From contig BPIR01000002.1 of NCBI GenBank assembly GCA_026004215.1, positions 1,115,031 through 1,179,030 on the forward strand: a stretch of 64,000 nucleotides of DNA, written 5' to 3'. Shown here one piece after another: positions 1-64,000 of the stretch. Made by a program: the position numbers and the translations under genes. Numbering within the stretch: position 1 is the stretch's first letter; every line of letters begins with the position of its first letter. Origin of the DNA: Candidatus Binatia bacterium. Lineage in GTDB: Bacteria > Desulfobacterota > Binatia > HRBIN30. The notes under the pieces are model-generated. The model was given only the letters and a program-made list of their open reading frames with translations, searched no databases and had not been told where the DNA came from.

Positions 1-929
1 CATCGGTGGAAGCCGGCTCGGTGCTCGGCGACGTGTGCAACCTCGGTGCGGACAGTACCTTTTCCGTTGCTCAGTGGAGGTGGCTGCAGCAGCAACTCGA
101 CGTTTCGTACGACTGGCCGCGCCATGCCCCGGCCGACTCGGGATTGTGGGACTGCATTGTGCGCTTGCGGCGCAATTTTCGGTACGACGCCGACAGTGGG
201 ATCGGGCGGCTGGCGGAGGCAATTCGCTGGGGTGACCCAGATGCGGCGTGGCGGGCGTTGGAAAGCGGCGACCAAACCGTGGAGAGCGCTGCCCCACTGC
301 CTCCCTGGCGCTTGAGCGGCGCACTGGCCGAGTCGTGCCGCCGGCATTTTGCCCGCTATGTGCAGTCGCCGTCTGGCGCCGAGCGGCTGCGCGAGTTCGG
401 GGCTTTCCGGGTGCTGTGCGGGAATCGCACCGGCCCGAACGGGGTGCTCTTCGCGAACCGCGCCATCGAGCGAGAACTGGAAGATGCGCGGGTGCTCCGG
501 AACACCTCCGAGCGCTGGTACGACGGGAGGCCGGTATTGGTGACCGAAAACAACTATTGGGTGCGGTTGTTCAATGGCGATCTGGGAATCGTGATGGCGC
601 GGGACGGCCGCGCCCCGATCGTGGCGTTTCCCGGAGCCGAGCCGGGCAGTGTGCGCGAGTTCTCGCCCGGACGCTTGCCCGAGCACGAAACGGCCTTTGC
701 CATGACCATCCACAAGAGTCAGGGTAGCGAGTTCGACCGGGTGGAAGTCGTGCTGCCGCAGCGGGGGTCGCCGTTACTTTCGCGCGAACTGCTGTACACT
801 GCAGTGACCCGCGCCAAGCGATGGGTACGGGTCCATGCGGACCGCGCCACCTTCGAGCAGGCCGTGCGCCAGCGAGTCGAGCGTTCCTCCGGTTTGCGCG
901 ATGCGTTGTGGGGCGGCTCTTCGAGCTAA
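1..929 (+). CDS. recD: Exodeoxyribonuclease V alpha subunit (RecD), C-terminal part. The gene is 5'-truncated by the window edge.
   Basis: The C-terminal helicase motifs AFAMTIHKSQGSEFDRVEVVLP and LLYTAVTRAKRWVRV are typical of RecD. The ORF is open to the window start. Confidence 0.7.
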   Translation, partial: SVEAGSVLGDVCNLGADSTFSVAQWRWLQQQLDVSYDWPRHAPADSGLWDCIVRLRRNFRYDADSGIGRLAEAIRWGDPDAAWRALESGDQTVESAAPLPPWRLSGALAESCRRHFARYVQSPSGAERLREFGAFRVLCGNRTGPNGVLFANRAIERELEDARVLRNTSERWYDGRPVLVTENNYWVRLFNGDLGIVMARDGRAPIVAFPGAEPGSVREFSPGRLPEHETAFAMTIHKSQGSEFDRVEVVLPQRGSPLLSRELLYTAVTRAKRWVRVHADRATFEQAVRQRVERSSGLRDALWGGSSS

Positions 930-975
930 TCCCGGTTCGCTTTTCCCTGATTGGCGGTGTTGCTAGAGGGGCCGC

Positions 976-1944
976 GTGCCGTTGCTCGAAGTGCACGATC
1001 TGCGGGTGAGCTTTTTCACGTCCCGAGGCGAGGTGCGCGCGGTGGACGGCATCAGTTTCTCGATCGACGAGGGCGAAACCTTTGGTCTGGTGGGCGAATC
1101 GGGGTGCGGAAAAACGGTGACCGCGCTCAGTATCTTACGCTTGCTCGATCGCCACGGCCGTATCGGCAATGGGGAGATTGTCTTTGCCGGCCGGGACTTG
1201 TTGCGGCTTTCTGAAGACGAGATGCGGGCGGTACGGGGCGACCAAATCGCCATGATTTTCCAGGAGCCGATGACTGCGCTCAACCCGGTGTTTACCGTGG
1301 GGTTCCAAATTGGCGAGGTCTTGGAAATTCATCGTGGCGCGAGCCGCAAGGAGGCACGCGCAAAGGCCATCGAGCTGTTGCGTTTGGTGGACATTCCCGA
1401 GCCGGAGCGGCGCGTGGATCAGTATCCGCATCAGCTCAGTGGCGGCATGCGCCAGCGCGTAATGATCGCGATGGCGCTGGCGTGCCGGCCGCGTTTGCTG
1501 ATTGCCGACGAGCCGACCACGGCCCTCGACGTGACCATTCAAGCGCAAATCCTCGACTTGCTCGGGCACCTACAGGAGCAATTTGGGATGGCGGTTTTGT
1601 TCGTCACGCACGATCTCGGAATTGTCGCCGAGCGAGCGCGGCGGGTGGCGGTGATGTATGCCGGACGGATCGTGGAACAGGCGCCGACCGAGGAGTTGTT
1701 CCGTCGTCCTTTGCACCCGTATACACGCGGGTTGTTGCGCTCGATTCCGCGGCTCGGAGCACGAGGCCGGCGGCTGGAAGCGATTCCTGGCACAGTCCCG
1801 AATCCCTTGGCGATGCCATCGGGTTGCCGTTTTCGCGATCGCTGTGCGTATGCCGTGGCCCGTTGCAGCGAGACCGACCCGTTGCTGGCGGCGGTGAACG
1901 AGTCGCACCGCGTGGCCTGCATTCGCGCGGAGGAATTCCTGTGA
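976..1944 (+). CDS. Oligopeptide/dipeptide-type ABC transporter ATP-binding protein (OppD/DppD-like).
   Basis: A Walker A motif (GESGCGKT) and an LSGGMRQRV signature are present. The C-terminal oligopeptide-ATPase extension reads HPYTRGLL...CRFRDRC. The GTG start has an upstream GA-rich RBS. Confidence 0.8.
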
Positions 1945-2933
1945 TGCCGGCGCAAGCCGGTGCGCCGCCCACGCCTTTGGTCGAGGCGCGCGGATTGGTG
2001 AAGCATTTCCCAGTCCGGCGCGTCTGGGGCCGGCCGCGCGAGTTCGTGCGCGCGGTGGATGGCGTGGATTTGTTCGTCCGCCCCGGAGAAACTCTCGGCG
2101 TCGCCGGCGAGTCGGGTTGCGGAAAGTCCACACTGGGGCGGCTGCTCTTGCGGCTGTTGGAACCGACGGCGGGGGAAGTGCGCTTTCAGGGCGAAGACCT
2201 TCTGGCATTGCGCGGCCAGGAGTTGCGCCGCCGGCGCCGCTACATGCAAATTGTATTTCAAGACCCGTACGGTTCGCTCAACCCGCGCATGCGTGTGGGC
2301 GACATCGTGGGCGAAGGCTTGGACATTCACGGCTTGGCCAAGGGCCGGGAGCGCAAAGAGCGCGTGCTGGCGCTGCTGCAGCGGGTCGGGCTGTCGCCCG
2401 AAGCCTACGATCGCTACCCGCACGAATTCAGTGGCGGGCAGCGCCAGCGCATTGGTATCGCCCGGGCCTTAGCGGTGGAGCCCCGTTTCATTGTTGCCGA
2501 CGAGCCCGTATCGGCGCTGGACGTTTCGATTCAGGCGCAGATCGTGAATTTGTTGCAGGACCTGCAAGAAGAGCGCGGCCTGGCATACCTATTCATCACC
2601 CACGACTTGCGGCTGGTCGAACACATCAGCCATCGCGTTGCGATCATGTACCTGGGGCAGATCGTGGAACTGGCGGATGCGGAAGAGCTGTACCAAAACC
2701 CTCGCCATCCCTATACGCGAGCCCTGCTGTCTGCGATTCCCGAGCCCGATCCGGAACGGCGCCGCGAGCGCATCATCCTTCCGGGCGACGTACCGAGCCC
2801 CGTGAATCCACCCTCCGGTTGCCGCTTTCATCCGCGCTGCCCCTTTGCCGAGCCGCGGTGCCGGACCGAGGCCCCGCCGTTGCTCGCCAACGCGCGCGGC
2901 CATGCCGTGGCATGCCACGTGTTCCCCGCATAA
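1944..2933 (+). CDS. Oligopeptide/dipeptide-type ABC transporter ATP-binding protein (OppF/DppF-like).
   Basis: The ATG overlaps the upstream stop (TGATG). Motifs [17 protein letters not shown] and HPYTRALL...CRFHPRC are present. The 5' part of the long 1482..2933 ORF is an overlap artefact. Confidence 0.8.
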
Positions 2934-3171
2934 ATCGTTCGGACCTTCGATCTTCGTTGTGCCGGCTGCCGGGCGAGGGGTATCTGTGTCGCGTGCCGAT
3001 GTGTGTGGCGGGGGCCCGGGCGGTGGGGGATGTTGCGTTGTGTCGCCCGCAGGAGGAGGCACCGGGTTGAAAGCAACGGACGTGGGGTGATCGGCCGGGC
3101 GCGAGGAATCGAGCGCGGTTGTTTGCACCACGGAAAAAGAGTGGGTAAGAGCGAACGGAGAGGAAACGGTT

Positions 3172-3612
3172 GTGGCATTTTGGAACCGCGAGAACGAGGA
3201 GGCAAAAGCACCACAAACCACGCCGAGCGTGCCGGATGGGAAGGAAGCGGGCAGCTCACAGGCGGCCAGCGGCCTGGTGGCGCATCAGCCGGCAGTTCGC
3301 CAGCTCCTCGGGCGTGAGACCACGGTAACCGGCAAACTCAGTTTCAACGCGCCGACCCGGATCGATGGGGTGCTCAACGGCGAGGTCAAAGCGAGCGATC
3401 TGCTGGTTATTGGCGAGGAGGGAAAAGTGGACGGGGCGGTGCGCGCCCGCCAGCTTCTTGTGCTGGGAGAAGTCCGCGGTGAGGTGTTTGTCGAAGGTCG
3501 GGCGGAAATCGGCGCCAGTGGGCGATTGTTCGGCTCGATCTGCAGCAAGGATCTCGTGGTGCAGGCCGGAGCCGTGTTGGAAGGCGACTGCAAGATTGGG
3601 CAAGCGGGTTGA
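3172..3612 (+). CDS. Bactofilin family cytoskeletal protein (DUF583/CcmA-like).
   Basis: Repetitive beta-helix-type GxV/GxI motifs (VIGEEGKVDGAVRARQLLVLGEVRGEVFVEGRAEIGASGRLFGSI) are present. The GTG start follows a GGAGAGGAAACGG RBS. Confidence 0.7.
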   Translation: MAFWNRENEEAKAPQTTPSVPDGKEAGSSQAASGLVAHQPAVRQLLGRETTVTGKLSFNAPTRIDGVLNGEVKASDLLVIGEEGKVDGAVRARQLLVLGEVRGEVFVEGRAEIGASGRLFGSICSKDLVVQAGAVLEGDCKIGQAG

Positions 3613-3684
3613 CCGATCGCGACGCGCTGCGGGCGGCTCGAACCGTTCTCGCGTGATCGAGCCCCGTGATATGGAGGGCGCGCC

Positions 3685-4389
3685 ATGCGGACGCGAGAGC
3701 TGCGAATTCCCTTGAGGGAACTGGGCGAGGTTGGAGCGACCTTGGCCATGCCGGCAGGTTTGCGCTTTCCGTACGGGGTGCTCCTGGCGCATGGCGCGGG
3801 GAACGACCGCTTCGCCCCGCTGTTAGTCCATGTGCAACAAGGGCTCGCCCGCCACGGCGTGCCGTGCGGAACGTTTAACTTCCCCTATAAAGAGCGCAGC
3901 GCACGCCTGCCCGACCCATTTCCCGTGCTGATGGAAACGTACCGACAAGTGCTGCGTTATCTCCGCGCGCGGATGGCGCGGGCTGTGGGCGCGTGGGTGA
4001 TTGGGGGCAAGTCGCTGGGCGGGCGAGTCGCTTCTCATTTAGCGGCTGAGGGTGAGGAGGTCCGGGGGCTGGTGTTTTTAGGCTATCCTCTGCATCCCGC
4101 CTCGAACCCGGAGCGGCTCAGGGTCGAACATTTGCCGCGGATCCGGGTGCCGATGTTGTTCGTGCAGGGCACGCGCGATGCTTTGTGCGATCTGCAAATT
4201 TTGGGCAACGTGCTGCTGCGCCTCGCCCACGATTACGGCTGCCGAGCGGAGCTGGCGACGATTGACGGCGGCGACCATTCCTTCGTCCTGCCCCGCTCGC
4301 TTGGCCACCAGCAGGCAAATGTGTACGAGCAAATTGTTCAGCGCATTCATGGATGGTTGGAAAGCCTCGCCGAGGGTCCCCGTTCGTGA
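3685..4389 (+). CDS. Alpha/beta-hydrolase fold protein (predicted dienelactone-hydrolase/Tex30-like esterase).
   Basis: A nucleophile elbow GGKSLGG and downstream Asp/His residues (DGGDHSF) are present. A GGAGGG RBS lies 7 nt upstream of the ATG. Confidence 0.6.
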   Translation: MRTRELRIPLRELGEVGATLAMPAGLRFPYGVLLAHGAGNDRFAPLLVHVQQGLARHGVPCGTFNFPYKERSARLPDPFPVLMETYRQVLRYLRARMARAVGAWVIGGKSLGGRVASHLAAEGEEVRGLVFLGYPLHPASNPERLRVEHLPRIRVPMLFVQGTRDALCDLQILGNVLLRLAHDYGCRAELATIDGGDHSFVLPRSLGHQQANVYEQIVQRIHGWLESLAEGPRS

Positions 4390-4414
4390 GCATTGTCCAT
4401 ACTAGGAGGACGCC

Positions 4415-4729
4415 ATGACCGATGAAAAAAAACCCGCGCCGGTAGCCGAACAAATTCACATCCAGATTGACCCGGAACACGCCAGTGGCGTGTATTCCAA
4501 CCTGATGATGATCAGCCACCGGAAGGAGGAATTCATTTTGGATTTCCTCTTCGTGCAACCGCAGCGCACGCCGCAGGGGCAAATGGTGGCGAACTTGCGG
4601 GCGCGGGTCATTACCTCGCCGGAGCATATGAAGCGGATTCTCAAGGCGATCGAAGAAAACCTGGCACGTTACGAAGCCGCCTACGGCCCCATTCAAGCGG
4701 CTACGGACATTCCCCGGGTCACGCACTAG
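4415..4729 (+). CDS. DUF3467 domain protein.
   Basis: The small ORF has an AGGAGGA RBS. The sequence MMISHRKEEFILDF...PEHMKRIL is typical of DUF3467. Its 3' end overlaps the convergent FGGY kinase by 11 bp. Confidence 0.5.
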   Translation: MTDEKKPAPVAEQIHIQIDPEHASGVYSNLMMISHRKEEFILDFLFVQPQRTPQGQMVANLRARVITSPEHMKRILKAIEENLARYEAAYGPIQAATDIPRVTH

Positions 4730-6326
4730 CACCAGACTCTGACCGCGCGGAGCGGCGGTTGAGTCGCCGGTACACCGGGCCGAGCCGGCGGTAAAGGTCG
4801 AGAAATTCGCCGAAGCGCTCGTCGTAAAGCTGGCGGGTGCTGCGGTCGGGCGTGAACACGCGCTCGATGGCGATGCGCTGCTCCATTCGTTCGGCGTCGA
4901 GTACGCCCAACGTTGCAAACGCGGCGAAGGCGGCTCCGACGGCATTTGCGGCCCGGGGGTGAGCCGGACGCAAAATGCGGCAATTCAGGATGTCCGCGAA
5001 GATTTGGCACCACAAGTCCGATACCGCCGCTCCACCAATGAAACGCAAATCGGGAAAGGGCCGGCCCACGAACTTTTCCACGTGCACCCGCAGCCAGCGC
5101 ACGTTGAAGGCCACGCCCTCCATGACCGCGCGAACGTAGTGGGCGCGAGTGGTGCGGTGGCTTTGGTTGACAAAAGCACTGCGCGTCCAAGGGTCGTCCC
5201 GAGGGGCAAGGACGCCGTTGATCCACGGAGTGAACAAAAGACCATCGCTGCCGGGCGCCACCGAAGCGGCCAGGGAACCCAGATATGCATAAGGGTCTTC
5301 CAGCGGCGCGACGCTCGGGTCGTTGCTCGGCAGAAGCACGTTATCCTTGAGAAACTCGAGGCAACGCCCGGCCATGCCTTGTTCCGCAGCGACAACGTAT
5401 CGCCCGGCGAGAGCCGCGGGCATGGTGGTGAGCATGTGCCGCAAATCGGAACGCTTCCATGGCACATGGCAGCTCAACCACGCGGTGGTGCCGACGTAAA
5501 AGTAGCCGACGAAGTCGCGAACCGATCCGGCGCCAATCGCGGCAGAGTGGCCGTCGCTCGAACCCATGACCACGACGGTGTCCGGCCGTAGCCCTAGTTC
5601 CTCGGCGACTTCCGGCCGCAGCGGCCCGAGGACGGAATTCACCGGTTTGAGCTCGGGGAGTTTCTCCGGCTCGATCCCGGCCCAGGCGAGCAGCCGCGGA
5701 TGGTAGTAAATGCGGTGGGGATTGCGATTGTCGGTGAGCCAATAGGGAAACATGGTTCCGTACGAGGCGGCAATGCGCCCGGTGAGCCGGGCGTTGAGGT
5801 AGTCCATCGGCTCGAGGAATTTGTACGCTGCGCGATACAGCTCGGGCTGTTCGTTCTTGAGGAAGAGCACATGCCCCAAGCCATCCACCCCGGAGCGCGA
5901 GGGGGCGCCACCGGTCAATCGGATCCATGTGAACAACTTGTATGCCCCGTAGCCGGACACGTTGGGCCAACCGCGCACGATGGCGCGCACATAGGGGGCA
6001 CCTCGGGTGTCCATCCAGGAAATGGCCGGACCCAGCGGGTTGCCGTAACGATCCACCGGCACGGTGACTGCCCATTGAGTGGTACAGGCCACGGCCACGA
6101 TTTTTTCCCGCAGCGCAGGTTGCTCGGCAAGCGTCGCCCGCGCAGCGCCGGTCACCTGTTTCCACCACTCTTCGGGGTCTTGCTCCGCTCCTCCGCGCGG
6201 AAGCAAGCGGGTGGAGATCGGCAGAGTGGCCGAGCTCGCGACCTCGCCACGCGAGGAAACCAACGCCGCTTTCACTGCGCTCGTGCCCATGTCAATGGCC
6301 AGCACCCATGGGTCGCGGTCCTTCAC
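4719..6326 (-). CDS. FGGY-family carbohydrate kinase (xylulokinase/glycerol-kinase-like).
   Basis: The N-terminal sequence LAIDMGTSAVKAALV and the FGGY N- and C-domains are present. A GTG start at 6326 follows a GGAGGA RBS. The longer 615-aa ORF extension lacks an RBS. Confidence 0.75.
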   Translation of the reverse strand: MKDRDPWVLAIDMGTSAVKAALVSSRGEVASSATLPISTRLLPRGGAEQDPEEWWKQVTGAARATLAEQPALREKIVAVACTTQWAVTVPVDRYGNPLGPAISWMDTRGAPYVRAIVRGWPNVSGYGAYKLFTWIRLTGGAPSRSGVDGLGHVLFLKNEQPELYRAAYKFLEPMDYLNARLTGRIAASYGTMFPYWLTDNRNPHRIYYHPRLLAWAGIEPEKLPELKPVNSVLGPLRPEVAEELGLRPDTVVVMGSSDGHSAAIGAGSVRDFVGYFYVGTTAWLSCHVPWKRSDLRHMLTTMPAALAGRYVVAAEQGMAGRCLEFLKDNVLLPSNDPSVAPLEDPYAYLGSLAASVAPGSDGLLFTPWINGVLAPRDDPWTRSAFVNQSHRTTRAHYVRAVMEGVAFNVRWLRVHVEKFVGRPFPDLRFIGGAAVSDLWCQIFADILNCRILRPAHPRAANAVGAAFAAFATLGVLDAERMEQRIAIERVFTPDRSTRQLYDERFGEFLDLYRRLGPVYRRLNRRSARSESGASA

Positions 6327-6623
6327 TGCGTTCTCCTCCACGCCTGAGTTTTCACGAAAGTGCGCGCACGCTAGCGCGGTCTGGCGTGGAAATGTAGCTA
6401 GGCCGCAACCTGGGAATGCGGCTGGGTCGGCGGCTCCCAATAAAGGATGAACGCTGCGCGCGCTTGCCCCGGCAGTCGTGAGCGCCACACTTTGTTCCAC
6501 CGTTTGCTGCCCGCCACATCGTCCCACCCCCGCCCTGCGGCCTCCAGGCCGCTTGCGATTCGCCACTCGCCACCGAGCTGTCGCATGCCTGGCTTTGGGC
6601 GGCGCCGCCAGGGAACCAAGCCC

Positions 6624-7799
6624 TTACCGTGTCAGGTGCTCCGCTGCCGCCAGCGCGGCCTGATAGACCAGTTTCAAAGGCACGCCGCTCCGCGTTGCTG
6701 CCGCTTTACAGTCCTCGTACTCCGGAGAGACATTCCAATGGCCGTCCGGCGCGCGGGCGAGCTTCACCCGCACCTCTCCATACGGCGTCGGCACGCTGCG
6801 CAGCTCGCGAACGAGGGTATGGCGGCGCACCGGGTACACGCGCACACCGAGCGCGGTGGTTTCGCTGAGCATGACGTGGCTCACTGCAGTTTCCGCCGCG
6901 GCGTCCGCTAGAGCGTGCAAAACGGTGCCGGGGCGGTTTTTTTTCATTTGCGCGGGGCTCAGCCAAACATCGCGCGCCCCGGCGGCGAACAGCCGTTCGA
7001 ACACCCACTCGAACCACTCCGCCGGCATGTCATCGAGATTGGTTTCCACAACGAACAGTTCGTCGCCGCTCTCTTCGATTCTTGGTTCCGCCAAGACCAG
7101 CCGGAGCACGTTGGGGCGGTCTTTCCAATCGTGATCTCCGGCGCCGTACCCTACCCCGCACACTGTGAGCGGAGGTGGCGCACCAGGCTTGCATACCGTG
7201 GCAACGATGGCCGCGCCGGTGGGAGTCACCAGCTCCCCTTCGCCGGCACCCAGTTGCACCGGGAAACCGCGAAGCAGTTCGAGGGTCGCGGGACCCGGCA
7301 CGGGCAGACTCCCGTGTTGCGCATGCACGAGCCCTTTGCCGAGCGCGAGCGTGCTCGCGTAACCTGTTTCGATTTGAAAATGATGGAGGCCGACCGCAGT
7401 GGCCACGATGTCCACGATTGAATCCACTGCGCCGACCTCGTGAAAGGTTACATCCTCAGGAGCCACCCCGTGCACGCGCCCTTCGGCAACGGCGAGGCGA
7501 CGGAAGATTTCGATCGCCTTGCGCTGAATGGCAGGCTCGATCTTCGCGCTTTCCAACATGGCGCGGATATCGGCGAAGCGGCGGTGCCCGTGCGGGGCGT
7601 GTGCGGGAATGCGCACGGTAAACTTGCATGCGCGGATTCCGTGGATCATCCGGGGAAGGGCAGCGAGTTCGTATTCTCCCAGCGGAAGCTCGTCCAGCAC
7701 TTTGCGCACGCTTTCGAGCGGAAGGCCGAGCGAGAGCAGGGCACCGACCGTCATATCCCCGCTGACGCCACCCACGGCATCGAAATAAAGCACCCGCAT
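6624..7799 (-). CDS. larC: LarC-family (DUF111) nickel-pincer cofactor nickel insertase-like protein.
   Basis: The N-terminal sequence MRVLYFDAVGGVSGDMTVGALLSLG is characteristic of the TIGR00299/LarC family. The start is placed at the internal ATG matching family N-termini. Confidence 0.65.
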   Translation of the reverse strand: MRVLYFDAVGGVSGDMTVGALLSLGLPLESVRKVLDELPLGEYELAALPRMIHGIRACKFTVRIPAHAPHGHRRFADIRAMLESAKIEPAIQRKAIEIFRRLAVAEGRVHGVAPEDVTFHEVGAVDSIVDIVATAVGLHHFQIETGYASTLALGKGLVHAQHGSLPVPGPATLELLRGFPVQLGAGEGELVTPTGAAIVATVCKPGAPPPLTVCGVGYGAGDHDWKDRPNVLRLVLAEPRIEESGDELFVVETNLDDMPAEWFEWVFERLFAAGARDVWLSPAQMKKNRPGTVLHALADAAAETAVSHVMLSETTALGVRVYPVRRHTLVRELRSVPTPYGEVRVKLARAPDGHWNVSPEYEDCKAAATRSGVPLKLVYQAALAAAEHLTR

Positions 7800-8244
7800 A
7801 GCTCGACTGGTCTGCTTGGCACGCCAGAGCCCCGGGCACAAGCGGCGCAAGCGATCCATCTCGCCGGAGCCGGATCCCCCCGGGCGGGCCGGCACCTGCC
7901 CGGTCGCGAACAATTTCAACTACGCGCGAGAGCGGCTGCGCCGTGCGTCGTGCACGGGCCGGGCAAGCTTATAGCCTGCCGCGGCAGGGTGAGATGGGCC
8001 AAGGTGTTGCATGGCCGTGCCGCCGCGACGGGCTGCGCTGCTTGCGCCACCACGGCCGGCCTTGCGCCATGGCGCAATCCATCCCTGGAAGTTCTCCCTG
8101 CGAATCGGCAACGGACTGGCACGATTTGCCTCGAGGCCGGGCACGGATAGGGGTCGCTTCTGCGCGGCCTGCGGGCGGCCTTGCACAAGAATCGGCGCGT
8201 TGGACTTTCGTGATGCAGAGCAATCTGACAGAGGAAAGATCACG

Positions 8245-9372
8245 ATGGCTTGGTTGCTAGCGGGAGCGGCGCTTGCTTGGGTGGTGTACGCCGTGTTTGG
8301 GCGGCGCTGGCGCGTGGAGCCGCTTCTCGAGCGGGTGGCGCCGGGGAGTTACGGGCGAGTCGTGGCGGTCGTGCCCGCGCGCAACGAGGCCCAGGAGTTA
8401 CCGGCCACGCTGCCGTGCTTGTTCCGGCAAACTTACGAGGACTTTTCGATCGTCCTTGTAGACGATCACTCGACGGACGACACCGCTGCGATCGCCGCTC
8501 GTTTGGCCCTGGAATATGGGGCCAAGGCGCGGTTGCAGATCGTGCAGCCACCGCCGCTTCCCCCGGGATGGATGGGGAAGGTATGGGCACAAAAAGCGGG
8601 ATGCACGGAAGCCGCGCGTTTAGGTGCAGAGTGGATTTGGTTCACGGATGCGGACATTCGCCACGAGCCTGACGTGTTGGAGCGCCTCCTGTCCACCGCG
8701 ACGCGGCATGGCCGCGATTTTGTGTCCGTCATGGCGCGGCTGCGCACGGATACCTGGGCCGAGAAGCTGCTGATCCCCGCATTTACCTACTTTTTTGCGA
8801 TGCTTTACCCCTTTCATCGCATTGCGGACGACACCAAAAGCGACTCCGGTGCCGCCGGCGGATGTATGCTCGTTCGGCGCGAACTACTGGAGCGCGCCGG
8901 TGGGCTCGACGCGATTCGCGACGCGGTTATTGACGACGTCGCATTGGCCAGTGCGGCCAAACGCGTCGGCGGGCGTTTGTGGCTCGGCTACCATCCGGGC
9001 GTGCAGTCCACACGCGGCTACGGTTCGCTTCGCGCTGTTACCGATATGGTGGCGCGCAGCGCTTACACGCAACTGCACTACAACCCGCTGTTGCTCGTCG
9101 TCTGTGTGGTCGGGTTGTTTTTCGTCTTCCTGTGGCCATTCATGGCCCTTTGGCTGGCGCCGTTTCCTGCCAAGTGGTGGGCTGCCCTGGCCTACGCAGC
9201 CATGGTACGAACGTACCTGCCGCTCGTGCACTTTCTCGGCTGCGGTGCAACCTGGGCACTGGCCTTGCCCATGGCCGCAGCATTGTACCTGTGGATGACC
9301 GTGTTGTCGGCGTGGCGCTTTTACCGTGGCACGCGCACTCGTTGGAAAGGCCGGGAGTACAAGGCTTCCTGA
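8245..9372 (+). CDS. Family 2 glycosyltransferase, membrane-anchored.
   Basis: The GT-A fold sequence VVPARNE...FSIVLVDDHSTDDT...FTDADI is present. Hydrophobic N- and C-terminal segments indicate membrane anchoring. Confidence 0.65.
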   Translation: MAWLLAGAALAWVVYAVFGRRWRVEPLLERVAPGSYGRVVAVVPARNEAQELPATLPCLFRQTYEDFSIVLVDDHSTDDTAAIAARLALEYGAKARLQIVQPPPLPPGWMGKVWAQKAGCTEAARLGAEWIWFTDADIRHEPDVLERLLSTATRHGRDFVSVMARLRTDTWAEKLLIPAFTYFFAMLYPFHRIADDTKSDSGAAGGCMLVRRELLERAGGLDAIRDAVIDDVALASAAKRVGGRLWLGYHPGVQSTRGYGSLRAVTDMVARSAYTQLHYNPLLLVVCVVGLFFVFLWPFMALWLAPFPAKWWAALAYAAMVRTYLPLVHFLGCGATWALALPMAAALYLWMTVLSAWRFYRGTRTRWKGREYKAS

Positions 9373-9390
9373 GGTCGCCCGGGCCCAGCA

Positions 9391-9418
9391 TTGACTCAGA
9401 AAGGCGCTGCTTTTTAAT
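9391..9418 (+). promoter_or_regulatory. Sigma-70-like promoter candidate (TTGACT-N16-TTTAAT) in a short AT-rich island upstream of the acyl-CoA dehydrogenase pair.
   Basis: A -35/-10-like hexamer pair was read directly from the sequence. It is followed by GGGAG 7 nt before the ATG at 9448. Confidence 0.3.
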
Positions 9419-9447
9419 AGCGATAATTTGCATATTGGGAGTGCCGG

Positions 9448-10566
9448 ATGAATTTCGATTTTTCGGACGACCAGAAGCTGCTGCGCGAAAATGTGCGCTC
9501 GTTCCTCGCCAAAGAGGCGCCGCTCACCCTTTGCCGGCAAGTGCTCGAAACCGATAGCTCCTATTCCGCCAGCTTGTGGCAAGCAGTGGCTGGGCAAGGC
9601 TGGTTGGGCACCGCGATTCCCGAGTCGTACGGTGGGGCTGGATTCGGCCGCTTGGAACTGGCGGTGATCGCCGAGGAATTAGGTCGTGTCCTGGCGCCCG
9701 TTCCGTTTGGGCCCACCGTGTACCTCGCTGCGGAAGCCTTGCTGGTTGCGGGCACGGAAGAGCAAAAGCAACAGTATTTGCCTGAGCTCGGTCGCGGCGG
9801 ACTGATTGCCACCCTGGCACACTCCGAAGGCCCGGGCGAGTCGGGAGAGCGTTTGCCCAAAACAAGCATGCGGTCCGGCAAGCTTACGGGCGAAAAAACT
9901 CCGGTGGCCGATGGAAACATTGCGGACCTCGCGCTCGTGACTGCGAAAAGCGGGCGCGAAGTGGGGCTGGCGATTGTGGACCTGCGCCAGCCGGGGGTGA
10001 CACGCGTGCCCTTGCAATCGCTCGACCCGAGCCGTTCGGTGGCAACGCTTCGCTTCGAGCGTGTGCCGGCAACCTGGCTCGGGGGGCAGCCGTGCGGGTG
10101 GAATACGATCCACCACATTTTCGATCGTGCCGCGGTATTGTTCGCGTTCGAGCAGCTCGGCGGCGCTCAGCGCGCTTTCGAGATCACGCGCGAGTACACC
10201 TTGAATCGTTATGCCTTCGGCCGTCCGATCGGGTCGTTTCAAGCCCTCAAGCATCGGCTGGCAGACTGGTACGTCGAACTCGAACTCACCCGATCCAATT
10301 GTTACTACGGCGCCTGGGCGTTGAGTAACGAAGCTCCCGAGCTCGCAGTGGCGGCTTGCGGCGCGCGGGTCTCCGCTACGAACACGTTCGAGCTCGCGAG
10401 CAAAGAAATGATTCAAATGCACGGCGGTATGGGGTTCACGTGGGAACACGATGCCCACTTGTTCTACCGCCGCGCGCGTTACTTGGCGGCCATTCTCGGG
10501 CCCGCGCCGGTGTGGCGCGAGCGCCTCATTGCGTGCTTGGAAGCGCGCGAGGCCGCATCGTCGTGA
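9448..10566 (+). CDS. Acyl-CoA dehydrogenase family protein.
   Basis: The ACAD fold is present: an N-terminal helical domain, GGxG, and a C-terminal helical domain. It is about 370 aa. Confidence 0.8.
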   Translation: MNFDFSDDQKLLRENVRSFLAKEAPLTLCRQVLETDSSYSASLWQAVAGQGWLGTAIPESYGGAGFGRLELAVIAEELGRVLAPVPFGPTVYLAAEALLVAGTEEQKQQYLPELGRGGLIATLAHSEGPGESGERLPKTSMRSGKLTGEKTPVADGNIADLALVTAKSGREVGLAIVDLRQPGVTRVPLQSLDPSRSVATLRFERVPATWLGGQPCGWNTIHHIFDRAAVLFAFEQLGGAQRAFEITREYTLNRYAFGRPIGSFQALKHRLADWYVELELTRSNCYYGAWALSNEAPELAVAACGARVSATNTFELASKEMIQMHGGMGFTWEHDAHLFYRRARYLAAILGPAPVWRERLIACLEAREAASS

Positions 10567-10583
10567 GTTACGGAGGGAGGCCC

Positions 10584-11822
10584 ATGGATTTCAACGACAC
10601 CCCAGAAGAAGCCGCATTTCGAGCCGAGGCTCGTGCGTGGCTGGAAGCCAACGCCGAGCCGCTAGCCCCGGGCGAGCAGCCGGCCGGGCTGGAGGGGCGA
10701 TTCGATCCGGATATGGTGCGCAAGGCGCAGGAGTGGCAGCGCAAAAAGGCCGATGCGGGCTGGGCTTGCATTACCTGGCCCAAGGAGTACGGCGGCCGCG
10801 GTGCCACCCCAATTCAGGCGGTCATTTGGAGCCAGGAGGAGGCGCGCTTCAAAACACCTCCGAACATCTTCGCCATCGGGCAGGGCATGTTGGGTCCGAC
10901 CATCATGGTGCACGGGACCGAGGAGCAAAAACGCCGGTACCTCCCGCCCATGTTGCGGGGTGACGAGATTTGGTGCCAACTCTTCAGTGAACCGGCTGCC
11001 GGTTCGGACCTTGCCGGCTTGCGCACCACGGCTGTGCGCGACGGCGACGACTGGATCATCAACGGACAGAAAATTTGGACGACGGGTGCGCAATACTCGA
11101 AGTGGGGCATGATCGTGACCCGCACCGACCCGAATGCCGAGAAGCACCGAGGCATTACGTACTTTATCGTGGACATGCAGTCGCCCGGCATCGAAATCCG
11201 CCCCATCAAGCAAATGAACGGCATGTCGAGCTTCAACGAGGTGTTTTTCACCGATGTGCGGGTGCCGGACAAGAACCGGGTGGGCGATGTGAACGACGGC
11301 TGGCGCTGTGCGCTCACCACGCTGATGAACGAACGCCACGCCATTGGTGCGGGTTCGGGCGGTCCGGAGTTTCGGGACTTGTTTCGGCTGGCTCGGACGA
11401 TGTCGTGGAACGGGAAGCCGGCGCTGCAAGATGCGGGCGTGCGCCAACGGCTGGCGGATTTTTACGTCCGCGCCAAGGGCTTGCAGTACACGAGCTATCG
11501 CGTGCAGACGGCTCTTTCTCGGGGGCAGACGCCCGGACCTGAAAGCTCCATCGGGAAACTGGTCGGCGCGCCCCTGCGGCAAAACATGGCGGCGTTTGCT
11601 CTCGAACTCGAGGGTGCTGCGGCTATGGTGCTGGACCGGGCTGCGCCGGAAGATGCGCTTTGGCAACTGGCATATCTGGGGTCGCCCGGTTTGCGGTTGG
11701 CCGGAGGAACCGACGAGATCTTGCGTAACATTATCGCAGAGCGAGTACTTGGGCTCCCGCCCGAGATTCGCGTGGACAAGGGAATTCCGTTCAAGGACGT
11801 ACCCACCGGTCCCCGGCTGTAA
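10584..11822 (+). CDS. Acyl-CoA dehydrogenase family protein, second subunit-like paralogue.
   Basis: The ATG at 10584 follows a GGAGGGAGG RBS 17 bp after the upstream stop. ACAD middle and C-terminal domains are present. The 10356 ORF extension is an artefact. Confidence 0.8.
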   Translation: MDFNDTPEEAAFRAEARAWLEANAEPLAPGEQPAGLEGRFDPDMVRKAQEWQRKKADAGWACITWPKEYGGRGATPIQAVIWSQEEARFKTPPNIFAIGQGMLGPTIMVHGTEEQKRRYLPPMLRGDEIWCQLFSEPAAGSDLAGLRTTAVRDGDDWIINGQKIWTTGAQYSKWGMIVTRTDPNAEKHRGITYFIVDMQSPGIEIRPIKQMNGMSSFNEVFFTDVRVPDKNRVGDVNDGWRCALTTLMNERHAIGAGSGGPEFRDLFRLARTMSWNGKPALQDAGVRQRLADFYVRAKGLQYTSYRVQTALSRGQTPGPESSIGKLVGAPLRQNMAAFALELEGAAAMVLDRAAPEDALWQLAYLGSPGLRLAGGTDEILRNIIAERVLGLPPEIRVDKGIPFKDVPTGPRL

Positions 11823-11942
11823 TCTCTGGCCCGCCAGCGACGGGTATTCGGCGATCCCGCCCGTTGCGGTGCCGCCGGGTCGCGTGGGGGCTCGCGTACG
11901 CTCGCGACCGACCGCGAGGCTCGCCGCGCCGAGGTATGCGCC

Positions 11943-13145
11943 GTGAGCGGGGAGAACCGGCGCGCTTTTGCACTGCTGTTTGCGTGTCTCCTTTGCGTGG
12001 GCATGGGGCAGTCCATGCTGTTCTCCATTCTACCGCCGGCCGCACGGGAAATCGGCATCTCCCCGTTTCAAGTCTCGACGATCTTTGCCACCTCCGCGTT
12101 CCTGTGGGTGTTCGTCAGCCCGTGGTGGGGGCGACGCAGCGATGTGGCCGGACGCCGCAAGATCATTCTCATCGGGCTACTGGGCTACGCCGCCTCGATG
12201 GTGGCGCTGGCGACAGTGATTCGCATTGGCATCGAACGCTGGCTTCCGACCAGCGTGGTTTATCCCTTGCTCATTGCCTCGCGTTGTATTTTCGCTTTGG
12301 TGGGTTCCGGCACTGGGCCAGCCTCGCAAGCGTACATCGCCGACCGCACCTCGCGCAGCGAACGAACTGCGGGCGTGGCGTTGGTCAGCGCGGCGATGGG
12401 CCTCGGTGAAACCGTCGGTCCGGGCCTGGGGGCGGCGTTGGCTTCCTTGGGAATCGTAGCGCCGCTGTACGTGGCCGCTGCCTTGGCCGTCGTAAGCGCT
12501 TGGACCATTTGGAATTTTCTGCCGGAAACGGAACTCCCGCGAGAGCAGCGGCCGCAACGGGCTCCGCGCCTCAGCGTGGCCGACCGGCGAGTGCTTCCGT
12601 TTCTCGCCGTGGTTACCGCTTTGCAGGCGGTCCGGGCCACGACGATCATCACCCTCGCCTTTTTTCTGCAGGACACACTCGGACTGGACGCCCACACTAC
12701 CGTACAATACGCAGGTGTGGGCTTTGTCGTGCTGGCCGCGGCTGGTTTGTTTTCGCAGCTCGTGATCGTGCAGCGCTTTCGCCCGATGCCCCGAGCGATG
12801 ATCCGTGCAGGCTCGGCGCTGATGTGGGCAGCGTTTGCGCTGTTTGTCGTGGGAGGGTCGCTGCCGGTGTATTTGCTCGCGCTGGTGGCGTTAGGGCTGG
12901 GCATGGGTCTGGTGCGCCCAGGGGCGGCAGCTGCGGCCTCGCTCTCTGTAAGCCCGACCGAACAAGGCTCGGTTGCGGGTCTGCTCGGCGGTGTGTCGGT
13001 GATCGGTAACGTGGTTGGACCCATGCTGGGCACGGCTTTATACAGTTTGGACCGTCACGGGCCCCACCTGCTGAACGCGGCGATCATGAGTGCCATTGTG
13101 TTGCTGGTGTGGACCAACCAGCGCATCCGGCGCGCGCATGCCTGA
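11943..13145 (+). CDS. MFS transporter.
   Basis: About 12 hydrophobic segments are present, plus a GRRSDVAGRRK loop motif between TM2 and TM3. Confidence 0.75.
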   Translation: MSGENRRAFALLFACLLCVGMGQSMLFSILPPAAREIGISPFQVSTIFATSAFLWVFVSPWWGRRSDVAGRRKIILIGLLGYAASMVALATVIRIGIERWLPTSVVYPLLIASRCIFALVGSGTGPASQAYIADRTSRSERTAGVALVSAAMGLGETVGPGLGAALASLGIVAPLYVAAALAVVSAWTIWNFLPETELPREQRPQRAPRLSVADRRVLPFLAVVTALQAVRATTIITLAFFLQDTLGLDAHTTVQYAGVGFVVLAAAGLFSQLVIVQRFRPMPRAMIRAGSALMWAAFALFVVGGSLPVYLLALVALGLGMGLVRPGAAAAASLSVSPTEQGSVAGLLGGVSVIGNVVGPMLGTALYSLDRHGPHLLNAAIMSAIVLLVWTNQRIRRAHA

Positions 13146-13165
13146 ACGCACGAAATGGAGGGACG

Positions 13166-14155
13166 ATGGCCGAGCCAGTAACGTTGTTTGCCAATCGCGA
13201 GTTTCTGCAACAATATGGCGAGCGCGTCCGGACGGCATGCGCGGCTCATGGCCGCGAGCTGGACACCGTTGTGGCTCCCGAAGCTGGGCAGCGGCTCGAA
13301 GATTCGCGGGTCGGGCAAATCACGGTGGCCACCTTTAACGGCTACTGGGAAGCGGATGCCCAGTTTACGCGCCAGTTTTTCGGCATTTTGCTGCGTGCCC
13401 CCCAACTGCAATGGCTGCACGTGCCCAATGCAGGAGTGGATCACCCGGTGTTTTCGATGTTGCTGGAGCGGGGAGTGGTTCTAACCACGTCGGCCGGAGC
13501 CAACGCCGTACCGGTTGCGCAGTCCGTCATGGCGGCGGTGCTGGGGTTTGCCCGTGGCTTGCCACAGTGGTTCGACGCAAAGCGAAGAAAACGTTGGCAA
13601 CCGCTCGGCGAGCAACGCCGCGACCTCGCCGGCCAAACCATGGTCATCGTGGGGCTCGGGGCCATTGGGCAGGAAGTCGCACGGCTGGCAAAAGCGTGCG
13701 GACTGCGTGTGGTTGCAGTGCGGACGCAGTGCAAACCAGCGCCGAACGCGGACGAGGTCGTGTCTCTGGAAGAGCTCGACGCGGTACTGCCGAAGGCGGA
13801 CTGGTTGGTGCTCACGTGCCCGCTCACGGAGCGAACCCGAGGTCTTGTCGGCCGAGCGCGTCTCGATCGCTTGCCGCGCCACGCCCATGTCATCAACGTA
13901 AGTCGCGGCGCGGTGCTCGACGAGAATGCCCTCGTCAATGCTTTGCAGCAAGGCACGATCGCGGGAGCTTACCTCGACGTGTTCGCCGAGGAGCCGTTGC
14001 CCGTAGAGTCGCCGCTCTGGGACTTGGAAAACGTCATTCTGTCGCCTCACGATGCGGCCGGAGCGCTCGGCAATCGCCAGCGGGTCAGCGCGTTGTTTTT
14101 GGAAAACCTGGAACGCTGGCTTCGGGGCGAGGAACTCAAAAATCGCGTGCGTTGA
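13166..14155 (+). CDS. D-isomer-specific 2-hydroxyacid dehydrogenase (NAD-binding).
   Basis: An NAD-binding motif GLGAIGQEVARLA and a catalytic-domain histidine region (SPHDAAG) are present. Confidence 0.8.
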   Translation: MAEPVTLFANREFLQQYGERVRTACAAHGRELDTVVAPEAGQRLEDSRVGQITVATFNGYWEADAQFTRQFFGILLRAPQLQWLHVPNAGVDHPVFSMLLERGVVLTTSAGANAVPVAQSVMAAVLGFARGLPQWFDAKRRKRWQPLGEQRRDLAGQTMVIVGLGAIGQEVARLAKACGLRVVAVRTQCKPAPNADEVVSLEELDAVLPKADWLVLTCPLTERTRGLVGRARLDRLPRHAHVINVSRGAVLDENALVNALQQGTIAGAYLDVFAEEPLPVESPLWDLENVILSPHDAAGALGNRQRVSALFLENLERWLRGEELKNRVR

Positions 14156-14184
14156 GCCGCTGGCTTGCGCGCGTGGCCCTCGTT

Positions 14185-14994
14185 CTATTTACGCGCGGCG
14201 TGCTGGAGAACGGCCAGCGCTTGTGCGTGGATGCGCCGGTCCCCAGCCGCGATCACCTGTCCGCCTTGGCTGCAGTCGCCACCGTTCCAGTCGCTCATCA
14301 CCCCGCCGGCTCGCTCTACGATGGGAATCAACGCCTGGACGTCGTACGGTTGTAGGCCGGACTCGACGACTAGGTCGATACATCCCAAGGCCACCATGCA
14401 ATACGCGTAGCAATCGCCACTGAAGCGTGTGAGTTGCACGCGCCGTTGCAGTTCCTCGAACGCGGCGCGCTCCCGCTCATCGAACATTCCGGGATGGGTG
14501 CATTGCAGCCTCGCCTCGGCCAGTGAGCCGCACGGGCGCGTGCGTAGTGGAATGGTCTGCCCGCGGTGATGTAGCGTGGCACCTAGCTCGCTGGCCGCGA
14601 ACCGCTCGCCCGTGAACGGCTGATCCATCATACCCAGAACCGGCCCCTTGCCGTCGTTCAGAGCGATGAGCGTGCCCCAAAGAGGAATGCCGGTGAGAAA
14701 CGCACGGGTGCCGTCAATGGGGTCGAGCACCCAGGTCCAGGGCTCCTGGCCGGCGTGCATTCCCTGCTCTTCGCCGTGAATGCCGTGAGTCGGATACCGC
14801 TCCCGGATCAGGCGGCGCATGATCTCCTCGGCAGCGTGATCCGCTGCGGTAACGGGATCGAACGTGCTATCGGCCGCCTTGTTCGATGTTTCTGGTGCGG
14901 CGCGAAAGAACGGTAAAATTGCCTGCCCAGCCGCATCGGCCAGCATGTGGGCAAAATCGAGAAACTCGCGGAGCTGATCGTGCGAAACGCTCAT
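14185..14994 (-). CDS. Inositol monophosphatase family protein (IMPase/HisN-like).
   Basis: The metal-binding motifs WVLDPIDGT and a WD...G segment are present. Confidence 0.75.
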   Translation of the reverse strand: MSVSHDQLREFLDFAHMLADAAGQAILPFFRAAPETSNKAADSTFDPVTAADHAAEEIMRRLIRERYPTHGIHGEEQGMHAGQEPWTWVLDPIDGTRAFLTGIPLWGTLIALNDGKGPVLGMMDQPFTGERFAASELGATLHHRGQTIPLRTRPCGSLAEARLQCTHPGMFDERERAAFEELQRRVQLTRFSGDCYAYCMVALGCIDLVVESGLQPYDVQALIPIVERAGGVMSDWNGGDCSQGGQVIAAGDRRIHAQALAVLQHAARK

Positions 14995-15171
14995 GCGTGC
15001 ACCTGTGCGCCGGTTCTACCAGTTACCGTGGCGGAGGCAACGGCGGAAACTCGGGCATGTCTCGGGTGCCCCAGAGGTTTCCAGTGCGCCGAGCGTCGTG
15101 GAGCGAGGGGACATGCGTTCGTGCACTTCCCCCACTACCCGCAGATCGTCACGAACGGGTCGCGGCTGGTG

Positions 15172-17328
15172 CTAGGGGTTGCTGTGCAGCGGGTGAGGGG
15201 CGCCATCGCGGAGAAACACGAGAATCGTATCCAGCGGCACGCTGAAGGTGACGACGGCAGGCCCCTCGTAGATCTCGTCGGGCTTCCAGAACGTTCTCCA
15301 GCGGCCGCGCGGGAAGTAAACCGACCGTTGCCGCTGGCCGACCCGCCAAACCGGTGCAACCATGAGGTCGGGGCCGAACATGTACTGATCCCAGCGATCC
15401 GCCAGTTCGGGGTCCGCCGGGTCGAAAAACACCATCGGGCGAACTAGGGGCATGCCGCGGCGAGCGTCTTGTGCTGCTGCCACGATGTACGGTTGCAAGT
15501 CGTGCCGCAGGCGCGTGTAGCGGCGATAAATTTCGATCATCTCTTCATCGTATCGGGGCTCGGTGGGCATATCCCACGGTGCGTGGGAGCCCTTGCCTCC
15601 GATTTCCATGATGCCGGAGAACGTGCTGAACTCGATCCAGCGGGCAAACACGTCGCGTTGCTTGAACTGGTAATACCCGCCCGTATCGGATCCCCAGATG
15701 GGAAAGCCCAGAAATGCCGCGCGCTGTTGGGAGATGATGGCGCTGCGCAGCCCGAGGTCGGTTCCCGAACCCTCGCCGAAGTTCTCGCTACCGGCAGTAT
15801 CGCCTCCCCAAACGATCGAGTCCGCCTGGGTGCCGGTGTAACCGGAGCGGGTAATCAACACATAGTCGCCATTCGGCCAGGCCCGATCCAATGCTTCCCG
15901 GTGCATGCGCGTTTGCAACACCACGTAATCGTTGTGCACCTCGCGGCCGGTGCGGCCATCGAACCAGATATCGTCGCGTTGCGAGGGGATGTGCTCCTCG
16001 CCGCGGTCCAGCTTGACGCCGTGAATGGCCTCGGCCTGCAAAAAACGCGCTAAGCGTTCGGCAAACCACTGCCGCGCGGCGGGGTTGGTCACGTCAAGGA
16101 TAAAACTGCGGCCGCGCACGTCATCGCAAAACGGGGGTCCAGTCCGCCGCATGGGGGCGATGAACCCCAATTGTTGGGCTTCGAAGCCATTGTCGCCCGG
16201 AGAATCACCGCACACCCAAGCGGCACTCCAAGTGACGATGCGGTAGCCCCGGCGCCGCAAAGCCTCGAGCATGGCGCGAGCGTTGGGTAGTCGCTCCTCG
16301 TCCCACGCGAAGCGCGCAAAGCCGAAGTTTCCTTGCAGAACCGGCCGGTCGAGCAAGTACACTCCCGCAGGAATGCCCAGGGCCTCGTACATGCGCACGT
16401 CCTCGGCCACCTGTGCATTGACCGGAATCCCGTCGAGCTCGCCCGGCTCGCCGATGGCCAGTTCGTCGCGCCAGCGCCAATGCAGGAACGCCCATGCCGG
16501 TGGCACCATCGGCCGCCCCGTCAGCGCCGTGTACTCGTCGAGGATGCGAGGGAAGTCGGGACCGTAAAACAAGAAAAACGCGAGGCGTTGATTCTCGGGT
16601 CGGCTGCCGGTTTCGAACGCGAACGAGACTTCATTCGGCTGGGTGGCACCAAGGTCGTAGAGCCCGGGCATGGTTCCGCCTACAGCAACACCATAGCCAC
16701 GGGAGCTTTGGTAGAACGGGGCGTACACGGCGATGGTCGGACGGATAAACATTTCGACCGTTTCTCCGCGCCGATCCAGAGAGCCAACTTCTTGCGGGCG
16801 CACGTCATCCTGAGGAGTCTCCACGATACCCGGCAGGAGCGGCGGGGAGTCGCGCAGGCGTTCGGTGAGCCCGTAAATCCGCTCGTCGTTCGGGCTCTCC
16901 CATGCGGCTCCAATTCGAGCGGTCATCGCCGCTCGGGGTGGCTCGAATGTCGCCTGCACGGTGCGCGCCGTGAGCAAGCGAATTTCGAGGAGAGCGTCTT
17001 CCCTCTCGGTAGTCTCTAAAAGGAGCCGAACGCCCGCGCCATCACGGGTCGCTTGTCTGACGGCAGTTGCGGAATGGATGGCGCTGTCGCGCTGGTAGAA
17101 CAAACCTCGGGCCGCGGTACGCGTCAGGACCTGGCTACCGCCGCCACCGGTAAATTCCAATTGGAACGGCCGGCGGCTCACCCTCACCGACAACGCCTCC
17201 GAGCGCAGCTCGATGTCGGCGGCACCCATGCGCACTTCAAAGGGCGCGCTTGCGCCGGGCTCTCCGTCGTCACCGCAAGCGCACAAGAGAAGCGCAGCTC
17301 CAACCAATGACCACAGCAACCGTCTCAC
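15172..17328 (-). CDS. Glycoside hydrolase family 31 (alpha-glucosidase/alpha-xylosidase-like), secreted lipoprotein.
   Basis: The signal sequence LLLCACGDDGE is followed by a GH31 catalytic region (VWGGDTAGSENF, HAPWDMPT). Confidence 0.7.
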   Translation of the reverse strand: MRRLLWSLVGAALLLCACGDDGEPGASAPFEVRMGAADIELRSEALSVRVSRRPFQLEFTGGGGSQVLTRTAARGLFYQRDSAIHSATAVRQATRDGAGVRLLLETTEREDALLEIRLLTARTVQATFEPPRAAMTARIGAAWESPNDERIYGLTERLRDSPPLLPGIVETPQDDVRPQEVGSLDRRGETVEMFIRPTIAVYAPFYQSSRGYGVAVGGTMPGLYDLGATQPNEVSFAFETGSRPENQRLAFFLFYGPDFPRILDEYTALTGRPMVPPAWAFLHWRWRDELAIGEPGELDGIPVNAQVAEDVRMYEALGIPAGVYLLDRPVLQGNFGFARFAWDEERLPNARAMLEALRRRGYRIVTWSAAWVCGDSPGDNGFEAQQLGFIAPMRRTGPPFCDDVRGRSFILDVTNPAARQWFAERLARFLQAEAIHGVKLDRGEEHIPSQRDDIWFDGRTGREVHNDYVVLQTRMHREALDRAWPNGDYVLITRSGYTGTQADSIVWGGDTAGSENFGEGSGTDLGLRSAIISQQRAAFLGFPIWGSDTGGYYQFKQRDVFARWIEFSTFSGIMEIGGKGSHAPWDMPTEPRYDEEMIEIYRRYTRLRHDLQPYIVAAAQDARRGMPLVRPMVFFDPADPELADRWDQYMFGPDLMVAPVWRVGQRQRSVYFPRGRWRTFWKPDEIYEGPAVVTFSVPLDTILVFLRDGAPHPLHSNP

Positions 17329-17488
17329 GACCGGGCCACGTTTGTCTCAAGGGACGGCACGAGGCAAGTCTGGCCACCGCCGTAGCCCTGGGGAAGCGCC
17401 GTTCCCGGGCTGCCCCGCACACGCGCGTAACTGCAAGCGCAGCGTTCCGCTCAGGAGGGAGGAAAATGTCGTAAGCCGGAAAATGCCT

Positions 17489-19780
17489 TTACTGAGCGCC
17501 GGCCGGCGGTGTTGCCGCAGGCAGGGTCGGCGCAGGAGGCTGCAAAGCGGCAAGCTGTTCCACCAGTTTTTCCGGCTCGGTGACCGGCAGTTTGCAGGTG
17601 AAGTTTTCGCACACGTACGCCGTTGCTTTTCCTTTTTGCAGGGGCTGGCGGGCCAGAAAAGGCAGTAAGCTTTGTGTCTCTCGGTCCTGCGGGTCGTGAA
17701 GCACCGTGAGCGCGCGCGGCAGGTACGTTTGCACGGCGATTTTCCAGAGTGCGGCGGTGTCGTCCCGCTGTTTCGGGCCCACGACCACGATTTCCTGACG
17801 CGGCCCCAAGGCAAAATCCAGCGCGAGCAAGGCATAGCAATAGGCAGTGGGGGCTTTGGCAATGTCCGCCGCGTTGCTCCGTAGCACGTCCATACCCCGT
17901 TCTTGGTAGAGCTTGTTTTGGCGCAAATGCCCCAAGCGTAACAGCACCTCCGCAGCGACGGAGTGCCCGGAGGGCAGGGCTGCGTCTTCCAGCGGCCACG
18001 GACCTGCGATCAGTTCCGGTTGGTCCGTGCCCACATAGCGCAACGTGTTTCGTTGGTTGTCCCAGAAGAGGGCCAGCATGCGCTCCAGAAGGTGCTCGGT
18101 GTCCCGCAGCCAGCGGGCCTCCCCAGTGGCTTGGAAGAGTTCGAACGTTCCACTGGCGAGGTAGGCGTAGTCTTCGAGGTAGGCGGGTGGTCCGATCTGG
18201 CCGCGATACCAACTGCGGCGCAAGCGATCTTGTGGCTGCATGTGCTGCAAGATCCAGTTCGCTGCTTGCTGGGCTGCCTCGATGTACTCGGGCTTGTTCC
18301 ATTGTACCCCGGCTTGTGCCAGGGTTCCGATCATCAGGCCGTTCCAACCGGCTAGGATTTTTTCATCCCGCGCGGGCTTGAGTCGTTGGTTGCGGGCCGC
18401 CAGTAAGGCCTGCCGCACTTTGTGCATTTTCTGGAGGGCCGTGTGCGGGTCCATGCCCTTCTGGCGCAAGAAGTCCTCGACGGGAAGGGAAACAGCGAGG
18501 GGCATCGGAGTGTTATCCGCCGGAAGGCCGAACAACTCTGCCACCCATGGACCATCCTCCGGCCCGAGTGCTTGGAGAACTTCTGCGCGCGACCAAACGT
18601 AGAAGGCACCTTCTTTGCCGCCGCTTTGTGCGTCCTCGGCCGCGTAAAACGGCCCTTCAGGAGCCCTGAGGCGGCCCAGCACGTAGGCGAAGACTTCCGC
18701 GGCGGCGCCAATGTACTCCGCGCTGGGCATGGCGCGTGCAGCTTCTACGTAGGCGCGTGCGATCGTTGCTTGATCGTACAGCATTTTCTCGTAATGCGGC
18801 ACGCGCCACGCCGCATCGGTGGAATAGCGGTGAAAACCTCCACCGAGGAAATCGCGGATTCCACCGCGGCCCATTTTTTGGAGCGTCATCAACGCCATGC
18901 GCCGCGCCACCGGGTCGCCGCTGCGATACGAATAACGAAGCAGGAACTGCAGCACGTGCGGCTGCGGGAACTTGGGGGCATGACCAAATCCGCCGTTGGT
19001 CGCGTCGAACAACTGCGTCAGGTGCACGGCGGCGCGGCGCAACACGATTTCGTCGAGCGAACCTCCGGGTTGTGGGCCGCTGGCCCGTAGCGCGTCGCGC
19101 AGGGATTCTGCAGCCTGGCGAGCGGCGTCGCCTTGCTTTTTCCATGAGCTACTCACGGTTGCCAAAAGCCGCTTCATGCCGGGGCGCCCGGCGGCGTCTT
19201 CAGCAGGGAAGTACGTGCCCCCGTAAAACGGCTCCCGTTCGGGGGTAAGAAATACTGTGAGCGGCCATCCCGCGTTGCCCATCAGTCGTTGCACCGCCGC
19301 TATGTAGACGGCGTCCACGTCCGGCCGTTCCTCGCGATCCACCTTCACGCAAACGAAGTCGCGATTCAGGATCTGCGCGATCTCTTCGTTGTCGAAGCTT
19401 TCCTCCGCCATCACGTGACACCAGTGACAAGTGGAATACCCGATGGACAAGAACACCGGCTTGTTTTCCTCACGGGCTCGCCGGAAGGCTTCGTCGCCCC
19501 ACGGGTACCAGTCCACGGGGTTTTGCGCGTGCAATTGGAGGTAAGGGTTGGCCTCGAAAATCAGCCGGTTCAAAAATTTGGGCCGCCCGTCGGGCCGGCG
19601 GTGGCGCGAGTGCACTGGCCGGCCGTTTTGTTCCCAGGCTTGCCACAAACGCTGGGTCAGCTCGGCGGAGAATCGCGGGGCGCCCGGTAGCTCGACCACC
19701 GGTGAGCCGGCTTCGACCGCGGGGGCCGAAGCGGCCAAGGTAATCCATGCAGCAATCACAGCAACACGGCGGCGCATCAC
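17489..19780 (-). CDS. Thioredoxin-domain protein, DUF255/YyaL family, with signal peptide.
   Basis: The sequence [47 protein letters not shown] is typical of the DUF255 thioredoxin-like module. A long alpha/alpha-toroid-like C-terminal domain follows. Confidence 0.75.
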
Positions 19781-19907
19781 GGTTCCGCACTATGAACGTT
19801 CCGCCGGCCCATGTCCACGCTTGCCTTGACGATCGCGAAGCGCGTTCCTTTCGGAGGACTCCACGGTACCGGCAGCCCGAGGAAATGCTGGCCTGGAGCG
19901 GCGCGAT

Positions 19908-21245
19908 TCAGGGGCCGAACACGCGCCGGCGCGGCCAAAAGGTTCGCTCGGCGTAGTCTCGTAGCTCGTCGCGAAACTGCGGGTGGGCAATCTCCATCAG
20001 GGCTCGAGCGCGCTCGCGTTGCGTGCGGCCCTGCAAGTTGACGATCCCGTGTTCGGTGATCACGTAGTCGACGAAGGTTCTCGGCACGGTCACCACACTT
20101 CCCGAGGGAAGCCTCGAAACGATCCGGGAAATGGTGCCGTTGCGTGCCGTAGAGGGGAGAACAAGTATGGACCGGCCGTTGGGCGCGTACAGAGCGCCCA
20201 TGGACCAGACGAGCTGTCCGCCCGGGCCCGTGTACATCGTGGCTCCAATGGACTCCGAGGCCGCCTGCCCAGTGAGATCGATCATGGAAGCTTGATTGAT
20301 CGCGACCAGGTTTTCGATCTGCGCGATGCGTGGCAGGGCATTGCACCATTCGATGTCGTACAGAGCAATCCGTGGGTTGAGATGGCAAAACGCAAAGTCG
20401 CTTCCCGGGACAATAAAGGACGCCGTGGCCACTCCGGGGTGGAACGTCTTGTATTTGCCCGTAGCCACCCCCAGCTTTACGAGTTCGACCGCAGAAGCGA
20501 CCAAGATTTCCGCATCGATACCGAGGTCGTTTTTGCCCGTGAGGTAGTCCCCGATGCAGGAAGACAGGGTTCCGGTGCCGATTTGGATCGTGTCGCCGTC
20601 GCGTACCAGTGTAGAGACGTACGCGCCGATGACAGCGGTCACTTCCGCTCGCTCGGGGCTGAGTTCCGGGGGTGGCGGCGGAGGCACTTGCGCGCGCGCC
20701 TCGACGATGAAATCGAAGCTTTCGAGGGGCACGGCGTTGTCACCGAAGGTTCGCAGCACATTCGGCGCCACTTCCGCGATTTTCAGGCGGGCGTTTTGCA
20801 GGAGCGGGCGCGAGTGCCAGAGCGTGTAACCGAAGCTCACCCGGCCATTGGCATCGGGTTCCGAGACAACGGCTAGGAACACGTCGGGATGCCAGATGTC
20901 GTTGCGGTCGAAATATTGCGAGCGCGAGCCCACGCTGTAGTCCGTAACGAGGAAATCTGCCCAGCGCTGTTCGATGGCGGGACGGATCAACTGGGAAACA
21001 AAGTCGGTGATGAATTCGATTTTGCCCTGCCACCTCTCCGGCGCATCGAGAAACGGCAGCGGCTGGCGCGACGCCCCCTGAAAGACGCGGATCCTTTCCG
21101 GAGCCGGGTGCCGTTCTGCCAGTGCGCGTAGAAGTGTCAGTGGGACGGGTCCCATGGGTAAGCGCACGGAGCTCCCGTTGGCGATGTGCGTAACGGCCTC
21201 CTCCGGCGAGCAAAGTTTGTGTCGGTATCTTTCCTGCCAGCGCAT
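19908..21245 (-). CDS. Acetyl-CoA hydrolase/transferase family protein (4-hydroxybutyrate/acetate CoA-transferase-like).
   Basis: The start is placed at the ATG at 21245 (MRWQERYRHK). The C-terminal MYTGPGGQLVWSMGA motif is conserved. Confidence 0.7.
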   Translation of the reverse strand: MRWQERYRHKLCSPEEAVTHIANGSSVRLPMGPVPLTLLRALAERHPAPERIRVFQGASRQPLPFLDAPERWQGKIEFITDFVSQLIRPAIEQRWADFLVTDYSVGSRSQYFDRNDIWHPDVFLAVVSEPDANGRVSFGYTLWHSRPLLQNARLKIAEVAPNVLRTFGDNAVPLESFDFIVEARAQVPPPPPPELSPERAEVTAVIGAYVSTLVRDGDTIQIGTGTLSSCIGDYLTGKNDLGIDAEILVASAVELVKLGVATGKYKTFHPGVATASFIVPGSDFAFCHLNPRIALYDIEWCNALPRIAQIENLVAINQASMIDLTGQAASESIGATMYTGPGGQLVWSMGALYAPNGRSILVLPSTARNGTISRIVSRLPSGSVVTVPRTFVDYVITEHGIVNLQGRTQRERARALMEIAHPQFRDELRDYAERTFWPRRRVFGP

Positions 21246-21386
21246 GGGTTCCCCAGCTCTCCAATTGGTGAAGTGTTTCTCGTGCTTGGGGCCAAGACAG
21301 GGAAAAGGCAAGCCTGGTCCCTCTGCCCGGCGGAGCTCGAAGATCAACTTGACTTCACCCACTTGCCTGGCGATAGCCCCCACGGC

Positions 21387-22319
21387 ATGGCTGACAGGCG
21401 GAGTGGCCCGTTGCGGAGCATTGCGATTTTAGCGGTATTTTCGACGGCTGTTCTCGCGGGTGGAGGTTGCAGCGGAGGCGGGGCCCCGGCCGTGCAGGTG
21501 CCGGCGGCGACCCCTTCGGTCGCCCCCACCTCCATTGCTACCCCAACACCTACGGTCGTTCCCCCGTCGTGGACGCCTACGTGGACCTCGACTCCCGAGT
21601 TTACGGCCAGTCCCACTGTGACGTTGACTCCAACTCCTCCCGCGATACCGACCCCGACTCTCACGTTTACGTTTACGCTCACGCTCACTCCCACGGCAAC
21701 CAACACTCCCGAACCGAGGCCGACCGCCACGCCCACGATCGCGATCGGCCCGATCGTCACTGCTCTGGGCATTGCCGATGTCGGTGGACAAGTGAATCAG
21801 CCTATTGGCGTGGACGAAAGTGGGCGCCCCATTTTTGCCCGGAGCGAAGAGGCGGGGTTCATCTTGTTCGTCGAAGGGCGGCCAGGACGGAGCCAGCTTC
21901 CCATCGGTACGGTGGTCTTCAATCCCAAGCGTAACGACCCGGCTGCGCAGCCAGACCTCCAAGTGCAAGTGAACCGAGCGCTGGGCGATGGCAGCGAAAG
22001 CGTTTGCGATGCCACATATCCCCGCGTGGGCGGCGTGCCGGGGACCATTCTTGGCCTGTTCGACACCGTGCAGTTTGTTGCCGATGCCCTCAACGACTTC
22101 GGTTGCCGATTCCGTGTTTTTCCCGAGCCAGACTTCGCTTGCACTCAAGACAGCGGGGCCAACTTGGTTTATCAAAACCCGAGTTCGACCGTGCAATTTT
22201 GCACCTTGATCAATGATGCGTTGACTTTTCCGCCCGGGGACACGATAGTGACGGCGCGTTTACGGGATATTGGGGGAAACGCGGGCGAACCCGCACAAAT
22301 TGTTGTGCGAGTGCCCTGA
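21387..22319 (+). CDS. Secreted lipoprotein of unknown function with a long Thr/Pro-rich linker.
   Basis: The signal and lipobox read LAGGGCSGGG. A PT-rich linker of about 100 aa follows, then a roughly 190-aa C-terminal domain with four Cys. Confidence 0.5.
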   Translation: MADRRSGPLRSIAILAVFSTAVLAGGGCSGGGAPAVQVPAATPSVAPTSIATPTPTVVPPSWTPTWTSTPEFTASPTVTLTPTPPAIPTPTLTFTFTLTLTPTATNTPEPRPTATPTIAIGPIVTALGIADVGGQVNQPIGVDESGRPIFARSEEAGFILFVEGRPGRSQLPIGTVVFNPKRNDPAAQPDLQVQVNRALGDGSESVCDATYPRVGGVPGTILGLFDTVQFVADALNDFGCRFRVFPEPDFACTQDSGANLVYQNPSSTVQFCTLINDALTFPPGDTIVTARLRDIGGNAGEPAQIVVRVP

Positions 22320-22356
22320 AGAGAGGCGTCGCGTTGCTGGTTCTGGGGGTGGGGCA

Positions 22357-22629
22357 ATGCCACAATACGAAGTGGAAGTGAAAATTTCCGAGGTGAACGA
22401 GCCAGACGCTCTGGCGGCCCGGCTTTACGTCGAGGAGCGCCTTCGTTCGAGCGGCTTGAAGAATTGGCGTGTGGTGACTGTTTCGCCGAAGGCCCGCGCC
22501 TCGGGAGGCCCCACGCCATTCGTCCAGACGTACCGGCCGCGCCGGAATCACGCGTACGTTGGCAGCGCGCTTCTCGTAGCGGCCGTGCTGGCGTGGGTAC
22601 TTTGGTTCCTTTGGGTGCTTACCGGGTAA
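22357..22629 (+). CDS. Small hypothetical protein with a C-terminal transmembrane helix.
   Basis: The 90-aa ORF has a soluble N-terminus and a hydrophobic tail, LLVAAVLAWVLWFLWVL. No family was recognised. Confidence 0.3.
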   Translation: MPQYEVEVKISEVNEPDALAARLYVEERLRSSGLKNWRVVTVSPKARASGGPTPFVQTYRPRRNHAYVGSALLVAAVLAWVLWFLWVLTG

Positions 22630-23004
22630 CTTTCTTCGCAGTCGAGACGTTGCGAGGCCTTGGGCCCGGGTGAACCGGCATCGAAACGCCGGCATTCGTA
22701 GCGCGCTGAGCTCGTCCCGCTGGGCGTGCAACCAATTGCGGCTAGCGGAGCGGTCGGATCAGCGGTGCTTGCGCTTGGTAGGAAAAAACGCTCGATCGAG
22801 CGGCGCAGCGTCGTGCCTCTTCCCGAGGTTTGAGTGGCGCTCCCGTGCGTGGAAGGCGGCCTTTGCAAGTTCGGCGAAAGCTCGGCAGTGGCCCCAGCCG
22901 ATGCGTGAAACAATAGACGCCTCACCCTGCTCCTAGGAAGAGGTCAGCCGCAGGCCGGGTGAGTTTGGATGAGATGGCGAATGGCGGGAGGTGAGTGGGG
23001 AAGT

Positions 23005-23032
23005 GTAGGGGCGCACGGCCGTGCGCCCCTAC
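23005..23032. repeat. REP-like perfect palindrome GTAGGGGCGCACGG|CCGTGCGCCCCTAC.
   Basis: This 28-nt perfect inverted repeat was read directly. It is preceded by GGTGAGTGGGGAAGT microsatellite-like sequence. Confidence 0.6.
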
Positions 23033-23097
23033 ATGCCTCGGTATTTGGCTGCTTCGCCGGAAACGGACCCTGACCCTATCCCTTCGTCGGGGATGTG

Positions 23098-23310
23098 TTA
23101 CCGGCAGATGAGCGTTGCAGGATCACAAACACCGCTCTGGCAGTCGATGCTGCGACTGCATGGGTCGCCGGGTTGCCCCAAAGCTGGCGTGGCCGTGGGT
23201 GTCGGCCGCGCCGGCGGCGTCGGGATGAATCCGCCCACCACGATATCGTCGCCGCCGCAACCGGCGGCCAGCGAGAGAAACGCGGCACACGCCAGGCTCG
23301 CGATCAATCC
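23098..23310 (-). CDS. Possible small Cys-rich lipoprotein. The start is uncertain (TTG).
   Basis: The sequence reads IASLACAAFLSLAAGCGGDD, then a PT-rich stretch, then DPCSRSIDCQSGVCDPATLIC. The lipobox and linker style match the neighbouring lipoproteins. Confidence 0.25.
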   Translation of the reverse strand, partial: GLIASLACAAFLSLAAGCGGDDIVVGGFIPTPPARPTPTATPALGQPGDPCSRSIDCQSGVCDPATLICR

Positions 23311-23417
23311 GCGCCAGACACCGAGGGACCCGGGTGCGCCCACCGGGAGCTGGCCACACAAAGGCACCGCGGGTGGGGAAACGATCCACCGACCGTTAGC
23401 GTGCGGGCGCGGTGCGC

Positions 23418-23801
23418 TCACGAGCCGCCGTTCTCGGAAAGCAGCGGCGAAGGCCGCCCCGACAAAAGAGCCCGGCGTTGGGCCTGATAGTGGGTGGCGC
23501 ACAGTCCCTTGGCGACGCGTTCCCGCTCGCAACCCTTGACCTGGCAGCGCCGCTCTTTTGGAATCGTCGGCTTGGGTGGCGGCCGCCAGCCTTGCAGCTC
23601 TTTTTCCGCTGTCACCAGCCCTTCATTGAGCAGGGCGATAACGATCTCGCTTTTGGTTGCGGGCAACAAGTTGGCCAGCCGATCGATCCGCTCGAGCATG
23701 CTCGAAGGGACCTTGACGTTCAGAAGCCGTAAAGCCTCTGCCCTACGGCGTCCTCGTTGTAACAACTCGCCGAGGCGCAAACCCGAATCTTTGAGCGACA
23801 T
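23418..23801 (-). CDS. Small DNA-binding protein: N-terminal ribbon-helix-helix (CopG/Arc-like) plus a C-terminal HNH-type zinc-ribbon motif.
   Basis: The RHH-like segment is SSMLERIDRLANLLPATKSEIVIALLNEGL. The C-terminal motif is CQVKGCERERVAKGLCATHYQAQRRALLSG. Confidence 0.5.
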   Translation of the reverse strand: MSLKDSGLRLGELLQRGRRRAEALRLLNVKVPSSMLERIDRLANLLPATKSEIVIALLNEGLVTAEKELQGWRPPPKPTIPKERRCQVKGCERERVAKGLCATHYQAQRRALLSGRPSPLLSENGGS

Positions 23802-23838
23802 GTCCCACTCCCGATCAGACTGAATTGTGGCACCAAAA

Positions 23839-23856
23839 CTTGTAACATGCTTTACA
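23839..23856. promoter_or_regulatory. Inverted repeat TTGTAA-N6-TTACAA about 40 bp upstream of the RHH gene start. This is a candidate operator.
   Basis: The inverted repeat was read directly from the sequence. Confidence 0.3.
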
Positions 23857-24151
23857 ACTTTGTCGACCCTTTTCTTTCACGTTCCACTCGCAGAGTCTAG
23901 ATGTATGGTGACGCACGTCGGTTAGAGGAGATCCTGCGGTGACGCAGTCAAAGGGAGGGGCGTTGCAGGAGCCGCATGTGTTGCCAGCCCCTTGTGCAGG
24001 CTCGTCACGAGGCCGACTCGTTCAGCTTTACGGGTTGCGGGCTAGGCGGCAGGGGCGCGATCGCAATGTTTGCTCCCCAACGCCGCGCACCGGTTGGAGA
24101 CCAACGGCACGGTGGTGCGAGTACGATCAGTTCGAGGGGCAACGCACCGGC

Positions 24152-25207
24152 TCACCCGGCTGCTTGCAGAGGCTGGGTGCTCTCGCCGTAGAGCTCACGC
24201 CAGAATAGCGCTTCGATCGTTTGGGCGACCTGCCCGTCGCGCGTCGAGCCGAAGGCATGGCGCCACGAACGCAGCGGCACAATCGCCTTGGCCATCGAGC
24301 GATGTCCGCCGGCACGGCCAATCGGTCCGAACAAACGGCGCACCAACTCACCGGCGCTGCGGACATATCCGGGATTGCGAACGGACATGACAATGGAGTC
24401 GTGCGTTTTTCCCGACACGACGACCCACTCCGTATTTTCGAATTGCATGCAGAAGTCGGCGAGCTGAGGGATCACGTCTTCGCGCTCGACTTTACCAACG
24501 TGCAGTGTCAGAAGTTCGTCACGCTTGCGAATGCGGGGGAGCACTCGGGAGAGAAACGCAGCGAAGGCCAGCGGCAATTCCGGCCGCTCGATGCGCCGCA
24601 ACACGTTGTAATTGGTCAAGGGGTACAGGGCCATAAACGCCCGCAAATCTGCTGGGCCCGTTTCGCGGTTCAGCATGAGCGTGTCGCTCTTGATGCCGTA
24701 CAGCAAAGCGGTCGCGAGCCGCTGGCTGACATCGGCACCGGCGGCTTCGAGGTACTCGGTCAAAATGGTCGCCGTGGCACCGTAGTTCGTGCGTACATCG
24801 CAGAACTCGGCGTCCAACGGACCACACCGGGGGTGGTGGTCGATCACAATATGCACGTGGGGAAGGCGTTCGCCAAAATAGCCCGGCTGCACATCCAGCA
24901 AGGCCACGCGCGGGAAGCCACGCAGCGTTTCCGTATCTACCGGCTCGACCGAGACATCCAGCAGCCGGATCATGGCCAAGTTTTCGGCGCGCGTGACCTG
25001 CCCAAACGTGAAAATGGGCGTCGTCGCGCGGTTGCGGCCCAAGACCGTGCGCAGCGCAATGGCGCTGGCGATGCCGTCTGGGTCGGGATCGTCCTGGAGT
25101 AGCAAAGCCACCCGTTCGGCTTCGCCGACCACCTTTCGGAGCTGTTCTAAACGGGCACGATTGCCCTCGATATCGACTTCATAAGTGGCTGGATTGACGA
25201 GTTGCAT
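24152..25207 (-). CDS. DHH-family phosphoesterase (NrnA-like bifunctional oligoribonuclease/pAp phosphatase).
   Basis: DHH (DPDGIASAIAL) and DHHA1 (GGGHRSMAKA) motifs are present. The ATG at 25207 follows a CAGGAG RBS. Confidence 0.7.
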   Translation of the reverse strand: MQLVNPATYEVDIEGNRARLEQLRKVVGEAERVALLLQDDPDPDGIASAIALRTVLGRNRATTPIFTFGQVTRAENLAMIRLLDVSVEPVDTETLRGFPRVALLDVQPGYFGERLPHVHIVIDHHPRCGPLDAEFCDVRTNYGATATILTEYLEAAGADVSQRLATALLYGIKSDTLMLNRETGPADLRAFMALYPLTNYNVLRRIERPELPLAFAAFLSRVLPRIRKRDELLTLHVGKVEREDVIPQLADFCMQFENTEWVVVSGKTHDSIVMSVRNPGYVRSAGELVRRLFGPIGRAGGHRSMAKAIVPLRSWRHAFGSTRDGQVAQTIEALFWRELYGESTQPLQAAG

Positions 25208-25378
25208 ACGACACTCCTGACCCGGAGCATTGCCTCCCGAGGCCACCCACCACGGCCTGGTCGCGCGTTCGGGCAACGGCTGACACGGGATGGTCGTCTG
25301 TGTCCATTCGCCTACCCATGGCGTCTCCGGCGGACCTTTGTGCCTACCATGGGTCCACAAGCAGGACAACCTTAGCCC

Positions 25379-26476
25379 CTATCGGTTGCATGGGGGATGG
25401 GAAAGCGAGAGGCCGTTCACGCTCGGGTCGAGACGAGAAAACCACTCTTCGTTGCGGACGAATTGTTGGAAAAAAGGCCGCATGACTCTGACCTGCGAAG
25501 CATAACGCCCGAGGGCCTCTTGCTTAGCGGCAACCTGCTCGTTTTCGAGCCTTACCGAGATCCACCCCGACCCGGCCAGCAGGGGGCGCCCCTGGCGTGC
25601 TCCGCAGGTGCCGCTGGCGGCGGCTTGGTCGCTCCACGACGGTTCGCCCGGATAGCCAGGAAAATGGACAAGATACCCGAGCACGATCGGGGGGGGAATG
25701 GCACCCTTCTCCCGAGCTGCGCGCACGGCTGCCAGCATGAAGAGGCCGGCGGTACAGTGATCCGGATGAGTGTCCCGAGGATCGGGAACGACCACAACTC
25801 CCGGCTGCCATTCGGTGAGGATGCGAAGCAGCCGGCGTTCGAGCTCCACGCCGCGGTACTGCAAAGCGGGCTGCGACAACGTCTGGCTCAGCTCCGTGAA
25901 GGGCGACACGTAAGGTTCGAGCGCGCACCAGTAAGGCCCCCAGAGTGCCGCGAGTCCACCGTCGGGGAAACCCAAAAACGTGAGCCAGCTCGCAGGCACG
26001 CCCAGCGCCAGTTGTGCTTCCGCGGCCTCGGCCTGGCGCTGGCGTCCGTACCGGCGAAAATCTTCCGCCGATGGCGTGCGCTCCTTGAGTTGGGCAGCGA
26101 CGGCCTCGAAGTATCCGTCTCCATTGGTCACGTACACAATGCGGATTGGAGCCCGCCGTGCCAGCGCGCGCTGGATGAGGCCGGCCGCGGCTAAAGTTTC
26201 ATCATCCGGGTGAGGTGCAACCACCAGAACTTTCGTGCTCTCGGAGAGCATGCTGTCCCACTGCACTGCCTTGGCGGAATCGAGCCCACTTCGGTCCGCG
26301 GTCGTGCGCGGAGCCGTCACCGCCGAAGGGGAAGCATCATAGGGAGCATAGGCGGCAGGGGTCGCTTGGCTCTGGCGGGGCGGCGGCTCCACGTTCCACG
26401 CCATGGCACGAAGCTCGGCGAGGAGCCACGACACGACACTCGCCGCGGCTACGCAACAGAAAAGCCGTACATTCAC
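25379..26476 (-). CDS. PIG-L/LmbE-family N-acetylglucosaminyl deacetylase with N-terminal signal/TM.
   Basis: The LmbE motif VLVVAPHPDDETLAAAGL...VYVTNGDG and HPDH are present. A long C-terminal extension follows. Confidence 0.7.
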   Translation of the reverse strand: MNVRLFCCVAAASVVSWLLAELRAMAWNVEPPPRQSQATPAAYAPYDASPSAVTAPRTTADRSGLDSAKAVQWDSMLSESTKVLVVAPHPDDETLAAAGLIQRALARRAPIRIVYVTNGDGYFEAVAAQLKERTPSAEDFRRYGRQRQAEAAEAQLALGVPASWLTFLGFPDGGLAALWGPYWCALEPYVSPFTELSQTLSQPALQYRGVELERRLLRILTEWQPGVVVVPDPRDTHPDHCTAGLFMLAAVRAAREKGAIPPPIVLGYLVHFPGYPGEPSWSDQAAASGTCGARQGRPLLAGSGWISVRLENEQVAAKQEALGRYASQVRVMRPFFQQFVRNEEWFSRLDPSVNGLSLSHPPCNR

Positions 26477-26497
26477 CGTTGCGGCCGAAGGAGAAGG

Positions 26498-26953
26498 CTA
26501 TCGGTTGTCGCCCGACTCTCCGGGCGGTTGCGAGACCTTTTCCGCGGTCTTTGCGAGTTGGCGCGATAAATCTCGGGTGTGAAGCTGGGCGTCGATACGA
26601 GCGAACAGTTCCCGGCGGTTGACGGGCTTGGTGAGAAACTCGCTCACACCAAGGTCCATGGCCTGCGAGCGCGTTTCCATGTCGTCCTTGGCGGTTAAAA
26701 GAATCACTGGAATTTGCCGCCAGTTTTCATCGGCACGCAGCCGCCGGCACACCTCCAGCCCGTCCATTCCGGGCATCATGACGTCGAGCAAGATCACATC
26801 CACGGTTTGGGACCGGAGCTTTTCCAGTGCTTCCGGACCCGTGTGCGCGGCGATACTAATGTGGCCTTCGCGGTTCAGCATCCTCGTGAGGATCTCCACC
26901 GCGTTCTCGTCATCGTCTACGACCAGAATTCGACCTTTCAGATGATCGGCCAT
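26498..26953 (-). CDS. Stand-alone response-regulator receiver domain (CheY-like).
   Basis: The sequence ILVVDDDENAVEIL...VILLDVMMPGMDG...LLTAKDD carries the acceptor Asp and the conserved Lys. An AAGGAAGGAAAG RBS precedes it. Confidence 0.8.
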   Translation of the reverse strand: MADHLKGRILVVDDDENAVEILTRMLNREGHISIAAHTGPEALEKLRSQTVDVILLDVMMPGMDGLEVCRRLRADENWRQIPVILLTAKDDMETRSQAMDLGVSEFLTKPVNRRELFARIDAQLHTRDLSRQLAKTAEKVSQPPGESGDNR

Positions 26954-26969
26954 GTTGTGCTTTCCTTCC

Positions 26970-27950
26970 TTACAAAACGCAGCCCTGGTCGGAGCTACTC
27001 GCTTTGCGGCGCAGCTTGGCAACTAACGTGGTACGCTTGAGTCCCAGCAACCGGGCGGCTGCTTGTTTGTTCCCTTTGGTCCGGCGCAGAGCCTCGTCAA
27101 TCAGCCGATACTCGAACTCTTCCACGGCTCGGTTCAGATCGATCCCTTCATCCGTCAGCGTCGGCCGGGGAATTTTTTTATCCGATATGAAGGTGCGAAT
27201 GTTGGGCGGAAGGTTCTCGACTCGAATGATGCCGTCCTCACTCAGAATCACGAGACGCTCGATTAAATTCTCCAGCTCGCGCACGTTTCCCGGCCAGTCG
27301 TACTCCCACAAGTGCACCATGGCTTCGTCCGACACGCGCACGGGCTGCCCGGGGCGCTGACTATTGTGCTTTTCCAAGAAATGCTGCACCAAAACCGGAA
27401 TATCCGAGCGGCGCTCGCGCAACGGCGGTATCGTGATCGGGATCACTTGCAGGCGGTAAAACAAATCCTCGCGAAAACGACCTGCTTTGACATCGGCCGA
27501 CAGGTCCCGATTGGTGGCCGCAATCACCCGCACATCCACCCGAATCGTACGGTCCGAACCCACCGGCCGAATTTCACGCTCCTGCAGCACCCGCAATAGC
27601 TTGACCTGCAAAGCCGGAGTCATCTCTCCGATTTCGTCGAGGAAAATGGTGCCGCCGTTGGCGTACTGAAACAGCCCCATGCGGGCTGCCACAGCACCTG
27701 TAAACGCCCCCTTTTCGTGGCCGAACATTTCGGACTCCAGCAGGTCCGCCGGGATGGCGCCACAGTTAACGGGGATGAACGGGTTGTTGGCCCGGCGGCT
27801 GCGTGCATGGATGTAACGGGCAACCAGTTCCTTGCCCGTGCCGCTCTCCCCTTGAATCAACACGGTCGAATCGGTGGGGGCCACCCGGTCGCAAATCTGG
27901 AAGATCTTTTCCATGACCGGGTGGTTTCCTTTGACGATGTACGGTTCCAT
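26970..27950 (-). CDS. Sigma-54-dependent transcriptional activator made of only the AAA+ sigma-54 interaction domain and a C-terminal Fis-type HTH.
   Basis: Motifs [23 protein letters not shown] (GAFTGA) and a C-terminal HTH ([19 protein letters not shown]) are present. The ATG at 27950 sits directly after GGGAGGACC. Confidence 0.8.
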
Positions 27951-28119
27951 GGTCCTCCCGCGCAAAAAGCGTCAAAAAAATAGCGGCATTGCGCTCCACG
28001 GGCAACCCAGCCAGCAAACATTTCATTGTGTGGTCTCCGGTGGGGTACGCGCAGCGGCTTGCGCGTCTCTCGCCCTCGTTGGTACAAGCAGGCGCCTTGT
28101 CCGAGGAGGAAAGCACTGC

Positions 28120-28836
28120 ATGCGTCGTGTGGATGGCCGCTTACCAACCGATCTCCGGCCCGTGGTGATGCACCCCGGGTTCATCCGCCAGGCTTTGGGC
28201 TCGGTGCTGGCCGAAGCTGGAAACACGCGTGTGATTTGCACGGCATCGCTGGAGGAAGCTGTGCCGCCGTTTTTAGAGGACACGGGGAAGGGCTGGCTTA
28301 CTGCGGAGTACAGCATGTTGCCTGGATCGAGTCCGCAGCGAATCCAGCGCGAAGCCGCGCGCGGGCGCTTGGGCGGGCGTACCCACGAAATTCAGAGGTT
28401 AATTGGGCGGAGTTTGCGGTCGGTGGTAGACCTCGCCAAACTCGGGCCACGGACGGTGTGGATAGACTGTGACGTCATCGAAGCCGACGGCGGCACGCGT
28501 ACCCTTTCGATCACGGGCGCCTATGTGGCCCTGGCGCTCGCCGTGCGCCGGCTTCTGGACAATGGAATCCTAGAACAAAACCCGATTACCGGGGCAGTTG
28601 CAGCGGTGAGCGCCGGGCTTGTAGACGGCACACCCGTGCTCGATCTTTGCTACGCGGAAGACTCGCGGGCCGAGGTAGACATGAATTTCGTCATGACCGA
28701 TTCGGGCCGCTTCGTCGAGGTGCAAGGCACGGCTGAGGGGCACCCGTTCGATCGCGCCACCCTGGAACAATTGACGGACTTGGCATGGTCGGGCATCCAG
28801 CGACTCTTGGCCATCCAGAAGCAAGTGCTGGGATGA
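28120..28836 (+). CDS. rph: Ribonuclease PH.
   Basis: The sequence [15 protein letters not shown]...[17 protein letters not shown] is a typical RNase PH N-terminus. The whole ORF is about 238 aa. GAGGAGGA RBS. Confidence 0.9.
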
Positions 28837-29468
28837 ACAGCGCATCCCACCGGCCCAAGCTGGTGCTGGCGACCGCCAACCCCGGTAAAGTGAAAGAGCT
28901 CCGCGAGCTCCTCGCCCCCGCCGGAGTCGAGTGCATTTCGCTCGAGGGGCTCCACGGGGTTCCGGTAGTGGAGGAAACCGGGCGCACCTACGAGGAAAAT
29001 GCCGCTTTGAAGGCCCGTGCCATCGCGGCGTGGGCTGGGCTTGCTGCTCTTGCCGACGACTCGGGGCTGGAGGTAGATGCCTTGGAGGGCGCACCTGGCG
29101 TGGATTCTGCGTACTATGCCGGCAGGCCTGCCGACGACGCAGCCAATGTGGCCAAACTTTTGCGCGCCCTCGAAGGGGTGCCGCCCGAACGCCGTCAGGC
29201 ACGTTTCCGCTGTGTTCTGGTCGTTGTCCGGCCTGATGGAAAGGTGCTCGCGAGCGAAGGGATTTGCGAGGGCCGGATTGCTCTGGCCCCGCGCGGCCAA
29301 CAGGGGTTCGGCTACGATCCGATTTTCATTCCGGAAGGGAGCGACAAAACCTTTGCCGAGCTCGGTCCCGAATTCAAACGACACTACTCCCATCGCGCGC
29401 GCGCCGCACGCAAGCTGCGGGAGCGTTTGCGCAATTTTCTTACCGAACAATGCGTAACTGCCGATTGA
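28833..29468 (+). CDS. rdgB: Non-canonical purine NTP pyrophosphatase (RdgB/HAM1 family).
   Basis: The sequence [15 protein letters not shown]...FGYDPIF is present. The start overlaps the rph stop (ATGA). Confidence 0.85.
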
Positions 29469-29630
29469 AGAAAAAGGCTCGTTCCTCGAACTTCGCAACC
29501 AAGTAAGCGGTGCGCCTGGCGCCACTGGGCGAGAACGCGGAGCATGACGGGCGCGCACACTTACGTTGATTTGTCGTGGGGGCTCTGTTAGCCAAGCCGA
29601 GCCAGCGATGGCGGCGAGGAAGGAAGGTGG

Positions 29631-29704
29631 CGGGGTGTAGCGCAGCCTGGTAGCGCACCTGCCTTGGGCGCAGGGAGTCGGAGGTTCAAATCCTCTCACC
29701 CCGA
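29631..29704 (+). tRNA. tRNA-Pro (anticodon TGG).
   Basis: A manually folded cloverleaf gives acceptor CGGGGTG/CACCCCG, anticodon loop CTTGGGC and T-loop TTCAAAT. No CCA is encoded. Confidence 0.75.
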
Positions 29705-29746
29705 TTGATCTTCAACGAACAAAACCATTGTCAGCAACGCGTACGG

Positions 29747-29820
<74 letters not shown>

Positions 29821-29903
29821 CTATCCGAAGTTCCCGCCCTGGGCTTGCGAGCGGCGTAGGCTTTGCGTATCCGTGTCATCCCGTCAGAACGGCGCGACCT
29901 TGC

Positions 29904-29977
29904 GGTGAGTGTAGCTCAACTGGCAGAGCACCGGACTGTGGCTCCGGGGGTTGAGGGTTCGAGCCCCTTCACTCACC
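29904..29977 (+). tRNA. tRNA-His (anticodon GTG) with an encoded G-1.
   Basis: An extra 5' G pairs with the C73 discriminator. The acceptor is GTGAGTG/CACTCAC and the anticodon loop CTGTGGC. Confidence 0.75.
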
Positions 29978-29981
29978 CATA

Positions 29982-30089
29982 TCGCATCCGGCACCACCTT
30001 GCCACTAATCCCCTGCGCTGGCACCTCGACCGCGAAAACCCTGCCCGAAGCGGCACGAATCCCGCTGGAGGAGGAATGGTTCGGGGTAA
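29982..30089 (+). pseudogene. 3'-terminal fragment of a Y1 transposase (last ~35 codons: ...ATNPLRWHLDRENPARSGTNP...WFG) abutting tRNA-His.
   Basis: It aligns to the C-terminal tails of copies A and B and has no N-terminal part. Confidence 0.55.
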
Positions 30090-30237
30090 CAAGGCGTTCT
30101 GTGTCGCGTTGACCCTCGCGCCGTGGACGACGTGGTGTTTGATGTCTTGGGTTTGACGGCAGGGGAGCGGGAGGCGGTGTACGAGGCGGTAATTGAGCTG
30201 TGCGTGCGCGGCTGGAGAAGGCAAGGAGTGTATAGCC

Positions 30238-30919
<682 letters not shown>

Positions 30920-31056
30920 GTGTCGCGTGACCCTCGCGCCGTGGACGACGTGGTGTTTGATGTCTTGGGTTTGACGGCCGGGGAGCGGAAGGCGGTGTAC
31001 GAGGCGGTAATTGAGCTCGTCCGCGCGCGGCTGGAGAAGGCAAGGAGTGTATAGCC

Positions 31057-31753
<697 letters not shown>

Positions 31754-31815
31754 ACGTAGCAGCAAATATTGCGCCCGTGCCGGTGTGGGTGCGAAGCGAT
31801 GCCGGGCGGGGTCGC

Positions 31816-31956
31816 CGAACAGCGTTGGTTCGACATCCCAATTCATTTCCCGCACGTGGTATTGGGCGCGTTGGTGGTGATGCCCAATCATGTCCATGGC
31901 ATTATCGTTCTTGTCGGGCCGGATGATGTAGGGGCGGGTTCGAAACCCGCCCCTAC
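31816..31956 (+). pseudogene. Third, more divergent Y1 transposase fragment. It contains only the HuH region (WFDIPIHFPHVVLGALVVMPNHVHGIIVLV) and ends in a REP-like palindrome at 31928..31956.
   Basis: The fragment is homologous to residues ~55-100 of copies A and B. Its palindrome, GTAGGGGCGGGTTCGAAACCCGCCCCTAC, sits at the same position after HuH. The fragment is open in-frame into the downstream moxR ORF. Confidence 0.5.
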
Positions 31957-31999
31957 CGCGGGTTGCACGGCCGGTGGCCTACCGATACCAAAAGGGCTC

Positions 32000-32881
32000 A
32001 TGTCGCAGGACAACGGCTTCAGGAAATTCCAAGGAACCGCAGGATACGTCGCCTCGCCCGCTTTGGTGGAGGCTGTCAACTGTGCCATCGCCCTCGAGCG
32101 CCCGCTGCTGATCAAGGGCGAACCGGGCACGGGCAAAACGGTGCTGGCGCGGCACGTCGCCGAAGGGCTCGGCCTCAAAATGCTGTCGTGGCACATCAAG
32201 TCCACCAGCAAAGCCGCCGAGGGTCTCTACGTGTACGACACAGTGCAGCGCCTTAATGACAGCCGCTTTGGAACCGGCGACGTCTCCGACATTCGCCGCT
32301 ACATCAAACTCGGCCCTCTCGGGCAAGCATTTGCCTCGCCAGAACGGGTGGTTCTTCTCATTGACGAAATCGACAAGGCCGACCTCGAATTCCCGAACGA
32401 CTTGCTGCGCGAGCTCGACGAAATGCGCTTCACCATCATCGAAACAGGCGAAGAAATCGTCGCGCGCCACCGCCCGATCGTCATTATTACCTCGAACAAC
32501 GAAAAGGAGCTGCCCGACGCTTTTCTGCGCCGCTGTATCTTCTACTACATCGAGTTCCCCGACCCTGCGCTCATGCGGCGCATCGTGGCGGTACACCACC
32601 CTCACCTGGATGCCAAGCTCCTCGACCAAGTCCTCATCAAATTTTACTGGCTGCGAGAACAGCGCGAGCTGCGCAAAAAACCTTCCACGTCGGAACTCAT
32701 CGACTGGATCGCGGCCCTGGTGCGCGCCGGCGTGAGCTTGGAGAAAATCGAGCAGCACATTCCTTTCGTGGGGGCGCTTCTCAAGAAGGAACAAGACGTG
32801 GACGCTTTGCAGCGTTACGACGCTGCGGGAGGACGTTTCCCCAAGTCGTGGGCGGAGCTCGGCCCGCGATACAATCAATGA
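32000..32881 (+). CDS. MoxR-family AAA+ ATPase (CoxD-like).
   Basis: Walker A (LLIKGEPGTGKT) and Walker B (VLLIDEIDKA) motifs are present in a protein of about 293 aa. The start is placed at the ATG at 32000. The upstream in-frame extension is a transposase fragment. Confidence 0.8.
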   Translation: MSQDNGFRKFQGTAGYVASPALVEAVNCAIALERPLLIKGEPGTGKTVLARHVAEGLGLKMLSWHIKSTSKAAEGLYVYDTVQRLNDSRFGTGDVSDIRRYIKLGPLGQAFASPERVVLLIDEIDKADLEFPNDLLRELDEMRFTIIETGEEIVARHRPIVIITSNNEKELPDAFLRRCIFYYIEFPDPALMRRIVAVHHPHLDAKLLDQVLIKFYWLREQRELRKKPSTSELIDWIAALVRAGVSLEKIEQHIPFVGALLKKEQDVDALQRYDAAGGRFPKSWAELGPRYNQ

Positions 32882-32900
32882 GCGAGGCGCCGAGGGGCAG

Positions 32901-34106
32901 ATGTTCCTCGATTTGTTCTACGGGCTCCGCGAAGAAGGTGTTCCCGTCGGCATCCAGGAATGGATGACGTTTCTGGAGGCCCTGGAAAAAGGCCTGCACG
33001 GCTCGAGCTTGCTGGGATTTTATCAGCTCGGACGAGCTTGCCTGATCAAGAGCGAGACCTACTTCGATGCTTACGATCGCGTGTTTGCGCGTGTGTTCCG
33101 CGGTGTCGAAGGCTCATTTGGCGACGAGGTCGTAGAAAAAGTGCTGCAGTGGCTCCGCGATCCGAAGAACTTCCCCAACCTTACGCCGGAGCAGCTCGCG
33201 CAACTCGAGCGCCTGAGCCACGACGAGCTCATGCGGCGCTTTCTGGAAACGCTGGAGAAACAAACGGAACGCCACGATGGGGGCGACCGTTGGATCGGCA
33301 CGGGGGGACGTTCGCCATTTGGTCACTCCGGACAGCACCCCACCGGAATCCGCGTGGGCGGCCCGCCGCGCAGCCGCTCTGCCATGAAGGTGGCGGAAGA
33401 GCGGCGCTTTCGTGACTATCGCACCGATGTGAGCTTGGACGTGCGGCAGATCCGCGTGGCTTTACGGCGGCTGCGCCACTTGACCCGCACGGGCGAGGCC
33501 ACCGAGCTAGATCTGGATCGCACGGTAGACGAAACGTGCCGCAACGCAGGTGAAATCGAGCTGGTGTTCCGCCCGCCCCGGCGAAACGACGTGCGGCTGC
33601 TGCTTCTCATGGATGTCGGCGGTACGATGGATCCCTACTTCGAGCCGGTGAGCCAATTGCTGACGGCGCTACATGAAGAGCGGGGTTTGCGAGCCTTCGA
33701 GGCGTACTACTTCCACAACTGCATTTACGATCACGTGTACAGCCGTGCCCGCATGTTTCGCAGCGATGCCGTGCCCACGGGCGATTTGTTGCGCCGCTTG
33801 GACTCGCGATGGAAAGTGCTGATCGTCGGAGATGCATCCATGCATCCTGCAGAGCTCCTCGAGCCGTTCGGCAACATCGATCCCCGGCGAGTCTCGGCAA
33901 CTCCAGGGATTGTCTGGCTGCAACGGATTGCCGCGCATTTCGAGCGCAGCGTGTGGGTGAACCCGGAGAAACCGCCGTATTGGGATGCCGACACCTGCCG
34001 GATCATTCGCAAGCTGTTTCCGATGTTTTATCTGAGCGTTGACGGACTCACTGAAGCCGTGCAAGCTTTGGTCGGCGCGCGGCCGGCGGCAACCGGCCAC
34101 GCTTGA
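32901..34106 (+). CDS. VWA-domain protein, CoxE-like.
   Basis: A MoxR partner-type VWA domain (LLLMDVGGTMDP ... MIDAS-like DxS/T) lies immediately downstream of the MoxR ATPase. Confidence 0.75.
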   Translation: MFLDLFYGLREEGVPVGIQEWMTFLEALEKGLHGSSLLGFYQLGRACLIKSETYFDAYDRVFARVFRGVEGSFGDEVVEKVLQWLRDPKNFPNLTPEQLAQLERLSHDELMRRFLETLEKQTERHDGGDRWIGTGGRSPFGHSGQHPTGIRVGGPPRSRSAMKVAEERRFRDYRTDVSLDVRQIRVALRRLRHLTRTGEATELDLDRTVDETCRNAGEIELVFRPPRRNDVRLLLLMDVGGTMDPYFEPVSQLLTALHEERGLRAFEAYYFHNCIYDHVYSRARMFRSDAVPTGDLLRRLDSRWKVLIVGDASMHPAELLEPFGNIDPRRVSATPGIVWLQRIAAHFERSVWVNPEKPPYWDADTCRIIRKLFPMFYLSVDGLTEAVQALVGARPAATGHA

Positions 34107-34141
34107 GTTTCCGGCCGACGTTCGTAAACGGAGGTGGTGCC

Positions 34142-34768
34142 ATGAAACTGTGGAGCGAAAGTTTTACCGATGGCGGACGCATTCCCGAGCGTTGCGCGTT
34201 CGGAAGGTACAACCCGCAAACGCACGTCGAGTTGAGCGACAACAAAAATCCCCACCTGGCATGGTCCGGTCTGCCCGCGGGTACAAAATCGCTGGTGCTC
34301 CTCTGTCACGACTCCGATGTGCCCAGCCGCGCTGACGACGTGAACAAGGAGGGCGCGGCCGTTCCGGCATCGCTCCCGCGGGTGGACTTTTTCCACTGGG
34401 TGTTAGTGGACCTGGATCCGAGCATCACGGAAATTGCCGAAGGCGAATTCTCCAACGGCATCGTGCCCCACGGCAAGCCCGGGCCGGAAGGGCCACGCGG
34501 CACGCGCCAGGGGATCAACGATTACACAAACTGGTTTGCCAACGACCCGCAAATGGCGGGTGACTATTATGGTTACGACGGTCCCTGCCCGCCGTGGAAC
34601 GACGAAATCGTTCACCACTACCACTTCACCTTGTATGCCACCGACTTCGACCGCTTCCCTCTGAGCGGCAAGTTTACCGGCGGGGATGTACTGCGCGCCT
34701 TGCAAGGTCATGTGCTCGCCCAAGCGCGCATCACCGGCACATACGCGATCAACCCGAATGCGCGCTGA
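34142..34768 (+). CDS. YbhB/YbcL-family PEBP (Raf-kinase-inhibitor-like) protein.
   Basis: The sequence SLVLLCHDSDVPS...FFHWVLVDLD...GPCPPWNDEIVHHYHFTLYA is typical of bacterial PEBP. A GGAGGTG RBS precedes it. Confidence 0.75.
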   Translation: MKLWSESFTDGGRIPERCAFGRYNPQTHVELSDNKNPHLAWSGLPAGTKSLVLLCHDSDVPSRADDVNKEGAAVPASLPRVDFFHWVLVDLDPSITEIAEGEFSNGIVPHGKPGPEGPRGTRQGINDYTNWFANDPQMAGDYYGYDGPCPPWNDEIVHHYHFTLYATDFDRFPLSGKFTGGDVLRALQGHVLAQARITGTYAINPNAR

Positions 34769-34795
34769 GGCAAGCGGCGCCGCGAGGTCGTTACC

Positions 34796-37700
34796 TTAGG
34801 CAGGAGTTGCCTGGGTCTTTACGCCGAACCACAAGGCGTACAAGGCCGGAAGCAACAACAGCGTAATGACCGTACCCGCAGTCACTCCGCCCATTAGCGC
34901 AATCGCCATGGGCCCCCAAAACGTGTCGGTCGCAAGCGGTACGAATGCGAGCACAGCGGCGGCGGCGGTGAGAACGACGGGCCGCGCGCGCCGGACTGTC
35001 GCTTCTACAATTGCGGCACGGGGAGCCATGCCGGCATCGAGGTTGTCGTCCACCTGCTTGGCCAAAATGAGGGTGTTGCGCATGAGAATCCCGGCCAAGC
35101 CAATCAGCCCTAACATGGCCACGAAACCGAGCGGCTTTTGCGCCAGCAGGAGCGCCGGTACGGCCCCGGCAATCCCTAGGGGAGCGGTAGCCACAACCAG
35201 GAACGTCCCGCGAAACGTCCGCATTTGCAACATGATGACCAAGAGCATCAAGAGCACCATGATCGGTTGCACGGCCCGGATCGAGCGTTCACCCTTTTGA
35301 GACTGCTCGACCGTGCCGCTGATTTCCACGTGGTACCCGATCGGTAAACGGGCGCGCAGAGGGCCGAGATCGTTCCAGATCTGCCAAGTTACGTCGGCGG
35401 CTTGAGCGCCCGCAACTTCGGCATTGACGGCGATGAACGGCTGGCGATTGTAACGCTTCAACACCGGATCCTCGAATTCCAGCTCTAGGGTGCCGACCTG
35501 TTCGAGCGCAACGGAACGACCGTCGAGAGTTTTCAACTCCACCCCGTCCAGTGCGCTCTTGCCTTCACCCCGGATGTACAAAGGCACTCCACGAATATCC
35601 TCGCGCAGCTCCGTGGTCGGCACCCCGCCGAACTGGAACTGAAGCTGTTGTGCGAGTTCCCGAGGGGTCAGGCCGATGGCGCGCAATCGCTCGCGGTCGA
35701 TGCGCCAGCGCAACACCGGTACTCGCTCCTGCCACTCGAGATGCGCATCCACCGTGTAGGGGTTGCGCGCCACGACGTCGCGAACCTCGCGCGCGAGACG
35801 TCGCAGCTCCAGGACGTCGGGACCCAGCACGCGAAAACTCACCGGCCATTGCACCGGCGGACCGTACAGTAGCGTGTGGGCGCGCACCCGTGCCTCGGGA
35901 AACTCGCCGCGTGCTACCGCCTCGCGAATGGCGGCGAGAACAGCCTCCCGCTCACGGGCGGAAGCGGTTACCGCCACAATTTTAGCGAAGGAGGAGCTCG
36001 GCATTTCCGGATTGAGGGAAATAAAAAACCGCGGGGCGCCTGCGCCGACGTAGGCCGACAATGTGCGTACCTCGGGGCGCTCTCGCAAAAAGTTTTCCAT
36101 GCGGCGCGCCACCTGGTCGGTCACTTCGATGCTCGTGCCCTGCGGCAAATAGAGATCCACAATGACCTCGCCCCGATCCGATTGCGGAAAGAATTGCCGC
36201 GGAACAGCAACTCCCATGACCACGATACTCAGCGCCAAAATAGCCCCACTGACCAGCGCGACACGCAGCCGGTGCTGCACACACCACTCGATCGCACCCC
36301 GCAAGCGCTGGTAGGCAGGAGTGGCATACAGCGAGTCTTCGGTGGTGTGGTGCACTCGATAATCGGGCAACAGGGTTACCCCGAGGTACGGCGTGAACAC
36401 GACGGCCACCAGCCAAGAGACCAGGAGAGCGTACGCCAGCACCCAAAACATGTTGCCCGCATATTCACCGACACCGGAACGCGCGAACCCAATCGGCAAA
36501 AATCCGAGTGCGGTGACGACCGTGCCGGTAAGCATGGGGGCCGCCGTTACATTCCACGCGTGTGCGGCAGCCGCCGCTCTTTCCCAACCTTCTTCCAGTT
36601 TCACGATCATCATCTCGATCGCAATAATCGCATCGTCCACGAGAAGCCCGAGTGCCACGATCAAGGCTCCGAGCGAAATGCGATCGAGGTTGATGCCGGT
36701 CATGCGCATGAGCAAAAAAGTGATGCCCAAGGTGAGGGGCACGGCAATGCCCACCACGATGCCGGCGCGAAAGCCGAGAGCGAGCAAGCTCACCAACATG
36801 ACCACGCCCACGGCAATGAAAAACTTTACTTCGAACAGTTCGACGGCGGCGGAAATGGCGTGCGCTTGGTTGGTGACCTCATCCAAGTGCAAGCCCAACG
36901 GCAGCAACTCGCGCTGGTGCGCCAAGAATTCATTGAGCCGGGCACCCAGCTCCAAACCGTTTTCCCCCTTGCGCATGATCACGCCCAACAAGACGGCGTC
37001 CTGGCCGAAGGCGCGCACCAGGTAAGTGGGCGGGTCCTCGTATCCACGATACACCTCGGCAATTTCTCCGAGGGTCACAACGCGGCCTCCGATCCGCAGG
37101 GGCACTGCCCGGATGGCGTCCAGGTCGGCAAGGTCGGCATCCACGCGCAGGAACAAACGCGGCCCTTGCCCCTCGAAAAGCCCAGCCGGCAACAAGCGAT
37201 TGTAGGCGTCTAGAGCGTCCCAAACCTGGAGTCCGGAAAGGCCCATTTGGGCCAGGCGCGCGTTGTCGAAGCGAACGAAGACCCGCTCCGGGCGCTCGCC
37301 AATGACGTGAACTTCCTGGACGCCGGGAATGGCGTTCAGCCGGTCGCGGATTTTCTCCGCCTCGCGGACCAATTGCCGCGGAGCGAGCCCGGGGGCGGTC
37401 AACGAGTACAAGGCGAAGTACACGTCCGAAAAATCATCGTTCACGAAAGGGCCGAGCACCCCGGGCGGCAAGCGGGGTGCTTCGTCGAGCATGCGCTTGC
37501 GAACCTCGTAAAACAGGTCTGGTACTTTGTTCGCGGGAGTGTAGTCGTGGAACTCGACCACCATGTCCACCCGGCCCGCTCGTGCCGTGGTTTCGACGCG
37601 GTAAAAATACTCCACTTCCTGAATCCGTTTTTCCAAACGGTCGGCGACGAGCTCTTGCATTTGCCGGGCCGTGGCTCCCGGCCACACGGCGGACACCACC

Positions 37701-37849
37701 AAGGCCCGCACTGTGAACGCCGGATCCTCTGCGCGGCCGAGCGACCAGAAAGCCATGGCTCCAGCAGCGCCAACCAGCAAAAGCAAGAACAACGTCACGG
37801 AGCGCTCGCGTACCGCCAGCGCGGAAAGGTTGAAGCCTCCCACCGTCAT
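34796..37849 (-). CDS. RND efflux transporter permease (HAE1/AcrB-like).
   Basis: The protein has about 1017 aa and 12 TM segments in the RND architecture. The ATG at 37849 overlaps the upstream adaptor stop (ATGA). Confidence 0.85.
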   Translation of the reverse strand: MTVGGFNLSALAVRERSVTLFLLLLVGAAGAMAFWSLGRAEDPAFTVRALVVSAVWPGATARQMQELVADRLEKRIQEVEYFYRVETTARAGRVDMVVEFHDYTPANKVPDLFYEVRKRMLDEAPRLPPGVLGPFVNDDFSDVYFALYSLTAPGLAPRQLVREAEKIRDRLNAIPGVQEVHVIGERPERVFVRFDNARLAQMGLSGLQVWDALDAYNRLLPAGLFEGQGPRLFLRVDADLADLDAIRAVPLRIGGRVVTLGEIAEVYRGYEDPPTYLVRAFGQDAVLLGVIMRKGENGLELGARLNEFLAHQRELLPLGLHLDEVTNQAHAISAAVELFEVKFFIAVGVVMLVSLLALGFRAGIVVGIAVPLTLGITFLLMRMTGINLDRISLGALIVALGLLVDDAIIAIEMMIVKLEEGWERAAAAAHAWNVTAAPMLTGTVVTALGFLPIGFARSGVGEYAGNMFWVLAYALLVSWLVAVVFTPYLGVTLLPDYRVHHTTEDSLYATPAYQRLRGAIEWCVQHRLRVALVSGAILALSIVVMGVAVPRQFFPQSDRGEVIVDLYLPQGTSIEVTDQVARRMENFLRERPEVRTLSAYVGAGAPRFFISLNPEMPSSSFAKIVAVTASAREREAVLAAIREAVARGEFPEARVRAHTLLYGPPVQWPVSFRVLGPDVLELRRLAREVRDVVARNPYTVDAHLEWQERVPVLRWRIDRERLRAIGLTPRELAQQLQFQFGGVPTTELREDIRGVPLYIRGEGKSALDGVELKTLDGRSVALEQVGTLELEFEDPVLKRYNRQPFIAVNAEVAGAQAADVTWQIWNDLGPLRARLPIGYHVEISGTVEQSQKGERSIRAVQPIMVLLMLLVIMLQMRTFRGTFLVVATAPLGIAGAVPALLLAQKPLGFVAMLGLIGLAGILMRNTLILAKQVDDNLDAGMAPRAAIVEATVRRARPVVLTAAAAVLAFVPLATDTFWGPMAIALMGGVTAGTVITLLLLPALYALWFGVKTQATPA

Positions 37850-38925
37850 GGTGCTACCCGTACGGTTTGCCCGGGTTGCAAGAGATGCACGCCCAAGGCC
37901 ACGACCGCTGCGTCGGCGGGCAGGTCCCCCGCGATCAACGCCGTGTCGCCATCGACCGAACGTACGCGCACCGGTACGAGCTCCACGTGCTGGTCGCGCA
38001 CCAACCAAACGTGTGCGCCCTCACCGTTCTCGTAAACGGCCGAGGCGGGCACCCGCTGGAGGCGCTGGCCGTCTTCTTCGAACACGAGCCGCACGGTCAC
38101 CCCGAGCGGCAAGTTTGCGGTGTCGCCTTCCAGCGCAAAGCGCGCGCGCCAGGTGCGCGCAATCGGATCGGCACTGCCCGCGATTTCCCGCAACTGTGCC
38201 TGCCACTCCCGCGCATCGCCCCACACCCAAGCCGTGGCTCGGGTAGGCGGCTTTGCCTGCCGGCTCTCGGGCAAAAACACCTCGGCCTCGCGCGGCCCGT
38301 CGAGAGCAACGAACGCCACCACCTGCCCCGGCGCCACCACTTGCCCGGCCTCGGCCTGAACCTCGGCGACAATGCCGTCCGTGGGTGCCGTCAAGCGCGT
38401 GTAATCCAGCAGGTTTCGTGCTTGTGCGAGTTGCGATTCCGCAGCGCGCACGCGCTCGCGTGCGGCTGTGGCTGCCGTAGCGGCCATTTCGTACGCTTGC
38501 TCGGCGACGATTTTCTGCTCCCTGAGGCTGGCTGCCCGCAGGCGCTCTCGTTCCGCCTGCTCGGCTTCGGCCCGTGCGGCGGCAAGCTGCGCCTCGGCGG
38601 CTCGAACGGCTTGCTGGGGATCCTGATCGTCCAAAACAAACAGCAACTGCCCGGCTGCAACCCGCTCGCCCGCTTGCACGAAACGCTGGCGGATTTGCCC
38701 CCCGATGCGGAAAGCTACTGGAGTTTCGTGGCGGGCACGAATCGTACCCGAGAGACTCCAGGTGCGTCCGGTTGCGGGTTCCACCTTCACGGTGCGCACC
38801 AAAGGCGGCAATTCGCGCGTTGCCGGGTCTGGCTTCCGCGTGCATCCGATGGACAAAATCACCCCGCACATTGCCACGGCCGAGCAGATGTGCGACCAAG
38901 CGTTTGCTCTTCGATTGCAGTACAT
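37846..38925 (-). CDS. RND efflux periplasmic adaptor (membrane fusion protein), lipoprotein.
   Basis: The signal peptide ends in ILSIGC. A coiled-coil hairpin (AAARAEAEQAERERLRAAS...) and beta-barrel/MP domains follow. Confidence 0.75.
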   Translation of the reverse strand: MYCNRRANAWSHICSAVAMCGVILSIGCTRKPDPATRELPPLVRTVKVEPATGRTWSLSGTIRARHETPVAFRIGGQIRQRFVQAGERVAAGQLLFVLDDQDPQQAVRAAEAQLAAARAEAEQAERERLRAASLREQKIVAEQAYEMAATAATAARERVRAAESQLAQARNLLDYTRLTAPTDGIVAEVQAEAGQVVAPGQVVAFVALDGPREAEVFLPESRQAKPPTRATAWVWGDAREWQAQLREIAGSADPIARTWRARFALEGDTANLPLGVTVRLVFEEDGQRLQRVPASAVYENGEGAHVWLVRDQHVELVPVRVRSVDGDTALIAGDLPADAAVVALGVHLLQPGQTVRVAP

Positions 38926-38964
38926 GGGCGCAGCACAGATTATGTGAACGGAGCCGTTCAGTAA

Positions 38965-39636
38965 ATGGGCGAGAGACGAGATCGCCACCGGAGCTCCAAG
39001 AGGCCACAGGGCGCGACCCAGCGGGCGCGGGGGCGGCCACGCGACCCGCAGAAACGCGAGGCCATCGTTCGAGCGGCGGAGCGACTTTTGTTCGCCGCGG
39101 ATCCGCAGTTGTTGCGAATGGAGCGCATTGCCCAGGAAGCCGGGGTTTCCAAGGCAACGCTCTATGCGTATTTTCCCAACCTGAATGCAGTGCTGAGAGC
39201 GGTGATTCAGAACCATCGCGCAACGATGACTGCAGCTTTGGACCGCTCCCCCCGGCACACCGCCGACGTGCGCGCCGCCCTGGTGGAGTTCGGTGACGCG
39301 TTGTTGGACTTTATCACCGGGAAAGAGGCCCTAGCGGTGCAGCGCATGCTGGCAGCCGACCCGGTTTTGCGGCGGCGGGTCGGTTCGCTGATTTATCGCG
39401 AGGGTCCGGCGGCGATGCGCAGCAAAGTGGCCCAGTGGATCGATCTCGCGCGGATTCGGGGCGATTTGCGGATCGGCGATCCCGAACGGGCGGCGGAGCA
39501 ACTGCTCGGAATGTGGCAGGGCACGCTGACGGTTGCGCTGCTCATGGGAGCACGACCCCGCCCGAGCGCGGCAGAGCGCCGGCGCATCGTGCGCGAGGCC
39601 GTGGACGTGTGGTTGCGAGCCCACGCCCCAGTTTAG
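38965..39636 (+). CDS. TetR/AcrR-family transcriptional regulator, divergent from the RND operon.
   Basis: The N-terminal HTH reads REAIVRAAERLLF...ERIAQEAGVSKATLYAYFPN. Confidence 0.75.
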   Translation: MGERRDRHRSSKRPQGATQRARGRPRDPQKREAIVRAAERLLFAADPQLLRMERIAQEAGVSKATLYAYFPNLNAVLRAVIQNHRATMTAALDRSPRHTADVRAALVEFGDALLDFITGKEALAVQRMLAADPVLRRRVGSLIYREGPAAMRSKVAQWIDLARIRGDLRIGDPERAAEQLLGMWQGTLTVALLMGARPRPSAAERRRIVREAVDVWLRAHAPV

Positions 39637-39902
39637 TCGGACTCCACCCTTCGTCCTGCCGAGCGCGCGGAAACGCAACGGGGCCTGGCGCGCCGTAGAG
39701 CCCGTGCGCGAGCCGCGTTCACACGGCAGGCCCGCCGCTTGGTCCGTTGACGTTGCCCCGGTGCACGGCGCGCGGGGAGCCGGGCGTGCGACCAGGGTTG
39801 GCCCGCGGCTGGGGATGGCACAAATCCGGCGGATACGGCAGCAGGAGGATGCGCGGGCGGGACGCTAGGACTCACTCTCCGGTTTCCAGTGCCAAGGCGA
39901 GC

Positions 39903-39935
39903 CTTGCGGTAGTCGGGGGCCTCAGCTCCCCGACT
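39903..39935. terminator. GC-rich hairpin (GGTAGTCGGGG-N9-CCCCGACTACC) between convergent TetR and CocE genes.
   Basis: An 11-bp perfect stem was read directly. There is no clear U-tract. Confidence 0.3.
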
Positions 39936-39975
39936 ACCGGGCCGATAGTACCCCCGCGGTTGTCCGCAGCGGCGT

Positions 39976-42474
39976 TTATTCCGCGGGCGTGTTGGTGACG
40001 GGCTGATAGTCTCGGCAGTATTGCAAGCGCAACGACGGGCAAGGAGGCAAAGTGGCCGGAAGACCCGTTACACCCGGGATCCATGGTAGGACCACTCGCG
40101 ACGGTGCCGCCGCGGAACGCCCAACGTAGTTCGTCACTGGTTCGTCGAACTGCAAGGTCTCGAATTTCCAGCGCGGCCGGGAGTTGCCCGGGCTGTCCAC
40201 CACCACGCGCACGCGCGAGCCCGCCCGGAACACGTGCGCGAAGGGGAAGATTTCGATGCGGACCAGAGAAAATTCGCCCGGCGGTAGCGGCTCGACATCC
40301 TCGCGGCGGCCACTGTAGGCCGGGCGCAGGAGAGTGCTTTGAACGGGGTCGAGCTTGCGAAAACTGGCGCGGCCCCATCCATTTTGGATGTACACTTCTT
40401 TTCCATCCGGCCGGACCTCGCTCAACGTGACTTCTAAATCCGTGTCGTCGGCGGTGGAGCGGATCCACAAGTCCGCACTGCCCGAGCCGACCATGACCAT
40501 CGTTCGTTCCAGCGGATCGGTTTCATAGGCGACGGCCGTGCCCGGCGCATACGGACGCCAGTTCCAATTCGGGAGCGCGGTCCAAATGCCCCCATCACCA
40601 CCCTCGAAGGTCGTGAGCTGTCCTTGCGCGCCATCGTACAGGTAAGCATCGGCGCCAGATTCTGCCGTGGGGGCGTCCGGAACCAACCGACCACCGGCGT
40701 CAAAGTACCAAATCACCGGTTGCGTATTCGGCGGAGGCCACTGGTCGAACGTGAGCTCCGCGCGCGGAACCGGAGCACCCGGTTGCGAACTGCCGGCGCC
40801 ATTTTCCAGCAACACACGGATGCGCGGCTCAGATTCGAACTTGGCCAGCGCTGTTTCGAAATCGGGTTCGTTGACAAAGCGATCCGGCTCGACCGAAACT
40901 CGTTGGACCCCAAACACCTGCTGCGCGAGCACGGTGAGGGCGAGCTTGGCGTTGAGCGGCAGAACCGGGATCTCTCGGCGCACGTAAAAGGACAAGAACT
41001 CGTACCAGCGCGTGAAAATTGCCGGGCCCAAAGAATCCGTGTGGCCACCGTTGGTGATCGTGAAATGCGCCTTGGTTGTGCCGGTGAAATTCGGAATCAT
41101 CGTTGGGAAGTAGCCGCCGGTTTGCTCGTCCTGCCAAGCGCCGGCGAGGAACACCGGAACATCGATGTTGTGGACAAAGGTGGCCGGGCTGAGCGGGTCG
41201 GCCACGGCGGGGTTGTAATACCGGTTGTCGCGAATCATCTGGAGCAAGTCCGGGTTTTGGCCTCGGAATCGTTGATTCTCGATGCACACCTGGTCGCCCT
41301 GATCGCGCCGTCTGGCCGCCCATGGCTGGCCAAACGGCTGCGCTTGTTCCTGGCGCTCGCGGGCCCACTCGACCGCAAACCCGTTGTTCAGAATCCCTCC
41401 GGGGTACAAGATGCCGCGACCGATGTCGGAAATCACGGATAGCGGGGCAATGGCGGCAAGGTGGGGCGGCCGAGTTTGGGCCGTGAAAAGCTGCGAGATG
41501 CCGGGGTACGAGATGCCCACCATGCCGACGCGGTTGAATTTCACCCACGGCTGCTGCGCGATGATTTCGATGGCGTCGTAACCGTCCGCCACTTGTGCGG
41601 GCTCGAAGAAATTGAACGAACCCCCGGAACAGCCCGTGCCGCGCATATTCACGCCCACCGCAGCAAAACCAAGGATTTGTGCCAGGAGCGTACTGGGTTG
41701 GGGCGAATCGGGATTGGCTGGATCGTACCCCGAGTATTCGACGACCGTGGGGTACGGACCGTCCTCCGGCGGCCCGGGCAAGATGACATTGATGGCGAGT
41801 TTGGTGCCGTCGCGTGTCGTGATGTACTGGTATCCGTTGACCAGCCGCTGCGAGGCGTAAAAATCGTTCGGCGGCACGTCTTCGAGGCCCCACACGTCGG
41901 TCGGCGCAGACTCCGACTGCCCTTGGCTACCACCGTCGCCCACCCGGAATACGACGTAACCGCTGCCACGGTCGAGGTCGCGAAAGATGAGCGTGCCTTG
42001 ATCGTCCACCGTGCCGGTTTGCAAAACTTCCCCGTCGGCGTTGCGAACACCGAGCACCATCCCGGGCGTGGCGTCACTGATTAAAAGCTGGCGAACGCTG
42101 CTTTGTACGCGAAATCCCGGGCCAAGGGTGGGGCTGCTTGTCGGTGTCGCCGTGGCCGCGGGTGTCGGGGTGTCGGGAACGGGCGTGGCCGTAAACGTGC
42201 CGGTGAACGACGGGGTCGCCGTCGGCACGGTGGTTGCCGTAAACGAAGCAGTGGGCGTGAACGGCGCAGTGGCCGTGAACGTCGGGCTTGCCGGTGCTGG
42301 CGTGGGAGAAGCTGAGGGCGACGTCGCGGTGGCTGTGGCTGTGAGCGTTGGTGGTACGCCTGCGCTGGTTGGATTGTCGTCACTCCCGCAGCCGGCAGCG
42401 GTGAGAACCGCCCCCAACGCCGCAAAAGCAACCCAGAGCCCGCGAACCGAACGGAACAAAGTTTTCTCGGTCAT
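39976..42474 (-). CDS. CocE/NonD-family (S15 Xaa-Pro dipeptidyl-peptidase-like) hydrolase, lipoprotein with Thr/Pro/Ala-rich linker.
   Basis: The signal and lipobox read LTAAGCGSDD, followed by a PT linker of about 100 aa. The catalytic region reads GMVGISYPG (GxSxG). A GGGAG RBS precedes it. Confidence 0.7.
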   Translation of the reverse strand: MTEKTLFRSVRGLWVAFAALGAVLTAAGCGSDDNPTSAGVPPTLTATATATSPSASPTPAPASPTFTATAPFTPTASFTATTVPTATPSFTGTFTATPVPDTPTPAATATPTSSPTLGPGFRVQSSVRQLLISDATPGMVLGVRNADGEVLQTGTVDDQGTLIFRDLDRGSGYVVFRVGDGGSQGQSESAPTDVWGLEDVPPNDFYASQRLVNGYQYITTRDGTKLAINVILPGPPEDGPYPTVVEYSGYDPANPDSPQPSTLLAQILGFAAVGVNMRGTGCSGGSFNFFEPAQVADGYDAIEIIAQQPWVKFNRVGMVGISYPGISQLFTAQTRPPHLAAIAPLSVISDIGRGILYPGGILNNGFAVEWARERQEQAQPFGQPWAARRRDQGDQVCIENQRFRGQNPDLLQMIRDNRYYNPAVADPLSPATFVHNIDVPVFLAGAWQDEQTGGYFPTMIPNFTGTTKAHFTITNGGHTDSLGPAIFTRWYEFLSFYVRREIPVLPLNAKLALTVLAQQVFGVQRVSVEPDRFVNEPDFETALAKFESEPRIRVLLENGAGSSQPGAPVPRAELTFDQWPPPNTQPVIWYFDAGGRLVPDAPTAESGADAYLYDGAQGQLTTFEGGDGGIWTALPNWNWRPYAPGTAVAYETDPLERTMVMVGSGSADLWIRSTADDTDLEVTLSEVRPDGKEVYIQNGWGRASFRKLDPVQSTLLRPAYSGRREDVEPLPPGEFSLVRIEIFPFAHVFRAGSRVRVVVDSPGNSRPRWKFETLQFDEPVTNYVGRSAAAPSRVVLPWIPGVTGLPATLPPCPSLRLQYCRDYQPVTNTPAE

Positions 42475-42817
42475 GTCCACTCCCGAAACACCGTAAACCC
42501 GCAGCCGGAAAAACCTCGTTGCACCGGCTGCAAAGTTCCGCACGCTAAGACGGCAGCGCGGGCGTTGTCAATAACGCCGGCGAGCAAACGGCAGAATTCG
42601 CTGCGCCAGAGGCTTTCGAACGCATGTGATTGTCCGCCGCGGCAGCTCCGCCCGGGCGCGGGGCGCGAGCGTGCCTTCGGAGCACCGCGATGCCGACAAC
42701 CGCAGGATGAGGGGGTTCGGGGCGAGAGGGGCAGCCCAATGCGCCGGTACCGACCCTGGCGCGGGCGGAATTCTTCCCTTAAGAAAGTCGGGGTCGCCGT
42801 TGTTCGTAGCGCTGGTT

Positions 42818-44149
42818 ATGTCCGCAACCAAGGAACACAACACCGCGGTCGCCACTTTGTCGCAGCGTGGGCTCGTGCGTGCGCCTCTTCCAGCCCGCCA
42901 GCGGGTGGATCAATTGCTCGAACATCCGCGCGCGGCGGAGCTGGTGGCCCAGTTGCCTGTGCAGGACTTTTATTACTTGGTCAAGGAGCTCGGTTTGGCC
43001 GATGCCGCAGAGCTGCTCGCCTTGGCCACACCCGAGCAACTCCAAGGCTGCCTCGATCTGGACGTATGGGACAAAGATCGGGTGGACTTTACCAAATTGC
43101 GCCCGTGGCTGGAGGTCCTGCTCGAGGAGTTACTGCCGGCACGCTTGCTGCGCGCGCTCGAAGGGTTGGACTTGGAGCTCCTCGCCCTCTGGCTGCGGCA
43201 AAGTTGCCGCATTTACGACCGCACATTGGAGGAGGAGCCGGACGAACATTCCAACTTGCCGCGCTATTCCACTCCCGACACCTTTTTTGTCATCGAGTTC
43301 TTGCCGGATGCAGACCCGACCACAGCCGTGTTGCTGGAGCGGCTGATCGAGCGACTGTACGATGTCGATCAAGGATTCGCCCGCCGTTGGTTAATGGAGG
43401 CAAAGTGGGGACTGGATACGGAACTCGAAGAAACGGCGTATCGCTGGCGGCGCGGCCGTCTCGAAGATCTCGGGTTCGTGGAGTACTTCGAGGCCATCGG
43501 TGTGTACGCCTATCTCGACCCCGTGCAAGCAAAGCGCGCACAGGCTGTAGATTGGCGGCCTCGCAGCCCGCGCGAGGGATTGGTGGTGCTCCCGGTTCCG
43601 GTGGCCGATGCGTTGGAAGACGGGAGCTTTTTTGCGCGGGTGTTCGCTGCGATCGAGGACGATGCCTTTGCACGGGATTTGGCCGAAGCGTTGCTGGCGC
43701 TCATCAACCGCGTGCTGTCTGCCGATCTCGTCGAGCCCGGTGAAACGGAACAGGTACGGGCGGCAAGCGCGCGTGCTTTGGCCACACTCTCCTTGGGCTT
43801 GGAGTATCTGGCGGACGGCTCCATCGAGGCGGCCCGAACAGTACTGGCACAAACTCCGCTGGTCACCATTTTCCGCGTGGGCTTTGCTCTCACCGCACAA
43901 CTGGGTCGCTGGGCGCAGCGCATTTATCAGCGTGGCATAGACGATCCCAACCTCGACCCACTGTTGATGAAGCGGCCGTTGTTTCCCCGGGCGTTTGACG
44001 ACCCGCCGTTCGCAGGCGGGCGCCCGTTTCAGTCGCTTGCGGATGTGGCCACCGTGCGCCGTTACCTGGAGAACACCTATGGCCATGTCGAGCCGTGTTC
44101 TCCGACAACGTCCATCGCTGACGGCTCGACACACAGGGGCAAGCCTTGA
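42818..44149 (+). CDS. Conserved hypothetical protein (no family recognised with confidence).
   Basis: The 443-aa ORF has gene-like codon usage and no TM segments. It is acidic and Leu/Ala/Glu-rich. Confidence 0.45.
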   Translation: MSATKEHNTAVATLSQRGLVRAPLPARQRVDQLLEHPRAAELVAQLPVQDFYYLVKELGLADAAELLALATPEQLQGCLDLDVWDKDRVDFTKLRPWLEVLLEELLPARLLRALEGLDLELLALWLRQSCRIYDRTLEEEPDEHSNLPRYSTPDTFFVIEFLPDADPTTAVLLERLIERLYDVDQGFARRWLMEAKWGLDTELEETAYRWRRGRLEDLGFVEYFEAIGVYAYLDPVQAKRAQAVDWRPRSPREGLVVLPVPVADALEDGSFFARVFAAIEDDAFARDLAEALLALINRVLSADLVEPGETEQVRAASARALATLSLGLEYLADGSIEAARTVLAQTPLVTIFRVGFALTAQLGRWAQRIYQRGIDDPNLDPLLMKRPLFPRAFDDPPFAGGRPFQSLADVATVRRYLENTYGHVEPCSPTTSIADGSTHRGKP

Positions 44150-44263
44150 AGGCCTTACCGGCACAGGGCGCGTTGCCACCGAACGTGCGCGTGTGTTACA
44201 GCCGTCGCCCTGGAGGCCCGAATTTGTTGATGCGCGGGGACACCTAGAGGAGATTGCGCGGAG

Positions 44264-44938
44264 ATGCTCGAATTCGTCCAACAAGGGATCGATATCTTTC
44301 TCCATCTCGATGCCCATTTGAATCATTTGGCTGGTCAACTCGGTCCTGCCTTGTATTTGCTTTTGTTTTTGATCGTGTTTTGCGAGACAGGGCTGGTGGT
44401 GACGCCGTTTTTGCCGGGGGATTCGCTTTTGTTTGCCGTGGGCGCGCTGGCGGCTGTGCAAGGCGCGGTCATCGACGTCCATGCAGCAGCGTTCTTGCTC
44501 ATCATTGCGGCGGTTTTGGGGGATGCTGCGAATTACAGCATTGGCGCCTACGTCGGCCCGGCTGTGTTCAAGAGTGAAACGTCGCGTTGGCTCAACAAAC
44601 AGCATCTGCAACGCACGCATGAATTCTACGAGCGCCACGGGGGGAAGACGATCATATTGGCTCGTTTCATCCCAATCATCCGAACGTTTGCGCCGTTTGT
44701 GGCGGGGATCGGACGGATGGGTTACCCGCGGTTCGCGGCATACAACGTGATTGGCGGAATCTTGTGGGTGTGTGGTTTCGTGTACGCGGGATACTTGTTC
44801 GGCAACGTGCCGGTAGTGAAACGAAACTTCCACTTCGTCATCGTGGCCATCATCGTGATTTCGGTAATGCCTCCGGTGATCGAGTACTGGCGCGGCCGGC
44901 GCCAGGCGCGGCTGGCAGCCCGGCCGGTGCTCGACTGA
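44264..44938 (+). CDS. DedA/TVP38-family membrane protein.
   Basis: The sequence ETGLVVTPFLPGDSLLFAVGALAA...ARFIPIIRTFAPFVAG is typical of DedA. Confidence 0.8.
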   Translation: MLEFVQQGIDIFLHLDAHLNHLAGQLGPALYLLLFLIVFCETGLVVTPFLPGDSLLFAVGALAAVQGAVIDVHAAAFLLIIAAVLGDAANYSIGAYVGPAVFKSETSRWLNKQHLQRTHEFYERHGGKTIILARFIPIIRTFAPFVAGIGRMGYPRFAAYNVIGGILWVCGFVYAGYLFGNVPVVKRNFHFVIVAIIVISVMPPVIEYWRGRRQARLAARPVLD

Positions 44939-44951
44939 CGCGGGGCGGCCC

Positions 44952-46382
44952 ATGGCCATGGCTTCCGGTATGCCCGAACCCCTCAAGTGGTCTTTGGTGG
45001 AGCTTTGCGCCGCTTTGCGGCGGCGAGAGTTTTCGCCCCGAGAACTGCTGCAATGGACCTGGCAGCGAATCGAAGACACCCGTGAGAAACTCAACGCGGT
45101 CGTAGCCCGGTTCGACTTCGAAATGCTGGAGCGACAAGCGCCGGAGGCCGAGGAACGCCTGCGGTCAGGAGCCGCCCGACCTCTCGAAGGAATTCCTTTG
45201 GGGGTTAAAGACTTGGAGGATGCGGCTGGTTTGCCGACAACGCATGGCTCGTTGCCCTTTCGCGGCAACGTGGCGCAGCAAGACTCGGTGCAGGTCCAAC
45301 GCCTGAAGCAGGCCGGCGCCATCGTGGTCGGCAAGACGAACGCCCCCGAGTTCGGATACACTGCGATTACGAAAAATTTGGTGTACGGCGTGACGCGCTC
45401 GCCGTGGAATCTGGAGCGGACGCCCGGAGGCTCCAGTGGCGGTTCGGCTGCCGCCCTCGCCGGATGTGTTCTGCCGTTGGTGACGGCGAGCGATGGCGGC
45501 GGTTCCATCCGGATCCCGGCTAGTTTTACTGGCTGCTTCGGGTTGAAGGTGTCTTTTGGACGCGTGCCGCGCGGCCCTTCCGATTTTTGGGACTATCAGG
45601 ACACCTCCGTTTACGGCCCGCTGACAAAAACTGTGGAAGACGCGGCTTTGGTTCTCGATCAGGTTGTCGGTCCGTCTCCTTGGGACCCGAACAGCTTGCC
45701 ACATCCGGGCATTTCGTATCTCGCAGCCGTGCGTGGCGACCTGCCGCGCGGCTTGCGCATCGCCTTTTCTCCCGACCTCGGATACGCGGTGGTGCAATCG
45801 GATATCGCCGCAGCGGTGGAAGAAAACGCCCGCGTGTTCGAGCAGCTCGGGCATCGGGTGGAGCACATCCAGGGTGGCCCCCCGCAACTGGGGCGCGAGT
45901 GGGCCATTCTCGGCGCATTCGAACTGGCAGCGCGGTTGCACCATTTGATTCCGGAGAAAGAAAAAGATTTTGGGCGCACGTTCCTGAGTGGGGTGAAGCT
46001 CGGCTGGGAAATGCGACCGGAGATGTGGGGCGAGGCGGCGCGGCTGCGCGCACAATTGAACGCGTGGTGCGCGGAGCTCTTCTCGGAATTCGATGTTTTG
46101 GTCACCCCCACCGTGCCGTACGACCCGCCGCCGGCGGGTGGGCCGTTCCCGCAAGAAACCGAAGGGCGCCCGCAAGTCGTTGCCGGCGTGGCGGCCTTTA
46201 CCATTCCGTTCAACCTCTCTTGGCACCCGGCGGCCACGGTGCGGATCGGTCTTTCAAGGGCCGGGTTACCGATGGGCATGCAGATCGTTGGACCCCGCCA
46301 CCGCGATGACTTGGTGTTGCAATTGGCCCGGGCGTTCGAGCGCGAGCGCCCATGGCACCCGCATTGGCCCGACCGATTTTGA
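44952..46382 (+). CDS. Amidase-signature family enzyme (GatA-like amidase).
   Basis: The amidase signature GGSSGGSAAALAAG and the K...S...S triad context are present. Confidence 0.8.
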   Translation: MAMASGMPEPLKWSLVELCAALRRREFSPRELLQWTWQRIEDTREKLNAVVARFDFEMLERQAPEAEERLRSGAARPLEGIPLGVKDLEDAAGLPTTHGSLPFRGNVAQQDSVQVQRLKQAGAIVVGKTNAPEFGYTAITKNLVYGVTRSPWNLERTPGGSSGGSAAALAGCVLPLVTASDGGGSIRIPASFTGCFGLKVSFGRVPRGPSDFWDYQDTSVYGPLTKTVEDAALVLDQVVGPSPWDPNSLPHPGISYLAAVRGDLPRGLRIAFSPDLGYAVVQSDIAAAVEENARVFEQLGHRVEHIQGGPPQLGREWAILGAFELAARLHHLIPEKEKDFGRTFLSGVKLGWEMRPEMWGEAARLRAQLNAWCAELFSEFDVLVTPTVPYDPPPAGGPFPQETEGRPQVVAGVAAFTIPFNLSWHPAATVRIGLSRAGLPMGMQIVGPRHRDDLVLQLARAFERERPWHPHWPDRF

Positions 46383-46439
46383 CGCCAGCAGCGGCGCCAA
46401 CAGGCGCTTTTCTCAGTCGAGAGACACCCCTCGTTTCCA

Positions 46440-46654
46440 GTAGGGGCAAGGGCGACCACAACGGTCGCCCCTACAACGCCCCGGAGGAGGTCGGGAAGGG
46501 GTATGGCGAGTAGCGAGTGGTGAGTGGCAAGTGGCAAATGGCGAATAGCGAATGGCCCGGAGGCCGTAGGGGCACGGCGTGCCGTGCCCCTACACCCCGG
46601 CGGTCTGCCTGTAGCCACCGCAGGGGAAGGGCGACCACAAGGGAGGCCCCGACA
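46440..46654. repeat. Cluster of three REP-like GTAGGGGC-N-GCCCCTAC palindromes flanking a GAGTGG/GAATGG microsatellite.
   Basis: The cluster lies in the intergenic region between the amidase and the Old Yellow Enzyme gene. The palindromes are at 46440..46474, 46566..46593 and, degenerate, 46622..46654. The microsatellite is at 46504..46555. Confidence 0.6.
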
Positions 46655-46700
46655 ACGTTCAGGGAGAGGCCGGCGGAGAGCCGGGTGAGGGTGCGAAGAC

Positions 46701-47948
46701 ATGTCGCGATTTGGGGAAGGTCGAGAGACGCTCGCTCCAACCCTTGACTCCGAAGGCGCTCGCTTTCCGGATCCGTTCGCACCAGCACCGCTGGGTCCGA
46801 TCCGGCTCAAGAACCGCTTGATCAAAGCGGCAACCTTCGAAGGGCGGGCTCGACGCGGAGAAGTGACCGATTCTTTGATTGCATTCCACCGCGCCTTTGC
46901 CCGCGGCGGTGTGGCACTGACGACACTGGCTTACTGCGCCGTCAGCGAGGACGGGCGGGGCGCTCCCAACGAGATCGTTGTGACGCGTGCGTCCCTGGCA
47001 GGGCTCAGCCGTCTGGCTGAGGCCGTGCATGAAGAAGGTGCAGCCGCGGCGATTCAGCTCGGCCACGCCGGTCCAGTAGGAATCACCGTCGGGCAGGGAT
47101 TAGGACCATCGCGTCGTTTTGTTGCGCGTGCCTTGCGCTTTCTGCGCGCTGCTGAGGAGGCCGACCTTCGCCGCATCGTGCGGGCCTTCGGCGAAGCCGC
47201 CGCGCTGGCGTGCGACGCTGGCTTCGACGCAATCGAGTTACACTTTGGCCACGGCTATTTAGTGAGTGCGTTTTTGAGTCCTCGCTTGAACCGGCGGCGC
47301 GATGCGTGGGGAGGGGGATTGCCGCAACGAGCGAGGTTGGCACGGGAAATTGCGGCTACGGTGCGCGAGCGGGTGGGCCGGAGCATGGCCGTGATCGCCA
47401 AGTGGAACATGAGCGATGGGGTCGAAGGGGGGCTTACGGTAAGCGAGAGCCTGGGAGCGGCGCGCTTGTTGGAGGGAGACGGTCACTTGGACGCTTTGGA
47501 ACTTACGGGCGGTAGCTCGTTCGAAAACCCCATGTTCTTGTTCCGCGGCGACGTTCCTTTGCGAGAAATGGCGGCGGCCTTCCCGGTTTGGTTGCGACTA
47601 CCCTTTCGGTTGCTCGGACGCCGGTTTTTGCGCGCGTATCCGTTCGAGGAGCTGTTCTTCCTGCCCTTCGCACGCGAGTTTCGTGCGGCCTTGCGCATGC
47701 CGCTGATCTTACTGGGGGGCGTGAGCCGTCTCGAAAATGTCCGCACCGCTTTGCGAGAGGGTTTTGACTTCGTGGCTTTGGGGCGCGCTTTGCTGCGCGA
47801 GCCAGATTTAGTGGCCCGTTGGGCGCGCGGCGATGTCGATCGAGCTGCGTGCATCCACTGCAACAAGTGCATGGCCACAATTTACCGAGGCACGCACTGC
47901 GTGTACGTGCCCGCAGAGCAGCGCCCTGGTTTTGCGCTGAAAGCCTGA
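46701..47948 (+). CDS. Old Yellow Enzyme-family NADH:flavin oxidoreductase with a C-terminal Cys cluster.
   Basis: The TIM-barrel FMN motifs HFGHGYLVSAFLSPRLNRRRDAWGG and a C-terminal CIHCNKC...C are present. Confidence 0.8.
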   Translation: MSRFGEGRETLAPTLDSEGARFPDPFAPAPLGPIRLKNRLIKAATFEGRARRGEVTDSLIAFHRAFARGGVALTTLAYCAVSEDGRGAPNEIVVTRASLAGLSRLAEAVHEEGAAAAIQLGHAGPVGITVGQGLGPSRRFVARALRFLRAAEEADLRRIVRAFGEAAALACDAGFDAIELHFGHGYLVSAFLSPRLNRRRDAWGGGLPQRARLAREIAATVRERVGRSMAVIAKWNMSDGVEGGLTVSESLGAARLLEGDGHLDALELTGGSSFENPMFLFRGDVPLREMAAAFPVWLRLPFRLLGRRFLRAYPFEELFFLPFAREFRAALRMPLILLGGVSRLENVRTALREGFDFVALGRALLREPDLVARWARGDVDRAACIHCNKCMATIYRGTHCVYVPAEQRPGFALKA

Positions 47949-47970
47949 GTGCCCCGGAGGCACGACCGCT

Positions 47971-48627
47971 ATGGCAAAGCACGGGCGCTGGGCGCACACG
48001 ATTTTCGACCTCGATGGCACGCTGGTGGACACGGCTGAAGACATCGCGGCTGCTCTGAACTACGCATTAGCGCAGAACGGTTGGAAGACGTACGCCGTGC
48101 AGGACATTCGAGCCATGATCGGCGAAGGGGCGCGCCGTTTGGTCGAGCAGGCCTTGCCGGACGCAACGCCGGCGGAGCACGACAAGGTCTTGGCCGATTT
48201 TCTCGCGCACTACCGAGCTCACGTTGCGGAGCGCAGCCGCGTGTATCCGGGGATCGCCAAAGTGTTGCGCGAGCTCCAGCAAGCGGGTGTGGCGGCGACG
48301 GTACTCACGAACAAACCGGTATCGCTGAGCGAGGCGATCTTGAGGCGGTTCGGATTGCGCGACTACTTGGTCGCCGTATGTGGGGGCGACACGTTGCCGC
48401 AGCGGAAGCCCGACCCGGCCGGAGTGTTTTACCTGTGCGCGCTGGTGGGTTCCCGCCGCGAGGAAAGCATTTTGGTGGGCGACTCCGGGATCGACCGCGA
48501 CACGGCTGCCCGTGCCGGTATCGCCTTTTGCGCGGCCCTGTGGGGCTACCGTGCGGCGGAATTGTGCGAAGCTCCGCTGCGCGCGCGGACGCCCGAGGAT
48601 CTCTTGGGTTTGCTGCTCGCCGAATAG
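47971..48627 (+). CDS. HAD-superfamily hydrolase (phosphoglycolate phosphatase-like).
   Basis: Motif I (IFDLDGTLVDT), motif III and motif IV (GDSGID) are present. Confidence 0.75.
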   Translation: MAKHGRWAHTIFDLDGTLVDTAEDIAAALNYALAQNGWKTYAVQDIRAMIGEGARRLVEQALPDATPAEHDKVLADFLAHYRAHVAERSRVYPGIAKVLRELQQAGVAATVLTNKPVSLSEAILRRFGLRDYLVAVCGGDTLPQRKPDPAGVFYLCALVGSRREESILVGDSGIDRDTAARAGIAFCAALWGYRAAELCEAPLRARTPEDLLGLLLAE

Positions 48628-48653
48628 ATTGCCTGCGCTATAGGTCCTTGCCG

Positions 48654-49664
48654 ATGGTGCGGACGGCGATCATCCAGGTTGTGCTGCTCGTGCTCGTTCT
48701 GCTTTCTTCGCTACCGATGGCTCGCGCGGGTGCGCCGCGATGCGGCGATGAATTTTGCAATGCAGCCGGCCCTCGTCCGTTGCCCGGCCTGGGGGAGATG
48801 TTCCCGTTTTTTCTGCGCAAAGCGTGGACGTCTCTGAATCCCCGTGCCGGCGGCGCCCGTTGGATTCCTTACGACCGGCACGCACTGGAACACAACCCAA
48901 GCATTACCTGGATCGGGCATTCGACGTTTCTCGTTCGCATGGAGGGCGTTACCTTTCTCACCGACCCGATTTTCTCGTGGCGTGCCAGCCCAGTTTCCTT
49001 TGCAGGCCCGCAGCGGTTGCAGCCGCCAGGAATCCCGCTGGAGGAGCTCCCGCCGGTGGACTTCGTCACCGTCTCGCACGATCACTATGACCATGCCGAC
49101 TTGCCCACCTGGAAGGCGTTGGCACGGCGGGGAGTGCTGTTCGTCGTGCCGCTCGGAATGGGAGACCTTGTCCACAGCGTGGGAGGTCGGTTCGTTGCTT
49201 TGGACTGGTGGCAATCGGTGGAATTACCCAGCGTAACCGTGACGTGTGTTCCGGCTCAGCACTTTTCCGGCCGCGGATTCATCGGTCATAACCGCCGCCT
49301 TTGGGCAGGTTGGGTGGTGGCGGGCAAGCATCGCAAATTTTACCACGCAGGCGACACCGGCTACTTCGCGGGTTTTAAAGAAATCGGCGCCCGGCTCGGA
49401 CCGATCGATCTTGCCGCACTGCCCATCGGGGCGTACGACCCGCCCGCCATCATGCGCTTCGTGCACCTGAACCCCGAAGAGGCGGTACAAGCCGCGCGCG
49501 ATGTCGGAGCCAAACGAGTGGTCGCCATGCATTGGGGCACATTCGATCTGACCGACGAATCGCTCGACGAGCCGCCGGCGCGCTTTCGTGCGGCGGCGCA
49601 AAAACTCGGTTACGGCGACGACCAAGCTTGGGTGTTGGCCGTGGGCGAAACCCGCCGTTGGTGA
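48654..49664 (+). CDS. MBL-fold metallo-hydrolase (NAPE-PLD/Zn-dependent hydrolase-like) with signal peptide.
   Basis: HxHxDH-type ligands (VSHDHYDHAD) are present. The ATG at 48654 precedes the hydrophobic signal IIQVVLLVLVLLSSLPMARA. Confidence 0.7.
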   Translation: MVRTAIIQVVLLVLVLLSSLPMARAGAPRCGDEFCNAAGPRPLPGLGEMFPFFLRKAWTSLNPRAGGARWIPYDRHALEHNPSITWIGHSTFLVRMEGVTFLTDPIFSWRASPVSFAGPQRLQPPGIPLEELPPVDFVTVSHDHYDHADLPTWKALARRGVLFVVPLGMGDLVHSVGGRFVALDWWQSVELPSVTVTCVPAQHFSGRGFIGHNRRLWAGWVVAGKHRKFYHAGDTGYFAGFKEIGARLGPIDLAALPIGAYDPPAIMRFVHLNPEEAVQAARDVGAKRVVAMHWGTFDLTDESLDEPPARFRAAAQKLGYGDDQAWVLAVGETRRW

Positions 49665-49671
49665 CGATCGC

Positions 49672-50783
49672 TCAACACCCAACGAGGCGAGCCGGGTCGA
49701 ACCAGGCCAGCTCCTCCGACCAATCGCGTAAAGCAGCGGCTGCCCCGAGACGGCCTGCGGCGTAGCTCGATGTCATGCCGTGGCCACCTAGCCCGGCCAC
49801 CCAGACGAGTCCTTGCACCGCCGGGTCGCGCCCGATCACGAAACGCTCGTCGCGTGCAAACGTGCGCAGGCACGCCCAGCCCTGCGCGATGCTCATGGTC
49901 ATCAGGCGGGGGAAAGCGCGCATGAGTTTTTCCGCCAGCAAGAGTTTGGCGTGTTCGTCTGTCCGAGGCTCGACGGCGGGATGAGGGGTGGCATCGCACG
50001 GGCTCAGCAGCAGCCCGTCTCCTTCGGGGCGGAAGTACGTGTCTACGTCTGCATGCCATACGAAGGGCCAGTGGGGATCCACCGCAAAGCCAGGCTTGCC
50101 GATAAAAAGGTGGCGGCGTCGGGGCTGCAGCGGCGGAACCGGCGAGTCCGCCAGCCTCCCCAGTTCGCTCGCCCACGCGCCCGCCGCGTTCACCAGTGTG
50201 CCGCAACTCCACGCCCCGGAAGGCGTGTGAACCTCGGCAATCTTTCCGTGGGCAACTTTGACGGAACAGACCGGCGCGGAGAAGAGGATTTGCGCACCGC
50301 GCGCCCGCGCTTCTTGGATATACACTTGCAACAAGCCGTGAATGTCGACGACCGCGTCACCCGGACTCCAGAGTCCGCCGATGGCATCCGATTCGGCCAG
50401 CACAGGCACGGCTCGCACGGCCTCGCTGGCGTCCCACCAGGCTGCACCTTCAGGAAGTCGCGTTACGAGACTTTGCAGTCGCCCGGCAGTTTGCGGCACT
50501 GAAGCCACGAGCAGCGAACCACAGTCGCGGAACAGTGGCCGTTTGGCGAGAGTGCTCGCTTCGCCTCGAATGAACGCCAGGCCTTCCTGTGCCAGTGTCG
50601 CTGCTTCCCACTCGTCGATCGAGGTAAAGCCAAGGGCTGCGTTGCGACCCGAGGCGTGGTATCCGGGCACCGCTTCACGCTCCAAGACGACGATTTTCCC
50701 CGCACCTCGGCGCGCCAAATGGAAAGCGGTTGCAGCCCCGGCGAAACCTGCCCCGACGATGACAATGTCTGCTGTGTTCACTG
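49672..50783 (-). CDS. FAD-dependent oxidoreductase (DAO/glycine-oxidase family).
   Basis: The N-terminal Rossmann sequence is ADIVIVGAGFAGAATAFHLARRG. A GTG start lies 12 nt after GAGG. Confidence 0.7.
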
Positions 50784-51250
50784 GAAAAGAAACCTCATGA
50801 GTGTTTGTTCGGTCCAGCGCCACGCGAATTCGGCGTGTCACGCGGCACCATCGCGACCACAACTTTATCGCCGGCGAGCGGCGTTGCTAGGGGAGCCCCG
50901 GAGGGTGCACCCTTGCGACGTGCCCGATGCGAAATTCTATGGAGGAAACATAACCGGTGGCCTGCGGCAAGGACACAAAGCGAAGCTGGGCGCGAGCCGG
51001 TTGTAGCGCGGAGGCGAAGCTCGGAGGTCACGGCGCCGCGACGCCGGCGAGCGGAAGAACTCAATGTTTCGTCGAAGTCCATTGACACCGGCCGAAGCTT
51101 CTGATTGGTTCAGTCCCGCTCGGTTCGGTTGTGAGGCCGAGGGTTAGCGAGTTGGTTCCTCAGGGGTGGCCGTCGCCCCTCAGGACGTAGTAGCGCAACG
51201 GCCGTCTGCGCGACACGCAGCTCGCGCTCAATAGAGATAAGGAGGAACCA

Positions 51251-51673
51251 ATGGGTATTCACGCAGGCAGCCACGTTTCGATCGAGTACACGCTACGCTT
51301 GGAGGATGGCCGGATCATCGAGAGCAACGTGGGCGAAGAAGCCTTCGAGTACACGCAAGGCAACGACGAGATCATCCCTGGGTTGGAGCAGGGCCTGGAG
51401 GGTCTGGACGTCGGCGATGCGAAAGAGATCCGCATCCCCCCAGAACTCGCGTACGGCCCAGTGTTGCCCGAAGCGTTTTACGAGGTGGCAAAGGATCTCG
51501 TTCCGCCCGGGGCATGGGTGGTGGGCACGGAATTGGTTGCGCGGGACTCCAGTGGCCGGGAGCGACAAGTGCGCGTCCACGAAGTGCGGGACGACACGAT
51601 CGTGATCGACGCCAATCATCCGCTGGCGGGGAAAACACTGATTTTCGACGTGCGCGTGCTGGCGGTGCGCTGA
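51251..51673 (+). CDS. FKBP-type peptidyl-prolyl cis-trans isomerase.
   Basis: The FKBP domain (HVSIEYTLRLEDG...FEYTQG...LEGLDVGD) follows a GGAGGAAC RBS. Confidence 0.85.
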   Translation: MGIHAGSHVSIEYTLRLEDGRIIESNVGEEAFEYTQGNDEIIPGLEQGLEGLDVGDAKEIRIPPELAYGPVLPEAFYEVAKDLVPPGAWVVGTELVARDSSGRERQVRVHEVRDDTIVIDANHPLAGKTLIFDVRVLAVR

Positions 51674-51958
51674 ACGGGCAAGCTCTCGGGATCGCACGAG
51701 CCTGCGGGCGCAGTGCATCCACGACCACGAACTCGGGCAACAGTGCGGGCGCTCCCGTGTCGGCTTGGTGGCAGGTCTTCGAGCCGGTGGGTTTCTCCTT
51801 GCGCCGATGCTCCCCAAGCGGGCCCGGCGCAAGCCGGGCCTCAGGCGAGGAGGCCTTTGCCGAGCGATAAGACGCGGTTACTGCCGCTCCTGACGCTCGC
51901 CCGGGCATCAATGGCGATGCCGGTGCGAGCAGGCATGGCGGGATGGTTACTGAGGCGA

Positions 51959-51978
51959 GGTCGCCCCTCGAAGCGACC
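51959..51978. terminator. Short hairpin GGTCGC-N8-GCGACC between convergent FKBP and PLP-enzyme genes.
   Basis: This is a 6-bp stem with no U-tract. It is a weak call. Confidence 0.2.
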
Positions 51979-52002
51979 CCGCTCTCTGGATGCACAAATT
52001 CC

Positions 52003-53406
52003 TCAACGCAACTTGTACCAGCCGTCCATGTAGTCCTTCATGGCCTCGGCGAGAAAGCCGCGGTCGGGTAGCGTGTTGGCCATGCCGTAAATGGGCGCTT
52101 GGCCACCCGACACGTCTGGATGGGCTTTGACGAACTCGACCGAAGCGCGCAGGTCTTCCAGAAACCGTTCGGCCACTCCGGGCTGCGTATGCCGGAGCGT
52201 CACGCAAATGTGCAAGCTCGCTGGACGTTGCAAGCCATTGAGGCTCCAGCCACGGTCGGTCATGGCATCGAGCACCTTGTAAATGTCAATCTCGTGCGCC
52301 GCGAAGGCGATCACGAACAGCGGATCCCCGAGAACGTACAGTTCCGGAATTTCCGCAATGCCCTTCTTGATTTTTTCTGCAGTTTGCAAAATGCGGCGCG
52401 TGGCCTCGAGGTAACCATTTTCCCCGAAGGCCACCAAGGCGGCCCAACATGCGGCGCTCAAGCCGCCCGGACGACTACCCGCGAAAGTGGGGGAGCAATA
52501 CAGCCCGCCCGGCCAATCCGTCGCTGTGAAGTATTGGTAGCGCCGCAATTCCCGGCCGCGGTACAAAATGACCGATGTCCCTTTGGCGGCGTAGCCGAAC
52601 TTGTGGGTATCCACCGAAATCGAGGTCACTCCGGGAAGGCGGAAATCAAACGGGGGAACGGGATAGCCGAGCTTTTCCGCCCACGGCAGCACGAAACCGC
52701 CCAGGCAAGCGTCGGTGTGAAATCCGATACCGCGATTGCGGGCAATTTCCGAAAGCTCTTCGATGGGATCCACGATTCCGTGGGGAAACGGCGGCGCTGA
52801 GCCCACCACGACAATCGTGTTGTCGTTGATTGCCGCCTCCATAGCGCGGACGTCGGCGCGCCAGTCGGGTCCGATGGGGACATGATGAATCTTGATGCCG
52901 AAGTATTGTGCCGCCTTGTCGAACGCGGCGTGCGCGGTTGTCGGCACCACCATCTCCGGCTGCGTGATCCCCTTCTTGTCGCGCGCGTAGTCGCGGTACG
53001 TTTTCATCGCGAGCAAGATGCTCTCGGTACCACCAGAGGTGACCGTGCCCACGATCTCGGCGGCGCTGCCCGGCTCGGTTCCGGGACTTCCGGCACCGAG
53101 CATGTGGGCCACCATGGAGACGATTTCCGACTCGAATTTGATCGCACTGGGCCACAAGTCCACATGCAACGGGTTCGACTGCGAGTGGAGCGCGTACGCC
53201 TGATTGAGGAACTCCACATGCTCGTCTGCTCCGTGATACACCGCCCCCGAGGCATACCCGGCCTTCCAGCGCTGCTCTTCGAGTTCTTTCATCTCGCGCA
53301 ACACCGCCAGGACTTCCGGCCGCGGCACCCCTTCCGCGGGTAAGCGCGCGTAAGAGCGAAAACGTTGCCGGTAGGTGTGAATGTCTGCCTTCTTCTCCTC
53401 GGCCAT
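52003..53406 (-). CDS. PLP-dependent group II decarboxylase-fold enzyme, sphingosine-1-phosphate-lyase-like.
   Basis: A PLP-lysine context [16 protein letters not shown] is present. The protein is about 467 aa and has an S1P-lyase/glutamate-decarboxylase-like layout. Confidence 0.7.
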
Positions 53407-53508
53407 GGCGGCCCGTGTAGCGCACCGGTAGCGGCGAAGCGAGTGAAGCCCGTGGGTTGACAGGCGCAGCGTTTTCGTTCACGCCGCCAAGCGCGAACGG
53501 AGGAACCC

Positions 53509-54261
53509 ATGGAACGATTTCGCGACAAGATCGCCTTGATTACCGGTGCCGGTTCGGGAATTGGTCGCGCCACCGCACAGCGATTGGCTTCCGAAGGAGC
53601 CAAAGTGTTTTGCACCGACGTGAACGAGGTCGGGCTCGCCGAGACCCTGACCGCAGTGCGCGAGAGTGGCGGCGAGGCCTTTGGCGAGTGGTGCGACGTG
53701 AGCCAACCGGATGCGGTGCGGAGGAGCGTGCAGTCTTGCCTGGATCACTTCGGGGCCATCGACGTTCTAGCCAACATCGCGGGTGTGGGACGATTTCAGC
53801 ACACGCTCGACGTCACCGTCGAAGAGTGGAACCGCACCTTGGCGGTAAATTTGTCCGGCACGTTTTACATGTGCCAGGCAGCACTGCCGGCTTTGCTCGA
53901 CCGCCAAGGTGCGATCGTGAACATGGCGTCTTCCGCCGGGCTCATCGGCCAGGCCTACAGCGCAGCCTATTGCGCCTCGAAAGGAGGGGTGGTGCAACTG
54001 ACGAAAGCTCTCGCCGTGGAGTTCGCCCGCCGCGGGGTGCGGGTCAACTGCGTGTGCCCCGGGGGGATCGATACGCCTTTCCTGGCCGGTTTTCGCCCAC
54101 CTGCGGGTGCGGAACTGGACTTGATTGCGCGCCTCAAGCTCGTCGACGAAAAAGCCTCGCCGGAAGCAGTGGCGGCTGCAGTGGCGTATCTCGCCTCGGA
54201 CGAGGCGCGCTACGTCAACGGTGCGGTGTTGTCCGTGGATGCCGGGCTCGTGATCTCGTAA
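53509..54261 (+). CDS. SDR-family oxidoreductase (FabG-like).
   Basis: The cofactor and catalytic motifs TGAGSGIGRA, NIAG and YCASKGG are present. Confidence 0.85.
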   Translation: MERFRDKIALITGAGSGIGRATAQRLASEGAKVFCTDVNEVGLAETLTAVRESGGEAFGEWCDVSQPDAVRRSVQSCLDHFGAIDVLANIAGVGRFQHTLDVTVEEWNRTLAVNLSGTFYMCQAALPALLDRQGAIVNMASSAGLIGQAYSAAYCASKGGVVQLTKALAVEFARRGVRVNCVCPGGIDTPFLAGFRPPAGAELDLIARLKLVDEKASPEAVAAAVAYLASDEARYVNGAVLSVDAGLVIS

Positions 54262-54274
54262 CCGTTGGCCCTGC

Positions 54275-54616
54275 CTAGGAGTCGCGCTTGACCGGTGTGT
54301 AAATGGGTGCCGGCAGTGGTGTCACCTTGCCGGAGGCTTCCGAGAGAGCATAAACCTTCGCTTGCCCTCGCTTTTCCACTGCATCGATCCGCAAAATCGA
54401 ATGAATCGGAATGTAAGTACGCTCGGCACCTTCGAACTCACGCTGCAACGCCTCTTCGGAAGGGTCCACAACGACGTTGGACTTCGCGCCAAAAATCAAC
54501 CCTTCGAGCTCGATGAATCCGAACAGAGACGATTGGCTCACTTGCTTGGCGTACAGCTCGTACACGCGCCCCTGGTTGTGAAAGACGACTTTGTAGAGCA
54601 GTTTCTTTTGCGCCAT
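54275..54616 (-). CDS. Small conserved hypothetical protein (113 aa).
   Basis: Only the last 113 codons of the 412-aa ORF look genic: MAQKKLLYKVVFHNQGRVYELYAKQ... The upstream part is overlap artefact. Confidence 0.4.
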   Translation of the reverse strand: MAQKKLLYKVVFHNQGRVYELYAKQVSQSSLFGFIELEGLIFGAKSNVVVDPSEEALQREFEGAERTYIPIHSILRIDAVEKRGQAKVYALSEASGKVTPLPAPIYTPVKRDS

Positions 54617-54792
54617 GCGACAGCCGATTAACGGGGAGCACACAGCCTGGCAACCCGCCGCTCGGCGCGTTCCACTCGCATGCGGCAACGCTGGCGATCC
54701 GGAGGCGAATGTGGGGGCAGTGCGAGCGGGCGAACTCTCGCTGATTTGCGAGCCGACACGGAGCGGGACAAGCAAATCGCTCCGATCAGCGG

Positions 54793-56025
54793 CTAGAAGA
54801 AGACGTGCGCTTCGAGCAGCAACACGTTTTGGTTGTGGGTGGGGTCCGACCGAATGCCGTTGTTGATGCGGTAAAACAGGCGGGGTTGCACGAAACGGTT
54901 CAAAAACGGCTCCAGTCCGATGCTGACGCGGTTCTCCGCATCGTTGGCTGTATCCAGTATGGTGGCGCTGCCCACTTGGCGCGTAAGGCGCCCATCGCTG
55001 TCCGCATAGTCCACCGCAGCCTTGATGTTGAGCCAGCCAAAAAGCAGGTAGTCCGCTTCGCCGTAGGCGAGGAACTGGCCGACCCGCCGGCCGAGCGTGG
55101 CGCGGCCCTTGTCGCTGCGGAAGTCCACTTCGCCGAGAAGCGTCAGCGGGCCGAGATTCGTGCCCGCGAAGAATCCGAACACGACGGTTTCTCCGCTGGG
55201 CGGCGCGACCCGTGATGCCGAACCGCCGAGCAACAAGGTCCGGACAACCGGGACGTCGTCGTACACGGTGTAAATGGTTCCCACTGTGCGGACATCTCGA
55301 TCGCCAGCGCTTCCATCCGTGACGGAGAACAGCAGCGACCACTTGCCCGGTTCGAACCCAATCAATGCCCCGGGCTCCTGCAAATTGAAGCTGAATCCTG
55401 TGCTCGCCGAACTGGAGCCGCGGGATCGCCCGCCCCGAATGAAGGCTTCGTCGTCTTGCAATTGCAATCCGTAGGGCAAAAACATGCGGCCGACTTTGAT
55501 AAATCCGTCCCACGGAAGAAATCCTTTCACGAGAGCAAAGGCCTCCCGCGTGTCCACCGTGGGCTGGAAGCGCTGATCGATGTAAAAGGTGACGCGGTCA
55601 GGAATGAGACGCAGCTCCCCGTACACGGTGGCCTGCGTGACTTCGAGGCGTGTTTGCTCCAAACGGCCGCGAAACGCTCGATCGTTGCGCACCCGCCCCG
55701 TGGCGCCGAGCGACTGAAAAATCCAACTCGCGCTCGTACGCAAGTCGCCGCCCAAGGCAACGTAGGGATTGATTTCGCCGGTGAAGAACTCGACGGGGCG
55801 AGAAAACGGGCCGAGAAAGTCGGGATAGTGCAGCAGATCCTTCGCGTGCGTGCTCACCAAATCGGTGCGCTTGCCGCCACCCGTTACGTTCGTATGGCAC
55901 GCACTGCAGCGCATGCCTTCACGCACCGCGATGTAAGGTTCGGCGCGCGCCGCCTCGCTGCACAGAAGGGCCGCTGCCCAAACCCATAGCCCGACCAATC
56001 CCGCACGAGTCCACCGCCACAACAT
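54793..56025 (-). CDS. Predicted outer-membrane beta-barrel protein with signal peptide and a CSACH (CxxCH) motif near the mature N-terminus.
   Basis: The signal LWVWAAALLCSEAARA|EP is followed by alternating amphipathic strands and a C-terminal ...LLLEAHVFF (terminal Phe). Confidence 0.5.
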   Translation of the reverse strand: MLWRWTRAGLVGLWVWAAALLCSEAARAEPYIAVREGMRCSACHTNVTGGGKRTDLVSTHAKDLLHYPDFLGPFSRPVEFFTGEINPYVALGGDLRTSASWIFQSLGATGRVRNDRAFRGRLEQTRLEVTQATVYGELRLIPDRVTFYIDQRFQPTVDTREAFALVKGFLPWDGFIKVGRMFLPYGLQLQDDEAFIRGGRSRGSSSASTGFSFNLQEPGALIGFEPGKWSLLFSVTDGSAGDRDVRTVGTIYTVYDDVPVVRTLLLGGSASRVAPPSGETVVFGFFAGTNLGPLTLLGEVDFRSDKGRATLGRRVGQFLAYGEADYLLFGWLNIKAAVDYADSDGRLTRQVGSATILDTANDAENRVSIGLEPFLNRFVQPRLFYRINNGIRSDPTHNQNVLLLEAHVFF

Positions 56026-56127
56026 TGCGCGCCACGATGGCCAAAAGCTGGAAGAAGTTCAACCATGTTGATGTGAAGCGCTGCCCCCTTGCACGGCCTA
56101 CTCGTGGTGCGAAAAACCCCGGCGCGC

Positions 56128-57015
56128 ATGAAAGAGACAGCTAGTGCCGCCTGCCTAGCGGCGACCGAGGTGACCTTTGGGTATTCCGGGCGGTCTCCGG
56201 TACTGCGGGAAGTTAGCGTTGCGCTCGGGCCGGGCGAAATCCTCGGCATCCTGGGTCCGAACGGGTCGGGAAAGTCTACCCTGCTCCGATTGTTGAGCGG
56301 TTGGCTTGTGCCCCAGCGAGGCACGGTGGAGCTCTGGGGGCGTGAGATCTCTCACTACAAGCCGCGGGAGATCGCCAAGGAAATTGCGGTGGTTCCGCAA
56401 GAAACTCGCGTGGACTTCCCGTTCACCGTCATGCAGCTCGTGTTGATGGGGCGCACACCCTACTTGCACGGGTTTGCGTTCGAATCCGAGGCAGATCTCG
56501 CTCGCGCACAGGCAGCGATGGAACGAGTCGGTGTCGCTCACTTGGCGGGCCGTCTGGTGCAGGAACTCAGTGGCGGAGAACGCCAGCGCGTGGTGCTCGC
56601 TCGGGCTTTGGCGCAAGACACTCGCATTTTGCTTCTGGACGAGCCTGGGGCCTTCCTCGACCTCCATCACGTGGTGGCCATTTACGACCTTTTGCGCGAC
56701 CTCGCCGACGAGGGCCGGGGTATCGTTACGGTGCTGCACGATCTGAACCTCGCTTCGTTGTACTGCGACCGGGTTGTGCTTTTGCATTCCGGAACGGTCC
56801 ATTGCGCGGGTACGCCGGCAGAGGTCATCACGTACAAAAACATCACCGAAGTGTACGACACAGAAGTGTACGTGGACGTCAACGATTTGACCGGAGCGGT
56901 GAACGTGCTGCCGCTCAGTCGGCCGTATCGGGAGCAGTTGAAACGCGAGTTTGGCGAGGGCAAGCTGCCGCGGGCTCGCACCGAAGTGCGGGCAAGAGGA
57001 GGAGCAGGGCAATGA
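56128..57015 (+). CDS. Iron-siderophore/heme/B12-type ABC transporter ATP-binding protein (FecE/HmuV-like).
   Basis: Motifs GPNGSGKSTLL, LSGGERQRV and LLLDEP are present. An alternative TTG start lies at 56089. Confidence 0.75.
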   Translation: MKETASAACLAATEVTFGYSGRSPVLREVSVALGPGEILGILGPNGSGKSTLLRLLSGWLVPQRGTVELWGREISHYKPREIAKEIAVVPQETRVDFPFTVMQLVLMGRTPYLHGFAFESEADLARAQAAMERVGVAHLAGRLVQELSGGERQRVVLARALAQDTRILLLDEPGAFLDLHHVVAIYDLLRDLADEGRGIVTVLHDLNLASLYCDRVVLLHSGTVHCAGTPAEVITYKNITEVYDTEVYVDVNDLTGAVNVLPLSRPYREQLKREFGEGKLPRARTEVRARGGAGQ

Positions 57016-57479
57016 GTGGACGTGTCACGCGTTCGGTTTCCCTGGGTGTCGTGCTGGCTTGTGTCTGTGCATTTCTGCTTCCCGGAGCGGCCCCCGCTCT
57101 CGAATCTGAAATCGCCAAAGCTCTGGAAAACAGCAAATACGTGTACATCTCCAGCCAACGGAAGGATGGCTCGTGGAGTCGGCCTGCGGAGATTTGGTTC
57201 CTCTATCACAACGGGGCGGTTTATGTCGGCACCTCGCCGCAGTCGTGGCGTGCAAAGCGCATTCGGTGGGGCCGCCCGCGAGCGAAAATTGCGGTCGGCA
57301 AGCCGGAGGGTCCGACTTTTTTTGCGCGCGGCGCGATCGTGAACGAGCCCGCGACTGTGGAGAAAATGGTCGAAGTGTACGCCAAGAAATACAGCGATCG
57401 CTGGGCCAAGCACGAAGAAAGCTTTCGCAACGGTTTTCGCGATGGGCGGCGGGTGCTGATTCGCTACACGCCGGAGTAA
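57012..57479 (+). CDS. Secreted hypothetical protein (possible PNPOx-like split-barrel).
   Basis: The start overlaps the ATPase stop (ATGA). A signal peptide is present, along with the stretch YVYISSQRKDGSWSRPAEIWFLYHNGAVYVGT. Confidence 0.4.
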   Translation: MSGRVTRSVSLGVVLACVCAFLLPGAAPALESEIAKALENSKYVYISSQRKDGSWSRPAEIWFLYHNGAVYVGTSPQSWRAKRIRWGRPRAKIAVGKPEGPTFFARGAIVNEPATVEKMVEVYAKKYSDRWAKHEESFRNGFRDGRRVLIRYTPE

Positions 57480-57516
57480 AGGCTGGCGGAGGCCTGTACC
57501 GGCGAGCCGCTGTGGG

Positions 57517-59142
57517 ATGCGCTCCTCGAACTCGAAACAACCAGGCTGGCGGGAAACGACGGCCAGGGGCTGCACCGGGCTGCCTGTGCGGAACCTCCGT
57601 GAGCGGAGGCACGAGGCGTGGAGTGTGTCTTTCTGGCATTGTGCGACCGGGTTTGCTTGCCTGATTGCTGCGGCGGTGGGCTTCGGGTGCCACACGCAAA
57701 AGAGTGCGCCCTCCAGCCGCAAGCATACCGTGGCGCGGGAACTGTTGCGTTTGCCCCCGACTGCGCGGCGGACCAGTCTCGCGATTGGTTCGGACGGGTT
57801 GCACTTTGCGTATGCCGAACCCACTACCGCTGGGCAGCGTGTGGTCTTCGAGGGCGGGGCCGATCCCGAATTCGAAGAGGTAGGGAACCCGGTGTTGCTG
57901 CGAGAAACGCACACGCGTCTATACTGGGCCTTCGAGCGCCGGCTCGGACAGCAACGGCTGGCGATTGTCGAGAATGGCCGTGCCTTCGACACGCCGTGCG
58001 CACAACCGGGTGCGTTCTGGCTCAGTCGTAACGGAAAGCGCTGGGCCACGGTGTGTGCCCTTGCGACCGAAGGCGCAGAGCCGCAAAACGGAAAACGCGC
58101 CGCGGTGTTGTCGAATGGGGAGGTCATAGGCTCGTATGGCGACGTTTCGGTTCCGACATTGAGCGCCGACGGGGCTCATGTGGCGTTTGTGGCGGAGCGG
58201 GACGACGGGCAGCATGTTCTGGTGATCGACGGGCAAGAGCGCCGGCTCCTCGAAGCGCCGCCGAAAGAAAAAGCTTCGCCCGCGATGCGGCTATCGAGCC
58301 GCCCGCCCGGGCTTCGGCAGTTTCGGGTGACGTATCTGACCGATGGCAGCCTAATGGCACTGATATACGACGCGGACGGATGGGCGGTGTATCGTAACGA
58401 TCAGCGCATCGCGTCGTTTGCGCACGTGTGGAGTCTCGAAGGTGAGTTCGCTGTGGGTTTCGATCAGTTCCGCACTGCGCCCACGATATTGGCGGGATCG
58501 CTGACGAGTGCGGACGAGGCTCCGGCTTTTGCGTGGTGGGAGAAGGTGCCGGGCCAGGAAACCCAGTGGCGTGTGGTCCGTAATGGCGAAGCGCTGCCGG
58601 TGGTGTGCGAGCACTATTGGGAGCAAGGACCCCCGTTACTTTCCGACGATGGCGCCCATGTGGCCTTCCCTTGTTGGCGGGCTTTGCCGGTGAGCCGTGA
58701 CACTTTGCTGGATGTGGTTGCCCATGGGCAGCGTTGGGGCCCGTACTATGCCGTGTGGGGTCTGGCTTTTTCGCCCGACGGCCGTCATGTGGCGTACGCG
58801 GCGGCGGAAGACGTGGAGCGCGCTAAGTGGCGGTATTTCATCGGTGGCCGCCCCTTCCCGCTAGCCTACAGCGAAGCGTGGCGCCCTCGTTTTTCACCCG
58901 ATGGGAGACACCTGGCCTGGGAAGCCATGTGGAAAAATCGCATGGTGGCGGTGCTCGATGGAGACAGCGTGTTTTCCTACGATGCCGTGCTCTGGGGCCC
59001 GGAGTTTCCGCGCCCGAACACCGTGGCGTGGGTGGTCCGCCGCGGCCAGCGTGTGTATCGGGTGGAAACCGAGTACGGCCTTCCTGGGAAACCCGCGAAC
59101 TTCTGGGAGCGGCTGCGCAGGGTCCTGAGCCATGGCGAGTAA
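57517..59142 (+). CDS. PD40/TolB-like beta-propeller repeat protein, probably secreted or lipoprotein. The start is uncertain.
   Basis: Repeated SxDGxHVAF/SPDGRHxA units are present. A hydrophobic lipobox-like segment ACLIAAAVGFGC lies 50 codons in. Confidence 0.5.
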   Translation: MRSSNSKQPGWRETTARGCTGLPVRNLRERRHEAWSVSFWHCATGFACLIAAAVGFGCHTQKSAPSSRKHTVARELLRLPPTARRTSLAIGSDGLHFAYAEPTTAGQRVVFEGGADPEFEEVGNPVLLRETHTRLYWAFERRLGQQRLAIVENGRAFDTPCAQPGAFWLSRNGKRWATVCALATEGAEPQNGKRAAVLSNGEVIGSYGDVSVPTLSADGAHVAFVAERDDGQHVLVIDGQERRLLEAPPKEKASPAMRLSSRPPGLRQFRVTYLTDGSLMALIYDADGWAVYRNDQRIASFAHVWSLEGEFAVGFDQFRTAPTILAGSLTSADEAPAFAWWEKVPGQETQWRVVRNGEALPVVCEHYWEQGPPLLSDDGAHVAFPCWRALPVSRDTLLDVVAHGQRWGPYYAVWGLAFSPDGRHVAYAAAEDVERAKWRYFIGGRPFPLAYSEAWRPRFSPDGRHLAWEAMWKNRMVAVLDGDSVFSYDAVLWGPEFPRPNTVAWVVRRGQRVYRVETEYGLPGKPANFWERLRRVLSHGE

Positions 59143-59370
59143 TGCACAGCGTGCAGCGGAAGGTTGGGCAGGCGGAATAGCAGCGGGGCATCGAGCGGCC
59201 TGTCTTGCCAGCCTTGCAGCGTAGCGGGCACGCGTTGGCGGTTGCATGGCTTCGCAATGCATGTGGCCCCCGTGCTCTATCTTTGCCGTCTTACCATGGG
59301 GTTGTTTGCGGGTTTCCCGCAACCCACCGAGCCCCTATGCAGGCTGAGATTGTCCGGGCATAATCGGGGC

Positions 59371-60300
59371 ATGCGGGCACGACTTCCCTCCGTGCGGCGC
59401 TGGTTGCGGGGCTTTGGGCGCGTCGCCGATCCGCGCATCAGTTTGGCGTCATTGGCGGCGGTTGCGCTGGCTGCGGCGGTTGCTGCGAAGCACGGCCATT
59501 GGGCCCCTCAGTGGCTCGTGGCCGTAATCGCGGGAATTTTCGCTCTGGAGTGGGCGAAAAATGCCTCCGGAGAGATTTTCGACTTCCGTTCGGGCGTGGA
59601 TGCTGCCGTGGCACCGAAGGACCGCAGCCCCTTCTCTGGCGGCAAGCGGGTACTTGTGGATGGAATGTTAACTGTGGGGGAGACTCGTTCGATCAGCCTC
59701 GTGGGATACGCTCTTTGTGCTCTCGTGGGAGGCGTCATTGCCGTCTTCCGGGAGCCGCTCGCGTTACCCTTGGGCCTCATCGGCGCCGCACTGGCTTACT
59801 ATTACCACGCGCCACCCCTGCAGCTTGCCTATCGGGGTTTCGGTGAGTTGGCCGTGTTTGTGGCTTACGGCCCACTGCTGACCGTTGGTACTTACCGTGT
59901 GCTGGCGACCTCGTGGTCGGCGGAAGTCCTTTGGATTTCCTTAGTGTACGGGCTTCTGGTGGCCGCGTTCTTGTGGATCAACGAGTTTCCCGACTTCGAG
60001 GCGGATCGCTCGGCGGGTAAGCGCACCTGTGTCGTTCGGTTGGGAAAGAGGCGGGCTGCCGTTGTCTTCGCCTTTCTATGTGCAGGCGCGTGGCTTGGGT
60101 TTCTCGTGGCCCTCCTCTGGGCACTTCCTCGCCTCGTGGCGCTGGGTCTTGCGGGCGCGTTCTTTTCGCTCCGCGCCTCGCTCCAGCTCTTGCGGGCTGG
60201 GGAGGCGACACCCGCAATCATTCCGGCTCAAAAGGACACGCTCGTTGCCTTTGTCGTTTTCGCATTGGGCGTGAGCCTAGGTTGCCTAGGCAGCCGATGA
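59371..60300 (+). CDS. UbiA-family prenyltransferase (MenA-like).
   Basis: The protein has about 8-9 TM segments. The sequence NEFPDFEADRSAGKRTCVVRLG is typical of MenA/UbiA. The ATG at 59371 is in frame within the longer TTG-initiated ORF. Confidence 0.65.
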   Translation: MRARLPSVRRWLRGFGRVADPRISLASLAAVALAAAVAAKHGHWAPQWLVAVIAGIFALEWAKNASGEIFDFRSGVDAAVAPKDRSPFSGGKRVLVDGMLTVGETRSISLVGYALCALVGGVIAVFREPLALPLGLIGAALAYYYHAPPLQLAYRGFGELAVFVAYGPLLTVGTYRVLATSWSAEVLWISLVYGLLVAAFLWINEFPDFEADRSAGKRTCVVRLGKRRAAVVFAFLCAGAWLGFLVALLWALPRLVALGLAGAFFSLRASLQLLRAGEATPAIIPAQKDTLVAFVVFALGVSLGCLGSR

Positions 60301-60383
60301 CCCGAGGAAGGGGGCCAACGGTGAGTGCGGGCGGCCACCGCAAGTCGTTGACAAACTTCGACCAACTCGGCGAAACACGGTTC

Positions 60384-61544
60384 ATGAAACATGTCCTCGC
60401 CATCGTCGGGACGATCCTCGTACTCGTCGGAGGGGGCGGGTTTTATATGCTTCCGCGCCTGGTCGATCGGCGCCTCAATCGCGTACTGGAGGTACCGCCG
60501 TATCCGGTACGCGAGGAGGTGCGCTCCTGGTACCGCACGCTCTTCGTGGCGGACTTGCACGCGGACACGCTCCTCTGGCCGCGCGCCTTGCTGCACGAGG
60601 CCGACCATGGCCATGTGGATGTACCGCGCCTCGAACGTGGTGGCGTCGCCTTGCAGGTGTTCACTGCGGTGACCAAAGTCCCCGCGGGTTTGAACTACGA
60701 ATCCAACGATGCGCGGTCGGACATGGTCCGCTGGCTCGTCATTAGCCAAGGCTGGCCGTGGTCCACGTGGAACAGCTTGTTCGAGCGCGCCGTGTATCAG
60801 GCGAATCGGCTCGAACAAGCGAGCGCAGCTTCGAGTGGGCGCCTCCGAGTGATTCGCAGTCGGCAGGACCTCGACGCCTTGCTTTCGGAACGGGAGCGCG
60901 GGCGATCGGTGGTCGGTGCCGTGTTAGGTGTGGAGGGCCTGCATTGCTTGGAGGGGCGCTTAGAAAACGTCGACCGTTTGTATGCGGCGGGGTTCCGCGT
61001 GCTCGGGCTGACGCATTTTTTCGACAACGAACTGGGAGGCTCCGCCCACGGGCAGCGCAAGGGCGGCTTGACGGGCTTTGGAGCCGACGTCGTGCGCCGT
61101 GCCGAAGAGCGCAAGATGATCGTGGATCTGGCGCACGCTTCGCCCAAGCTGTTCGACGATGTGATTGCAATGGTCCGGCGGCCACCGATTGTGTCGCACA
61201 CCGGTGTGAAGGGCACATGCGACACGGTGCGCAACTTGTCGGACGACCAACTGCGCGCGGTGGCGGCCAAGGGAGGCATTGTCGGAATCGGCTACTGGGA
61301 TGGTGCCGTGTGCCAGCCGACCATGGCGAACATCGCGCGCGCGATTGTGTACGCCGTACAGCTCATTGGCGCCGAACACGTGGCTTTGGGGTCGGATTTC
61401 GATGGTGGGACCACAACCCCCTTCGACACCACCGGGCTCGTACAAGTCGCACAGGCACTGTTGGATAGCGGGCTCACACGCGAAGAGGTTCGCGCAGTGT
61501 TCGGTGGCAACGTCCAACGCTTGCTGAGCGCCTTGTTGCCCTGA
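60384..61544 (+). CDS. Membrane dipeptidase (peptidase family M19).
   Basis: The motifs FVADLHADTLLW, HVALGSDFDGG and an N-terminal TM anchor are present. Confidence 0.8.
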   Translation: MKHVLAIVGTILVLVGGGGFYMLPRLVDRRLNRVLEVPPYPVREEVRSWYRTLFVADLHADTLLWPRALLHEADHGHVDVPRLERGGVALQVFTAVTKVPAGLNYESNDARSDMVRWLVISQGWPWSTWNSLFERAVYQANRLEQASAASSGRLRVIRSRQDLDALLSERERGRSVVGAVLGVEGLHCLEGRLENVDRLYAAGFRVLGLTHFFDNELGGSAHGQRKGGLTGFGADVVRRAEERKMIVDLAHASPKLFDDVIAMVRRPPIVSHTGVKGTCDTVRNLSDDQLRAVAAKGGIVGIGYWDGAVCQPTMANIARAIVYAVQLIGAEHVALGSDFDGGTTTPFDTTGLVQVAQALLDSGLTREEVRAVFGGNVQRLLSALLP

Positions 61545-61589
61545 AGCCCCGAGGAGCGGAGAGGTTCCAACAGCGGATAGGAGGAAGGC

Positions 61590-63890
61590 ATGGCGCGGGC
61601 CGTCGGAGCACAAGAAATGTTGCGAGCATTGCAGGACGCAGCGCCGCGTCCGCTCACGATCGCGGAAATTGCGCGTCGCTTGGGCGTGCTGGACTTCGAT
61701 CGGCGGCAGATGAAAGCCACGCTCGAAGCGGCCGTGGCTGAACGAAAAGTGCGGCGCATCGGAAAAACGCGCTACCAATGGGTTCCCGCGGCCGAGGTCA
61801 CACCTGCCACGCTGCGGCTTCGGGCTGCCACGCGCCGGCCCAAAGTGCCGCTGGGAGTGGAAGAGGAGCGGTTCGAAGGGCGATACCAAAGAGTGCGAGG
61901 AGGCTACGGCTTCGTGGAAGTGTTGGGGGCGGCCGCGCGCCGGTTTGCGCGAGACGTGCTGATCCCTGCCGGAGCCGAAAACGGTGCGATGCATGGCGAT
62001 CGCGTGGAAATCGAGGTGGTGCGCCGCGATCCCCGCTTGCGGCGCGTGGTGGGGCGCGTCACACGCGTGATCGCTTCGGTTCACGAGACCATTCTCGGCA
62101 CGCTGGAGCCTACGCGTCGCGGCTGGCAACTTGTTCCAGAGCTCGACTTGCTCCCCACCGTACAACTGGTGGGCCCGCGTCAGCCCCGACGCGATCAAGC
62201 TGGTTTAGTGGCGCGCGTTCGGCTGGTGCGGCCTCCGACTGCGGGTTACCCCGCTGCCGGGGAGCTCGAGGTTGTCCTGGGACCCGTGGAGCATCCCGAT
62301 GTGCAATTCGCCATTATCACGGCCGAACACGGCCTCCGCACGGAATTTCCCGAGGCCGCACGAAACGAGGCCGAGCGCTTGCCCGAGGATCCCGAGCCCG
62401 GGGATTACCGCGACCGCCTCGACTTGCGCGCTTTGCCCTTCGTGACCATCGACGGGGAGACCGCACGCGACTTCGACGACGCCGTCTGCTTGCAAGTACA
62501 GTCGAATGGCGAGCGTGTCTTATGGGTCGCCATTGCCGATGTGTCCTACTACGTGCCCGAAGGCTCGGCGCTCGACCACGAGGCCTTGGCTCGCGGCACG
62601 AGCGTGTATTTCCCCGACCGCGCGATCCCGATGTTCCCGGAAAAGCTTTCGGACCAGTTGTGCTCCCTCGTGCCGGAGCGCGATCGCCTCGTTCTCGTAG
62701 CCGAGCTGCACTACGACCGGCACGGACACCGCAAACACAGCGAATTGTACCCGGCCGTAATCCGCAGCCGTGCCCGCCTCACGTACACAAAAGTGGCGGC
62801 GGTGATTTCCGATGCCGTGTCCGCCGAGATCGATGCGTGGCGCGCATCGTTGGGCCCGATCCTCGATGACTTGCGGCAGATGCACGTGCTCATGCAGCAG
62901 TTGAACCGCGCGCGCTTGGCGGCCGGCTCGCTCGATCTCGACTTGCCCGAGGCGTTGATCGACCTTTCCGAAGAGGGCCGCAGCGTGGGGGTCCGACTGC
63001 TGGCCCGCAATGACGCACACCGCATCATCGAAGAGTTCATGTTAGAGGCCAACCGCGCGGTGGCCTTGTTCTTGCGCGAGCAACGCGTGCCGTTCCCGTA
63101 CCGCGTGCATGAACAGCCCGACCCGAACGATATCGAGGAGCTCAACCGCTTTCTGGCTCGCTTTGGTTTTGGCGTGCAGTACGAAGGTCAGGTTCGTCCG
63201 CAAGACGTGGCGCGCGTGCTCCAGCAAATCGAAGGGCACCCCCTGGCGCGGGTGTTGAGCCGGCAGGTTCTACGCGCCCTGCGGCAAGCGCAGTACAGCA
63301 CGGTCAATATCGGGCACTTTGGATTGGCCTTTCCGGTGTACTGCCATTTCACCTCGCCGATCCGGCGCTATCCCGACCTGCTGGTGCACCGCCAGCTTCG
63401 GCGCGTACTCGCCGGACAAGTGGAGGAGGCACGCGCATTGGCGGAGCGGCTGGAAGAGCTCTCGGTTCACTGCTCGCAGTGCGAGCGTCAGGCCGTGGAG
63501 GCCGAACGCGCCATGCTGGACCTCAAGAAATGCGAGTTCATGTTCGATCATTTGCTCGAACCCGAGCCGGGCACCATCGTGAGCGTGACGAATTTCGGTT
63601 GCTTCGTGGAACTCGATGCCTACCCGATCGAAGGTTTACTCAAGCCCGAAAGCTTTCCGGGAGACCGTTATTACTACCACGAAGAAGATCAGGCATGGAT
63701 TGGTGCCCGGCGGCGGCAGCGATTTACGATTGGCGACCGCGTGCGTGTGGAGTGCACGAATGTTTCGCTGCGTCGCCGGGAAATCGATTTCGCTTTGCTC
63801 GAGCGCCTGCCGCCTGCGGGATCGAAGGCAGCCGAGACCGTGGCGGAAGAGCCCACCGGCCGGCGCCGGCTGCGAAAGGGTAAGAAATAA
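61590..63890 (+). CDS. rnr: Ribonuclease R (RNase II/R family) with N-terminal HTH, cold-shock, RNB and C-terminal S1 domains.
   Basis: The RNB motifs are FVTIDGETARDFDDAVCL. The C-terminal S1 region is GTIVSVTNFGCFVELD. AGGAGGAAGG RBS. Confidence 0.85.
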   Translation: MARAVGAQEMLRALQDAAPRPLTIAEIARRLGVLDFDRRQMKATLEAAVAERKVRRIGKTRYQWVPAAEVTPATLRLRAATRRPKVPLGVEEERFEGRYQRVRGGYGFVEVLGAAARRFARDVLIPAGAENGAMHGDRVEIEVVRRDPRLRRVVGRVTRVIASVHETILGTLEPTRRGWQLVPELDLLPTVQLVGPRQPRRDQAGLVARVRLVRPPTAGYPAAGELEVVLGPVEHPDVQFAIITAEHGLRTEFPEAARNEAERLPEDPEPGDYRDRLDLRALPFVTIDGETARDFDDAVCLQVQSNGERVLWVAIADVSYYVPEGSALDHEALARGTSVYFPDRAIPMFPEKLSDQLCSLVPERDRLVLVAELHYDRHGHRKHSELYPAVIRSRARLTYTKVAAVISDAVSAEIDAWRASLGPILDDLRQMHVLMQQLNRARLAAGSLDLDLPEALIDLSEEGRSVGVRLLARNDAHRIIEEFMLEANRAVALFLREQRVPFPYRVHEQPDPNDIEELNRFLARFGFGVQYEGQVRPQDVARVLQQIEGHPLARVLSRQVLRALRQAQYSTVNIGHFGLAFPVYCHFTSPIRRYPDLLVHRQLRRVLAGQVEEARALAERLEELSVHCSQCERQAVEAERAMLDLKKCEFMFDHLLEPEPGTIVSVTNFGCFVELDAYPIEGLLKPESFPGDRYYYHEEDQAWIGARRRQRFTIGDRVRVECTNVSLRRREIDFALLERLPPAGSKAAETVAEEPTGRRRLRKGKK

Positions 63891-64000
63891 GGTTGTCGCC
63901 GTTCGGAATGTTGCACCCCGGGCAGCCTTCTCGCCCCAGCATTGGAAGCAAGGGCCTCGGTGCGCAGGCGCTGCGGCGATAGACAGCACGAGACGGGGTG

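Follow-up and report, generated by a model that had tools for sequence, protein, structure and literature searches.

Sigma-54 activators are the textbook case of a regulator governed through a fused sensor domain. Only a few receiverless activators are known (PspF and HrpR/S); these are restrained by dedicated inhibitor proteins, and PspA controls PspF in trans. This receiverless class has been named group 4 (PMC7175178, Table 1) or type Ic (PMC3162934), and members of group 4 are controlled in trans through the binding of a protein (PMC7175178). In the RavA/VemR/FleQ system of Xanthomonas, the single-domain receiver VemR, which is encoded beside the activator gene, binds FleQ; VemR receives its phosphate from an unlinked kinase, and the operon is rpoN2-vemR-fleQ (PMC8828458). 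Binding of VemR to RpoN2 was reported (PMC6637908), but a later study found no such interaction (PMC8828458).

Here we analysed a stretch of 64,000 nt from a Candidatus Binatia bacterium (GCA_026004215.1, BPIR01000002.1 1,115,031-1,179,030), hereafter the window, whose positions serve as coordinates throughout. On its minus strand, a sigma-54 activator gene is followed by genes for a receiver, a PIG-L deacetylase and a DHH/DHHA1 phosphoesterase. A sequence-only reading of the same DNA had proposed these four genes, and we located each of them where that reading had placed it. We propose, with a probability of about one half, that the activator and receiver genes form a two-gene regulatory module, shared by Candidatus Binatia with a few related lineages, in which the receiver controls the activator in trans. 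The features of the locus are as follows.

26970..27950, minus strand: receiverless sigma-54 activator (bEBP), 326 aa (Pfam and NCBIfam, upstream stop, orthologue lengths, PDB matches)
26498..26953, minus strand: stand-alone CheY-like receiver, 151 aa (Pfam Response_reg, invariant residues, position after the activator)
25379..26476, minus strand: predicted exported or membrane-anchored PIG-L/LmbE-family deacetylase, a variable member (Pfam PIG-L, motifs, N-terminal hydrophobic segment)
24152..25207, minus strand: DHH/DHHA1 phosphoesterase of the NrnA/GdpP/Rv2837c class, 351 aa (invariant motifs, Foldseek)
27969..28005, minus strand: conserved sigma-70-type promoter of the activator operon (pattern in 16/16 distinct loci)
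25341..25369, minus strand: putative internal sigma-70-like promoter past the PIG-L stop codon (motif in 9/18 distinct upstream regions)
28120..29468, plus strand: divergent housekeeping operon of rph (RNase PH) and rdgB (Ham1) (conserved neighbour within Binatia)
23418..23801, minus strand: RHH-like 127-aa protein (weak sub-threshold antitoxin-family match; tblastn to locus L090)
23098..23532, minus strand: Cys-rich putative lipoprotein (tblastn to L090)

A sigma-54 activator without a regulatory domain

The activator matches the Pfam family Sigma54_activat (PF00158) over residues 13-177 (E 1e-73, 247 bits versus a cut-off of 20.2), followed by AAA_lid_14 at residues 183-258 and HTH_8, a Fis-type HTH, at residues 281-320. 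The motifs GESGTGKE, GAFTGA and FLDEIGE are all present; GAFTGA, Walker A and Walker B are intact, and the core residues are invariant across the activator subfamily. The sequence-only reading had held that the protein begins with its AAA+ domain and carries no sensor or receiver domain, and had called for a profile check for a hidden N-terminal domain. The Pfam search found no domain before residue 13, and the position of the upstream stop codon and the lengths of the orthologues agree. The start codon (ATG at 27950) is preceded by GGGAGG and has an in-frame stop 7 codons to its 5' side. The divergent rph lies only ~165 bp away, which leaves too little room for a hidden N-terminal domain. More than 100 orthologues are 314-339 aa long; the best 120 homologues (78-94% identity) span 314-364 aa, nearly all of them 326-332. 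The absence of a receiver or sensor domain is a conserved trait, not an annotation error, and the activator has the group-4 receiverless bEBP architecture, with AAA+ and HTH domains only.

The best PDB matches of the activator are the central domains of ZraR (300 bits), FleQ, NifA and NtrC. The NCBIfam AtoC and NtrC models match with E 1e-107 to 1e-111 across the C-terminal two-thirds, and the activator falls below the cut-off on every equivalog model tried. It is not NtrC-type (group 1), as it has no fused receiver and scores 359.9 versus 558.6 on TIGR01818 and 373 versus 714 on AtoC. Nor is it a PspF orthologue (TIGR02974, 271.8 bits versus a cut-off of 443.55; PRK11608, 224 versus 529) or PrsR (TIGR02915, 331 bits versus a cut-off of 502.6; no receiver fusion and no nearby kinase). 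Members of the subfamily share the linker motif LPxNIxSFxSxKKxPxPT and the recognition helix RTTLVAKLR, the invariance of which implies a conserved enhancer site. NtrC1 and DctD dock via a coiled coil; only about 12 residues lie ahead of the AAA+ core of the Binatia activator, so this style of docking is unavailable to it.

Pairing of the activator with a stand-alone receiver

The gene on the 3' side of the activator encodes a protein that matches Pfam Response_reg (PF00072; E 9e-33, 113 bits versus a cut-off of 30.2) and ends in a helical tail of about 25 residues. The residues of its acidic pocket, phospho-acceptor and switch (D13, D14, D57, T87 and K109) do not vary among 12 orthologues. 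As the sequence-only reading had it, the receiver is stand-alone and has its own RBS, GGAAGGAAAG, although the gap to the activator is 16 nt rather than the 17 given there. The same reading had described a split NtrC-like module, but the evidence does not favour gene fission. The receiver is encoded 3' of the activator rather than 5' of it; it shares only 28-35% identity with the receivers fused to the closest NtrC-type activators and scores 61 bits with the NtrC receiver versus 92-96 bits with PhoP and PleD-D1 in the PDB. By these scores the receiver appears to be of a generic PhoP/PleD/OmpR-like type and less like the NtrC type, which, together with the reversed gene order, makes simple fission unlikely.

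The receiver is the constant neighbour of the activator. The order activator then receiver was found in every Binatia locus examined and in the outgroups L002, P0254 and P0256; across about 20 Binatia loci, 8-37 nt separate the two genes. In P0254, an activator with 62% identity is followed by a receiver; in P0256/L111, the activator (59%) and receiver (47%) are followed by a terminator; and L002 has the same arrangement (62% and 47%), in which a frameshift in the activator gene widens the gap to about 110 nt. By contrast, no receiver lies downstream of the two controls, P0302 and P0298, which are receiverless activators outside the subfamily. Other neighbours are less steady: the order rdgB<-rph<-|->activator holds in all Binatia loci with enough sequence but is missing in L002 and L111, the Binatia locus L085 has the pair without the DHH gene, and the full four-gene order is kept only in part of Binatia. 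The constancy of the receiver in the gene neighbourhood makes it very likely that the pair is a functional unit whose members probably work together.

One conserved promoter motif lies upstream of the two genes: TTGCCC (28005-28000), 17 nt, TATTTT (27982-27977) and a near-invariant TTTGACGC (27976-27969). The pattern TTGCnn-N17-TAnTTT is present in 16/16 distinct loci, where it ends 25-43 nt before the activator ATG, and was missed by a generic promoter scan. In the mechanism that we propose, both genes would be transcribed from this sigma-70-type promoter, and an unlinked histidine kinase would phosphorylate the receiver, which would then bind the activator in trans and control its assembly or ATPase activity. 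The separate polypeptide would thus supply the control that NtrC-type proteins obtain from their fused receiver, and the targets would be sigma-54 promoters elsewhere in the genome. The ORFs inspected within about 10 kb include neither rpoN nor a cognate histidine kinase. A -24/-12 scan of the window gave 2 matches versus 2.6 expected, with all candidates inside genes and none convincing, and the window yielded no target sigma-54 promoter or enhancer site.

Single-domain receivers often have other partners, and the alternative that survives best, which we regard as rather unlikely, is that the two genes are co-transcribed yet their products work independently. The activator would then be constitutive, or governed by how strongly it is expressed or by some other factor in trans, and the receiver would be a phosphate sink or act on sigma-54 or some other target. 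Consistent with this, PspF and other receiverless activators have intrinsic activity (PMC7175178), the receiver seems to be of a generic type, the activator has no docking linker, and one study reported that VemR binds RpoN2 (PMC6637908). However, four separate lineages have kept the pair tightly spaced while every other neighbour changed, the receivers co-diverge with the activators (47% versus 59-62% identity), and the receiverless controls outside the subfamily have no receiver.

Neighbouring genes and the wider role of the module

The PIG-L protein scores 93.9 bits on its Pfam family (PF02585) versus a cut-off of 28.2, and its zinc motifs (AHPDDE-type and HxxH) read VVAPHPDDE and THPDH. 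A hydrophobic, signal-like N-terminal segment is found in all orthologues, in line with the proposal of a secreted LmbE-type deacetylase. The protein falls far short of the cut-offs of the MshB, BshB and Mca equivalog models. Where present, the gene begins 12-45 nt after the receiver gene. It is the least conserved gene of the cluster (38-61% identity) and is absent from five Binatia loci (L095, L098, L099, L100 and L105) and from all outgroups; by this distribution it is a variable insert outside the core module.

In most Binatia relatives, a minimal exosortase gene (XrtX/XrtH-like) lies directly 3' of the DHH gene, and the exosortase and membrane-protein genes sit between the DHH gene and the genes for the RHH-like protein and lipoprotein. 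By tblastn, neither an exosortase nor the membrane-protein gene has a match in the window; the RHH-like protein and the lipoprotein are 80% and 46% identical to their counterparts in L090, and neither was assigned a Pfam family. An envelope link is still conceivable, because most relatives carry the exosortase at this position. The sequence-only reading had gone further, suggesting that the four genes could be one pathway that wires sigma-54 control to envelope-glycan deacetylation by PIG-L. The predicted export of PIG-L, its closeness to the receiver gene, the exosortase and membrane protein of most relatives and the frequent ties of sigma-54 systems to cell-exterior functions (PMC3162934) would fit such a pathway. 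We consider it improbable, as its deacetylase is the least conserved member of the cluster and is missing from the loci named above, the window lacks an exosortase, and no sigma-54 promoter was found upstream of any cluster gene, including PIG-L, DHH and the downstream genes. The coupling of activator to deacetylase is weak on these grounds. Within Binatia, the pair has steadier partners in the DHH enzyme and in the exosortase, which most relatives carry but the window lacks.

The DHH gene starts at MQLVNP, not at the TTG at 25369. Its product lies just under the Pfam cut-offs (DHH, 27.9 versus 28.1; DHHA1, 17.9 versus 25.9) and is only 16-22% identical to stand-alone DHH/DHHA1 phosphodiesterases, but the DxD, D, DHH, D and GGH motifs (D40/D42/D44, D105, D123-H124-H125, D175 and G300-G301-H302) are invariant. 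Its predicted model matches GdpP, Rv2837c, NrnA and DhhP in Foldseek (probability 1.0, E about 1e-14). On this model, membership of the NrnA/GdpP fold class, as first suggested from sequence, is secure; residues 160-214 are almost invariant yet poorly modelled. A putative internal promoter (TTGTCC, 17 nt, TAGGCA) would leave a leader of ~135 nt before the gene; this leader has no Rfam match. The pattern TTGT[TC][CG]-N17-TA[GC] occurs in 9/18 distinct upstream regions versus 0.05 expected from shuffles, with the pattern defined post hoc on the same sequences. The Binatia module sits next to a DHH phosphoesterase and may sometimes be co-transcribed with it.

GdpP, DhhP and TM1595, which are among the closest structures, hydrolyse pApA or c-di-AMP, and c-di-GMP modulates FleQ, one of the best PDB matches of the activator. 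The activator, receiver and DHH enzyme could accordingly form a nucleotide-messenger switch, in which the enzyme breaks down a modulator of the activator, namely pApA, pGpG or a cyclic dinucleotide. All loci recovered by searching with the DHH protein carry the activator and receiver genes upstream of it, and of the genes compared, DHH and the activator evolve most slowly (75-91% identity across Binatia and 78-96%, respectively, versus 59-87% for RNase PH). However, a manual reading of the alignment found that the c-di-GMP-binding residues of FleQ are mostly not conserved in the activator; at what we take to be the corresponding positions, it has Y at the R-switch, RY for RN and H..K for E..R. 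Moreover, DHH is not beside the module in L085 or in any outgroup, and with its own putative promoter it may be a housekeeping nanoRNase beside rph and rdgB. We find such a switch improbable. That the activator is an artefact, namely a mis-called start, frameshift or pseudogene of an ordinary NtrC-type regulator, has practically no chance, given the stop 7 codons upstream, the ~165-bp intergenic region, more than 100 same-length orthologues and the conserved promoter and RBS.

Comparison with known systems

Together, the DHH, PIG-L and exosortase genes hint at an envelope- or nucleotide-related role, although these neighbours lie outside the core module. As a tentative extension of the two-gene reading, the pair may represent an undescribed two-component route into sigma-54 transcription, in which a free PhoP/PleD/OmpR-like receiver is the phosphorylation-dependent partner (inhibitor or assembly promoter) of an activator without a regulatory domain, and the Binatia module governs an envelope-sorting and nucleotide-hydrolase locus (DHH, minimal exosortase and PIG-L). 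If control in trans is true, two-component input could be delivered to the AAA+ motor by a separate protein, and a lineage-wide receiverless activator with a free receiver would generalise the single VemR/FleQ case. It would also provide a first entry point into how the uncultured Binatia are regulated, with modest practical value until targets and interaction are demonstrated.

The DHH protein shares the two-domain fold and all metal and substrate motifs of NrnA, Rv2837c/CnpB, the GdpP catalytic domain, DhhP, Pde2 and TM1595, although at the low identity and sub-threshold Pfam scores given above. Similar to the PrsK/PrsR PEP-CTERM loci, most Binatia relatives have a sigma-54 activator near an exosortase-family gene; unlike in those loci, the activator has neither a fused receiver nor a kinase beside it, and the exosortase is minimal and absent from the window. 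The central and HTH domains of NtrC, NtrC1, ZraR and AtoC are closely related to those of the activator, but these proteins have a fused receiver, whereas the Binatia receiver is separate, encoded downstream and not NtrC-type.

Like VemR/FleQ, the Binatia locus combines genes for a single-domain receiver and a sigma-54 activator in one operon, and the likeness is one of gene arrangement. FleQ keeps its N-terminal FleQ-type domain, whereas the Binatia activator has no N-terminal domain; rpoN2 lies inside the Xanthomonas operon, whereas rpoN is not adjacent to the Binatia module, in which the activator gene precedes the receiver gene. PspF, HrpR/HrpS and LafK share with the activator an AAA+ sigma-54 domain and a C-terminal HTH without a regulatory domain, and control by a separate protein in trans, as proposed here, is expected for group-4 bEBPs (PMC7175178, PMC3162934). 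Unlike PspF and HrpR/S, the Binatia activator has no pspA-like or hrpV-like gene nearby, and its constant partner is instead a phosphorylatable receiver.

Conservation of a short activator and its stand-alone receiver

The window has a GC content of 59–67%, and the cluster is laid out in it as follows.

24152..25207, minus: DHH, a DHH/DHHA1 phosphoesterase of the NrnA/GdpP class
25208-25378 region: P2, a putative internal promoter, also upstream of DHH in the Binatia relatives L082, L089, L092, L101, L107 and L109
25379..26476, minus: PIG-L, an exported LmbE-type deacetylase
26498..26953, minus: receiver, a stand-alone CheY-like protein
26970..27950, minus: activator, a receiverless sigma-54 activator
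28005..27969, minus: P1, a promoter predicted by locus comparison
28120..28836, plus: rph (RNase PH), divergent from the activator
beyond rph, plus: rdgB (Ham1), then tRNA-Pro, tRNA-Arg and tRNA-His, also divergent from the activator

The sequence-only reading had described the activator as lacking an N-terminal domain, and this was borne out by Pfam calls, an upstream in-frame stop and the lengths of its homologues. Pfam placed Sigma54_activat at residues 13–177, AAA_lid_14 at 183–258 and HTH_8 at 281–320, with no domain before residue 13. The ATG at 27950 is preceded by GGGAGG, and a receiver missed through a wrong start is excluded by a stop 7 codons 5′ of this ATG and by the distance to rph of ~165 bp, which leaves no room for a concealed receiver of ~120 aa. 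Almost all of the best 120 database homologues (78–94% identical) are 326–332 aa long. The receiver gene starts 16 nt past the activator stop codon, and its product is canonical: 12 orthologues all keep D13, D14, D57, T87 and K109.

We compared ~25 Binatia loci, some found through activator homologues and others with the DHH protein as the query. Wherever the locus sequence suffices, rph and rdgB diverge from an activator followed by a receiver, so that the pairing of the two adjoining genes is real and conserved. Identity to the window is 78–96% for the activator, 75–91% for DHH, 57–79% for the receiver, 59–87% for RNase PH and 50–71% for RdgB. The proposed four-gene order held in part: the step from activator to receiver is kept, but PIG-L is missing from five loci (L095, L098, L099, L100 and L105), in which ~65–85 nt separate the receiver gene from DHH downstream, and in L085 the pair is followed by unrelated genes. 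Together with the 38–61% identity of PIG-L where present, these absences argue against the suggested coupling of the deacetylase to the regulator.

The pair extends beyond the Binatia. A genome-contig search with the activator as the query listed mostly classical NtrC-type loci sharing generic EBP motifs, used solely for contrast, and one useful outgroup, L002. Among the matches listed, nearly all generic activators (47–56% identical) have a fused upstream receiver. The closest non-Binatia relatives, L002 (62%), P0254 (62%) and P0256/L111-113 (59%), are all short activators with a receiver of ~150 aa directly 3′; the L002 and L111 receivers are 47% identical to that of the window and 58% to one another. 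The subfamily has the linker motif LPxNIxSFxSxKKxPxPT and the recognition helix RTTLVAKLR, compared with RTTLVEKIK in other activators. In L111 the Binatia neighbour genes are all missing, and the pair has its own promoter (TTGACA-17-TACACT) and ends in a hairpin terminator. Two receiverless activators outside the subfamily lack such a receiver: P0302 has phage-like surroundings, and P0298 is followed by a TPR protein. Because the pair is kept in the outgroups while its Binatia neighbours are missing from L111, and because other receiverless activators occur without it, sequence comparison indicates that the pair is a deep, stable unit.

Promoters and sigma-54 sites

Every locus carries P1, which reads TTGCnn-N17-TA(n)TTT followed by the near-invariant TTTGACGC and ends 25–43 nt 5′ of the activator ATG; by its pattern, P1 is a predicted sigma-70-type promoter. 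It was detectable only by comparison of loci, as a generic scan for sigma-70 promoters and terminators detected no promoter, and its terminator count did not exceed chance. Just 5′ of the activator gene, an AT-rich block, TATTTTTTTGACGC (window 27969-27982, minus; also L082-L106), is almost invariant in a genome of roughly 63% GC. Its conservation goes well past the needs of a −10 hexamer, so the TTTGACGC part may be an operator or start-site signal.

After the PIG-L stop codon comes the conserved, sigma-70-like P2, TTGT(T/C)(C/G)-N17-TA(G/C); of 18 distinct loci, 9 have it, where shuffling predicts 0.05, the pattern having been defined post hoc. P2 would give DHH a leader of 105–205 nt that shows little sequence conservation and matches no Rfam family. 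L107 has both P2 and the leader typical of loci lacking PIG-L, which suggests that PIG-L and its promoter were inserted, or lost, as a cassette. A third element, P3 (TTGCAT-N17-(T)AATAAA), lies 5′ of an RHH-like gene in most relatives compared, with no clear equivalent seen in the window. When the cluster and leaders were compared with Rfam, the only matches were the three tRNAs, with no known RNA family in the leaders.

The GG-N10-GC scan put forward with the sequence-only reading had no discriminating power in DNA of 63% GC (1242 matches compared with 1272 expected). Stricter scans of the window and ~270 kb of Binatia loci, with the pattern TGGCAC-N5-TTGCW and with weights, left the cluster empty, and the window candidates were intragenic and not conserved. 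In neither the window nor its relatives was a correctly spaced GG/GC site found 5′ of a cluster gene, and sigma-54 control of the cluster itself is not supported.

Two sites were seen elsewhere. A good sigma-54-like match, TGGCACGTCTGCTGCT, occurs in the closest relatives (L089 10753, L090 13946 and L106 13944) ~20 nt 5′ of the RBS and ATG of a small ORF (MKKQQKAAPQ...) ~5 kb past DHH; no equivalent was found in the window. At 8047-9260, L002 has another receiverless activator gene, divergent from the first one and with an apparent frameshift. Ahead of it is a near-consensus sigma-54 promoter, TGGCACTGGCATTGCT (9258, minus strand), and after it come a PAS/histidine-kinase region and a regulator of the classical NtrC type. 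This arrangement could be an activator cascade.

The phosphoesterase, the deacetylase and the flanks

PIG-L scored above its Pfam threshold, with the motifs HPDD and HPDH and an N-terminal hydrophobic segment in all orthologues. By orthologue comparison, DHH starts at MQLVNP and has 351 aa; it is 100% identical to KatS3mg077_2485 from a Candidatus Binatia MAG. Its scores fall slightly below the Pfam cut-offs with every DHH/DHHA1 motif retained, and its model (pLDDT 71.7) matches GdpP, Rv2837c, NrnA, DhhP and Pde2 at E about 1e-14. Between DHH and DHHA1, residues 160–214 (window ~24566-24730, minus; SQRLATALLYGIKSDTLMLNRETGPADLRAFM.LYPL.NYN..RRIERPELPL) are nearly invariant in orthologues of 72–100% overall identity and form the lowest-confidence part of the AlphaFold model (pLDDT 29–46).

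As it adjoins rph and rdgB, DHH may be a housekeeping nanoRNase. Alternatively, it may belong to an exosortase operon: in most Binatia relatives, a minimal exosortase/archaeosortase-family gene (~160 aa; 55.7 bits on TIGR04178, cut-off 23; closest to XrtX and XrtH) lies 12–50 nt after DHH. Next come, in this order, genes for a membrane protein of ~170–195 aa, an RHH-like protein and a Cys-rich lipoprotein. The window (350-bp gap, 23802-24151), L086/L087 and L092 have neither the exosortase nor the membrane protein; elsewhere, this pair is located as follows.

L090 9069-10113: exosortase and membrane protein
L082, L089, L091, L093, L095-L102, L104, L106, L108, L110: the same pair

On the other flank, L082 has an insertion past rdgB (2354-4146), at the position that the tRNA cluster occupies in the window, with genes for an HTH protein and an integrase of phage type. 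This suggests that the region is an integration hotspot. Beside the tRNA cluster, window 30193-31900 contains several tandem ORFs with a common N-terminus, MPYDPER(H/R)HRRSIRLKGYDYTQPGAYFVT, and proline-rich repetitive tails, FAPTIPTFAPTIP...; they had no Pfam match at E<0.001, and we take them to resemble remnants of REP-associated (IS200/RayT-like) transposases. Downstream of the tRNAs and repeats, at 31769-34768, a MoxR-like AAA+ ATPase is paired with a CoxE-like VWA protein; a repeat-ORF remnant is apparently joined to the 5′ end of the ATPase ORF.

Function of the pair and known systems

We propose that the receiver would regulate the activator in trans in a phosphorylation-dependent manner, whether by inhibition or by activation. 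On the analogy with known systems and the strict co-inheritance of the pair, we give this reading a probability of about one half. Its main rival is that the genes are co-expressed and the two proteins do not interact directly. With its ATP hydrolysis and sigma-54 contact residues complete, the activator would be expected to act at −24/−12 promoters elsewhere, and its invariant HTH would imply one conserved enhancer sequence. Among the neighbours screened within ~10 kb, we found neither a histidine kinase nor rpoN.

The module had been described as a split NtrC, which it may be in function but, on sequence evidence, probably is not by evolution. Fission of an NtrC gene would put the receiver gene upstream, whereas all lineages have it 3′ of the activator gene, and the receiver shares only 28–35% identity (45–65 bits) with those fused to P0260, P0262 and P0270, the nearest NtrC-type activators. 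Its best single-domain PDB scores were to PhoP (96 bits), PleD-D1 (92) and YycF (88), compared with 61 for the NtrC receiver. A PleD-specific affinity was rejected, since the high PleD total sums two receiver domains and PleD-D1 by itself scores about as PhoP does. FleQ-like control of the activator by c-di-GMP was likewise not supported, as the FleQ binding residues, taken from a literature residue list, are mostly not conserved in it.

Activators lacking a receiver make up group 4 or type Ic, in which regulation comes from trans-binding proteins (PMC7175178, PMC3162934). The rpoN2-vemR-fleQ operon of Xanthomonas encodes VemR, a single-domain receiver that binds FleQ and is a phosphorylation target of RavA, an unlinked kinase (PMC8828458); VemR had previously been reported to bind RpoN2 (PMC6637908). 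A limited text search of the literature found no paper describing the pairing in the present subfamily, for which it is apparently undescribed. Both of its ingredients, the receiverless activator and the stand-alone receiver, have precedents in these systems.

What the first reader, a model, noticed from the sequence alone, without database searches (positions are those of the whole stretch)
46440..46654. Cluster of REP-like palindromes with conserved GTAGGGGC/GCCCCTAC arms but unrelated centres, the same arms as the hairpins inside the transposase copies
The amidase/OYE intergenic region holds three palindromes of the GTAGGGGC-N-GCCCCTAC family: GTAGGGGCAAGGGCGACCACAACGGTCGCCCCTAC at 46440..46474, GTAGGGGCACGGCGTGCCGTGCCCCTAC at 46566..46593, and a degenerate third at 46622..46654. 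Further members with other centres are at 23005 (GCGCACGG|CCGTGCGC), in transposase copies A and B (GCGAAAAATTTTTCGC) and in the third transposase fragment (GCGGGTTCGAAACCCGC). Conserved GTAG...CTAC ends with free-varying loops are what is expected if only the arms and the GTAG tetranucleotide are recognised, which is the known REP/RAYT recognition logic. The element family and its cognate, now decayed, transposase therefore appear in one window.
Basis: partly seen in the sequence, partly recalled or inferred. Interest (0 to 1): 0.6.

Follow-up and report, generated by a model that had tools for sequence, protein, structure and literature searches.

The report
Known REP palindromes with dead RAYT genes
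The palindromes are real, but they are ordinary members of an already catalogued family of bacterial repeats (REPs with a GTAG foot on both ends) that goes with one subclass of REP-associated transposase, so the finding rediscovers a known system in a Binatia genome.

Summary
Observation confirmed. The window has six exact GTAGGGGC-N-GCCCCTAC palindromes (0 expected) plus one degenerate copy. All intact ones fold far better than shuffles.

Identity: these are REP sequences of TnpA_REP subclass 2.4 (Bertels RAYT group 4). Quentin et al. 2018 already described its 'double foot' REPs and REPs inserted in frame inside the transposase gene. Their Table S1 lists the exact 28-mer of copies A/B, and a 24-nt REP identical to the first 24 nt of the 46566 element.

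- The 'centres' are stem, not free loops; they show compensatory covariation.
- Centres are specific to RAYT lineages. In-gene and flanking REPs share the centre in 8 of 11 homologous loci, against 3.5% for unrelated pairs.
- All five centre types in the window differ, so the dead RAYT copies are not shown to be cognate to the extragenic REPs.
- The 46440 element is a single-foot REP on the minus strand.

New here: three related Binatia genomes have amidase and OYE abutting (0-32 nt). The window's 318-nt spacer is therefore an insertion, and it supplies a new OYE start codon.

Side finding: this RAYT clade sits inside type I restriction-modification operons (R-M genes in 15 of 36 long loci, 0 of 120 controls).

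The parts
46440..46474 (-). REP-a. A canonical single-foot 'long' REP on the minus strand, GTAG-GGGCGACC-GTTGT-GGTCGCCC (46450-46474), plus an extra inverted foot GTAGGGGC at 46440-46447.
   Evidence: The same REP, with one loop difference, flanks an intact RAYT as an inverted pair in L190.
46504..46556 (.). A 7.6-copy heptamer array (TGGCGAG-like) between REP-a and REP-b. It is local filler and not a general companion of these REPs.
   Evidence: Tandem Repeats Finder. In one search, none of 250 REP flanks from 120 other genomes approaches its period-7 score.
46566..46593 (.). REP-b. A 28-nt 'double foot' REP, GTAGGGGC-ACGGCGTGCCGT-GCCCCTAC, with 13 of 14 pairs.
   Evidence: The identical 28-mer occurs in L046. 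A 24-nt REP identical to its first 24 nt (GTAGGGGCACGGCGTGCCGTGCCC) is listed in Table S1 of Quentin 2018. It is one step from the centres ACGGCGCGCCGT and ACGGCATGCCGT, which go with RAYTs in L162, L148, L123 and L137.
46622..46654 (-). REP-a'. A degenerate copy of REP-a that no longer folds. It arose with its flank as a local direct duplication.
   Evidence: 51-nt direct repeat 46444-46494 / 46623-46673, 78% identity; z = -0.1.
46404..46760 (.). The whole lineage-specific insertion (about 350 nt) in the amidase/OYE junction. It carries the three REPs, the heptamer array and the new OYE start codon (ATG at 46701). The boundaries are approximate.
   Evidence: L207, L208 and L209 have amidase stop and OYE start overlapping or 32 nt apart. 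Window homology breaks after about 46410 and resumes at about 46760.
23005..23032 (.). A perfect 28-nt double-foot REP, GTAGGGGC-GCACGGCCGTGC-GCCCCTAC, in a stretch without a clear coding signal.
   Evidence: This was the commonest centre in the cross-genome sample (7 of 129).
29980..30089 (+). A 3' fragment of a RAYT gene that abuts tRNA-His (29905-29978).
   Evidence: tblastn to P0001 residues 165-192.
30238..30908 (+). RAYT pseudogene copy A, with two frameshifts. The in-frame REP is at 30516-30543. It is followed by a 21-nt tandem array of right half-arms at 30533-30626.
30929..31054 (+). Remnant of the 3' end of an Eco57I/MmeI-type restriction-modification gene (...DDVVFDVLGLTAGERKAVYEAVIELVRARLEKARSV*). 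It is repeated before each RAYT copy; the first copy lies at about 30110-30235.
   Evidence: It is 68% identical over 37 aa to the C-terminus of the Eco57I_C-domain gene directly upstream of the RAYT in L125.
31057..31753 (+). RAYT pseudogene copy B, frameshifted. The REP is at 31333-31360 and the half-arm tandem array at 31350-31469. The unit is 91% identical to unit A, with 21 gap openings.
31805..31957 (+). Fragment C. It is the middle part of a second, more divergent RAYT and is cut off right after its internal REP (31928-31956). A MoxR-type AAA ATPase gene follows.
   Evidence: The REP is confirmed in the independent assembly L001.

Best explanation
What it is: the palindromes are REP sequences of the kind that accompanies TnpA_REP subclass 2.4 (RAYT group 4).

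Anatomy:
- Each has a GTAG 'foot' followed by a G+C-rich stem that starts GGGC.
- In the common 28-nt 'double foot' form the foot is present on both ends. Either DNA strand can therefore fold into a GTAG-footed hairpin.

Proposed mechanism, by analogy with E. coli TnpA_REP:
- The hairpin forms on transiently single-stranded DNA.
- The HUH/tyrosine enzyme binds the stem and the foot.
- It cuts and rejoins the strand next to the foot, which lets REPs be copied to new places.
- Each enzyme lineage keeps its own stem sequence. It carries one copy in frame inside its own gene, in the variable linker after the HuH motif, and usually one copy on each side of the gene.

State in this window:
- The enzyme genes are dead. 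There are two frameshifted tandem copies and two fragments next to a tRNA cluster.
- Their internal REPs differ from the three extragenic REP types.
- The extragenic REPs are therefore relics, or are served by a RAYT elsewhere in the genome.
- One cluster, with about 300 nt of accompanying DNA, was inserted into the overlapping stop/start junction of an amidase-OYE gene pair. It now provides the OYE start codon.

Shown here: the sequences, folding, covariation, family assignment, the REP-RAYT(REP)-REP layout in homologues, the lineage-specific centres and the insertion polymorphism.

Inferred: action on single-stranded DNA, mobilisation by a RAYT, and which RAYT is responsible.
For: Non-random and structured:
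- Enrichment in the window.
- Fold z-scores of -4.1 to -7.8.
- In 48 distinct 28-mers from 120 genomes, 95.8% of cells are paired against 78.9% in shuffles and at most 49% when the partners are slid. There are 129 double-sided changes.

Enzyme family:
- NCBIfam NF047646, 68.9 bits, E = 4e-19.
- Pfam Y1_Tnp, E = 3e-4.
- The only PDB match is 4ER8 TnpA_REP, aligned across HuH, WQ and the Y motif.
- More than 8000 homologues, some named RayT by JGI.

DNA-level, not protein-level, selection:
- 105 of 120 homologues carry the palindrome read in one frame (GAKNFSP and similar).
- 7 carry it in another frame (GRGEKxFAPT).

REPtron layout and lineage-specific centres:
- L137, L162, L123, L148 and L167 show it clearly.
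- 8 of 11 loci are concordant, against 3.5% for unrelated pairs.

Mostly extragenic elsewhere: 20% of REPs lie deep inside long open frames, against 68% of random positions.

Insertion: three related genomes lack the spacer and have no GTAGGGGC in 36 kb.

Literature:
- Quentin et al. 2018 (PMC6006769) describe subclass 2.4, double-foot REPs and in-frame REPs inside tnpA_REP.
- Their Table S1 holds the exact 28-mer of copies A/B and a 24-nt entry identical to the first 24 nt of REP-b.
- REP processing on single-stranded DNA is from PMC8266576 and PMC3479197.
Against: - No intact RAYT lies in the window, and no extragenic REP shares a centre with the dead copies. No enzyme-substrate pair is demonstrated here.
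- Copy number is low: three extragenic sites in 64 kb. Genome-wide abundance is untested.
- The insert at the amidase/OYE junction is about 350 nt, mostly non-REP DNA. It contains a local 51-nt duplication and has a 7-nt direct repeat (AGGCGCT) at both junctions. A Y1 transposase is not expected to produce such a repeat.
- 78% of 28-mers are self-complementary even in the four central bases. A hairpin does not require this.
- Nobody has assayed a subclass 2.4 enzyme. The mechanism is borrowed from groups 2 and 3.
- The HMM scores of the stitched pseudogene are below the curated cut-offs (68.9 against 80; 21.2 against 23).
Confidence: 0.85

Rival explanations
1. The palindromes serve mainly as RNA or transcription elements, such as terminators, mRNA 3'-end stabilisers or operon punctuation between amidase and OYE. 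Their spread would then reflect selection for that role rather than mobilisation by a transposase.
For: - REPs in E. coli are known to stabilise upstream mRNA and lie mostly downstream of genes (Di Nocera 2013).
- REP-a and REP-b sit just after the amidase stop in a co-directional gene pair.
- The stems are very stable.
Against: - No T-run terminator and no sigma-70-like promoter were found in 46300-46800.
- The same palindromes lie in frame inside coding sequence in more than 100 RAYT homologues.
- The 8-nt arms are identical across phyla, and the centres track the neighbouring RAYT gene. A generic terminator role does not predict this.
- Relatives run the two genes with overlapping stop and start and no such element.
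- This role can coexist with the main explanation; it is not exclusive.
Confidence: 0.2
2. The 28-mers are recognised or created as symmetric double-stranded palindromes. The agent would be a dimeric DNA-binding protein, or cruciform or fold-back synthesis. The hairpin on single-stranded DNA would then not be the relevant form.
For: - 121 of 153 28-mers are self-complementary in the central four bases, against about 1 in 16 by chance. The central pairs are 78% complementary.
- Length is tightly fixed at 28 nt: 84 of 128 arm-anchored hits.
- Quentin 2018 note that a double foot could arise by central deletion in an inverted REP dimer.
Against: - Single-foot versions with true loops belong to the same family and flank RAYTs in the same way (L190, L168, L174, window REP-a).
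- 29-mers with an unpaired central base are common: 25 of 128.
- All tested Y1 enzymes act on single-stranded hairpins.
- Central symmetry can be a by-product of template-switch repair of quasi-palindromes. This last point rests on general knowledge and was not tested here.
Confidence: 0.1
3. The roughly 350-nt block in the amidase/OYE junction arrived as one unit by a route unrelated to RAYT. Candidates are a MITE-like element moved by a DDE transposase, or illegitimate recombination or duplication. Its REPs would then be passengers.
For: - AGGCGCT is present at both junctions (46404 and 46754), where relatives have one similar copy.
- Most of the block is not REP.
- There is an internal 51-nt direct duplication and a GTCGAGAGAC repeat.
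Against: - No terminal inverted repeats were found.
- No second copy of the non-REP parts exists in the window or in 1.5 Mb of fetched loci. Only the REPs themselves recur.
- A 7-nt repeat with flexible boundaries can be chance.
Confidence: 0.15
4. The motif is a compositional or assembly artefact.
For: None beyond the fact that the genome is 63% G+C and that the RAYT copies lie at a repeat where a short-read assembly breaks.
Against: - Shuffles give 0.00 matches against 6 observed.
- An independent assembly reproduces fragment C's REP.
- The same 28-mers occur in over 100 unrelated genomes and in a published table.
Confidence: 0.01

Closest known systems
REPtrons of TnpA_REP subclass 2.4 (Quentin, Siguier, Chandler and Fichant 2018, BMC Genomics 19:475), equal to RAYT group 4 of Bertels et al. 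2017
   Same: - HuH motif NHVH, the WQ motif and the Y-x-x-x-N-P motif.
- A variable-length insertion after HuH that holds an in-frame REP and short tandem repeats.
- 'Long' and 'double foot' REPs that start GTAGGGGC.
- A patchy distribution across phyla.
- The exact 28-mer GTAGGGGCGAAAAATTTTTCGCCCCTAC is listed for Caldilinea aerophila, and a 24-nt REP identical to the first 24 nt of REP-b is listed under CBL47335.1.
   Different: - The RAYT genes here are pseudogenes in a tandem array and lack flanking REPs.
- The host phylum (Binatia) is not in that survey.
- The extragenic REPs in the window belong to other sub-families than the in-gene REPs.
E. coli REP / BIME with TnpA_REP (subclass 2.2, group 2; structure 4ER8)
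   Same: - A GTAG foot 5' of a G+C-rich hairpin.
- A HUH/Y1 enzyme with the same catalytic motifs. It is the only PDB sequence match.
- The presumed action on single-stranded DNA.
   Different: - E. coli REPs are imperfect palindromes with a bulge and a single foot. They are arranged as inverted pairs (BIME/REPIN) in hundreds of copies and are never inside the transposase gene.
- Here the palindromes are perfect, often double-footed, low in copy number in the window, not in inverted doublets, and present inside the gene.
GTAG-tagged REP superfamily (Di Nocera et al. 2013, BMC Genomics 14:522)
   Same: - A GTAG tag at the end of short palindromic repeats.
- Presence in Cyanobacteria, Chloroflexi and the PVC group.
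- Occasional in-frame location inside genes.
- REPs whose TAG serves as a stop codon.
   Different: That survey's main text does not give these sequences. Assignment to one of its 24 GTAG families could not be checked.
IS200/IS605 insertion sequences
   Same: A related Y1 HUH transposase that recognises subterminal hairpins on single-stranded DNA, with a 5' tetranucleotide guide.
   Different: - The IS200 Y motif is Y-x-x-x-Q, whereas here it is Y-x-x-x-N-P.
- There is no tnpB, and no IS ends bracket the gene.
- The hairpins are dispersed on their own.

Membership tests
REP (GTAG-tagged repetitive extragenic palindrome) | A 5' GT[AG]G tetranucleotide at the foot of the hairpin | tested here: met
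   All seven elements start GTAG on at least one strand. The degenerate copy has GTCG.
REP (GTAG-tagged repetitive extragenic palindrome) | A short (20-40 nt) G+C-rich palindrome able to fold as a single strand | tested here: met
   Free energies of -10.9 to -16.8 kcal/mol and z-scores of -4.1 to -7.8 for the six intact copies. Covariation is seen across 48 distinct 28-mers.
REP (GTAG-tagged repetitive extragenic palindrome) | Many dispersed copies in extragenic DNA of one genome | tested here: inconclusive
   There are three extragenic copies at two sites in 64 kb. In other genomes 80% are not deep inside long open frames. The genome-wide count for the source MAG is not obtainable with these tools.
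REP (GTAG-tagged repetitive extragenic palindrome) | Association with a RAYT / tnpA_REP gene flanked by the same REP (REPtron) | tested here: inconclusive
   Met for the family: 8 of 11 homologous loci have matching in-gene and flanking REPs. In the window the RAYT copies have an internal REP only, and no extragenic REP shares their centre.
REPIN / BIME | Two REPs in inverted orientation at a fixed short distance | tested here: not met
   REP-a and REP-a' are direct repeats 179 nt apart. The 28-mers are self-symmetric singletons.
TnpA_REP subclass 2.4 / RAYT group 4 | HuH motif NH[IFV]H, W motif WQ, Y motif YIxNNP (class 2 signature Y-x-x-x-N-P) | tested here: met
   MPNHVHG occurs in A, B and C. 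VWQRNYYEH and REYIATNP occur in A and B. YIATNP fits the class 2 signature and five of the six positions of the subclass motif given.
TnpA_REP subclass 2.4 / RAYT group 4 | A variable insertion after the HuH motif (between HuH and the Y motif) carrying an in-frame REP | tested here: met
   REPs at 30516, 31333 and 31928 follow HuH by 7-9 codons. 112 of 120 homologues show the same.
TnpA_REP subclass 2.4 / RAYT group 4 | A score above the curated threshold of a family HMM | tested here: not met
   The stitched pseudogene without its linker scores NF047646 68.9 bits (cut-off 80) and PF01797 21.2 bits (cut-off 23). The E-values are significant (4e-19, 3e-4) and the hits are to the right families. 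The shortfall is expected for a divergent subclass and a repaired pseudogene.
TnpA_REP subclass 2.4 / RAYT group 4 | An intact, potentially active gene | tested here: not met
   Copy A needs two frame changes and copy B at least one. The other two pieces are fragments.
IS200/IS605 | Y motif Y-x-x-x-Q, tnpB partner, IS ends with subterminal hairpins, high identity between copies | tested here: not met
   The Y motif is YIATNP. No tnpB-like ORF lies next to the copies. Units A and B are 91% identical with 21 gap openings.

The most novel reading that the evidence does not exclude
The RAYT clade to which the window's dead copies belong is a regular resident of restriction-modification operons.

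The pattern:
- The order is hsdM-(hsdS)-RAYT-hsdR, always co-directional and often with overlapping stop and start.
- Some members sit after Eco57I/MmeI-type genes instead.
- The window's copies still carry the last ~40 codons of such a gene.

The novel reading is that this is a functional partnership rather than hitch-hiking. The single-strand nuclease and its REPs might act as an accessory of the defence system. Alternatively they might be the vehicle that moves or rearranges R-M operons between phyla, which would explain why identical 8-nt REP arms occur from Cyanobacteria to Binatia.

I found no mention of this link in the papers searched.
Probability: 0.2. Interest if true: 0.65.

Novelty: already known. 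Interest (0 to 1): 0.28.

Why it matters
For the finding as given, very little. It adds a Binatia genome to a REP/RAYT class that was described in 2018 down to the exact sequence.

Three results are of modest use to specialists:

1. A clean presence/absence case. A REP cluster split an overlapping amidase-OYE junction and donated a new start codon. This illustrates how REPs remodel operons and protein N-termini.

2. Quantitative evidence that the variable 'centre' of double-foot REPs is stem under compensatory evolution and tracks the RAYT lineage. This argues that subclass 2.4 enzymes read the stem sequence and not only the GTAG foot.

3. The strong co-location of this RAYT clade with type I restriction-modification operons. 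If it is functional, it would connect REP biology with defence islands and would suggest a route for the cross-phylum spread of these elements.

Tried and rejected
Heptamer arrays as part of the element: rejected. The first REP-adjacent array (46504-46556) looked as if it recurred at 22970-23000 and in L024. However, none of 250 REP flanks from 120 genomes, nor the 23005 flank itself, reaches a comparable period-7 score.

The insert as a repeated unit: rejected. Only the REPs of the 371-nt insert recur in the window or in the fetched loci.

Exact-protein look-ups: the amidase and OYE failed. The source was identified through the VWA protein and the OYE homologue search.

Pfam scans of the raw ORF pieces of the RAYT copies gave nothing. 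Stitching across the frameshifts was needed.

My first tblastn screen suggested almost no RAYT near the genome-scan palindromes: 2 of 129 inside a gene. This is real. Most copies in genomes are extragenic singletons.

Other checks:
- No sigma-70 promoter or intrinsic terminator lies in the spacer.
- PADLOC has no model for these RAYTs.
- The family is nearly absent from viral contigs: 3 distant hits.
- Pfam could not define the genes around 23005. Codon-position G+C suggests the stretch 22930-23400 is non-coding.
- A CRISPR reading was considered and dropped, because there are no arrays or spacers.
- The main text of Di Nocera 2013 holds none of these sequences.

Full report
**1.

The spacer between the amidase gene (44952-46382) and the OYE-family flavin oxidoreductase gene (46701-47948) contains the three elements described.
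- Across the window, GTAGGGGC-N(4-30)-GCCCCTAC has six exact matches against a shuffle mean of 0.00.
- The 8-mer GTAGGGGC occurs 16 times against 1.37 expected.
- As single-stranded DNA the six intact elements fold at -10.9 to -16.8 kcal/mol, with z-scores of -4.1 to -7.8. The third spacer element has decayed (z = -0.1).
- An independent short-read assembly (L001) is 99.81% identical to 31724-39624 without gaps. It starts inside copy B and reproduces the palindrome of fragment C.

**2. The genes with the same palindromes.**

A cluster of three tRNA genes (Pro, Arg, His) ends at 29978. Directly after it come:
- a 3' fragment of a RAYT gene (29980-30089);
- copy A (30238-30908);
- copy B (31057-31753);
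- fragment C (31805-31957), which runs into a MoxR-type AAA ATPase gene.

Copy A needs two frame changes and copy B at least one. Units A and B are 91% identical with 21 gap openings.

The stitched protein has these features:
- It has MPNHVHG (HuH), VWQRNYYEH (W motif) and REYIATNP (Y-x-x-x-N-P).
- It hits NCBIfam REP_Tyr_transpos at E = 4e-19 (68.9 bits, cut-off 80) and Pfam Y1_Tnp at E = 3e-4 (21.2 bits, cut-off 23).
- Its only match among PDB sequences is E. coli TnpA_REP 4ER8, aligned over all three motifs.
- It has more than 8000 homologues in many phyla, some named 'REP element-mobilizing transposase RayT'.

There is no intact RAYT in the window.

**3. This is a described system.**

Quentin, Siguier, Chandler and Fichant (2018, PMC6006769) define TnpA_REP subclass 2.4, equal to group 4 of Bertels et al. 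2017. Its features are:
- motifs NH[IFV]H, WQ and YIxNNP;
- a variable insertion in the core;
- 'long' and 'double foot' REPs, with 5' GT[AG]G and 3' C[TC]AC;
- uniquely, REPs inserted in frame inside tnpA_REP between HuH and Y, with short DNA repeats in the same region.

Their Table S1 contains GTAGGGGC 105 times.
- It lists the exact 28-mer of copies A/B (GTAGGGGCGAAAAATTTTTCGCCCCTAC, Caldilinea aerophila, double foot).
- It lists GTAGGGGCACGGCGTGCCGTGCCC (CBL47335.1), which is identical to the first 24 nt of the 46566 element.
- It lists GTAGGGGCGACCGGCCGGTCGCCCCTAC (Chloroflexus aggregans).

The GTAG-tagged REP superfamily was surveyed by Di Nocera et al. 2013. The finding is therefore a rediscovery. 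The host, a Candidatus Binatia MAG, is merely a new place to see it.

**4. The centres are stem, not loops.**

These come from Cyanobacteria, Chloroflexota, Acidobacteriota, Bacteroidota, Firmicutes, Proteobacteria and others.
- Of 128 arm-anchored matches, 84 are exactly 28 nt, and 59 of those are perfect palindromes.
- On 48 distinct 28-mers the four variable stem pairs are 98.8% paired.
- The whole structure has 129 double-sided changes against 41 in shuffles. Pairing collapses to 37-49% when the partners are slid.
- Even the central four bases are self-complementary in 121 of 153 cases. A hairpin does not need this, and I leave it unexplained.
- The palindromes are mostly extragenic: 20% lie deep in long open frames against 68% of random positions.

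**5. The centres follow the enzyme.**

I fetched 84 loci that encode relatives of the window's RAYT.
- 37 have a double-foot REP inside the gene.
- The typical layout is a REP 7-85 nt upstream, a REP in the gene, and a REP 7-78 nt downstream. L137, L162, L123, L148 and L167 show it.
- In 11 loci with both in-gene and nearby REPs, 8 have a flank centre within one mismatch of the in-gene centre. The figure for between-locus pairs is 3.5%.

At the protein level the same DNA is read in two frames. GAKNFSP-type occurs in 105 of 120 homologues and GRGEKxFAPT in 7, so the palindrome is conserved and not a peptide. The GARHAVP and GATHASP centres go with a different C-terminal half of the protein.

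Co-inheritance explains part of this. However, flanking REPs are separate sequences, and SELEX work on other groups shows that stem and loop positions matter (PMC8266576). The statement that only arms and GTAG are recognised is therefore not supported.

**6. Consequence for the window.**

Five centre types occur in the window:
- GAAAAATTTTTC in copies A and B;
- GGGTTCGAAACCC in fragment C;
- GCACGGCCGTGC at 23005;
- ACGGCGTGCCGT at 46566;
- GGGCGACC/GGTCGCCC at 46450-46474 and its decayed copy.

No extragenic REP matches an in-gene REP.
- The 46566 centre is one substitution from both ACGGCGCGCCGT and ACGGCATGCCGT, which belong to RAYTs in L162, L148, L123 and L137.
- The 46440 element is a single-foot REP on the minus strand. 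Its twin flanks an intact RAYT as an inverted pair in L190.

The dead RAYTs are thus of the right subclass but are not shown to be the cognate enzymes. Cross-activity cannot be excluded, because several loci carry more than one REP type near one RAYT (Quentin 2018). There are no inverted doublets, since REP-a and REP-a' are direct repeats.

**7. The spacer is an insertion.**

Three related Binatia loci were compared (OYE 89%, 78% and 77% identical). In them the amidase stop overlaps the OYE start (TGATG) or lies 32 nt before it.
- In the window the old start reads ACG.
- Homology runs on for about 25 nt, breaks, and resumes at the DPFAP codons near 46760.
- The current ATG at 46701 lies in the inserted DNA.
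- The relatives have no GTAGGGGC in 36 kb.

About 350 nt were therefore inserted into the first codons of OYE, replacing its N-terminus.

The insert is not a simple REP.
- It holds a heptamer array and a 51-nt internal duplication.
- It has AGGCGCT at both junctions.
- None of its non-REP parts recurs elsewhere.
- The heptamer array is not a general companion of these REPs.

**8. Side finding.**

The RAYT homologues are embedded in restriction-modification operons.
- In Kallotenue papyrolyticum the gene overlaps the hsdS stop and the hsdR start.
- In L125 it follows an MmeI/Eco57I-type gene.
- Pfam scans of neighbours give Methylase_S, N6_Mtase and HsdM_N upstream, and HSDR_N and ResIII downstream.
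- By tblastn, 15 of 36 loci of at least 6 kb have R-M genes. Where type I genes are found they are always co-directional in the order hsdM-(hsdS)-RAYT-hsdR. None of 120 REP-anchored control loci (897 kb) has them.
- The 150-nt spacer before each RAYT copy in the window encodes the C-terminus of such a gene. It is 68% identical over 37 aa to the L125 protein and ends at the same KARSV stop.

I found no mention of this link in Quentin 2018, Bertels 2017 or three further literature searches. PADLOC has no model for the protein. The family is nearly absent from viral contigs.

**9. Verdict.**

- The kind of element is already known, down to identical sequences.
- Interest is low for the finding itself.
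- The insertion polymorphism, the lineage-specific centres and the R-M linkage are modest additions. Only the R-M linkage might be new.

Noticed in passing
L122 5908-13551; L127, L128, L132, L133, L136, L139-L141, L144, L145, L150, L155, L172, L176; window 30110-30235 and 30929-31054: Relatives of the window's RAYT lie inside type I restriction-modification operons, in the co-directional order hsdM-(hsdS)-RAYT-hsdR, or after Eco57I/MmeI-type genes. R-M genes occur in 15 of 36 long loci against 0 of 120 control loci. The window's RAYT copies are each preceded by the last ~40 codons of an Eco57I-like gene. The link was not mentioned in the papers I searched.
   Followed up: partly
window 30533-30626 and 31350-31469: Right after the in-gene REP, the right half-arm is repeated in tandem with a 21-nt period (TTCGCCCCTACCATCCCCACA, 4.4 and 5.4 copies). 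Homologous proteins show the mirror image: tandem left half-arms, such as VGAKN repeated up to nine times in P0017, P0057 and P0071. This points to slippage or repeated cutting and joining at the REP. It probably corresponds to the 'short repeats' noted by Quentin 2018.
   Followed up: partly
window 46404-46410 / 46754-46760, 46416 / 46720, 46444-46494 / 46623-46673: The insert in the amidase/OYE junction has a 7-nt direct repeat (AGGCGCT) at both junctions. It also has a 10-nt repeat (GTCGAGAGAC) near both ends and an internal 51-nt duplication at 78% identity. A Y1 transposase should leave no target duplication, so how the block arrived is unclear.
   Followed up: partly
window 46383-46385 and 46701: The ancestral OYE start codon, which overlapped the amidase stop (TGATG in relatives), is now ACG. 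Translation must start at an ATG inside the inserted DNA. This gives a new 23-residue N-terminus before the conserved DPFAP.
   Followed up: yes
L002-L206 (28-nt REPs from many genomes): About 79% of 28-nt double-foot REPs are self-complementary even in the central four bases (CATG, CGCG, GGCC, AATT and TGCA dominate). The length is held at exactly 28 nt. Neither feature is needed for a hairpin.
   Followed up: partly
window 29631-29978: A cluster of tRNA-Pro(TGG), tRNA-Arg(TCT) and tRNA-His(GTG). The RAYT fragment array begins 2 nt after tRNA-His. This is typical of islands that accumulate next to tRNA genes.
   Followed up: no
window 31928-31999: Fragment C of the second RAYT is cut off immediately after its internal REP and joined to the upstream region of a MoxR-type AAA ATPase / VWA gene pair. 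This suggests a deletion or rearrangement with a breakpoint at the REP.
   Followed up: no
L123 9936-9995 and 10679-10714; L193 8191-8283: Short remnants of the same Eco57I-like C-terminus (…LVRxRLEKARSV) occur on both sides of the RAYT in L123 and downstream of it in L193. This resembles the alternating remnant-RAYT pattern in the window. The RAYT may repeatedly land in, or duplicate together with, that gene end.
   Followed up: no
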